DNA of 41,512 nucleotides from Candidatus Latescibacterota bacterium. GTDB taxonomy: Bacteria; Latescibacterota; UBA2968; UBA8231. The notes beneath the pieces are model-generated. The model was not told the DNA's origin and did not search any database. It saw nothing but the letters and a program-made list of their open reading frames with translations. Positions 1-41,512 of the stretch are shown piece by piece. The position numbers were made by a program, and so were the translations under genes. How positions within the stretch are numbered: position 1 is the stretch's first letter; every line of letters starts with the position of its first letter. The stretch spans positions 1 to 41,512 of the forward strand of contig CBDBIJ010000109.1 in NCBI GenBank assembly GCA_965205655.1, in the 5' to 3' direction.

Positions 1-342
1 TTCGCCAAACGGTTTCGCCGCGAGTGTCCAGACGCCGTCGATATCCTTGAGCGCGATTGGGACCGTATGGTGACATTCTACGACTTTCCCGAGGCCCACT
101 GGCAACACCTGCGCACCACCAACGTCGTCGAAAGTCCCTTCGCTTCGGTACGGTTGCGAACCAATGCGGCCAAACGATACAGGAAGGTGGCCAATGCCAC
201 CGCCCTCATTTGGCGGGTACTGATGGTGGCCGAGAAACGATTCCGGCGACTCAATGCACCGCATCTCATGGCTGACGTCTACGCCGGGGAGTGCTACGAA
301 AACGGATCACCCATCGCGCAAAGGAAGAAGATCGCCGCCTGA
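1..342 (+). CDS. IS256-family transposase, C-terminal fragment
   Basis: Motif FYDFPEAHWQHLRTTNVVESPFASVRLRT (RTTNxxE carries the catalytic Glu of IS256/Mutator transposases). The frame is open from base 1. Confidence 0.9.
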   Translation, partial: FAKRFRRECPDAVDILERDWDRMVTFYDFPEAHWQHLRTTNVVESPFASVRLRTNAAKRYRKVANATALIWRVLMVAEKRFRRLNAPHLMADVYAGECYENGSPIAQRKKIAA

Positions 343-372
343 GTCGTTTACACACCATTTGACCCCTAGCTC
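1..372 (+). mobile_element. 3' part of IS256-family insertion sequence (left end outside window)
   Basis: Transposase C-terminus followed by TTTACACACCATTTGACCCCTAGCTC (346-372), which resembles IS256 right ends. It abuts and truncates the FliL-like gene. The exact end is inferred. Confidence 0.8.
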
Positions 373-636
373 CTCGTCTTCGGTCTTGCTGCTCAGCAGG
401 CTGATGAGATTGTGCTTCAGCTCGATTCGCTTGCGCCGGATCTCCGCCTCCCCGGCGTCTGGAGGACAGACCTTGAACGCCGCCTCGAGACCGAAATGCC
501 GGTCCAGGGCGCCTGCCGGATTGACACGAACCGGTCCGACCTCGGTGAAGGTGGGACAATCTGCCTTGTTGTAATCGGGGGTACTGGCGCATCCAGCCAC
601 AGCTGCCCAGGAGGCAGCCAGGAGAGCGCGCCTCAT
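373..636 (-). pseudogene. FliL-like lipoprotein, 3'-truncated by IS256
   Basis: Lipobox AVAG-C. VRVNPAG..RHFGLEAAF..AEIRRKRIELKHNLISLLSSKTEDE matches the FliL pattern VNL..RYL..IRD.II.LLSSKT.EEL. The remaining ORF residues (to 307) read into the IS. Confidence 0.6.
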
Positions 637-1070
637 GACACGGCGGAGGGATCTCTCAGTCGGGGCGCGTCTTCTATCCTGGATTCGTCCGCGGATGTCG
701 ACCCGTCCAATCTGATGGTCTGATCACGCAGGCGCCGCTCCAGCGGTGGGGGCTCCTCCACTGGCGCCGAAGACATATTCGCCCGTTCCTCCACGAGCTT
801 CGTGAGCCGATCGACGCTCGCGTGGGCTTTCTCGGCGAATTCGGTGCGATCCTTCATGATTCCGAACAGTTCGGCGCTCACTTCCATGGCGGCAAGTATG
901 GCCACTTGGGCCTTGGGCAGCTTGCCGTCGTGGGTCTCGGCGATTTCGCGCATCTTGACGTCTACGTAATCGGCCACCTGCTGAACTTCCCCGGGGTCGC
1001 CACCGATACGGTACTCCTCACCGAAGATTTCAACGATGACCCCTTCGATTTCTTTGCCGCGATTCGCCAT
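633..1070 (-). CDS. zapA: cell division protein ZapA with disordered C-terminal extension
   Basis: VEIFGEEYRI..VADYVDVKMREI..VAILAAMEVSAELF plus a coiled coil. Start taken at ATG 1070. Confidence 0.85.
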   Translation of the reverse strand: MANRGKEIEGVIVEIFGEEYRIGGDPGEVQQVADYVDVKMREIAETHDGKLPKAQVAILAAMEVSAELFGIMKDRTEFAEKAHASVDRLTKLVEERANMSSAPVEEPPPLERRLRDQTIRLDGSTSADESRIEDAPRLRDPSAVS

Positions 1071-1157
1071 TTGACTATCCGTGCGAAAGTATAGACGTGG
1101 CTGTGACTTACAATGAAATGTATAGTCCTGCGCCGCATTCGGCAAGCTAGGCTGCGC

Positions 1158-1580
1158 TCACCTCCTTCCCCGCCTCTTCCTGACGCTGCTTTTGAGCGAT
1201 GGCATCCATTTTTCGCCGCATTTCAGGCAGAGTCGCTGGCGATTTCGCTGCACGGAGCGATACACCCTGCCCACCGCCGGCGTCACACCGGGCAGCCGGT
1301 ATACCCAAGTCAATCGCCTCACACCCGGTAGCAGTTTGGTGATCCGGCGGATCGCCTCCACCCCGTGCCACGGTTTCCGCAGTCGGTCGCAAACCGTCAG
1401 ATTCTGGCGGGCGGCGTCCAGGTCGAGATACTTGAACCGTTCCTCTATCCCCGGCGACGCGAGATCCACTACTTCTATGGCGCCCTCGCCGTCCAGGCGC
1501 TCGATGAACTGCACGAATTTTCTGCACAGGGGGCACTTGCGATCGTAAAACAGGACGAGCTCCGGTCCGGAGGTGGTCAT
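1158..1580 (-). CDS. DCC-family (DUF393) thiol-disulfide oxidoreductase
   Basis: N-terminal LFYDRKCPLC (DxxCxxC) motif, ~140 aa, C-terminal YRSVQRNR. Confidence 0.85.
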   Translation of the reverse strand: MTTSGPELVLFYDRKCPLCRKFVQFIERLDGEGAIEVVDLASPGIEERFKYLDLDAARQNLTVCDRLRKPWHGVEAIRRITKLLPGVRRLTWVYRLPGVTPAVGRVYRSVQRNRQRLCLKCGEKWMPSLKSSVRKRRGRR

Positions 1581-1655
1581 GATTCTTAACTAACGACAAG
1601 GACTGCCGGCCGCCAGTCCTTGTCCGCTGATCTTCAGTGGGAGATATTCTCGGCC

Positions 1656-2636
1656 GTGAAAGCCATCGTCGTCGACTCCGAGACGAGCACTGCCGATCTG
1701 AATTGGGAATCAGTACCCGACCCCGAATTCGGCCCGGAGGAGGTGCTCGTCGACATCCACGCCACGGCGGTCAACCGCGCCGACCTGCTGCAGCGCGCGG
1801 GACTCTATCCGCCTCCCCCGGGGGCACCGCCATATCTCGGTCTCGAAATGGCAGGCGTTGTGACAGCAGCAGGCGAGGCGGCCGGCCCCTGGCGGCCCGG
1901 AGACCGGGTCTGCGCCCTGCTGTCCGGCGGCGGCTACGCCGAGCAGGTCGCCGTGCATCGCGCCCTTGTCATGCCCGTGTCTCACAAGTGGGATTTCGAG
2001 CGGGCCGCCGCGATCCCCGAGGTGTTCTACACCGCCTTCGTCAATCTCTTCATGGAAGCGGGCCTGTCGAAGGATGAGACCGTGCTCATTCACGGCGGCG
2101 CCAGCGGCGTCGGCACCGCCGCCATCCAGATGGCCCGCGAGGCTGGATGCCGGGTCCTGGCGACAGCCGGTACTGCAGAGAAGCTGGCTGTATGTCGTGA
2201 GCTCGGTGCCGAGCTCGCCGTCGATTACAAGGAGGGCGACTTCTCGCAGGTCATTCTCGACCATTGTGGCGGCGCCGACGTCGTCCTAGACATCGCCGGC
2301 GGCAGTCATCTGGAACGGAATCTGAATCTCCTCAATTCGCAGGGCCGCCTCGTCGTCATCTCCGTGCTCGGCGGATCGACGGCGTCGATCGATCTGGGGC
2401 TGATGCTTCGCCGGCGCCTCCGCCTCATCGGCTCGGTACTCCGCAGCCGCACCGTGGAGGAGAAGGCGCACATCACCCGCGAATTCCAGAAGCGCTTCTG
2501 GAAACCTCTCATGACTGATCGCATTCGTCCGATCATTCACGCAGTACTCCCGGTTACCCGGGCACAGGATGCCCACGACATACTCGAGCGCAACCAAAAC
2601 ATCGGTAAGGTCGTGCTCACGGTTAGAGGCTCGTGA
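1656..2636 (+). CDS. NAD(P)H-quinone oxidoreductase (PIG3-like MDR family)
   Basis: VNRADLLQRAGLYPPPPG, LGLEMAG, GGGYAE, LIHGGASGVGTAAIQ, NIGKVVL. Probable GTG start at 1656. Confidence 0.92.
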   Translation: MKAIVVDSETSTADLNWESVPDPEFGPEEVLVDIHATAVNRADLLQRAGLYPPPPGAPPYLGLEMAGVVTAAGEAAGPWRPGDRVCALLSGGGYAEQVAVHRALVMPVSHKWDFERAAAIPEVFYTAFVNLFMEAGLSKDETVLIHGGASGVGTAAIQMAREAGCRVLATAGTAEKLAVCRELGAELAVDYKEGDFSQVILDHCGGADVVLDIAGGSHLERNLNLLNSQGRLVVISVLGGSTASIDLGLMLRRRLRLIGSVLRSRTVEEKAHITREFQKRFWKPLMTDRIRPIIHAVLPVTRAQDAHDILERNQNIGKVVLTVRGS

Positions 2637-3697
2637 CCGTACCGACTCGATACAAGCAGGTTGAAGTCAGCGGCGCGCCGTTCGAAATGGGTGAGCAGAT
2701 CGGCGAGGCACTGCGCGAGGAGATTCGCGGCTTCAGCGCCATCGCCATCGAGCGCCTCAACCTGACCGTGGCAGTGTCGCGCGCGGCCGCCCTCGACATC
2801 GCCGCTCGCTGTATCGAGTTCGTGGAAGATTACAGCCCGCCGATGCTCGAAGAGCTGCTAGGAATGTCGCGCAGCTCGGGCGTGTCGCTCGCTGAGCTCA
2901 TGATGCTGCAGGTGCGCAACCAGCTGCGCGCCGATGCCGACGCCGCGTGCACCTCTTTCTCGATCGCGCCGTCGGCCGGCGCCGACCGGAGAGCTCTCGT
3001 CGGACAGAACTGGGACAACGACCCTGCCCTGGACCCGTTCACGGTCGTGCTGACCCGTCGCCCGGAGGGCGAGCCGACGCACATGACCATCACGCAGACC
3101 GGCCTCATTTCCTATATAGGTGTCAGCGATGCGGGCATCGGCGTCTGCCTGAATACCCTGCCAGCGCCGAGTCGGTCGCTCGGGGTGCCTCACTACTTCA
3201 CGGTGAGGGGGATCTACCAGGCCGACTGCCTTGAGGAGGCCGTCCGCGCCGTGAGACGCGCCCATCGGGCCATTCCGGCCAACATCATTCTCGCTACACC
3301 GCAGGGTCCGGCGGATCTGGAGGTCACCCTCGACGATGTTCACGTGCTCGTCGATAGCGGCGATGGCATCGTTACGCACACGAATCACTGCGTCCATCCC
3401 GACCTGCTGTCCATCAACGACGAGTTTCCCGAGCTGGCCCAGTCCGGCTCTCGCAAGATACGCGTCGACACCCTGTTTCAGGAGGGTGACAAACCTCTGG
3501 CGCTCGAACGCTTGATGGATGTGCTGAGGGATCACGACAACTATCCCGGATCGATCTGCCGCCACTCCAGCGACGACCCGGTGAGCGGTTACTGGACGTC
3601 CGTGTTCTCCGTCATCATCGATACAGGCGCTTGCCTCATGCACATCAGTCGCGGCAATCCCTGCGAGCAACCATACGAGCAGTACAAACTGAACTGA
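2633..3697 (+). CDS. C45-family (acyl-CoA:6-APA acyltransferase-like) Ntn hydrolase
   Basis: Autocleavage Cys in AC-TSF, GQNWD, HTNH, ICRH. GTGA overlap with the upstream gene. Confidence 0.85.
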   Translation: MTVPTRYKQVEVSGAPFEMGEQIGEALREEIRGFSAIAIERLNLTVAVSRAAALDIAARCIEFVEDYSPPMLEELLGMSRSSGVSLAELMMLQVRNQLRADADAACTSFSIAPSAGADRRALVGQNWDNDPALDPFTVVLTRRPEGEPTHMTITQTGLISYIGVSDAGIGVCLNTLPAPSRSLGVPHYFTVRGIYQADCLEEAVRAVRRAHRAIPANIILATPQGPADLEVTLDDVHVLVDSGDGIVTHTNHCVHPDLLSINDEFPELAQSGSRKIRVDTLFQEGDKPLALERLMDVLRDHDNYPGSICRHSSDDPVSGYWTSVFSVIIDTGACLMHISRGNPCEQPYEQYKLN

Positions 3698-3715
3698 TCG
3701 TCGGAAAAGGACCTC

Positions 3716-5164
3716 ATGGCAATCATTCATGGCACCATCGTCGATTCCTCGACAAATCAGAAGATCGACGCCAAAGTCCACGTCGTCGACTGCGCCGGGG
3801 GCTTCAGGCGACCCGAAGATGCGGTGCTCAAGATCGGATCGGGCACCCCGTTCTTCTTCTGCGACGGCGAGTTCGAGGTCCGCGTCGAGCGGGGACGGAC
3901 GGATATCCTCGTCGAACGCGGCACCGAGTACGAGCCCGCCCGCGTCGTCGTCGAGGCCTCGGCATCTGGCGCCATGGACGTGGAGATCCCCATCAATCGC
4001 TGGTACTACCCGCAGGAGGACAACTGGTATCCGGGCAATACCCACATTCACTACGACGAAAAGGAGACGCGGCCGGACGACCGGCTCGGAATCGACTGCA
4101 GCGTCGAGGGCTACAACGTCACCGTCGTCAGTGTCCTCGACCGGCGGCAGCTCCCGTACGCCAGTAACAAGTACCCCCTCGGGGTCATGAACGAGTTTAC
4201 GACCGCTCACCACGTGCTCGACATCGGTGAAGAGAACCGCCACTACGGCGAGAAATCTCCGTGGGGGTTCGGCTATGGCCACGTCATGTTTCTCAACATC
4301 CGCAACCTCGTGCAGCCAGTGAGCCGCGGGCATATCCTGACGGCGCAGTTCGATCCCGACTACCCGCCTCTCTGTGTCTGTTGCGACGACGCCCGCGATC
4401 AGGGAGGCATCGTGATCTGGTGCCACAATGGGCGCGGCATGGAGGCGCCCGTCGCAGCCGCCCTCAGCAAACTGGACGCTTTCAACATGTTCGATCCGTT
4501 CTGGATGGATCCGGAGTACGATTTATGGTACAAGTTGCTCAACTGCGGCATCCCGCTGCCGGCCTCCACGGGCACGGACTGGTTCGTCTGCTCCAACAAC
4601 CGCGTCTACGTCAACACGGACGAGGAGTTTTCCTACGCCAGCTGGATCGAGGGCATGAAGGCGGGCCGCACCTTCATCACCAACGGCCCGGCCGTCGATC
4701 TGAGAGTGAACGATCAGAGACTGGGAGACACGGTCGAGCTTGGAGGAAGCGGAAAGCTGGAAGCCGAAGTCAGCTTCCGGTCACACTACCCGATCGACGC
4801 CGCCGAAATCATCCTCAACGGGGCCGTCGTTCACCGCTGGGAATGGCAGGAGCCTCTCAGGGAGGGCGTTTTCAGTTGGGGCACGTCGATAGATCGCGAC
4901 GGCTGGGTCGCCGCCAGACTGCGGGGCAACTGCCGCGACAGCTTCCACCACTCCATCTACGCTCACTCCAGTCCCATCTACCTGAAGTGCGGCCCCGAAC
5001 CGGCGGAGCGAGCGGCTGACGTCCGCTACTTTCTCGATTCTATCGACGAGTCGCTGAAGTGGATCGATACAGTCGGACGCTACAACGACGACCGGCAACG
5101 GGAAGACGTGCGCGACCTGTTTCGGCGCGGACGCGAGGTATTTGCCGGGATGGGCGCCCGTTGA
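3716..5164 (+). CDS. CehA/McbA-family metallohydrolase (PHP-like fold)
   Basis: GNTHIH, GEENRH..GYGH, WCHNG, STGTDW, AGRTFITNGP, AHSSPIY. Confidence 0.8.
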   Translation: MAIIHGTIVDSSTNQKIDAKVHVVDCAGGFRRPEDAVLKIGSGTPFFFCDGEFEVRVERGRTDILVERGTEYEPARVVVEASASGAMDVEIPINRWYYPQEDNWYPGNTHIHYDEKETRPDDRLGIDCSVEGYNVTVVSVLDRRQLPYASNKYPLGVMNEFTTAHHVLDIGEENRHYGEKSPWGFGYGHVMFLNIRNLVQPVSRGHILTAQFDPDYPPLCVCCDDARDQGGIVIWCHNGRGMEAPVAAALSKLDAFNMFDPFWMDPEYDLWYKLLNCGIPLPASTGTDWFVCSNNRVYVNTDEEFSYASWIEGMKAGRTFITNGPAVDLRVNDQRLGDTVELGGSGKLEAEVSFRSHYPIDAAEIILNGAVVHRWEWQEPLREGVFSWGTSIDRDGWVAARLRGNCRDSFHHSIYAHSSPIYLKCGPEPAERAADVRYFLDSIDESLKWIDTVGRYNDDRQREDVRDLFRRGREVFAGMGAR

Positions 5165-5333
5165 AGAAGTCGCTTTGAAGGCGAGGCTGAGGCATTGCGG
5201 CCGAGATCAAGGCGCGCGGAGCGGAGACGCATTGAGGGGAGATGCGACGAGCGAGCGCAACGCAGAGATCGGCCGCAAGGGCCAGCCGCAGCCCAAATGG
5301 GCGGAGCACAGGATGTGCTCGTCAACGGGCTCC
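5153..5333. mobile_element. MITE/REPIN-like structured repeat between convergent genes
   Basis: Terminal inverted repeats GGCGCCCGTTGA / TCAACGGGCTCC (11 of 12 match). Internal 10-bp stem 5195-5204/5269-5278 and hairpin GAGCACA-GGA-TGTGCTC (5304-5320). No coding capacity. Confidence 0.6.
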
Positions 5334-6281
5334 TTAGTGTGAGAGAAAGCGCTCCGCTTCGATCGCCGCCATGCAGCCGGTGCCGGCCGCTGTCACCGCC
5401 TGTCGGTAGACGTGATCCTGCGCGTCTCCGCAGGCGAACACGCCCGGGATATTCGTCGCCGCGGCGTCCGGCTTCGTTTTGATATAGCCGTTCTCGTCCA
5501 TGTCGAGCACGCCCTCGAAAAGCTGCGTGTTCGGCACGTGACCGATGGCCATGAACACGCCCTCGCAGGGCTCGTCCCATGTCTGATCGTCGCGATCGCC
5601 AACCGTGCTCTTCAACCTCACGCCGCTCACATTCAGCTCGCCGTTCGGCGACAGAATCTCCTCCACAAGGGCGCCGGTGATGAACTCGATCTTGTCATTC
5701 TCCTGAGCCCGCGCCAGCATGATCTTCGAGGCTCGAAACTCCTCGCGCCGGTGCACGATCTTCACTTTCGTGGCGAATTTCGTCAGGAAAGTGGCCTCCT
5801 CCATGGCGGAGTCGCCACCCCCCACTACGACGAGCTCCTTGTCGCGAAAGAAGAAACCGTCGCAGGTGGCGCACGCCGACACCCCATGCCCCATGAGGCG
5901 GGGTCTCCGACTCGATCTCCAGCAAACGCGCTGACGCTCCGGTGGCGATGATGACGGCGTCGGCCGTGTACGGCTTCCTGTCGACGTCGACCTTGAAGGG
6001 CTGCTGCGAAAAATCCACCGCCGTCGCCGTCCTGTAGACGCACTCGGGCGCCGAACCGCTTCGCCTGTTCGCGGAATTTGTCCATCATCTCCGGACCCAT
6101 GATCCCCTCGGGAAAGCCCGGATAGTTCTCCACGTCAGTCGTGATCGTCAGCTGTCCGCCCGGCTGAATCCCCTCCAGGACGAGAGGAGCCAGGTCCGCC
6201 CCGCGCCGTGTAGAGAGCGGCGGTAAATCCCGCCGGCCCCGAGCCTATGATGATGACTTTGTAATGATTTGTCTCTGACAT
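5334..6281 (-). CDS. trxB: thioredoxin-disulfide reductase (three +1 frameshifts, probably sequencing errors)
   Basis: Manual join: [87 protein letters not shown]. Extra bases in runs at ~6200, ~6047 and ~5901. Confidence 0.93.
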
Positions 6282-6333
6282 TCAGAATACCCTCGTATGT
6301 GACGTCTGTGATAACATCTACGTCGCCTGTCGA

Positions 6334-7291
6334 TCACACAACACGGTGCGGCACCTCTCGTCCTTTCCAGACCGGCCATGAGATTCTCTACCGACAGCTC
6401 CGCCATTGCGTCGCGGGTCTGCTCCGAGGCGCTGCCCAGGTGCGGCATGATGATGACGTTGTCGAGCTCGTGCAGCGGATGGTCGCGGGCCATGGGCTCG
6501 GGCTCGGTCACATCGAGAGCTGCCGCGTGGATGCTGCCGGAGCGCATCGTCTCCAGCAGCGCCTCGTGATCGAGCGTCGCGCCGCGACCGATATTCACCA
6601 GGGTTGCCGTCGGTTTCATCAGCCCCAGCTGCTCGGCGCCTATCATCTCCCGCGTCTCATCGGTGAGCGGCATGTTCAGGGTCACAAAATCCGCCGTGGA
6701 AAACAGCTCGTTCAACGAAACGTACCTGGCCCCTAGATCCTGCTCTGCCTTTTGATTGCGGGTACGATTGTGGTAGATCACCTCCATGTCGAAGCCAAGG
6801 CGCGCCCGCTTCGCCACTTCATAGCCGATGCGGCCGAGGCCGACGACGCCCAGCGTCCGGCCGAACACCTCCTGCCCCACCAGCACTTTGCAGTCGAAAA
6901 ATTTGTAGTCCGGTCCCCTGGCGTAGCGATCGCCCTGAACCACGTTGCGAGCCGCCGCCATCAGCAGGGCCATCGTCATGTCCGCCGTGGCGCCGTCGAG
7001 AACCCCAGGGGTGTACCCCACCGGGATGCCGAGCTGTTTCGCCGCCGCCGTATCGATGTGGTTGGTGCCGACGGCGTAACAGCTCACCACCTTCAGGTTC
7101 GGCATCCGCTCCAGCACCGCACCCCCGATCGGGTCGTGACTGTAGGCGTAGATCCCCTCAATCGAATCGAGATCGACACCAGCCGGTGGTTCGTCCTGCA
7201 GCCACATGTGGACCTCGCAACTGTCAGCGATGAGCGGCAGAATACTCTTCCACGGCTCCACATCGGTGCGAAACAGTATTGGGTATGCCAT
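6334..7291 (-). CDS. D-isomer 2-hydroxyacid dehydrogenase (glyoxylate reductase/D-glycerate dehydrogenase-like)
   Basis: GVVGLGRIG, LVNIGRG, LDVTEPEP, PHLGSA. ATG at 7291 overlaps the upstream stop. A probable +1 error near 6370 moves the stop from 6334 (..GLKGREVPHRVV*) to 6245. Confidence 0.88.
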
Positions 7292-8346
7292 CAACTCATT
7301 GCCTTGGCCACCATCGCCTCGACATTGACCGTCTTCCCTCTTGCCGAGGCGTCGATGGCGGCGAACACTATGGCGTTGCTGCGGATGTTGTCGTCGATCG
7401 TCGTCTCCGGTTTCGCGCCGCCGGAGATCCACTTCAGATGGGCGTCGATGACGTGGTTGTGACCCTCGAACTCGCGTCTCACCGCCGGAACCTCTTCGAT
7501 CGTCGTTGCCTTCGTCTTCATGTCATGGCTGACAATGCGCACCACCTGATCGTTGTCGACGACCACGTCGCCCTTCTCACAAGAGGCCCGGTAGTACTCT
7601 TGATGCCAGTTGTTTTGGTGACCGGCGGCATTGCAATCACACTCGTAGTGAGCCACCACACCGTTCGCCATCTTCATGACGAAACTGGCGCTCGACTCCC
7701 CCTTGAAGCTGCTCCAGCGAGGGTCCCATTCGCACCCCGAGATCTCCACACAATGGGACCCCGCCAGATTGCGGAGCATGTCGAAGTGATGAATCCCCCC
7801 CTCCACCAGAAAAGCGTGGGGAATTTCATGACGAAAAGCGCTCCAGGCGGGGTAGCCTCGATAGTCGGCCTGAAACCTCCCCATGATGTAGTTCAGCCGA
7901 CCGAGACGACCGCTGCGTAGCACCTCCCGAAATGTGTACATGCTGGCGTTGTACCTGTAGTTCTGCGTCAGGGTGCATTTGACGCCTGCCCTCTTCACCG
8001 CGCGATAGCTGGCGACCACATCCTTCCAGCTGTCAGCGATCGGCTTTTCGCTGAGAATGTGCATCCCTCGCCGGCACGCGGCCTCGATGCAGGGCCGGTG
8101 CACCCATGGCGGCGTCACGATCGTACAGTAGTTGGCGTCCACCGCCGCGAAGGCCTTCTTGAAATCCGTGAACCTCGCCTCCGCTGAAAGTCCGAGGGAA
8201 TCGGCATGCTCGTGGAGCGCCCGCTCGTCTATGTCGACGAGGCCGACGATCTCGCTGCGGTCAGAGAAGTTGGGGAAGAACTGCCTGATCCAGCCCCCGC
8301 CCATGCCGCCGGCGCCGATCATCAGACAGCGTTTCTTGTTGGGCAT
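7291..8346 (-). CDS. Gfo/Idh/MocA-family oxidoreductase
   Basis: IGAGGMG Rossmann motif, HILSEKP, QNYRY, EGGIHHFD. Confidence 0.92.
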   Translation of the reverse strand: MPNKKRCLMIGAGGMGGGWIRQFFPNFSDRSEIVGLVDIDERALHEHADSLGLSAEARFTDFKKAFAAVDANYCTIVTPPWVHRPCIEAACRRGMHILSEKPIADSWKDVVASYRAVKRAGVKCTLTQNYRYNASMYTFREVLRSGRLGRLNYIMGRFQADYRGYPAWSAFRHEIPHAFLVEGGIHHFDMLRNLAGSHCVEISGCEWDPRWSSFKGESSASFVMKMANGVVAHYECDCNAAGHQNNWHQEYYRASCEKGDVVVDNDQVVRIVSHDMKTKATTIEEVPAVRREFEGHNHVIDAHLKWISGGAKPETTIDDNIRSNAIVFAAIDASARGKTVNVEAMVAKAMS

Positions 8347-8424
8347 TCACTCATCCCCATCTATGAATCGGAGGAGAGCAATATACATATCGGCACATGC
8401 TCAGCAAGATTCGACTACGGGCAC

Positions 8425-8459
8425 AAAAAAACTGCAGGTGACAACCGTCGCCTGCAGTT
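8425..8459 (-). terminator. intrinsic terminator
   Basis: 13-bp stem (one mismatch) AACTGCAGGCGAC-GGTT-GTCACCTGCAGTT running into a U7 tract on the minus strand. Confidence 0.75.
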
Positions 8460-8483
8460 ACCGATACGAACCGTCTGCCAATT

Positions 8484-8714
8484 CTACACGAGAACGTTTA
8501 CTGTCGTACGCCCTTCGGACCCTGCCTCTGTTGTTGCAGCTCGCACCTGTTGCACTCGCTGTCGAATCGCCTGAAGTCGGTCGGCAGCTGACTCGGCGCT
8601 CCCGGTTCCCAGCTCGATCCCTCCCTCCGCCGCCAAACCCCTGGGCCGCCGTCCTGGACGAGCCGGCTGCCCGCCTCTGTCACCCCACCTCTCTGACCTC
8701 CTTGGGTCGGTCAT
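8484..8714 (-). other. small ORF (76 aa) or sRNA within a promoter-to-terminator unit
   Basis: ORF MTDPRR..RTTVNVLV lies exactly between the promoter (8762-8790) and the terminator. It has no clear SD directly upstream, so coding status is uncertain. Confidence 0.35.
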
Positions 8715-8761
8715 TTGAAAGAGGAGGTGTTTGTGCGTATTATATAACTCCTTGTACTGTT

Positions 8762-8790
8762 ACGATATATGGCATTTAACGCAATGTCAA
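8762..8790 (-). promoter_or_regulatory. sigma70-type promoter
   Basis: TTGACA-17 bp-TATCGT on the minus strand, in an AT-rich patch. Confidence 0.65.
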
Positions 8791-8820
8791 GCCCCAACTA
8801 GCGAACCGACATAGCTCCCC

Positions 8821-9570
8821 ATGCTGATCCCGAATCCGCTCGGTCACTACCACTTTCTCAGGGGTATTGACGCCTACTCCTGCGGGGTCATCGCCGACCC
8901 CGGATTCGAGATCGTCCGCGCGACGCTCAGGGAGCCTTTACCCTGGCTAAAAGGCTTCGACCGAGCCGCCGAGCACCTCGAGGCCGAAAACCGGGATCCC
9001 TCCGCCCTCTGCGGTATCGAGCTTCGCTGTCCAAGCCCCTACTCGCTGGAGGGATTCATTGCCTTCAACGAGTCGTATTGCAAGATCCTCAAACAGTGGG
9101 ACCTATACGTAGGTGAATACAACCCCGTGGCCCGCACCAACGTGGCTCCCCTCTACAGTCCTCCGGAGGATCCGACCCTGCACGCTTTTTCATACACGAT
9201 CCCATTCGACGGCAAGACCGATCTCACTCTCGTCATCGCTGGTGCCGGCGAGCTGCGGGACGGCGTGCTGGACCAGGCCGGCATTATTCGCTGCGGCGAC
9301 ACAGACGGCGGCGCCATGCGGGAGAAGGCGGCCTATGTCATGAAGGTGATGGAGGAGCGCATGGTCGCTCTCGGCGGTCGCTGGGACATGCTCAACGCCG
9401 TCAACGTCTACACCATTCACCCCCTGGACGGGCTTATCGAGGATGTCGTTTTGAATCGGCTCGGCCCGGCTCGACGCCACGGCGTCCAGTGGCACCACAC
9501 CCGGCCTCCGGTCGTGGACCTCGAGTTCGAAATGGACATGCACGGGGTGCGGCGGGAGCTGCTCATCTAA
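8821..9570 (+). CDS. CnbZ-like (2-amino-5-chloromuconate deaminase-like) protein
   Basis: YHFLRGIDAYSCGVIADPGFEIVRA, ALCGIELRCP.P...GF.AFN..Y, NPVARTNVAP, LHAFSYT, RPPVVDLEFEMD resemble the CnbZ family. True substrate unknown. Confidence 0.7.
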   Translation: MLIPNPLGHYHFLRGIDAYSCGVIADPGFEIVRATLREPLPWLKGFDRAAEHLEAENRDPSALCGIELRCPSPYSLEGFIAFNESYCKILKQWDLYVGEYNPVARTNVAPLYSPPEDPTLHAFSYTIPFDGKTDLTLVIAGAGELRDGVLDQAGIIRCGDTDGGAMREKAAYVMKVMEERMVALGGRWDMLNAVNVYTIHPLDGLIEDVVLNRLGPARRHGVQWHHTRPPVVDLEFEMDMHGVRRELLI

Positions 9571-9592
9571 CGATCTATCAGGAGATCTCCTA

Positions 9593-9765
9593 TTGAAGAA
9601 CGAATTCACCGCGGTAATGGAACAAGCTGAAGAGGATGGTTACTTCGCCTACTGCCCTGAGATGCCTGAGCGAATGGGCAGGGCGAGACTCGAGACGCAG
9701 CCTTGAACAACCTTCGCGAAGCTATTGCTCTCCTCAAGCTTGGCGTACCGGAGATGGGCGGCTAG
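9593..9765 (+). pseudogene. HicB-like antitoxin (one frameshift; no adjacent hicA)
   Basis: Not in the ORF track. SD AGGAG then TTG. Restoring one base near 9668 gives MKNEFTAVMEQAEEDGYFAYCPEMPGANGQGETRDAALNNLREAIALL, a classic HicB N-domain. Confidence 0.75.
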
Positions 9766-9789
9766 CATATCGGAGACAAAGTCAGGATG

Positions 9790-10494
9790 TCAGGCCAACC
9801 AGTTGCCCATCGGCACCACCTTCCAATCCCGGCCCTCTATGCAGACCGCACCGACGTAGCCGTCCCCGACCGATAGGTCTTGCAAACGCCAGCGTTCGAT
9901 CTCCTCCTCATCGTGAGCGGCCACATGAAGTAGCGCCGGCTGATCCAAACTGACGGCGAACGAGCTAGGAGGCGATGTCAATATTCCTTCCCCCTTTGCC
10001 TTCACGTACGCCTCTTTGCGAGTCCAACAGCGCAGGAACGCCTCCTTTCGTCGGTCGCCCGGTATCGCTTCGAGTTGCTCCACCTCTGCGGCGGCCAGGA
10101 ACCGGCGCGCGATGCGATCGTGCGACACCTCTCTATTGCCGTCCTCGACATCGATGCCCACATCTCTACCCTGCGTAATTGCATAGACCACCAGGGAACC
10201 GGAGTGTGTCAGGTTGAATCGGATATCGGCCGTATGCTCAGCGGCCAACAGAGGTTTGCCCGAATCGCTGTAGCGGAACGACAGGCTTTCGGGCGTCACG
10301 TTGAGGTAACGTGATAACAACGATCGCAGAATTCCGCGGGAGATGAGGAAACGGTTGCGGGGCTCGGGAAGGCGAAACAGCTGGGCCCGCTGGATCTCTT
10401 CGTCCGACAGCGAGGCTTCGAATTCGGACACACGAGCGACAGACTCGTCGAGATCCGCCTTCCATACGTGGACCTCGTCGCTGGGCAGTTGCAC
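9790..10494 (-). CDS. Sfp/HetI-type 4'-phosphopantetheinyl transferase
   Basis: LSDEEIQRA, GKPLL, FNLTHS, VGIDVE, WTRKEAYVKAKGEG. Confidence 0.93.
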   Translation of the reverse strand: MQLPSDEVHVWKADLDESVARVSEFEASLSDEEIQRAQLFRLPEPRNRFLISRGILRSLLSRYLNVTPESLSFRYSDSGKPLLAAEHTADIRFNLTHSGSLVVYAITQGRDVGIDVEDGNREVSHDRIARRFLAAAEVEQLEAIPGDRRKEAFLRCWTRKEAYVKAKGEGILTSPPSSFAVSLDQPALLHVAAHDEEEIERWRLQDLSVGDGYVGAVCIEGRDWKVVPMGNWLA

Positions 10495-10508
10495 CTGTCG
10501 GGCCTACT

Positions 10509-13240
10509 TCACTTCACCAACAGCATCTTCTGAACTGAGGTAAACTTCGCCGCCACGAGGCGCGTGAAGTAGATGCCGGAGGCGACGGACAGCCCGCCGT
10601 CATCCGTCCCATCCCACATAGCCTCGTACTGCCCCGGTTGGTGAGGCTCCTGTCTCAGCGTCCTCACCTTCTGGCCTGTAATATCCCAGATGTCGAGATA
10701 GACCACAGTCTCCTCCCGAATCTGGTAGCGGATGGTCTTCTCGGCGTTGAACGGATTCGGGAAGTTGTGATAGAGCTCCGAGAACAGTGGAATGCCGAGC
10801 AGCTCTCTCGCCTTGGCGAGCAGCTTCGCCTGCACGCGGGCGCCGAAGCTGTCTGCGAAAATGTGGAAATCGTCCAGATCGACGACGCCGTTGCCGTCCA
10901 TATCGTAGATCGGATCCGTCCCGCCGAAGGCATCGGCGAAAAGCCACAGATCGTTAAAATCAACCGCGCCACTCGAGTCGAAGTCCCCTCTCAACGAGAC
11001 TTCGACCGCCTCGTCCGAGATTGTCCCGATGGAGTTCATGATGAGGACGAGCTGTGTTGCGTCGGCGCGCTCGAGCGTCACCAGCGTCACCATCACGTCG
11101 CTCAGGTCGCTGAACCCATCCTGGATCTCGAACAGCATGTTGCCGAGCGTGACATTGCCGGATTTCACCACTACCGCACCTTCATCTCCGGTGAAAATGC
11201 CGCCCACCGTCACCTCTCCCGATCCCGTCGTCACCAGCGGCGCCAGACCTGCCGTCAGCTTGTGCGTTTCGAAGCTATCACTCACGTACTGCACCGCATT
11301 TGCATCGAACCCCAGCTGCGCGCTCCAACCGACGAATTCGGGAGCGCCCGCCACGTTCAGCTGCACCTCGACGGTTCCCCCGGTGCGGCGTTCCCGACGA
11401 TCCGCTGTTCCTGATCATTGGCGGCCACGGCGAAGTCGATCGTCACCGACCCTTCAGGTGGCACGCCCCCGTAGCCGAGCAATTCCACGTCGACCATCGG
11501 ATTCAACGCGTCATTCGTGGTCAGCGTGAGTATGCTCGCAATATCGCCCTCCGCGCCCGGCATGAGATCGACCGGGATGGTTCCCGACTGCCCGGGCTCG
11601 ATGTCCAGCGACGGCAGGCTCGAACTGAACGGCGATCCCTCCGCAAAGGCCAGAGTCACGCTCAGCACGGCTTCGCCGGTGTTTTGAATGAGGAGCCCGT
11701 TACTCGCCGTTGCCCCAACCGCGGCTGCACCAACGCCGAAGCTCGTGGGTACGCCGATCTGGCCGCCGACGAAGGTCTGGGCGCTGAGTGCGATTTCTAC
11801 AACGAGATTGTTGGGATCGTTAGTCGCAATCCTGATGATGTCCTCGAAGTTGCCCTCCACGTCGCTCAGATACGTGATCTCCACCAACCCACTTTCGGCC
11901 GGCGCGATCGTCAGCGGCGTCACCGTCACCGTCCATCTCGCCGTATCGATCTCGACTGCAGACACGACCAGATCGCCCTCTCCGGTATTGGCGATCGACA
12001 CGTTCAGCGTTTTCGGTATGTCCAGCCCGTTGATTCCGAAATCGACGGAAGTCTGCTCGACCTCGACGACTGGTGGAATCACAATCCCCTGCCCGGTCAC
12101 GACCACCTGGAAGGTTGACACCCCGAAATTGAGCGTGACCGTAACCGAAACCTCGCCCTCCTCCGTCGGGGCAAATGTGATACCATGGTTCACACTGGCA
12201 CCTGGGCCTGCAGTGAACTGTCCGTTCGCGAGCGCAAACCCGAGGTCACCGTCATCGAGCGCTGGCGTCGCAGAAGCCGATGTGCCGCCCGTATTCTGCA
12301 CCTGCAGCGACAGGGTGCTCGACTGTCCGACCTCCACGTCCCCGAAATCCAGGGTGGCCGCGAGCAGCGACAGTTGAGCAGGCGCGGGAGGCGGCGGCTC
12401 ACCGCTGCCGGTGAGGTTGATGGTGAATGACTCGACACCGAAGTCCAGCGTCAACGTGCCGGCGATGCTGCCGGTTGCAGTCGGCGTCAGAGTGACGTTA
12501 AGAGTGGTCGAGCCTCCCGCGGACACATTGAGGCTGGACGTCGAGAGACTGAACAAACTGCTGTTGGCCCCCGACAACGCGGGCGTGGCACTTCCTGTCT
12601 GACCGCCCGAATTCGCCACGTTCAGTGGAAGTGTGAGTGACTGTCCGATTTCGATGTTCCCGAAATCGAGTGCGTTCAATGGAATCGACAGATCCGCGGG
12701 CGGTGGCGGCGCAGCGGAACCGATCGCGAAGTTGTCGCTCACTGACAGAATGCTGGAACTGAGCGGCCCGATCGCACGCACGCGCCAGTAAAAGACATCC
12801 TCCGCCAGATCGGCGGGAAAGGTGTAGGTGTTGTCGGTCACATTCACGACTGTTGAACTGCCGAAACCTGAATCGTCGTCATACTCGAGTTCGTACTCCG
12901 TCGCTCCGAGCACATCATTCCAGTCCAGCGTCGGCGTCGCGTCAGCCTGCGTGGCGCCATTCTTCAGCACGAGTACGGGAGTGTGTAGAACCTTCGGCAC
13001 CTCCCAGTACCCCAGCCGGTGCTTGTTCGAGCCGTTGTCTGTCAGCCCGATAGTCACCTGGCCAACCGTCCCGTGCGGGGTCAACCCTCCGGCAGTGCTG
13101 GAGGAGCCGCCGTTCGATAGCACCTGGTGATCAACACCCGTCTGGGCGTTTACCGCGGATGCGGCGAGGCCCGCGACCAGCAAAGCGACTACACCGTAAC
13201 CGTTAGCGCGTCTCATAATGGCCATCCTTGCTCGAGACAT
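10509..13240 (-). CDS. secreted multidomain protein: N-terminal GG..GTVGQ..GYW domain, FN3-like, 4x ASH/choice-of-anchor-D Ig, cohesin-like, EF-hand/dockerin-like, T9SS/FlgD-Ig CTD (one frameshift)
   Basis: Signal peptide. ORFs 11357..13240 and 10509..11366 join if one C is added to the run at 11377-11381. GDFDSSGAVDFND..DMDGNGVVDLDDF, NFPNPFN..WDGTDDGG..SGIYF..KMLLVK. Confidence 0.8.
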
Positions 13241-13245
13241 TCTGA

Positions 13246-13616
13246 TTACTCACTCACGCTGGCAAGTAAGTTACTGTCCCGTCTTTCGGCACTGGCACGT
13301 TCATCCAACGCCATCGAGCCCTGCTCGACCAGGGACAGTATCTGCTCCATCCGTTCTTCCAGCTCCGCGACTCTCTTCTCCAGTCGTTCTGCCGTGTGGT
13401 TGCGCGTGAAGCTTTCAAAGAAGACAGAAATCTTCTTGTGTTTTCGCGCCTCGATCGCGCTGTGGACGTCGTTCCAATCCACGGCCTCGGCAGCGCGAAC
13501 CACGACGTACGCAATCTCATACTCACCCCTGTCCACCCTCGCGTGCCCGGCGACATCGGAGGAGATCGGATAGTCGGCTATCTCGATGTCCATTCCATCG
13601 TTGACGACCTACATTT
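13246..13616 (-). pseudogene. C-terminal remnant of the fibre protein (chaperone-like domain plus coiled coil), separated by IS256
   Basis: In frame with the 18248 ORF once the IS and one TSD copy are removed: ..MAVGNG|EM*VVNDGMDIEIADYPISSDVAGHA.. In-frame TAG at 13609-13611. Confidence 0.85.
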
Positions 13617-13624
13617 CGCCATTG

Positions 13625-15055
13625 CGCTTTGTCCCGATCTTAGTTGAAACAGCACAGGCTCCAATCGTTACGTTTTGATACGAGAAGCCCGTTGGAAGAA
13701 GTCTCGCATCGGTAACGATGGGGAGCCTGCAATGAGCAAGCTAGTAGCACGGAAGAAGGGCGTCAAACGAACGGTGAGCATCGGCAAGGTAGCACCCGAG
13801 ACTGCAGAGCAAGTAGAGGACCTGGATGGCCGGATTGAGGCGATCCAATGGCTGATTCCCTTGGGGCTGCAGGCGGTCGCGGAGGAGCTGCAAAGAGCGG
13901 TCGTTGAGTTGGCTGGGCCGCGGTATCAGCGCAAGGGGTCGGATCAGCCGTTACGCCGCTGGGGGTCTCAGCTCGGGTCGGTGTACCTGGCCGACCAGAA
14001 ACTACCCGTCGATGTGCCGCGGGTGCGCAACGTGGCCAACCATACCGAGGTCCCGCTGGATGTTTACCAGGCACTGCAGACGCCTCGACAGATGGACGAA
14101 GGTCTGCTGTTGCGGATGCTGAAGGGCATCGCCACGCGCAACTACGAGGCCTGCGCTGAGGCCGTACCCGAGGCCTTTGGTCTGTCATCCTCATCGGTGT
14201 CCCGTCGTTACGTGAAAGGCACGGCTCGAAAGCTGGCTGAATTCCAGGAGCGATCCCTGGAAGGATATGATCTGGTGGCGCTATTCCTCGACGGCAAGAG
14301 CTTCGCGGACGAGGAGTGATCATCATCGCCCTGGGCGTCACCCTCGACGGACAGAAGATTCCTCTTGGCTTCGTGCAGGCGGCCACGGAAAACGAGCGCG
14401 TCTGCCGTCGCTTCCTGTCCGATCTGGTCGAACGCGGTATGCAGTACGAAGCCGGACTGTTGGTCGTCATCGACGGCGCCAAGGGGCTTTACAAGGCGGT
14501 GATGTCGGTGCTCAAAGGACATGCCTGCGTGCAGCGCTGCCAGTATCACAAGCGCCAGAACGTCGTGTCGTATCTGTCCAAAAGCGAGCAGTCCGGTATG
14601 GGTCGCAAGATGGAGGCGGCCTACGGCAAACCGAGATACGAGGCGGCCAAGGCGGCACTGGACGCGCTCAAACCGGGCTTGAAGTTGATGAATCAGTCCG
14701 CCCTACACAGCCTCGAGGAAGGCATGGAAGAGACCCTCACACTCCATCGGTTGGGACTGACGCCGATGCTCAAGGATTCCTTCCGCACCACCAACTGCAT
14801 CGAGAACGTCAACAGTCTCCTGGAGCAGCTCACACACAACGTGCGACGCTGGACCAACTCATCACAGCGTCACCGTTGGGTAGCCACGGCACTGCTCGAC
14901 ATCGAACCACGTCTGCGCAGGGTCAAGGGCTATCGCCATCTGCCGATGCTCCGGCAAGCCATACAAGCCGAACTCGGCATCAAACAGCTCGCGATGATGG
15001 GCTGACACACTTACCCGAGCCTGTGATTTGTTTCAACTGAAACTGGGCCTTGACC
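13625..15055 (+). mobile_element. complete IS256-family element (~1.43 kb) with 8-9 bp target-site duplication
   Basis: CGCCATTG(C) at 13617-13625 and 15056-15064. Imperfect terminal IRs share CCC..AGTTGAAACA..CACAGGCTC. Confidence 0.92.
13732..15005 (+). CDS. IS256-family transposase (frameshift at ~14316)
   Basis: VDVPRVR, LSSSSVSR, LFLDGK, VVIDGAKGL, VQRCQYHKRQNV, RTTNCIE (DDE residues). Split into ORFs 13675..14319 and 14316..15005. Confidence 0.9.
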
Positions 15056-18000
15056 CGCCATTGCCGACCGCCATGACAAGGTGGGGATTGCCAGGTCCGG
15101 CGGGGTCTTGGGACTCCTGCAATCCAAGATAGGCGCCAAGGATCTTCGGATCGTTGGGGACGGAGGATGGGGTGATACCGTAGATGATCTCGGAGTCTGG
15201 GTTATCGTGCAGGCGGCGGTTGTCGCCGGTGAGGGTTGTGAGTATACCCAATCCGATCTTGCGATCAGTCCAAGCGTAGTGGGAGCCGGTGAACGCATTA
15301 TAGGAGATCGTATTTACTGCTACCGAGATTGTCCCTTCTTCGACGCCGTCCTGCTGGATAGATATAATGGGGCCGTCGGACAGAGTGCGATTGAAGGCGG
15401 CGACCGGGGCGCTGGCGTCTGTAACGTGGAGGTTTCTTGCAGGGTTTGTCTCGCCGATACCGACTTTACCCAGGCTGTTGATCTGCATAACCTCGGATCC
15501 ACCGTATCCCCCAGAGTAGAAACTCATGAACCCCGTGTACGCCGCTCTCAACTCTGAACCTTCGACCCCAAATCCATATTTCGCCTGCGCCGTGCCATCA
15601 TCATACAAGTTGATCTTTGTTCCTGTTACAGAATTGAAGCTCAATGGATGGAGTGGAGCCGTCGTCCCGATGCCGACGTTTCCGGATGGCTGCAATACCA
15701 GGTCGGAACCAGCTTGAGCTTGCACTTCTAAATCTCCCGTAACCGCATCCCGTTTTATGGAGCCTGCTGTTGCAGATGCAAACAGCAGGGATAGATCAAC
15801 ACCTGCAGACTTCAGGAGAATGTGGCCCGCGACCTCAAGCTTCTCTCCTGGTGCGGCTGTTCCGATACCGACGTTGCCGCCGTTTGTGACACGCATCCGT
15901 TCAAACCACGTGGCCCCATCATACATACTGAAGACCAGGTCATCGGTGACCCCGCCTCCAACTGGAGAGAGTCCGATATCAGCAGCCTTTGTCGGCGTCG
16001 CGTCTTTGTAAAACGAGAGAGAGCCAACTTCGAGGATCTGCCCTGAACCAGTACTGGCTTTGACGATGTCCAGCGGAACTCTGGGAGTGGTCGTGCCGAT
16101 GCCGACGTTGCCATTACCCGCAATCCGCATCCTTTCGGTTCCCGCCGTATTGATCGCAGCCGCAGTATGGAACCTGATTATGGACGCAGCATCGTAACCG
16201 GCCCAACCACCTCCAATGTCTACAAGGTTGTCTGTCGCATTCGCCGATCCACCGATGACACGCCAGAGGCCATCTGCATTGGTGTTCTGTGTACCGACTA
16301 TGCTTAGGTTCTTGGCCGTCACATCAGCGTCTGTGTCCGAGATACGGACTGCTCCGTTCGGATCGCCGACGATGTCAAGACGCACATCCGGGCTGGTCGT
16401 GCCGATGCCCACCCCCCCTGCCGCCCGGATCAGAAACTGGTCTGCCGCCGTGGAAGCGAAGTCGGCAGCTGTCTGATCCGCCCAGACGAAGGCTCCAGGG
16501 TGGTTGGCCTTGGCCTGTCGACCCGCGGCGAAGCTGTAAAGCCCGGTCGCCTCGTTCATCAGACCGCCCGGAACCGTTGAGTTATCCGCAGTGGCCATGT
16601 TGTTTTTGCCGCCGGACACAACCGCATCCTGACCGCTGGCAGTGTTGGCATTGCCCCCGCCAACGGTAGCGGTGTTGCCGCTGGCGGTGTTGGTGGTGCC
16701 CCCTGCCACTGTGGATCCGACCGTGGAGGCAGTGTTGCTGGAGCCACCACCGATCGTGGCGCTGCCGAAGGTCGCGTCGTTGAATGTTCCTCCTGCTACG
16801 GTCGCGTTGAGCGCCGTGGCCGTGTTCAGCTGGCCGCCGCCGATAGTAGAGGTGATGCCGCTTGCCGTGTTCGTGACGCCTCCACTGACGACGGACCGCT
16901 GTCCCGAGGCGATGTTATCGCTCCCGCCGGTCACCGTGGATTCGTCGCCGATGTTGGCGTCGTCCCACTGCGTGCCCGCAACGACGCCTGCCCTGAAGGC
17001 GTCTTTGGCAGGGTACCACATCATCCGCGTACCGGCGCCGGTCGCCGGAATCGCGCCGGTCGTGCCGTCGAGGAGCAGACTGCCGTTGTTGACGTGGAGC
17101 TGTGAAGCCGGACTTGTCGTGCCGATGCCGACGCCACCTACGGCTCGAATCAGAAACTGATCCACCGCCGTCGATGCGAAATCAGCTGCAGTCTGGTCTG
17201 CCCAGACGAAGGCGCCGGCGTGATTGGCTTTTGCCCGCTGGCCAGCCGCAAAACTGTAGTTGCCTGACGCCACGTTGTCTTTGCCACCCGGAACAGTCGA
17301 ACTGATTCCGCCTGCCAGACTGCCCTCACCACCGGATACTGTCCCGTGTTGACCGCTGGCGGCGTTGTTGATGCCACCACCTACCGTGGCATGGGCGCCA
17401 CTGGCGGCGTTATCCTCGCCGCCGGTTATCGTGGAGCTCGCGCCGATATTGGCGTCATCCCACTCCGTTCCGGTGACCTTCCCGGCGCGAAAAGCACCCT
17501 TGGCCGGTATCCACATCAGACGGGTTCCCGCCCCTGATGCCGGCGTTGTACCAACCGTACCGTCCGCCAGAATACTCCCCGTATTCACGTGAAGGCCGTC
17601 GGCGCCCTGGATCTGAACCGCGCCGTTGTCCGCCGTGATGGTGCGCCCCACGCCCACACCACCTTCGTCATAGGCCATATCCAGATTGTTCCCACCGGCG
17701 GCACTGGAAGCTATGGTCAGCGTGTTTCCAGCCGGCGTGATCGTCACGTTCGCACCCTGTGCCAACGTCACCGCATCGGTCAAGGAGTTCACGCTCGTCA
17801 CCACCTGTGCGGCGGCTATATCCCCGACAGCAATCGCCCCATCCGCGATCTTCGCGCTCGTCACCGCATCGTCGTCCACGGATTTCGCATGGAAGGCGTA
17901 CGGCGACGTCGTCAGCTCGATCCTGGGGGTCAGCTCGGCACCGCCGTCCACAGCGATCCCCAGCCACAACGCTCCATCAAACGCGATGCCAATAGGCGTC

Positions 18001-18248
18001 ACGCTTCCCAGTTCGACGCCCAGAACACCGTTGGTCGTGTTCACTGACCCCTGCGTCTCCGTCCACAGTGCCGATCCGCCGGTGGAAACGCTGTAAAGCT
18101 CGAACACCAAGCTATGGCTGCCGTCCGCAACCGGCGCTCCTGAGCCGTCTGTAAGGACGCCCTGATAGCTCATTTTGGTAGGCACCTGTGCCCAAACTCC
18201 CGACGCAAGACCTATCACAAGGCAGATAGAAGTCATCCGATGTCTCAT
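15056..18248 (-). pseudogene. secreted tail-fibre/trimeric-adhesin-like protein, interrupted by IS256
   Basis: Signal peptide then QVPTKMSYQGVLTD. Contains 15-aa TVxGGxxNxASG repeats, six G(N/G/K)VGIG(T/E) motifs and an FTGSH-containing C-terminal domain. The terminal GSRPSFS* is IS-derived. Confidence 0.8.
16388..17590 (-). repeat. intragenic tandem duplication of a module with variable 15-aa repeat number (4 vs 9)
   Basis: GTRLMWIPAKGAFRAG..WDDANIG vs GTRMMWYPAKDAFRAG..WDDANIG, and YSFAAG..AFVWADQTAADFASTAxDQFLIRAxGGVGIGTTSP present twice. Confidence 0.85.
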
Positions 18249-18506
18249 CGTATCGCCTCCCAGAATCGAAACGTCGCCCCGTTGCCGATAGGCTCAAAAC
18301 GCGACGTAAGTCGTTGAATTACTTTGTGATGTGGTAGACGCCAAATTACTCGAACTGATGATCGGATTCCACTCTTTTTTTCTCTCAAAGCAGCCTATCT
18401 TTACACAGACGAGGCCATCGGCACTCGAGACCGCGGGCGCGGCGCTGGTCTCCCGTGCGCGTCCCGCTTGATGAGAACCTTCCGTTGGATCTTCCAGATA
18501 CGCCTC

Positions 18507-18553
18507 TTGCATGTGTTGGCCATATGGCTTATTTTATAGAGCAGTTTGGCCAA
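18507..18553 (+). promoter_or_regulatory. putative promoter and operator of the Xre-RES TA operon
   Basis: TTGCAT-17 bp-TATTTT with a perfect palindrome GCCATATGGC (18519-18528) in the spacer and a degenerate copy GCAGTTTGGC (18541-18550). Confidence 0.5.
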
Positions 18554-18573
18554 GACGACAGAGGACTATATCG

Positions 18574-19119
18574 ATGACGATTCGAAAGAAACGATCGCGA
18601 CGAGGCCCCGGCGAGCGCCGTCGACCGAAGCCAGGCGTCATTCTGACCTGGACACCGCAGGGAGTTCGACCTGGGAAGGCGACTGGCCTCAAAACGAGTG
18701 CACCCGCGAGGCGCCGGGTTCCTGGCTCTTCCGTGGGGGTGGATGAGCGTGATACACGAGGCGTTATTCGAGCCCTGAAGCAGGGTCTGCCGATTTCCGC
18801 TTTCGAGGGGCTCCAGGCGGAGTTGGAAGTGTCCTCGCAGACACTCGCTGCTGCCACCAACATCGCGGTCCGCACGCTGACCAGACGAAAACGCGAAGGC
18901 CGCTTGCAGCCGGATGAGTCCGAGCGGCTCTATCGAATCGGTTCCCTCTACGACCGCGCGGTCGAGGTGCTGGGTGATAGAGACGGCGCCAGACATTGGT
19001 TCAAGAGCCCCAAGCGGGCCTTGAACGGCGAGGCGCCGCTCACGTACGGTGACACCCAACCCGGTGCGCGCGAGGTCGAAGACCTGCTTGGCAGACTGGA
19101 GCATGGTGTCTTCTCGTGA
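18574..19119 (+). CDS. Xre/MbcA/ParS-family antitoxin (DUF2384)
   Basis: IAVRTLTRRKREGRLQPDESERLYR..ARHWF..ALNGEAPL..GAREVEDLLGRLEHGVFS. Start at ATG after SD GAGGA. Confidence 0.9.
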   Translation: MTIRKKRSRRGPGERRRPKPGVILTWTPQGVRPGKATGLKTSAPARRRVPGSSVGVDERDTRGVIRALKQGLPISAFEGLQAELEVSSQTLAAATNIAVRTLTRRKREGRLQPDESERLYRIGSLYDRAVEVLGDRDGARHWFKSPKRALNGEAPLTYGDTQPGAREVEDLLGRLEHGVFS

Positions 19120-19589
19120 CTGTCACTGCCTGGCGCATCGTACAGGCAAGACTTGCTGGCGACGCATTTACAGGCGAGGGCGCTCGCCTGTTCGGCGGTC
19201 GCTGGAACCACAAAGGCACTCGCATGGTGTACACGGCCGGTTCAGTCTCACTGGCTGCGCTCGAGCTTCTCGTCCACCTCGAGGCACCACAGCTGCTCGA
19301 GTCGTTTGTCCAGATCCCTGTCGAATTCAACGAAAGGATTTGCTCCATCCTGGACCCGGCCAGTTTGCCCGCTGACTGGACCGATAGCCCAGCGCCCGCG
19401 TCCACCAAGGACCTGGGTACCGAGTGGGTCGGAGCCCATGAAACTGCGGTCCTCGCCGTCCCAAGTGCCATCGTACCCACCGAGTCCATCTTCCTGCTGA
19501 ATCCGGAGCATCCGGACTTCGAGGCCATGCGTATTGGCAGGCCTGGCAGTCTCAAGATCGACGCTCGTTTGCTGAAATCGCTTCGATAA
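19116..19589 (+). CDS. RES-domain toxin (MbcT/ParT-like NAD+ phosphorylase)
   Basis: AWRI..GEGARLFGGRWN..VYTAGSVSLAALELLVH..VPSAIVP..LLNPEHPDF. GTGA overlap with the antitoxin. Confidence 0.92.
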   Translation: MTVTAWRIVQARLAGDAFTGEGARLFGGRWNHKGTRMVYTAGSVSLAALELLVHLEAPQLLESFVQIPVEFNERICSILDPASLPADWTDSPAPASTKDLGTEWVGAHETAVLAVPSAIVPTESIFLLNPEHPDFEAMRIGRPGSLKIDARLLKSLR

Positions 19590-19727
19590 CCCTGGTGGAG
19601 GCACATGTAGGATATTGTTTCGTAACGTTTCCGCCTCACCCTTTCAGTCTCCGCCCCCCTCACATATCTTTAAGGTATTGTCCCTTCGCCGTCCAAAATC
19701 CCGATTTCTCACTGGAGCACCAGATTC

Positions 19728-22043
19728 ATGACTGATTCCCGCTTCACCTACCCCGATTTCACCAGCAACGGCAAATACAAGGTCATCGGCACTCGCCCGA
19801 TCCGTCACGACGGCCTCGACAAGGTGACTGGCCAGGCCATTTACGGCGCCGATGTCCGACTGCCCAATCTGCTCTACGGTAAACTCAAGCGCAGCCCCCA
19901 CGCCCACGCGAAAATCCTGTCCATCGACACGAGCAAGGCTCTCCAGCTGGACGGCGTGCGCGCCGTGGCCACGGCTGACGATCTCGTCGAAGCAGTGGAC
20001 AAGCTCTCCGACATCGGCGAAACCATCGTCAACATTCGCGAGGTAGCGAGGAACTCCCTCGCCTCCGGCAAGGTGCTCTACAAGGGCCACGCGGTCGCCG
20101 CCGTCGCTGCCACGAGCCCGCACATCGCCGATGAGGCGCTGGAACTGATCGAGGTGAAATACGAACCGCTGCCCGCCGTCACCGACGTCCGCGAGGCGAT
20201 GAAGGACGACGCCCCGCTCCTCGACGAGGACCGCACCACCAAGGCGATGGGCGAGGACACCGGCAAGAAGAGCAACATCGCCAGCCACAACCAGCACAAG
20301 CTCGGCGACATCGATCAGGGCTTTGCCCAGGCGGATGTCATCATCGAGCGCGAGTTCCACACCGCCACCGTGCACCAGGGCTACATCGAGCCCCACAACA
20401 CGACCGTACACTGGCGCAGGGACGGCACCATCACCGTCTGGGTGAGCACCCAGGGCCCCTTCCAGATTCGCGCCCAGCTCGCCGACGTCCTGCAGGTGCC
20501 GCTGTCGAAGATCAAGGTCATCCCCTGCGAGATCGGCGGTGGCTTCGGCGGCAAATTCGAAATTTACATGGAGCCCGCTGCGGCGATCATGTCCCAGAAG
20601 ACCGGCCACCCGGTGCAGATAGTCATGAGCCGCACCGAGGAGTTCGAAGCATCGGGGCCCGGACCAGGCTCGTTCATGAAGGTGAAGATGGGCGCTACCA
20701 ACGACGGCGACATCGTCGCCGCCTATGCCGATCTGGCCTACGAGGCGGGAGCCTTTCCCGGATCGGCCGTGGGCGCCGGCGCCATGTGCATCTTTTCACC
20801 CTACGACATCCCCAACATCTCAATCGATGCCTTCGACGTGGTCCTCAACAAGCCCAAATCGACGGCCTATCGCGCCCCCGGCGCCCCCAACGCCGCCTTC
20901 GCCTCGGAGACCGTCATCGACGAGATAGCCGAAAGACTCGGCATGGATCCTCTCGAGCTACGGCGCAAGAACGCCTCTCGCGAGGGCACGCGTCGCTCCG
21001 ACGGCACCGTCTACAAGCGCATCGGCTCCGAGGAGACACACGACGCCGCCATCAACTCCGAGCACAGCAAGAGCGAGGCGCCGCAGGGACACTACCGCGG
21101 CCGTGGCGTGGCTTCGGGATTCTGGGTCAATGGCGGGGGGCAGTCCGCTGCCACAATCAGCGTCACGACCGACGGCACCGTGAACCTGCTCGAGGGATCG
21201 GCCGACATCGGCGGCACCCGCGCCGCCATGGCCATGATCGTGGCGGAAACCCTGGGACTGTCAGCCGATCAGGTAAATCCCATGGTCGTCGACACCGATT
21301 CCATCGGCTACACCGACGGCACCGGCGGCAGCCGTGTCTGCTACGCCACCGGCTACGCCTGCTATCTGGCTGCGGAAGATGTCAAGGAGAGCATGCGCCA
21401 ACGCGCCGCCCAGCAGATGGAGGCCGAGGAGGACGACGTCGAGTTTCGCGACGGCGACTTCGTCTGCAAATCGAACTCGAGCAAGAAGCTCACCTTCAAG
21501 GAAGTGGCCGCGGAACAGGGCAGCACCGGCGGGCCTATCGAAGGGGCCGGAGCCGCCAACGCCTCGGGTTCTGGCAATACCTTCGCCACTCACATCGTCG
21601 ACGTCGAGGTCGACCCCGAGACCGGCAAGGTGAAGATCCTGCGCTACACCGCTGCGCAGGACGTCGGCAAGGCCATCCACCCCAGCTATGTCGAGGGTCA
21701 GATCCAGGGCGGCGTGGTCCAGGGCATAGGCTGGGCCCTCACCGAAGGCTTCTTTTATAATGAAGACGGCTCCATGGCCAACTCCAGCTTCCTCGACTAC
21801 CGCATGCCCACGACCCTCGACCTGCCCATGATCGAAACCATCCTGGTCGAAGTAACCAACCCCGGCAGCCCTCACGGCATCCGCGGCGTCGGCGAAGTCC
21901 CCATCGTCCCCCCCATGGCCGCCATCGCCAACGCCATCTACAGCGCCACCGGACTGAGAATGCGCGAACTCCCCATGAGCCCCGACCGCATCCTGTCAGC
22001 GTTGCAGGAGGCAGAAAAAGAGTACCTGGAGGCAGCCGGCTAA
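19728..22043 (+). CDS. xanthine dehydrogenase-family molybdopterin-binding large subunit
   Basis: DKVTGQAIYGAD, RSPHAHAKI, QGYIEPH, IGGGFGGK, AYRAPG, VEVDPETG, VEGQIQGG, GVGEVP. Confidence 0.92.
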   Translation: MTDSRFTYPDFTSNGKYKVIGTRPIRHDGLDKVTGQAIYGADVRLPNLLYGKLKRSPHAHAKILSIDTSKALQLDGVRAVATADDLVEAVDKLSDIGETIVNIREVARNSLASGKVLYKGHAVAAVAATSPHIADEALELIEVKYEPLPAVTDVREAMKDDAPLLDEDRTTKAMGEDTGKKSNIASHNQHKLGDIDQGFAQADVIIEREFHTATVHQGYIEPHNTTVHWRRDGTITVWVSTQGPFQIRAQLADVLQVPLSKIKVIPCEIGGGFGGKFEIYMEPAAAIMSQKTGHPVQIVMSRTEEFEASGPGPGSFMKVKMGATNDGDIVAAYADLAYEAGAFPGSAVGAGAMCIFSPYDIPNISIDAFDVVLNKPKSTAYRAPGAPNAAFASETVIDEIAERLGMDPLELRRKNASREGTRRSDGTVYKRIGSEETHDAAINSEHSKSEAPQGHYRGRGVASGFWVNGGGQSAATISVTTDGTVNLLEGSADIGGTRAAMAMIVAETLGLSADQVNPMVVDTDSIGYTDGTGGSRVCYATGYACYLAAEDVKESMRQRAAQQMEAEEDDVEFRDGDFVCKSNSSKKLTFKEVAAEQGSTGGPIEGAGAANASGSGNTFATHIVDVEVDPETGKVKILRYTAAQDVGKAIHPSYVEGQIQGGVVQGIGWALTEGFFYNEDGSMANSSFLDYRMPTTLDLPMIETILVEVTNPGSPHGIRGVGEVPIVPPMAAIANAIYSATGLRMRELPMSPDRILSALQEAEKEYLEAAG

Positions 22044-22072
22044 CGGCAATAGCCGCGGACGCTTAGATTATT

Positions 22073-22105
22073 AGGGGCTCCGGGTATCCGTCCGGGGCCC
22101 TTTTT
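22073..22105 (+). terminator. intrinsic terminator
   Basis: GC-rich stem GGGCTCCGGG / TCCGGGGCCC followed by TTTTT. Confidence 0.7.
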
Positions 22106-22149
22106 CTGATCGTTTTGGGATGGTGTCCAAGAACCCATAGGGTTTTGAT

Positions 22150-22386
22150 GTGCCAACTGTTCTGAGACACGGCCCCTATCGGTTTTTCTTCGTATCTCAC
22201 GACAGAGCTGAGCCGCCGCATGTGCATGTTCGTCGGGATAATATGGTAGCTAAATTCTGGTTGGATCCGATTGCCCTCCAGGAGCCAGGAGGCTACGGTC
22301 GGAGTGAGCTGAATACGATCACCCGGCTCGTTGCTGAGCATCGGGCAACCTTGTTGGAGAGCTGGCATGACTTCTTCGGCGCCTGA
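22150..22386 (+). CDS. DUF4160 protein (putative TA component)
   Basis: MPTVLRHGPYRFFFVSHDRAEPPHVHV..AKFWL..W.DFFG. Confidence 0.88.
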   Translation: MPTVLRHGPYRFFFVSHDRAEPPHVHVRRDNMVAKFWLDPIALQEPGGYGRSELNTITRLVAEHRATLLESWHDFFGA

Positions 22387-22675
22387 AATCCTGGAGGCCC
22401 GCGCCACGGGCCTGACCATTACTGAGGACGCGCTTTCAGTCGACCTCGTGGATGGCCGAACAATAATAGTACCGTTGCCGTGGTACCCGCGACTTTGGCA
22501 TGGAAGCGAAGCGGAGCGACAGCAGTGCGAGATCTTCGGAGACGGTGCTTACATACACTGGCCAGGCCTTGACGAGGACCTGGCGGTTGCTGACCTCCTC
22601 GCAGGCCGCCGCTCCGGTGAGACTGCGGATTCCCTAAAGAGATGGCTGGAGGCCAGGACGGAGGCCGGAGGTTAA
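22367..22675 (+). CDS. DUF2442 protein (partner of DUF4160)
   Basis: LSVDLVDGRTIIVPLPWYPRL..IHWPGLDEDLAVADLLAG. Overlaps the DUF4160 gene. Confidence 0.88.
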   Translation: MTSSAPEILEARATGLTITEDALSVDLVDGRTIIVPLPWYPRLWHGSEAERQQCEIFGDGAYIHWPGLDEDLAVADLLAGRRSGETADSLKRWLEARTEAGG

Positions 22676-22701
22676 CCGACTGCCGCGGCGGCTTACTTCG
22701 A

Positions 22702-22744
22702 AGGGCCTCGGGCACTTATCCGCGGCCCTCTTTTCTTTTTTTTT
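22702..22744 (+). terminator. intrinsic terminator
   Basis: AGGGCCTCGGG-CACTTA-TCCGCGGCCCT stem-loop followed by a long T tract. Confidence 0.7.
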
Positions 22745-22782
22745 GTGCGGGGGGGTGGGGCCCCCCGTTTGAAATCGCCAAA

Positions 22783-22918
22783 GGGTGGGCGGGCATGCTG
22801 TCGGAGCGGATTGCGAGCTCGCAGTCTGGCCGTCAGGATGACGGCCTGCGAGCGAGGACCTCGGAAGGAGCCATGGATGGCGACTGAGAATGAGCGGAGA
22901 TAGCGTGTCCGCCCACCC
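22783..22918 (+). repeat. structured GGA-loop element (REP/MITE-like or sRNA)
   Basis: 20-bp closing stem with three G-U pairs, enclosing hairpins GGCCGTCA-GGA-TGACGGCC and GCCA-TGGA-TGGC. Eight GGA triplets. Confidence 0.6.
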
Positions 22919-22946
22919 CAAACCGTAGCAACGAGAGACACCAAGT

Positions 22947-23801
22947 ATGTCCGCCCAAATAGATCCTCAAGACTTCGTGAGAACCCTCCTGCCCATAGTG
23001 CGCCAGTGCGCCCAAACCTCCCTAATCTTCTACGGAAAAGTCGCCAACATCGGCAAAGCCGAAGACACCACCCTCGACTCCTGGGAAGGACGCCAAGCCT
23101 CCAGCGCCCTCACCGTAATCGACAACGCCCTGCAGGACATCATCCTCAACACCGTCGTGGAGAACTACCCCGACATCCGATGCATCGCCGAAGAGGACAC
23201 ACCCATCAGACGACGCTTCGCCGGCAACAAATCGAAGTACACCCTCATCCTCGATCCCATAGACGGCACCATCCACTTCGTGCAGGGAGACGCCGCCTAT
23301 CACATCTGCGTCGGCCTCGCCTGTGACGGCTACATGGAGGCGTCCATCATCGCCCGCCCCACCGAGGACAAGATCTTCACCGCTATCCGCGGACACGGCA
23401 GCTTCGTCCAAATCGGCACCCAGCGACGACGCCGACTGCGCCTGGGGCGCACCGCGAAGACGAAGAGGGCCTACCTGTCGACGAAAGCGCGGGCCTACCA
23501 CAAAGCCGCCCAACGCGAGCTCGTAACCCAGGAGCATCCGGTCGGCGCCGCCCTCGCCCTTACCGGCGTGGCCGAAGGAACTTTCTGCGCCTACTTCACA
23601 CGACAGGTAGAAGTGCACGACGTGGGACCGCCGTCACTGATCGCAGAAGAGGCCGGCGCCCGCTGCTTCCTGAGGGACAACCGCTCCCCTAGGTATCACA
23701 CTCAGCGAAAATTCGGGCTCTACAGGTGCGCCGCCACGCCTGAGCTCGAGGTCATTCTTCAGGAGATCCTGCGCACTGGCGCTCGGAGCGACGGCGCGTG
23801 A
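22947..23801 (+). CDS. inositol monophosphatase (FIG superfamily) protein
   Basis: IAEE..ILDPIDGT motif and HDVGPPSLIAEEAGA (WD..AG..I..EAGG-like). Confidence 0.82.
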   Translation: MSAQIDPQDFVRTLLPIVRQCAQTSLIFYGKVANIGKAEDTTLDSWEGRQASSALTVIDNALQDIILNTVVENYPDIRCIAEEDTPIRRRFAGNKSKYTLILDPIDGTIHFVQGDAAYHICVGLACDGYMEASIIARPTEDKIFTAIRGHGSFVQIGTQRRRRLRLGRTAKTKRAYLSTKARAYHKAAQRELVTQEHPVGAALALTGVAEGTFCAYFTRQVEVHDVGPPSLIAEEAGARCFLRDNRSPRYHTQRKFGLYRCAATPELEVILQEILRTGARSDGA

Positions 23802-24993
23802 CCACATCTGCCGCCACCGCATTCGGCCGTCAATCGCGGCGCATGCGCGCCGTCGGCAGTCCTGTCATCCTTGACGTGGCCCTTCTCATCGAAGCGAATC
23901 CCGGGACGATTTCTCTCGGCCAGGGCGTCGTCCACTACGGCCCTCCCCCACAGGCCCTGGAGGCCGTGTCCCGGTTCGGACACGAGGTCGCCGACAACCA
24001 CTATCAGGGTTTCAATGGCATTCCGGAGCTCGTATCCGGACTCGAGCGAAAGCTCGCCGTCGAGAACGCTATTCGAGTCGGCGCCGATCAGGGCCTCGTG
24101 GTCACCGCCGGCAGCAACATGGCCTTCTTCCACATCGTGCTGGCGATCTGCGATCCCGGTGACGAGGTCATCATCATTTCGCCCTTCTTCTTCAATCACG
24201 AGATGGCCATTCGCATGGCGAGCTGCCGCCCAGTGCTGGTACCTGCCGACGACCGTTACCAGCCGCAGCTCGATCTGATTCGCGACGCCGTCTCGCGGCA
24301 TACTCGCGCCATCGTGACGATCTCACCGAACAATCCGGCGGGCGCCGTCTATCCACGAGAGGACCTCGTCAAAATCAATCGCCTCTGTGCTGAACGAGGA
24401 CTATATCACATCTCTGACGAGGCCTACGAGCACTTCACCTATGAGAATGCCGAGCACTTCTCTCCCGGATCCATCGAGGGAAACGCTCCCCATACCATTT
24501 CCCTCTTCTCATTTTCGAAGACCTACGGCCTGGCGAGCTGGCGCGTGGGCTACATGGTCACGCCCGCTCACCTGCTCGAGGCTCTCGACAAGATTCAGGA
24601 CACCATCCTTATCTGTCCGCCGGTTGTTTCGCAGCGAGCTGCGGTTGGCGCGCTGCGGGGGGGGCCGAATACTGCCGGCCCTTCATCGATGCGATCTCCG
24701 AGGTGCGCCGCAGCTGTCTGGAGCATCTCGAGACGCTGGGCGCCGCCTGCACGGTGCCGCCGACCCAGGGCGCGTTCTATTTGCTCGCCGAGCTCGACAC
24801 CGCCCTGGGAGCCATGGACGTCGTCGAGCGTCTCATTCGGGAGTATGGCGTTGCCGTCATCCCCTGCTCGGGCTTCGGTATTACAGATCGCTGCGTTCTC
24901 CGTCTTTCGTACGGCTCGCTGAAGCCTCAGGCCGTCGAAGAGGGACTGGATCGACTGGTGGGTGGATTGACCCGGATCCTCGACCGCGGATGA
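23798..24993 (+). CDS. PLP-dependent class I/II aminotransferase (frameshift in G8 run 24657-24664)
   Basis: ISLGQG, VTAGSN, SPNNPAG, ISDEAY, SFSKTYGLASWRVGY. Continues in ORF 24703..24993 (GAFY, VAVIP.SGFG, LRLSYG). Confidence 0.9.
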
Positions 24994-25005
24994 GCAGATA
25001 TTGCC

Positions 25006-25034
25006 TTGACACTCGATCGCCGTTCTTCTACCTT
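25006..25034 (+). promoter_or_regulatory. sigma70-type promoter
   Basis: TTGACA-17 bp-TACCTT. Confidence 0.65.
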
Positions 25035-25044
25035 GCAGGTTATT

Positions 25045-25160
25045 AAAGAGTGACCTGAACTCGCGAATGATTGCCCAACAGGAAGTTTTCCACTTCCTTG
25101 CGATGTGGCGCTTCGACAAAGATTATTCGGCAATTCTGGCGAGTTGGTCGCTCTTTTTTT
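25045..25160 (+). ncRNA. candidate structured small RNA or leader (~116 nt), family unassigned
   Basis: Nested stems 25045-55/25146-56, 25058-64/25139-45, 25069-75/25129-35 and hairpin 25080-98. G-U pairs favour the + strand. Starts ~10 nt after a -10 box and ends in U7. Confidence 0.55.
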
Positions 25161-25185
25161 GTCCCCTTCTTCGTGTGACAACGTC

Positions 25186-27923
25186 GTGCGTCGTGCGCTG
25201 CTCAAACGCCTGATCTCCTGCTTCTTTCTCTGCCTGACCGCCACTTCCGACCTGCGCGCTCAGGACATCGCCGCACGGCCCGACTCGCTCGACTTCGGCC
25301 TCCGCAAGCACGGCAGCCGCGGCACCGCCGAGCTCGAACTGACCAGCTCGTCCGATGAGCTGCTCGAGGTCGTGGTCACCTCGAGCGGCGGACCCTTCAG
25401 CGTCGGGCCAGATACCTTTTCCATAGCCAGCAACACCGGCAGGAGCCTTGTGGTCGAGTTCGCCGCGTCGCGTCTTGGCGAGCACAGCGGTGTCCTCATC
25501 GTCGAGGTCAAAAAGCTCTTCGGCTCTGAGAAGATCACTGTCCCGCTTCGTGCCACCGTCGTCAGACCAGAGCTCGACGTCGTCCCCGAACCGTCGGTGG
25601 GGCTTCAGATGGGGTCGGTGTCGATCGGCGAGACGGCGACCCGCATACTTCTCCTGTCCAACCCGAGTCCGGTGGCGCTTCTCCTCGACAGCCTGTACTT
25701 CGAGAGCCAGGCCGGTCCACTGGAGCTCGAGACAGCTGGTCCACTCGAGCTGGCCGCCGGTGAGCAGGTCTCGATCTCTGTTTCCTACACGCCCGGCAGG
25801 GGCGGTGAGCTGACCAACCGCCTTCTCCTGTTGTCGTCGGATCTCGACCCTTCACATATCGCCATTGCCGTCACCGGCGCCGGGCTTGCCCCGGCGGCCG
25901 CGGTTTCACCGCTGCCGGAGATCGGCGTCGATTCGGCCTCATCGAAGTCGGCACCTCGTCGCGGCGCACTGTGACAGCTCTCAACAAAGGCCAATCGCGC
26001 CTCGACATCGGTTCAATCGAGGTGGACGGGACCGGATTCTCATTGTCGAGCGCGGTCGATTCCCTCGCCGTTTCGCCCTCGCAGCGGCGCCAGATCAAGC
26101 TTCGGTTCAATCCGGTGCGCGAGGGTGCGGCGACGGGATCGTTGCGTTTTGATACGAACGATCCGGACGCACCGCACATCGAGCTGACACTGGAGGGTCA
26201 GGCCCGCGTCACGCCGGCGAAGATCGAAATTCTCAATGACACGACGATCACCTTCGGACGCGTCGGGCTTGGAAAAAACTCGCGTGAGCATCTACTGCTG
26301 TGGAACCGGGGCGGCGACGCATTCACGGTCGAGCTCGGGCTCGAGGACGGTAGCCCGGAGTTCGAGCTGGCGACCTCCGCCATTCTGCTTCAGCCCGGTC
26401 AGAGCGGCCGCGCGGAGCTGAGGTTCCAGCCAATTGATGTGGGCAAACGGCGGGCCTCGTTGTGGGTTCTGACAGAGGCGGGAAGGCGGCCGTTCCGGCT
26501 CGAGGGGACGGGCGAGTTTCTCAAACTGAGTCCCACCGTCGAGGACTTCGGTCGCGTGCCGGTGGGCGAGACCGCCAGCAGGGTCGTCGAGCTCACCAAC
26601 ATCGGCAATGCCGACTTCACCATCACTCGCATGACCTCATCGAGCGATGACTTCGCCATCATCACCCAGGTGTCGGCACAGAACGAATTCTTTTTGCCCG
26701 CCAATGGACTGCGGTCGCTGCCCCTCAACGTCAGCTTCGCCCCGGCGGCAAGGGGTCTCAGCACCGGATTGCTTCGCGTCGAGGGCTTCTGGTCGGAGGG
26801 AACGGAGACCTTCGAGATCCTGCTGAATGGAACCGGTATCGCCGCTGAGATCGAACTCCATCCCTCCGGAGCTCTCGATTTCGATTATGTCGTGCTCGGC
26901 GACGTGCAGGTCCGCACCCTCGTGGCGACGAACACCGGTGATACGGCGCTGCGGGTCGAGGCCAGTCCGCTCACCCGGGAGGCTCGCGTGGATCCCGCCG
27001 CCTTCTCGTTGCAGCCTGGCGAATCTACCAAGCTCGCCGTCTCCTTTCAGCCCGAAACGCTCGGCGATCGATTCGGCCAGATTCTGCTGGTGAGCAACGA
27101 CGTTCGCGACAGAGCGCAACCGATCAAGATCAAGGGACACGGCGCCCTTCGCGCCATCGATCTGAGTGCCATCACATCGGTGCGCGTGTCGCGAAAGTCC
27201 CACACCCGGGAGCAGCCCGTGGCGTGGACGAATGCGCCCATCGTGTTACTCGACGGCACCAAGGTCGACCTCGTGTTCGAGCTACCCGACTCCCTGCGCG
27301 CGGCGCTGATCGGACGCAAGATCGACATCGAGTGGGTCGAGCTGGACGAGAACTACGATCCAAGGGGCGGGCCCAAACAGATAGAGGTGCAAATCTACGA
27401 CGACGAGAGCGGTACCGCCGTCGCCGAGGACCTCAACCTGCAACTGCAGGAGAGCGGCATCAGGCGAGTGCGGCTGCGCCTCACGACGCGCAGCTATCCG
27501 GGCGCTTCTCCGCACTCCATCTCGCAGATATTCGAGGCCGGGGGGTGGAAATGGGAGTTCGAGGCGAAGCCTCTGGTCTCTTTCCTGACAATACGGCCCG
27601 GCCGCGACTACAGGGGCCCCGACGGTGAGATAGTCAGAGGAGAAACAGAGCGGCTGATTGGTCTACCCGGCATCGCCTTTGCCGGCTGGCACGATTCGGA
27701 GAATCCCTCCGTTTCCGGCATCCACTTGACTGCCATCGGCAACGTTCTGGAGGCGCTCTCCACCGACAACGCGATCGCCGTGTCTCTCGGCGTCGCCGTT
27801 TCTCTCTACAAGGACAGGTTCCTGCTCGGTATCGGTTGGGACATCTACGATTCTCGCCCCAGGGCGAGACGCAAGGGTACGCAGGATTACATCATGACCA
27901 TGAAGTACTCCGGCTGGTTCTGA
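25186..27923 (+). CDS. secreted protein with six ASH/choice-of-anchor-D Ig domains and a beta-strand-rich C-terminus (frameshift ~25932)
   Basis: Signal peptide from GTG 25186. Repeated xDFG..N.G..L...F.P..G...G.L...SND units. Adding one T gives GVDFGLIEVGTSSRRTVTALNKG and joins the two ORFs. Ends YIMTMKYSGWF. Confidence 0.78.
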
Positions 27924-27976
27924 CCAGATCCTGTATACAGCGACATCACCGTCTACCATATCTGTCCACGTTTCCC

Positions 27977-28005
27977 TTGACACCTACTATCATGTTTACT
28001 ATTAT
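27977..28005 (+). promoter_or_regulatory. sigma70-type promoter
   Basis: TTGACA-17 bp-TATTAT, near consensus. Confidence 0.7.
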
Positions 28006-28025
28006 ACAAATGTTCACTGTTGGGA

Positions 28026-28148
28026 ATGACTCAAATCATGATTCAAATGTTGACTCGAGACCCTGTAGACATCCTGGCGCGAACGATCACTGACGCTTCG
28101 TGCACCTATCTCGTCGTGCGCATCTGCATGGGATTTATCGCGGGCTGA
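28026..28148 (+). CDS. putative 40-aa small protein
   Basis: MTQIMIQMLTRDPVDILARTITDASCTYLVVRICMGFIAG*, directly downstream of the promoter. Below the ORF-track cutoff, weak SD. Confidence 0.35.
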   Translation: MTQIMIQMLTRDPVDILARTITDASCTYLVVRICMGFIAG

Positions 28149-28369
28149 ACGCCGCTCACCCCATCACGTTCCACCCCCCTTCTCCTACGCAGTCACGCCG
28201 CTTTTCCGCACCTCCCAAGTGTGCCTAAGCCTCGCTTTTTCATTGACTTTCTAACTGGATTGACCGTCATTTAAAACCTGCGGAGACGCGGAAATTCGGC
28301 CGCTGGTGATCCTCCGGTCACAGTGGTTTTGAGCGGCCCCCCTCTCCTTGTTGCGTACCGGGATACCGA

Positions 28370-28831
28370 GTGCCCGAGAGAGTTCTATGGCTCCTGGCCA
28401 GTGCGGCAGGAGCTATCCTTTTGGTCATAGGCTTGTGGCCCTTGGGCTTACAGGATCGTGTGCTGCCTGGCCTCATCGAGGTGGAATCCGCAGAAGCGCC
28501 GGCGCCAATCGACGAGCTGGATCGGGCTATCCGCATCGCCGTTTTCAACGGGTGTGGCGATCCTCAAGTCGCCGCCCGCATGACGAAGAGGGCGCGTGGT
28601 CTCGGTCTCGATGTCATCCACGAAGGAAACGCGGAGAGCTTCAACCATCTCTACTCCGTCGTTCTCGACCGCGTCGGCAATATGTCCAGAGCTCGGCAGG
28701 TTGCCGCTCGCCTCGGCATACCCCACGCAATCCAGCAGATCAGCGAGGATGAATACAGGTTGGAAGAGGTATCGGTTATCGTGGGCAAGGATTACAAGCG
28801 ACTCAGACTGCTCGAGGAGGCGCCTCTATGA
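28370..28831 (+). CDS. LytR C-terminal domain (LytR_C) membrane protein
   Basis: N-terminal TM, IRIAVFNGCG..AAR..GNAESF..VSVIVGKDY. Lies immediately before rsfS. Confidence 0.82.
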   Translation: MPERVLWLLASAAGAILLVIGLWPLGLQDRVLPGLIEVESAEAPAPIDELDRAIRIAVFNGCGDPQVAARMTKRARGLGLDVIHEGNAESFNHLYSVVLDRVGNMSRARQVAARLGIPHAIQQISEDEYRLEEVSVIVGKDYKRLRLLEEAPL

Positions 28832-29256
28832 CAGAGCCGGATAGAGCGATCGATCCTGTGCCCTCCGAGGCTGTCGCTGACGAACGCCTGCGCTCACTCG
28901 TCGAGGCTCTCCAGGTCAAAAAGGGACTGGACATCCTGCTGATGGATCTTCACGAGCTCAGCGACGTCGCGGACTACTTCCTCCTCGCCACCGGCACCTC
29001 GGATCTGCACGTCAAATCACTCGCGCAGGAGGTCCTCGACCGTCTCAAGGAGTCGGACGAGCGCCCCTGGCACGTCGAAGGAGTCGAGCACCGGCGCTGG
29101 GTTCTCATCGATCTCGTCGATGTCGTCATTCATCTGTTTCGCCCCGAGGCCAGAGAGTTCTACGCTCTCGAGCGACTCTGGGGTGATGCCCAGTGCACGA
29201 GCTTCGAGGATTCATGGGAGCCAGCTCCATCTCCGACGCCGACCTTCGAAGAGTGA
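28828..29256 (+). CDS. rsfS: ribosome silencing factor (Iojap)
   Basis: KKGLDILLMDL..ADYFLLATGTS..WVLIDLVDVVIHLF..REFYALERLWGD. Confidence 0.95.
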   Translation: MTEPDRAIDPVPSEAVADERLRSLVEALQVKKGLDILLMDLHELSDVADYFLLATGTSDLHVKSLAQEVLDRLKESDERPWHVEGVEHRRWVLIDLVDVVIHLFRPEAREFYALERLWGDAQCTSFEDSWEPAPSPTPTFEE

Positions 29257-29289
29257 TCGCCTACTCGCGAGAGACGCCGCATCGAACCA

Positions 29290-30384
29290 ATGGCTGTTGA
29301 AACGCTTGCCTGGAAGGACCCCACTGCGGACGAAGGCGTAGAGATGCCGGCCCTCGTCCTTCTCGATCAGACCCGACTGCCGCGGGAGGTCGTTCACGTC
29401 GAGTGTCGGGACGTCGAAACGGTCGCCACAGCGATTGAGCAGCTGAAGGTCCGCGGCGCTCCTGCGATTGGCGTGGCGGCGGCTTACGGCGTCGCTCTCG
29501 GCGCCAGGCTCGCGGCTCGCGGTGATTCAACCGCCTTTCGCAACGATGTGGAAGCGACTATCGACCGTCTCGCCCGCACCAGACCCACTGCTGTGAATCT
29601 GTTCTGGGCCCTGGGTCATATGCGCCGCGTGCTCGAAGAGAACCGCGAGCTCGCCAACGAGGAGTTGGCCGATCTGCTCCTAGAGACCGCCCATCATTTG
29701 TACCGCAGCGACCGCGCCATCTGTCTGCGCCTCGGCCGCCAGGGGGCAACCCTGCTGCACGACGGGGATAAGGTTCTCACCCACTGCAATGCGGGCAGCC
29801 TCGCCACGGCCGGCTACGGCACCGCCCTCGGTGTCATCTATGCGGCGGCCGAAGAAGAGAAGCAGCTCCGCGTGTTCGCCGACGAGACGCGCCCCTTGCT
29901 TCAAGGTTCGCGACTCACCGCCTGGGAGCTCATGCAAAACGGCATCGACGTGACGGTGATCTGCGACAACATGGCCGCCTCGGTCATGCGGCGCGAGGGA
30001 ATCGATTGTGTGATCGTCGGCGCCGATCGCATCGCCGCCAATGGCGATGTGGCCAACAAGATCGGCACCTACGGGATCGCCGTCCTGGCTCGCGAGCACG
30101 ACATCCCGTTCTACGTGGCAGCGCCTATGTCCACCGTCGACATCCAGCTGGAGTCCGGGGATCTGATTCCGATCGAGGAACGTGCTGCCGAGGAAGTGAG
30201 CATGGGATTCGACTGTCAGACTGCCCCGGAAGGAGTGGCGGTATACAACCCCGCCTTCGATGTAACCCCCCACCGCTTCGTCACCGCCATCATCACTGAA
30301 TACGGCATCGCCCGATCTCCCTTCGATACGGTCCTCCGTCGATGGGCGAGCGCCGCTTCCAAGGGAGAGCCTGTTCATGCCTGA
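29290..30384 (+). CDS. mtnA: S-methyl-5-thioribose-1-phosphate isomerase
   Basis: LLDQTRLP, VRGAPAIG, RPTAVNL, LTHCNAGSLATAGYGTALG, DETRPLLQGSRLTAWEL, GADRIAANGDVANKIGTY, NPAFDVTP. Confidence 0.95.
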   Translation: MAVETLAWKDPTADEGVEMPALVLLDQTRLPREVVHVECRDVETVATAIEQLKVRGAPAIGVAAAYGVALGARLAARGDSTAFRNDVEATIDRLARTRPTAVNLFWALGHMRRVLEENRELANEELADLLLETAHHLYRSDRAICLRLGRQGATLLHDGDKVLTHCNAGSLATAGYGTALGVIYAAAEEEKQLRVFADETRPLLQGSRLTAWELMQNGIDVTVICDNMAASVMRREGIDCVIVGADRIAANGDVANKIGTYGIAVLAREHDIPFYVAAPMSTVDIQLESGDLIPIEERAAEEVSMGFDCQTAPEGVAVYNPAFDVTPHRFVTAIITEYGIARSPFDTVLRRWASAASKGEPVHA

Positions 30385-31321
30385 ACGCCACCGCCTCATC
30401 AAGCTGGGCCTGATGCTGACGACGGCCTCTGGGTGTGCCACCCAGATAGCAACGCAGTCGGGACCGCTGTCACTGGCACAGCGACCGCTGACGACGGTCG
30501 TCGCCGCCGAAGAGTTCGACCCCCGACCCTTTCGAGACGACCTGCTGCTCATCAAGCCGGTATTCGCTCCGCCTCGCGTCTCCGCCGACCCGGCCAGACG
30601 GGACTCCGCTGTGTCGAGGCGGACGACGTCGTCGCAGCCGGTTGAGCAGTCTGATCTCGCGGCCACCCAGGCCACCCCCGGTCTTGCAGAGGAGCTGAGC
30701 GAGCTCTCCTCGTCCGTCGAGACGCCAGCGCCCTCGCCGGCCTACCGGGTACAGGTCATCGCCCTCAGCGACGGGGAAGTTGCGCGAAGAGTGGCCGGCG
30801 ACATTCGCCAACTTCTCGATGTCCCGGCGACGGTGGAACGGGACCGCAGTCTGTTCCTTGTCCGTGCAGGTGAGGAGGCCTCCGCTGAGTCCGCAACACA
30901 GCTGAGAGACCGTATCGCCTCTCTCCATACGGACTACGGTCAGGCCTACGTTATCACGCCGCCGAATCCGGAACCACCAGACTTCGACCTCCTCGGCGAG
31001 TCCAATCCGGCGCGTGACGAGCTCGAGCCGGAGCAGCTGGCTGTTGAACCGGAACGGGTGCGCCGCTTCGGCTGGCGTGTTCTCGTCGACCAGTTCTTGA
31101 GTCACCGAGAGGCGGAAGCACTGCGCCACAGCGCCGTGGGCCGACTCGGCCGCAACGATATCGAGATCGTTTTTGCCCCGCCTTACTACAAAGTGGAGCT
31201 CGGGAACTTCCGCAACGAAATCGACGCGCAGCTACTCGCAGAGCAGATCAAGAGAAAAGGGTACGAGAGTGCATTGAAAGTTCGGGCCAAGGTCTTCGTG
31301 CCGGTAGACGAAGGTCTCTGA
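30377..31321 (+). CDS. SPOR-domain lipoprotein (two SPOR-like domains)
   Basis: Lipobox ASG-C, YRVQVIALS..LVRAG and GWRVLV..PYYKVELGNF..A..L...IKRKGY. Confidence 0.75.
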   Translation: MPERHRLIKLGLMLTTASGCATQIATQSGPLSLAQRPLTTVVAAEEFDPRPFRDDLLLIKPVFAPPRVSADPARRDSAVSRRTTSSQPVEQSDLAATQATPGLAEELSELSSSVETPAPSPAYRVQVIALSDGEVARRVAGDIRQLLDVPATVERDRSLFLVRAGEEASAESATQLRDRIASLHTDYGQAYVITPPNPEPPDFDLLGESNPARDELEPEQLAVEPERVRRFGWRVLVDQFLSHREAEALRHSAVGRLGRNDIEIVFAPPYYKVELGNFRNEIDAQLLAEQIKRKGYESALKVRAKVFVPVDEGL

Positions 31322-31323
31322 TC

Positions 31324-33355
31324 GTGACGGGTTTCTTCGGATTTACGGTCCTGCTCCTGGTTGCGACCCATTTCCTTGCCTGCGCGCCGCTGCGGACGTC
31401 GAGGCAAGCTTCGGGGCCGCAGCAAACAGCTGCCGACTCGATATTCGTCGATCCCTCGACGAGTCGCGAGTTCGAAGACGGCCTTCTGCGCGCGCGATGG
31501 CACCTTTTTCGCGCCCTGGACGAACGCACCGTCGGCCGCTTCTCGCAGGCGCAACTCGAGCTCGATGAGGCATTCCGTCAGCTGGCCTGGTTGGAGGATA
31601 GCCCCTACCTCGATCTCGTGGGCGATGCCGCCGCTCTCGGCGGAGACACCGCTGCTGGTCAGGGCGACGTAGATCAGCTCGGCGATGCTGTCGAGCAGGT
31701 ATACCTCTCCCTGCTGCCCAACATCGAGCACTCCTCTCCCGATTCACCCGCTGTCGCTGTTGCTGAAGGGTCTGTCCGAAGCGGAGATCGAGAGCCTGCC
31801 GACAGATGCGAGCCAGATCGTCCGCATTCATCAGCTTGCGCCGTTGTGTGACATACCGATCGATGCGAACCCGGCGGTTGCGGCCAGCATCCGATTCTTC
31901 CAGACCAAGGGCCGCGAGACCTACTCCACCTGGAGAAGGCGGTCGGGCCGCTATCGCGACCTCATCCTGCCGATCCTGCGGGCCGAAGGTCTGCCACAGG
32001 ACTTGTTCTACCTGGCCATGATCGAGAGCGGTTTCAACCCGCGGGCCTATTCGCGGGCACACGCGGCGGGGATGTGGCAGTTCATTTCAGCAACGGCAAG
32101 GCGCGAGGGACTTCGAGTGGACAGAGTTGTCGACGAGCGTCGCAATCCACTCAAAGCCACCCACGCCGCCGCCAGGCACCTGAAATCTCTCCACCAGGAC
32201 TTCGGCGACTGGCGCCTGGCCGTAGCGGCCTATAACTCCGGCAGGGGCCGGGTTCAGCGAGCCATCGACAAGGCTCAATCGCGCGATGTCTGGAGGCTGG
32301 AGCTGCCGCGAGAAACGCGTAACTACGTGCCGCTGCTCATGGCGGCTACCGTGATCGCCAAGGACCCGGAGCAGTTCGGTTTCGGCGACGTGGATCACGA
32401 GGCGCCGATCCGCTACGACGATGTCGATCTGCCGGTCCACGTGAACGAGCGTCCCTTCACGGTGGACCTGAAGGCCGCCGCGAAAATGATGGGCATTGCC
32501 TACGACGAGCTGCGGCAGTTGAATCTGGAGCTGCGGCTCGGTTTCACACCGCCCAGGCGCAAGCAGTCGTATGAGCTGCTGGTGCCGCTCGGTCACGGTG
32601 CCGATTTCGTCAAACGCTACGCTGCCCTCCCCGAGTCGAAAAAACCCACGCTCCATCGATATCGGGTCCGTCGCGGCGACAGCATCTCGACGATTGCCCG
32701 CACCTTCGGGGTGAGCACGAGTCTGGTCGCCCAGGTAAACAATCTGCGCGACCCGAATCTCATCCATCCAGGAAGGACGCTCTTCGTTCCCGCTCTCGGA
32801 TCGGGCGCAGGCTCAGCGGCGCTGTCGACAGGGTCGTCCGGTGAGCAGCTGTATACCGTGCGCAAGGGCGATTCCCTCAGTGGCATCGCCCTGCTCTTCG
32901 GCGTCCAGACGGAGCTGCTCAAGCAGTGGAACAGTCTCACTTCGGACCTCATCCACCCAGGACAGAAGCTCGCCGTGCGCCTCGCGGATTCGGCATCCGT
33001 CCTGCGCACCGCGAACAGGGCGCCGCGCACCGAGGTCGAGGTCGGGCGACACACGGTGCGTCGCGGAGAAACGCTGTGGAGTCTGAGCCGGCGTTTCGGT
33101 GTAAAGGTCGCCGATCTCTTGACCTGGAATCGGTTGGGGGGGGAACTCATCCACCCTGGACAGCAACTCATCGTTGCCGAGGCGAGACGCGACCCCTTCA
33201 AGCTCTACATGGTCGTCAACGGAGATACTCTCTACGGCATCGCCCGTCGATTCGGCCTAGATGCCAGAGAGATCGCACGACAGAACAACATGAGCCTGTC
33301 CTCGACATTGCTGGCTGGAATGACTCTGCGAATCAAAAACGTCGCCGCGGACTAA
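31324..33355 (+). CDS. mltD: MltD-like lytic transglycosylase lipoprotein with four LysM domains (frameshift ~31748)
   Basis: LAMIESGFNPRAYSRAHAAGMWQF, AAYNSG, ETRNYVP and four YxVRRGDS/T LysM repeats. The N-terminal ORF 31324..31851 joins after removing one C. Confidence 0.85.
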
Positions 33356-33363
33356 GAGGCGAT

Positions 33364-33849
33364 ATGCTGAGCATCATCCGGCATATCCTCTACCTCGCTC
33401 TGGCCTTCGTGCTGCAGATGACGTGGAGTCATCACCTCAGGGCTTTCGAGCTTCAGCCCGACCTCATCCTTCTCGTCCTCGTCGCCATCGCCCTGGCTTC
33501 CGGTCACCTGCGCGCCACGGTGATGGGATTCTGTGTCGGACTGCTGCAGGACACCTACATGACCGATGATCTGGGACTGAATGCCCTCGCGAAGTCCATT
33601 GTAGGATTCGCAGTCGGCGTGGGGCGCACCCGGGTTATGGCCGAAGCCGCTCACGTTCAGATTCTCATTCTGGTTGCCGCCGTCCTCCTTCACGATCTCA
33701 TCTTTTTCACCGGACACAGCGCCGTGCCAATAGCGGAGGTTCCCTACTTCTGGGTTCGCTACGGCCTTGGTCAGGCGATTTACACCGGGCTGATCGGCGC
33801 CATCTTCGCCTACGGTCTTCTTCTGCGCCGGCGTTACCTGCCGCTGTAG
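33364..33849 (+). CDS. mreD: rod shape-determining protein MreD
   Basis: Hydrophobic 161-aa protein with QPDLILLVLV..GFCVGLLQD..LGLNAL, directly before mrdA. Confidence 0.88.
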   Translation: MLSIIRHILYLALAFVLQMTWSHHLRAFELQPDLILLVLVAIALASGHLRATVMGFCVGLLQDTYMTDDLGLNALAKSIVGFAVGVGRTRVMAEAAHVQILILVAAVLLHDLIFFTGHSAVPIAEVPYFWVRYGLGQAIYTGLIGAIFAYGLLLRRRYLPL

Positions 33850-33855
33850 GCTTCG

Positions 33856-35676
33856 GTGGATCCCGCCACCCACGAAGAGTGGAACCGCCGACTGCGAGGC
33901 CTTCTCGCCGTCGTGGCGCTTCTGTTCGCCATCTTGTTCGTGCGGCTGTTTCAGCTCCAGATCACTGCCTTCGCGGACTATCGGCGAGAGTCCGAGGAAA
34001 ACCGGATTGCACAGAAGCGCATCAAGGCCCCCAGGGGACACATCCTCGACCGCAAGGGTAGAATTCTCGCCCGCAATCGGGCTTCCTATACGATCTTCCT
34101 TCTCCGCTCCACAGCCCACAGAGACTCCCTGGCAGTCTCCGCGCTCGAAGAGGCAATCGGCGAATCCATCAGCTACGCCCGCAGGCGGCCCGCCATCCGG
34201 CTCGTCCGAGATGTCGATTTCGAGACCGTGTGCATCGTCGAGGAACGTTTGCGGGACGATTGGCTGCTCGACATCGAAATCGAACCGCGGCGCGACTATC
34301 CGTTCGGGTCAACCACCGCTCATGTTATCGGGTATATGGGCGAAATGCAGGAGGGGGATCTGGATGGGCGCGGCGCCAGGCACTATGAGCCGGGCGATTA
34401 CATAGGCAAAACGGGCATCGAGAAGGTGTTCGAAGACCGTCTGCGCGGCAAAGACGGGGTGCGCTACATCGAAGTCGACGCCAAGCACCGTACATTGAAG
34501 GACGAATCACCGTTCCCCGAGCGAGATCACTCGCCAATTCTCGGCGGCGACGTGACTCTCACCCTGGATGTCGACGTGCAGCGGGCTGCGGAACGGGCCC
34601 TCCCCGACACTCTTGCTGGCAGCGTCGTCGCTCTCGACGCGCAGACCGGCGCCGTGCTCGCCATGGTGAGCAAGCCGAGCTTCGATCCCAATGTGTTCGT
34701 CTCCTACCAGGATCAGGAGGAGCGCGAAGCCTTCCTTCAGAGCGCCACCGAACCGTTGCTCAACCGGTCGATCCAGGGCCGCTATCCCCCCGGATCGACG
34801 TTGAAAATGGTGGCCGCCGTCGCCGCCCTCGAAGCGGGAATCACAGACACGCTGAGCACTTTCGAGGCCTGCAACGGTTCACTCGCAGTCGGCGATATCG
34901 TCATGCGCTGCTTCAACCGCGAGGGTCACGGTGAGCTAAACCTGCTCGAGGCGATCGAGGCCTCTTGCAATATCTACTTCATTCACCTCGCTCAGATTCT
35001 CGGCATCGAGGCCTGGCGCGAGAGTGGCGAAGTCTTCGGTTTCGGTGAGGCCAGTGGCATCGTCCTCGATCGCGAGGAGGTCGGTCTGTTGCCCTCCCGG
35101 GAGTACTATGCCCGAAAGGAAGGCTGGGTAGCGGGCCACCTCATGAATCTCGTCATCGGCCAGGGCGCCATGCTCGTCACCCCCCTGCAGATGGCGCGCT
35201 ATGTCGCCGCCCTCGGCAACGGTGGCCGGCTCGTCACGCCACACCTGTACGGGTCGCCACCGGACGCCTTGCAGCTGCAGATATCGGAGAAAACTCTCGA
35301 TATCGTCAGAAAGGGAATGTATCGCGTCGTCAACGGTGATGAAGGCACCGGTCGCCGCGCCCGCCTCTCCGAGGTCGCCGTCGCCGGTAAGAGCGGCACC
35401 GCGCAGGTCCCGAACCGGAACAACGACGACGCCTGGTTCGTCGCCTTCGCACCCTTTGAAGAGCCTGAGATCGCCGTTGCCGTCGTCGTCGAAGCAGGTG
35501 GAGCTGGCGGCGGCACTGCCGCCCCGGTTGCCCGTCGCGTCTTGAAAGCATATTTCGATTCACGCCCCGCGAAACCCGCCGTGGACTTGCGCGACACTCG
35601 GTCGGCAAGCCTCAGTGGACCCGCGACCACTGACGCAACCCGTCGGCTCGCCGCCACGGAAAAAGCCGGGACATGA
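33856..35676 (+). CDS. mrdA: penicillin-binding protein 2
   Basis: APRGHILDRKG, GKTGIEK, YPPGSTLK (SxxK), SCN (SxN), AGKSGTAQ (KSG). Lies between mreD and rodA. Confidence 0.95.
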   Translation: MDPATHEEWNRRLRGLLAVVALLFAILFVRLFQLQITAFADYRRESEENRIAQKRIKAPRGHILDRKGRILARNRASYTIFLLRSTAHRDSLAVSALEEAIGESISYARRRPAIRLVRDVDFETVCIVEERLRDDWLLDIEIEPRRDYPFGSTTAHVIGYMGEMQEGDLDGRGARHYEPGDYIGKTGIEKVFEDRLRGKDGVRYIEVDAKHRTLKDESPFPERDHSPILGGDVTLTLDVDVQRAAERALPDTLAGSVVALDAQTGAVLAMVSKPSFDPNVFVSYQDQEEREAFLQSATEPLLNRSIQGRYPPGSTLKMVAAVAALEAGITDTLSTFEACNGSLAVGDIVMRCFNREGHGELNLLEAIEASCNIYFIHLAQILGIEAWRESGEVFGFGEASGIVLDREEVGLLPSREYYARKEGWVAGHLMNLVIGQGAMLVTPLQMARYVAALGNGGRLVTPHLYGSPPDALQLQISEKTLDIVRKGMYRVVNGDEGTGRRARLSEVAVAGKSGTAQVPNRNNDDAWFVAFAPFEEPEIAVAVVVEAGGAGGGTAAPVARRVLKAYFDSRPAKPAVDLRDTRSASLSGPATTDATRRLAATEKAGT

Positions 35677-36899
35677 GGCTGGCCCGCGAATTCGATCACA
35701 TGCTCCTGATGGCCGCCGTCATGGCCGCCCTTCTCGGTGTCACCATGATTTACAGTGCCGGCCAGGCCGCCATTTGGAAGAATCAGGCGGTTTACGCTCT
35801 TGTCGCGCTCTGCCTCGCCGCTGCCATGGTCTACATCCCGGACAAGCTGATTTTCGAGATCGCCTATCCGCTCTACGCGGTGTGCCTGCTCAGTCTCGCA
35901 GCGGTTCTTCTCTGGGGCATCGGCGACCCGGCGCGCTGGCTGAGCCTGGGCCCCGATGGGTCCTTGAGAATGCAGCCCTCCGAGTTTGCCAAGATCGCCG
36001 CCATCATGGCCCTTGCCCGCTACCTCGGCGACTGCAGTCCGGAGGAGATGAATCGACCGTGTCACTTCATCGTCGCTCTCCTGATTTGCGTCGTTCCGAT
36101 GGCCCTGGTGGTCAAGCAGCCCGACCTCGGAACGGCGGCCTCGTTTGGAGCTCCGCTGTTGCCGGTGCTCTATTGGGCCGGCATGCGACCGTTGCACATA
36201 TTCTTCGTCACCGCGCCTCTCCTGAGCGTAATTTTTTCCTTCGAGCCCCTGTGGCAGGATCACTCCACCCTTGTTTTCGCCCTCTTCATCATCGCAAGTT
36301 CCATCGCCATTCAGCTGTTGCTCGCACGGTTGTGGATTACGCTGACCTTGCTCGGCGTGAATCTCTCCGCCGGTCTCACTACTGCATACGTTTGGGACCA
36401 CCTCTTGATGGACTATCAGAAACCCCGCCTGCTCACCTGGCTCGACCCGAAGAGCGACCCCCTCGGGGCGGGCTGGAACATCATTCAGTCGAAGATCGCC
36501 ATCGGTTCCGGCGGACTCATGGGCAAGGGGTTCCTGGAGGGCACCCAGACGAAGTACGAGTTCCTGCCCGCCGCTCACACGGACTTCATATTCTCCGTCA
36601 TCGGTGAGGAGATCGGGTTCGTCGGCGCCATCGTCGTCCTGTCTCTCTTTCTGTTCCTCATCTGGAGATCCCTCTACATTGGCACCATGGCCAACAACCG
36701 GTTCTACAGTCTTCTCTCGATCGGCCTGGCTTCGATTCTGACCTTTCACGTGTTCGTCAACATCGGCATGACTATCGGCGTCATGCCCGTCACCGGTCTG
36801 CCCCTCCCTTTCTTGAGCTACGGGGGATCGTCGCTGGCGACGAACTGCATCGCCCTTGGTCTACTCCTCCACGTGTATTCGCATCGCCACGAGTATTGA
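35673..36899 (+). CDS. rodA: SEDS peptidoglycan polymerase RodA
   Basis: QPSEFAK, QPDLGTA, QSKIAIGSGG, LPAAHTDFIFS, PVTGLPLPFLSYGGSS. Confidence 0.95.
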   Translation: MRLAREFDHMLLMAAVMAALLGVTMIYSAGQAAIWKNQAVYALVALCLAAAMVYIPDKLIFEIAYPLYAVCLLSLAAVLLWGIGDPARWLSLGPDGSLRMQPSEFAKIAAIMALARYLGDCSPEEMNRPCHFIVALLICVVPMALVVKQPDLGTAASFGAPLLPVLYWAGMRPLHIFFVTAPLLSVIFSFEPLWQDHSTLVFALFIIASSIAIQLLLARLWITLTLLGVNLSAGLTTAYVWDHLLMDYQKPRLLTWLDPKSDPLGAGWNIIQSKIAIGSGGLMGKGFLEGTQTKYEFLPAAHTDFIFSVIGEEIGFVGAIVVLSLFLFLIWRSLYIGTMANNRFYSLLSIGLASILTFHVFVNIGMTIGVMPVTGLPLPFLSYGGSSLATNCIALGLLLHVYSHRHEY

Positions 36900-36911
36900 C
36901 CCGCTGCCGCT

Positions 36912-38045
36912 TTGCGCCGCTTCTTCGACCTGAGGGCCCCCGGACGCCTCGCCAGGGGCACTCAAGCGGCTGCCTACGCTCTCGTCGGCGTGTTCGTCAT
37001 CGAGAATCACTGCGGTCTCGGACCGGTGGACCACCGCCGCCTCGCCGTCCACTTCCTCGAGCGCGGCCTCTTCGACCGTGCCCTCACCCAGGCGCGGCGA
37101 GCCGGCCGCGAGGATCGCGCCAACGCCGACCCCCACGTCGTCTCCGCGCTGGCCTACCTGGGTCTCGACCGGCCTGCCGATGCCATGACGTCGCTGCAGC
37201 TGGCAATCAGGGCCCGGCCCGACGATCCGAGACTGTATGCGACGCTGCGCGAAGTGGGACTGCAGTCGGACCGCATCGACCTGGTCAGGGACGCACTGCT
37301 GGAGCTGAAATCGGAGTTCCCCGACAACTGGCACTTGCGAGTCGCCCTCGGCTGGACCTACGTGCGTCTGCAGCAAGACGACAACGCGCTCGAGCTGCTG
37401 GCGCCGGCCGTCACAGACAGCACCAAGCTCGGCCGCGAGGAGCGTTTGTTCGCCCATCTTCAGTTGGGTCGCATCTACATGCGCGGCGATCGCCTGGAGG
37501 AGGCTACACGCATCCTGTCCATGGGGCTGAATGTGAACCCGGCCCATCGGCTCCTCAATCTGGCCATGGGAGAGTGCGATCTGCGGCTTGACCGCGCCGA
37601 TGAAGCTGACGCCCGCTTCGTAGACGTGATCCGCCGGGACGAAAAGCCCGCTGAGACATCCGCCCATGTCGCCCGGTTGTACTACGATAACGGCCAGATC
37701 AGGCGCGCCATCGACTACTACGAACTGGCACTGGCAAAGGGGGGCGACAGGCCTCTCGTGCTCAACAACCTGGCCTGGGCCTACGCACAGGAGGGGATTG
37801 AGCTGGACCGAGCGGCCCGCCTTTCCCTGCGCGCGGTCAAGATGGAAGCCGATAACGTCGTCTACCTCGACACCTACGCCGAGCTGCTCTACGCCAAGGG
37901 CGAGCGGAATCGCGCCGTCGCACTCATGGAGCAGGCGCTGGCGCTCGAGCCGTCGTCAGGCGAGCACTACGAATACTTGCAGAGTCAGCTGGTGAAGTTC
38001 AAAGCTGCGTCAGCACCACCGGGCACTGCGGCGACCAGACTCTAG
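36912..38045 (+). CDS. tetratricopeptide repeat protein
   Basis: Multiple TPR helices, VLNNLAWAYA..YLDTYAELLY..A...EQALAL. Start uncertain. Confidence 0.8.
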   Translation: MRRFFDLRAPGRLARGTQAAAYALVGVFVIENHCGLGPVDHRRLAVHFLERGLFDRALTQARRAGREDRANADPHVVSALAYLGLDRPADAMTSLQLAIRARPDDPRLYATLREVGLQSDRIDLVRDALLELKSEFPDNWHLRVALGWTYVRLQQDDNALELLAPAVTDSTKLGREERLFAHLQLGRIYMRGDRLEEATRILSMGLNVNPAHRLLNLAMGECDLRLDRADEADARFVDVIRRDEKPAETSAHVARLYYDNGQIRRAIDYYELALAKGGDRPLVLNNLAWAYAQEGIELDRAARLSLRAVKMEADNVVYLDTYAELLYAKGERNRAVALMEQALALEPSSGEHYEYLQSQLVKFKAASAPPGTAATRL

Positions 38046-38061
38046 GGGCTCAGGCTCCGCG

Positions 38062-39132
38062 TCATCGCGTTCGATACCGGTGGTAATCGATTCGCAGCCG
38101 CTGCAGCCTGGTGTATAGATTCTTGCGCGATATGCCGATCGCGTCTGCGACGTGGGAAATGACTCCGTTATGGCGTTTCAGAGCCTCGCAAAGATATCGC
38201 CGGTCGAAGTGGGTCCGGGCCTCCCAGAACGTCTTCGCCGTCAGCTCCTCCTGCGCCTCTTCGCTGTCTCGCCAGTTGACAATCTCCCACGGAATGTCCG
38301 CCGCGGCTAGAGTTGATCTGGATGACAGCACGATCATTCGCTCAATCGTGTTTGCGAGTTGCCGAATATTGCCCGGCCACGGGTAGGCGCTGAGTATGCG
38401 CACCGCCTCCGCCTCGATACCCTCCGCTCGGTTGACCACCCCGTCTGGCCCGTTGGCGATGAAGTGATCGATGAAGAGTGGAATGTCTTCCGCTCGCTGT
38501 CGAAGCGGTGGCACCTCGAGCGGGAGAACGTTGAGGCGGTAGAACAGATCCTCGCGGAACGTCGCCTCCTTGACGGCCACTGTCAGGTCGGCGTTTGTGG
38601 CCGCTACGACTCGCACGTCCGCGTGCACGGTGACGCTTCCGCCCAGACGCTCGAACTCCCTTTCCTGCAGCACCCGCAACAGGCGCTGCTGAACCTTGAT
38701 GTCCGCGCTGCCGATTTCGTCCAGAAACAGAGTTCCGCCGCGTGCGAGTTCGAAGCGCCCGAGCCGCTGCCGCACGGCGCCGGTGAAGGCCCCCTTCTCG
38801 TGGCCGAACAGCTCACTCTCCAGCACGCCTTCGGCCAGCGAGGCGCAGTTGACGCTGACGAACGGGCCTCGGTGGCGCGGGCTGTAGCTGTGCACGGCAC
38901 GCGCCAGCACCTCCTTTCCGGTCCCCGATTCACCTTGCAACAGCACCGTCGAGTTCGACCTGGCGATGCGCTCCAGTTGTGACAGCAGCGATGCCATGTG
39001 CGCGTTCCTGGTCTCCATGAGGGAATGTGCTGGAGGGCGTCGCCCCGAGCGGTGTCCGTCATCGAGTTTCACTACGACACTGTCTATTTCCGACCTGCTG
39101 GGGTACGACGAGAAATCTCGCATGTTCACCAT
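38062..39132 (-). CDS. sigma54-dependent enhancer-binding protein (AAA+ and Fis HTH, no receiver domain)
   Basis: [48 protein letters not shown] and a C-terminal HTH. Start at ATG 39132 after GAAGGGGAG. Confidence 0.9.
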
Positions 39133-39464
39133 CTCCCCTTCCTGGGATGAAGCCCTTGTCACAGCGCCCCGGCAAGTATCGTACCGCAGCCAGTCGTGCT
39201 CGGCGCGTTCCGAGGCTACTGAAATCTCGATGTCGGGCTTATCTCCGCCGCAGATATGCACTTGCACAATACGGGCGTCGTGGGGATCGGCGACAGCTCG
39301 GTGGCGATTCCGAAGGCTGCAGCTGTCGGTCGCCGTCCTCCGGTACCGGACCGATGGTGAAGAAGGTGACTCCGCCAGACAGGAGTGAAGAAAACCGGAA
39401 AGCTTTTGTCTTGAGAATATGATCGAGCCTCCGGATACTTGGAGCCGGTTCGCGGGAGGTACTC

Positions 39465-40434
39465 ATGACGGTGAACACCGGGGGCGTGTCGGATCCGAGG
39501 TCTGCACCACCTGTTGTCGGGGGCCGGGATGGCTTCAGCAATGTCATTCGGGACGTGAGACGAATTCTCGGTCTGACGGTGAACGTTCTGATCCTGGGGG
39601 AGAGTGGGACTGGCAAGGAGGTCGTCGCCAGATCCATACATTGCGACGACCCGAAACGGTGCCATCGCCCGTTCGTCCCCTTGAACTGCGCCGCACTGCC
39701 TGAGCAGGTCCTGGAGGCCGATCTGTTCGGCTATCGACGGGGCTCTTTCACGGGAGCGACCACAGATCGGGAAGGTATTTTCAGGCAGGCCGACGGCGGT
39801 ACCGTCTTTCTCGACGAGGTTGGTGAGTTGCCCCTGCTGTTGCAGCCCAATCTGTTACGCGTGCTGCAAGAGCGCGCAGTGCGTCCTCTTGGTAGGTCGG
39901 AGGAGACGGCGTATCGACGTGAGGGTGGTGGCCGCCACGAACCGCGATTTGGCCGAGAGCGACGGCGACGGCTCGTTTCGGCTCGATCTGTACTACCGTT
40001 TGGCAGACTACGTCATCTCGGTGCCGCCGCTGCGTCAGCGCCGCCAGGACATCGTGCCACTGTCACACCATTTTCTCGACATGTATCGCATCGAGTTCGG
40101 CCGCGAACACGTGAACGGCTTTGCGGAGGACGCCCTGAATTGGCTGCAGCTCCGGGACTGGTCTGCCAACAATGTGAGAGAGCTCAGCGTTGCCGTGAAG
40201 CGAGCTGTTCTATTCTGCGACGGCCCGATGATACAGGTCTATCACCTCGCCGCCACCACCGAGCCGATGCCCGGACCGCAGCGTCGGGATGGCGCTGACC
40301 TCCCGGAACGACTGCAGGACGCACTCTGTCGCACCGACGGCAACATTGCGGCCGCCGCACGGCTGCTGGGCATGAAACGCTCGACCCTCTTCGACCGCTT
40401 GACGAAACTCGGCTTGAGAGGTGGAGCTGGTTGA
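39465..40434 (+). CDS. sigma54-interaction domain regulator (frameshift ~39908)
   Basis: [29 protein letters not shown], then [45 protein letters not shown]. Confidence 0.87.
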
Positions 40435-40457
40435 AAGGAAATCGAAGGCGGGGGTTG

Positions 40458-41234
40458 CTAGTTGAGGACGGGCTCGAGGGTGCCGTAGAGCTCTTCGGCG
40501 AGGCGACGGTAGTTGTCGGCGCCCGTTGACCGCGGTTCGTAGAGGATGACCGGCTTGCCGAAGCTCGGCGCGGCCGCCAGACTGACATTGCGCCTGATGA
40601 CCGTTTCGTACACCTTGTCGCCGAAGTACGACTTGACCTCTGCCGCCACTCGTTTTGACAACTGCAGGCGCTCGTCGTACATGGTCAGCAGCACTCCCTC
40701 CACTTCGAGCGTGGGGTTCAGGTAGCGCTGCACGAGCTGAATGGAGTTGAGCAGCTTGCTGAGCCCCTCGAGCGCGTAGTACTCACACTGAACGGGTATC
40801 AGGACTGAGTCTGCCGCCGTGAGAGCATTGACGGTCAGGAGGCCGAGGGACGGCGGGCAGTCGACGAGCACGAATTCGTAGTCTTCCTTCACGTCCTCCA
40901 GCGATTCCAGGAGCTTTTTTTCACGCCCCAGGACTGCGGCCATCTCCACCTCTGCTCCGGCCAGGCTGATGTGGGACGGGGCGAGATCGAGTGATGGCAA
41001 CGCCACCGAACAGATGACGCCCGCCAATGGTGCGTGGCCGAGCAGGACTTCGTATACCGATCCTGTGAGGCTCTCGCCTCCCGCTTCGCAGCCGGAGGTT
41101 GCGTTTGCCTGTGGATCGAGATCGATGAGAAGGGTTTTGCGCTCTTCAGCGGCGAGACACGCTGACAGATTGACTGCCGTCGTCGTCTTCCCCACACCAC
41201 CCTTTTGGTTCGCGATAGCTATGACTTTGCCCAT
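40458..41234 (-). CDS. parA: ParA/Soj-family ATPase
   Basis: IANQKGGVGKTTT, DLDPQANAT, DCPPSLGLLTVNAL, PVQCEYYALEG, AAPSFGKP. Confidence 0.93.
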   Translation of the reverse strand: MGKVIAIANQKGGVGKTTTAVNLSACLAAEERKTLLIDLDPQANATSGCEAGGESLTGSVYEVLLGHAPLAGVICSVALPSLDLAPSHISLAGAEVEMAAVLGREKKLLESLEDVKEDYEFVLVDCPPSLGLLTVNALTAADSVLIPVQCEYYALEGLSKLLNSIQLVQRYLNPTLEVEGVLLTMYDERLQLSKRVAAEVKSYFGDKVYETVIRRNVSLAAAPSFGKPVILYEPRSTGADNYRRLAEELYGTLEPVLN

Positions 41235-41344
41235 CTACGGCCAACTCCCCACAGGCGGAGGATGAGAAAAGGCTATGAAAAAACTGCTGTGACGACGTGA
41301 CGATCGCGCGGAATTTTCAGAAGCGATAACCACGACGGGCAGCC

Positions 41345-41373
41345 AATGTACGTTGGTGAAAGAGGGGCGTCAA
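41345..41373 (-). promoter_or_regulatory. sigma70-type promoter for parA
   Basis: TTGACG-17 bp-TACATT on the minus strand, ~110 nt upstream of the ATG. Confidence 0.6.
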
Positions 41374-41512
41374 GTAGATTAAATAGAAAAGTCGAAAAGA
41401 GACAACAGATTTTTTCAGCGCAAAATCGCGACGGCTGTTTGTGACGTTTGGAGACGCAAAAAATGCGCTCAAACGCCCGCCAGCGCCGCCAGAAGGGCGC
41501 CGAGAAACAACG

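Follow-up and report, generated by a model that had tools for sequence, protein, structure and literature searches.

A stretch of 41,512 nucleotides from a Candidatus Latescibacterota bacterium, referred to here as the window, contains a separately transcribed RNA gene of about 115 nt, which almost all sampled members of one class of uncultured Latescibacterota have retained. The gene is class-wide and uncatalogued, and by the features tested it is not a member of the 6S RNA family RF00013. We tentatively propose, by analogy, that its product is a minimal 6S-type decoy of RNA polymerase with inverted topology, that is, a natural circular permutation acting in trans as a housekeeping RNA.

The gene body lies at 25045-25160 on the plus strand, as found with blastn and model R1, and forms a rod with an asymmetric central bubble. 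Upstream is a sigma70-type promoter on the same strand. Its -35 box (TTGACA, 25006-25011) was read in the sequence and is of a type common among the homologous loci, and its -10 box (TACCTT, 25029-25034) follows after a 17-nt spacer; in contigs from 3 of 4 other sequencing runs C25031 is a T and the box reads TATCTT. A simple consensus scanner called 0 promoters at the RNA locus, and the promoter is called because it is conserved across homologous loci, not because of the scanner. Transcription probably starts at about 25040-25045. The gene ends in a U-tract (U7, 25154-25160, plus), which is present in the aligned homologues, and the closing arm of the rod appears to double as the terminator stem before it. 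An earlier note on this DNA, made from the sequence alone, had listed the TTGACA-17-TACCTT promoter, the pairing arms, a hairpin, the U7 tract and an alternative helix, all of which were found where it had placed them (arms 25045/25146, 25058/25139 and 25069/25129; hairpin 25080-25098; alternative helix 25065/25121). The stretch is also AT-richer than its flanks, as had been remarked, with a G+C content of 0.47 versus 0.64 and 0.65 in the 500-nt flanks. Folding of the RNA stretch gave -47.1 kcal/mol (z -4.23) and 0 of 200 shuffles were equally stable. A small protein encoded here was ruled out, as the lengths of the homologues differ by non-triplets.

The neighbouring genes, both on the plus strand and assigned with Pfam, encode a class I/II aminotransferase upstream (23798-24993) and a HYDIN/ASH Ig-domain surface protein downstream (25186-27923, probable GTG start at 25186). 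Each has a one-base frame break, near 24664 and near 25931 respectively. Contigs from 2/4 and 3/4 other runs carry an extra base at these two places, so the breaks are probably assembly errors or strain-specific. One strain has an insertion inside the HYDIN-type gene (near window 25707) like a palindromic repeat-like element at G000:C125 from 3451 (plus), the latter met in a screen for rods. Elsewhere in the window an Xre/MbcA antitoxin and RES-domain toxin pair was seen at 18511-19589.

The closing arm of the rod is formed by a 5' strand at 25045-25075, with covariation in helices 1 and 2, and a 3' strand at 25129-25156, also with covariation (both plus). It comprises about 10 bp, an invariant UG bulge (25056-25057), 7 bp, a small internal loop and a further 7 bp. 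The bubble has a short strand of 6 nt (25076-25081, plus), the final G of which is found in 61/61 sequences, and a long strand (25115-25128, plus) of 14 nt in the window copy and 11-17 nt across the family (13-16 nt in 56/61, mode 14). The long strand opens with GACA in 56/61 sequences and with GUCA in 5/61, and GG usually comes next. Above the bubble is the apical stem (25082-25114, plus), whose fold is conserved across homologues and consists of 6 bp, a bulge, 4 bp and a variable loop. The RNA is 106-121 nt long in 58/61 sequences, with two of 137 nt and one incomplete. Invariant UGAA and GGAAG blocks are spaced 20-23 nt apart in 31/31 sequences, with variable sequence between them. Three other families have an extra hairpin of 5-7 bp 5' of the rod (12/12 examined) and the promoter about 15 nt further up, and one family, that with the 137-nt form, has a longer apical arm.

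Covariation, which the earlier note had named as a check on its reading, was found in the alignment of homologues. In an unfitted alignment of 30 sequences 96.4% of the cells of the 33-pair structure were paired, and two-sided changes occurred at 13/33 pairs versus 5.9 in shuffles and 2-6 in slid controls. A broader alignment of 31 sequences (A4) gave 20 pairs with two-sided change, a count that leans towards the structure since this alignment was fitted to it. The apical hairpin AGGAAGT-TTTCC-ACTTCCT, part of the original reading, is indeed the minimum-energy form of the window sequence, being favoured by only 0.4 kcal/mol (-45.1 versus -44.7), but it is not the fold kept among homologues, in which 25082-25093 pairs with 25105-25114. 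The 5' strand of the apical stem can adopt this hairpin as an alternative.

A 221-nt blastn query found matches in 24/24 other genomes of the same family, nearly all of them confined to the RNA stretch. Model R1 matched 111 of 151 genomes of the phylum, with 108 of the 114 other genomes of the window's class (62/63, 25/30, 2/2 and 19/19 by family) and 2 of 36 outside it, these being counts over incomplete genomes whose kin are not independent. Both matches outside the class belong to the family with the 137-nt form (2/2 genomes); the remaining eight families gave 0/34, and looser searches in them found no full homologue. On sister-class genomes R1 and R2 found only terminators and one coding match. 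Fifty pattern matches in named genomes were mostly from Latescibacterota, some being labelled Gemmatimonadota, and one from an Actinomycetota was a partial chance match. Twenty of the matches to a 13-mer, taken from genomes lacking the RNA, lay inside long open frames and R2 scored none of them, while of two plasmid and phage collections one gave a single 24-nt chance match and the other none. Weak second matches in two genomes of another family (L139:3001-3117, minus, and L140:3001-3117; E 0.006 and 0.02) look decayed or divergent and have lost the apical motifs.

No Rfam family matched the window at gathering score and only two chance matches were obtained for 24500-25600 at E<=10; the RNA matches no catalogued family in the Rfam scan which the earlier note had advised. 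Its statement that a tRNA cloverleaf and the SRP core are lacking also agrees with the scans, no tRNA being found and RF00169 having no match at the locus. The claim of a novel, independently transcribed structured RNA was upheld by the promoter, the U-tract and the rod conserved throughout the class. In the literature searched, mainly freely accessible, this RNA is undescribed. The main text of PMC5737381 does not mention Latescibacteria, and the motifs it deposited in Rfam are covered by the Rfam scans made here.

The surface-protein gene begins 25 nt past the U-tract, a HYDIN-type Ig gene follows the RNA in 21/23 main copies of the window's family and read-through from the RNA promoter is possible, all of which favours the suggestion made at the outset of a cis-acting, switching leader that attenuates this gene. 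Whether homologues always precede the same gene had been put forward as a way to separate cis from trans action, and they do not. The HYDIN-type gene follows the RNA in 0/13 loci of other families, where the next genes are mutL, glutaredoxin, HDOD, a sigma factor, RidA-like, PhyH, a convergent prs or unassigned. A convergent gene comes next in both remaining main copies of the window's family, at two loci belonging to another family and in 6 of the 12 second copies of the RNA described below (ahcY). The 8-bp alternative helix of the proposed switch is present in the window sequence but costs 5 kcal/mol there, and it is complete in only 1 of the 57 homologues scored, 4/61 sequences having been impossible to anchor. 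Given the variety of downstream genes, the many convergent ones among them and a switch helix complete in just 1/57, the RNA is not regarded as a leader, nor does it lie always 5' of related same-strand genes in the manner of a riboswitch. The convergent contexts already largely refute the leader, which is very improbable, and the context suggests instead that the RNA acts in trans with no tie to a neighbour. In a single genome a sigma70-family gene (regions 1.2 to 4; L128:3175-4095) was observed directly downstream of the RNA.

The window's genome contains SRP RNA (65 bits, elsewhere than the locus), RNase P and tmRNA, and no 6S RNA was detected in it with RF00013 at E<=10 or with a profile of 35 canonical 6S RNAs. 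RF00013 gave no hit in the RNA region at E<=10, and 6S-Flavo (RF01685) matched in 0/5 genomes at E<=10, that of the window among them, and had no match in the scan of the locus region. Over the whole phylum the RF00013 cut-off of 46.4 bits was reached in 0/151 genomes. Weak full-length 6S hits appeared in only two families (5/6 and 1/1 genomes), both without this RNA, and none of the genomes carrying this RNA has a detectable 6S. The weak loci (L086-L091) represent canonical 6S RNAs of full length that score 23-43 bits, short of the Rfam cut-off, and are candidates for the Rfam seed; no publication on 6S RNA in Latescibacter was found in the mainly freely accessible literature. The argument from this vacancy is soft, since this RNA and 6S are both missing from 27 genomes in seven other families and since only 4 of the 14 control genomes score at or above the RF00013 cut-off. 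A promoter-first screen of the window's genome for end-paired rods placed this RNA first of 12.

The 6S gene usually lies after zapA and before ygfA or rny. The E. coli gene was seen to fit this order and the neighbours of the present RNA differ from it. The zapA-rny gap in the window's genome amounts to a few bases, with no room for a 6S gene, and both zapA regions, both rny regions and the ygfA genes, when read by eye, showed no 6S-like element. Two ZapA-family hits, two genes for RNase Y and, ahead of rny, a zapA-like frame with an apparent frame break were noticed at 633-1145 (minus) of the window and in L120, L142 and L143. Upstream of one zapA copy (L120 about 1940-1780, minus; G000:C29) are a strong promoter, a GC-rich hairpin and a U-tract, possibly a further small RNA or leader.

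Geometry was compared with canonical 6S RNAs from another phylum, the best 30 of 56 hits being used. In this set the template strand has 14 nt in 26/30, starts with AACA in 27/30 and is followed by GG in 30/30. The present RNA has the rod with a central bubble between two interrupted helical arms that 6S requires, the helix adjoining its long strand is of 4+6 bp as in the RF00013 consensus, and about 16 nt separate the bubble edge from the paired AA that follows the bulge, as in E. coli 6S. If the long 3' bubble strand is read as the template, the closing arm becomes the upstream duplex. The constant distance between UGAA and GGAAG, despite the variable sequence separating them, resembles the pattern of a protein contact at two sites. 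The short strand has 6 nt in this RNA versus 13-17 nt in 29/30 of the canonical RNAs (best 30 of 56), in which its counterpart is mostly folded into a hairpin.

On the permuted-6S proposal, the closing arm of about 24 bp with its fixed UG bulge would serve as an upstream, -35-like promoter duplex touching sigma region 4, and the asymmetric bubble would enter the polymerase cleft with the 14-nt 3' strand as template and the 6-nt 5' strand as non-template, leaving the short apical stem as downstream duplex. When NTPs are available, synthesis would start opposite the C of GACA (C25117) and give a 13-nt product reaching the exact top of the apical stem, the predicted template (25105-25117, plus) being placed from 6S geometry. 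The product would strip off the 5' strand of the apical stem, the freed strand would fold into the hairpin seen by the earlier note and the polymerase would be released. According to PMC8876501, product release occurs at 13-14 nt with strand refolding (13 nt in E. coli), and engineered 78-nt and circularly permuted 82-nt forms of B. subtilis 6S-1 bind, template a product and release. The hallmarks of 6S products given in PMC8414754 are an A adjoining the start and a GG at 4/5 or 5/6; an invariant A follows the predicted start in this RNA, while positions 4-5 of the predicted product are GA in place of the conserved GG.

The strand freed by the predicted product is able to form the hairpin in 59/61 sequences. 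The bases that it needs include a bulged U kept in 57/59 and the bubble G kept in 61/61, both unpaired in the ground-state fold, the neighbouring bulge base being kept in 39/59. Taken singly the hairpin is weak (median p 0.15 against shuffles), and an analogous one was found in 30/30 canonical 6S RNAs (best 30 of 56). No enrichment was seen for a collapse helix of the B. subtilis kind (median p 0.56) save in 3 sequences of two families.

Homology to canonical 6S RNA was sought in several ways. Half, permuted and native profile HMMs (nhmmer) missed E. coli ssrS and six Latescibacterota 6S RNAs, and R2 run without filters gave no match on the same loci. A structure-aware nested permuted model placed ssrS at rank 190 of 782 peaks and its native-order version at 245. 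A -35 module, chosen after viewing the E. coli sequence, ranked ssrS 6 of 1052 with one profile and 58 and 204 with others, and on 30 independent 6S RNAs (best 30 of 56) it gave 4/30 at p<=0.05 with a mean z of 0.06. With a canonical-core profile the window RNA ranked at best 2586 of 57566 in its genome; across the family, with one canonical row dropped for mis-anchoring, the predicted register was chosen in 4/61 sequences and reverse complements scored nearly as high (z 1.54 versus 1.76). In viral contigs a canonical-order pattern gave 4 hits, which were ascribed to chance, none being an Rfam match or a paired rod. A native-order pattern gave 0 hits there and one further pattern two matches, and nothing was found in viral contigs by RNase Y proteins, Fau proteins and one 6S pattern. 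In metagenomes 10/10 hits to a 3'-half pattern were in native order, with no canonical-order relative. Permuted 6S is thus an analogy and not proof, five homology tests having failed or stayed marginal. The case rests on vacancy and geometry, not on homology, and the proposal is therefore placed a shade short of an even chance. The short 6S-like RNA first suggested survives as the best lead on these two grounds, but not as a match to the known family.

Promoters of two types were found among 66 distinct loci, 51 having a sigma70-type pattern, 11 a sigma54-type pattern only and 4 neither, with patterns that were composed after viewing the sequences and that each occur in 0.2% of genome windows (75 nt). 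Twelve of the 64 genomes of the window's family have a second copy of the RNA. The sigma54-type promoter is found on 11/12 of these second copies, and all 11 loci of this type are second copies. The window's genome encodes RpoN and has its second copy at G000:C65:26538-26646 (minus). This copy (L032:4039-4147), with a sigma54-type promoter, is preceded by a KDPG aldolase gene and followed by a TPR gene. In the tree 8 of 11 distinct second copies fell into one supported clade, and a single clade of all 11 was rejected (p-AU 0.004, from 117 columns with long branches). A sigma54-type second copy would allow an activator-controlled signal to add decoy and so move polymerase off housekeeping promoters. 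The fuller scenario, in which a natural circularly permuted 6S RNA of about 110 nt replaced canonical 6S class-wide and a paralogue was recruited repeatedly to sigma54 promoters, may hold but is put appreciably short of an even chance.

The same promoter pattern bears on a different explanation, that the conserved RNA binds or titrates another protein as a sponge or scaffold, with the two invariant blocks as the binding site. Pairs of small RNAs under sigma70 and sigma54 control sequester RapZ or Crc-Hfq, and the dual-promoter pattern is known from sponge RNAs. The sigma54-type promoters on 11/12 second copies, for which 6S RNA has no counterpart reported in the literature searched, the fixed spacing between the two blocks, and the failed or marginal outcome of all the 6S homology tests argue for such a partner. 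However, no candidate partner gene travels with the RNA, a Ro60 (TROVE) gene was found in 0/61 class genomes (control positive in 2/14), and there are no repeated GGA loops, the bases before GGA varying among the homologues. Binding of another protein would also explain neither the 6S vacancy nor the GACA strand of 14 nt, and a protein partner of this kind is considered rather unlikely.

A 6S derivative of normal polarity, with the closing arm as its downstream duplex and the apical stem as what is left of an upstream arm that lacks the -35 region, would suit the resemblance of the invariant UGAA/UU module to the canonical 6S downstream helix, the longer apical arm of the 137-nt family and the in vitro function of a 78-nt 6S RNA without a -35 region (PMC8876501). 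The UGAA/UU module gave 7/30 at p<=0.05 and a mean z of 0.83 with one profile on 6S RNAs (best 30 of 56), but the signal was lost with the full 31-sequence profile (0/30; best 30 of 56). Moreover, the would-be template, the 5' bubble strand, is only 6 nt and variable and most members have an apical arm of 10 bp, leaving normal polarity improbable. Still less credence is given to a base-pairing small RNA with the conserved CUUCGACA stretch as its seed. CUUCGACA is the most conserved run and is partly unpaired, and the stand-alone promoter and U-tract would be in keeping with such an RNA, but the unpaired conserved bases number only about 4-5, the remainder is a covarying rod of fixed length, and a 9-nt complement near a zapA gene is easily expected by chance.

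Many bacterial lineages are without an annotated 6S RNA. If the RNA is a permuted 6S, search models are by their very design blind to forms of this kind, and further examples may lie hidden in these gaps; the RNA would then be a minimal promoter mimic of natural origin that defines what the polymerase needs from an RNA decoy, and the copy driven by sigma54 would connect sigma factors in a new way, one inducing a decoy against another. A natural permuted 6S RNA and a sigma54-driven 6S RNA would both be new to the literature searched, mainly freely accessible, in which the only circularly permuted 6S found is an engineered construct. Should it prove not to be 6S, it remains a housekeeping RNA that spans the class and has no Rfam entry, with an alignment at hand and a testable two-promoter logic.

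Several known RNAs invite comparison. Bacterial Y RNAs, the partners of Ro60, are about 110 nt long with a 5'/3' stem carrying a bulge and a U-tail. The present RNA is like them in all these respects, but the Y-RNA-like reading offered in the earlier note is not supported, as no TROVE gene was found in the 61 class genomes and the RNA has neither an Rfam match nor a tRNA-like domain. Small SRP RNA (RF00169) has the same size and rod shape; the true SRP RNA lies elsewhere in the genome and does not match here. With 6S RNA (SsrS, RF00013) it shares a stand-alone gene with a strong promoter, an interrupted rod with a central bubble, and about one copy per genome with paralogues in some. It also shares a 14-nt A/U-rich strand starting RACA beside a 4+6 bp helix and then GG, and an A after the predicted start. 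Unlike 6S RNA, it is about 115 nt rather than about 150-200, has no Rfam score and no demonstrable sequence homology, lies away from zapA-rny or ygfA and has a sigma54-type paralogue. Its long strand is 3' and its long arm is closed by the ends, whereas the canonical template is 5' with the -35-like region in the apical arm; its opposite strand is 6 nt and its apical arm has about 10 bp. In another phylum, canonical 6S RNAs were seen in which the apical arm is shortened and the length is only about 155 nt (L215-L218, L223), which indicates that arm reduction happens. 6S-Flavo (RF01685, 108 positions; PMC2864571), a divergent 6S that came from comparative genomics, has a similar model length, but there is no covariance match and the consensus letters in the supplement of PMC2864571 differ. 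A further comparison is with the engineered B. subtilis 6S78 and 6S82cp (PMC8876501), for which a short-armed bubble and a capped downstream helix suffice for the 6S cycle in vitro; those RNAs are artificial, lack the -35 arm and bind about tenfold more weakly, whereas the present RNA is natural and has a 24-bp arm.
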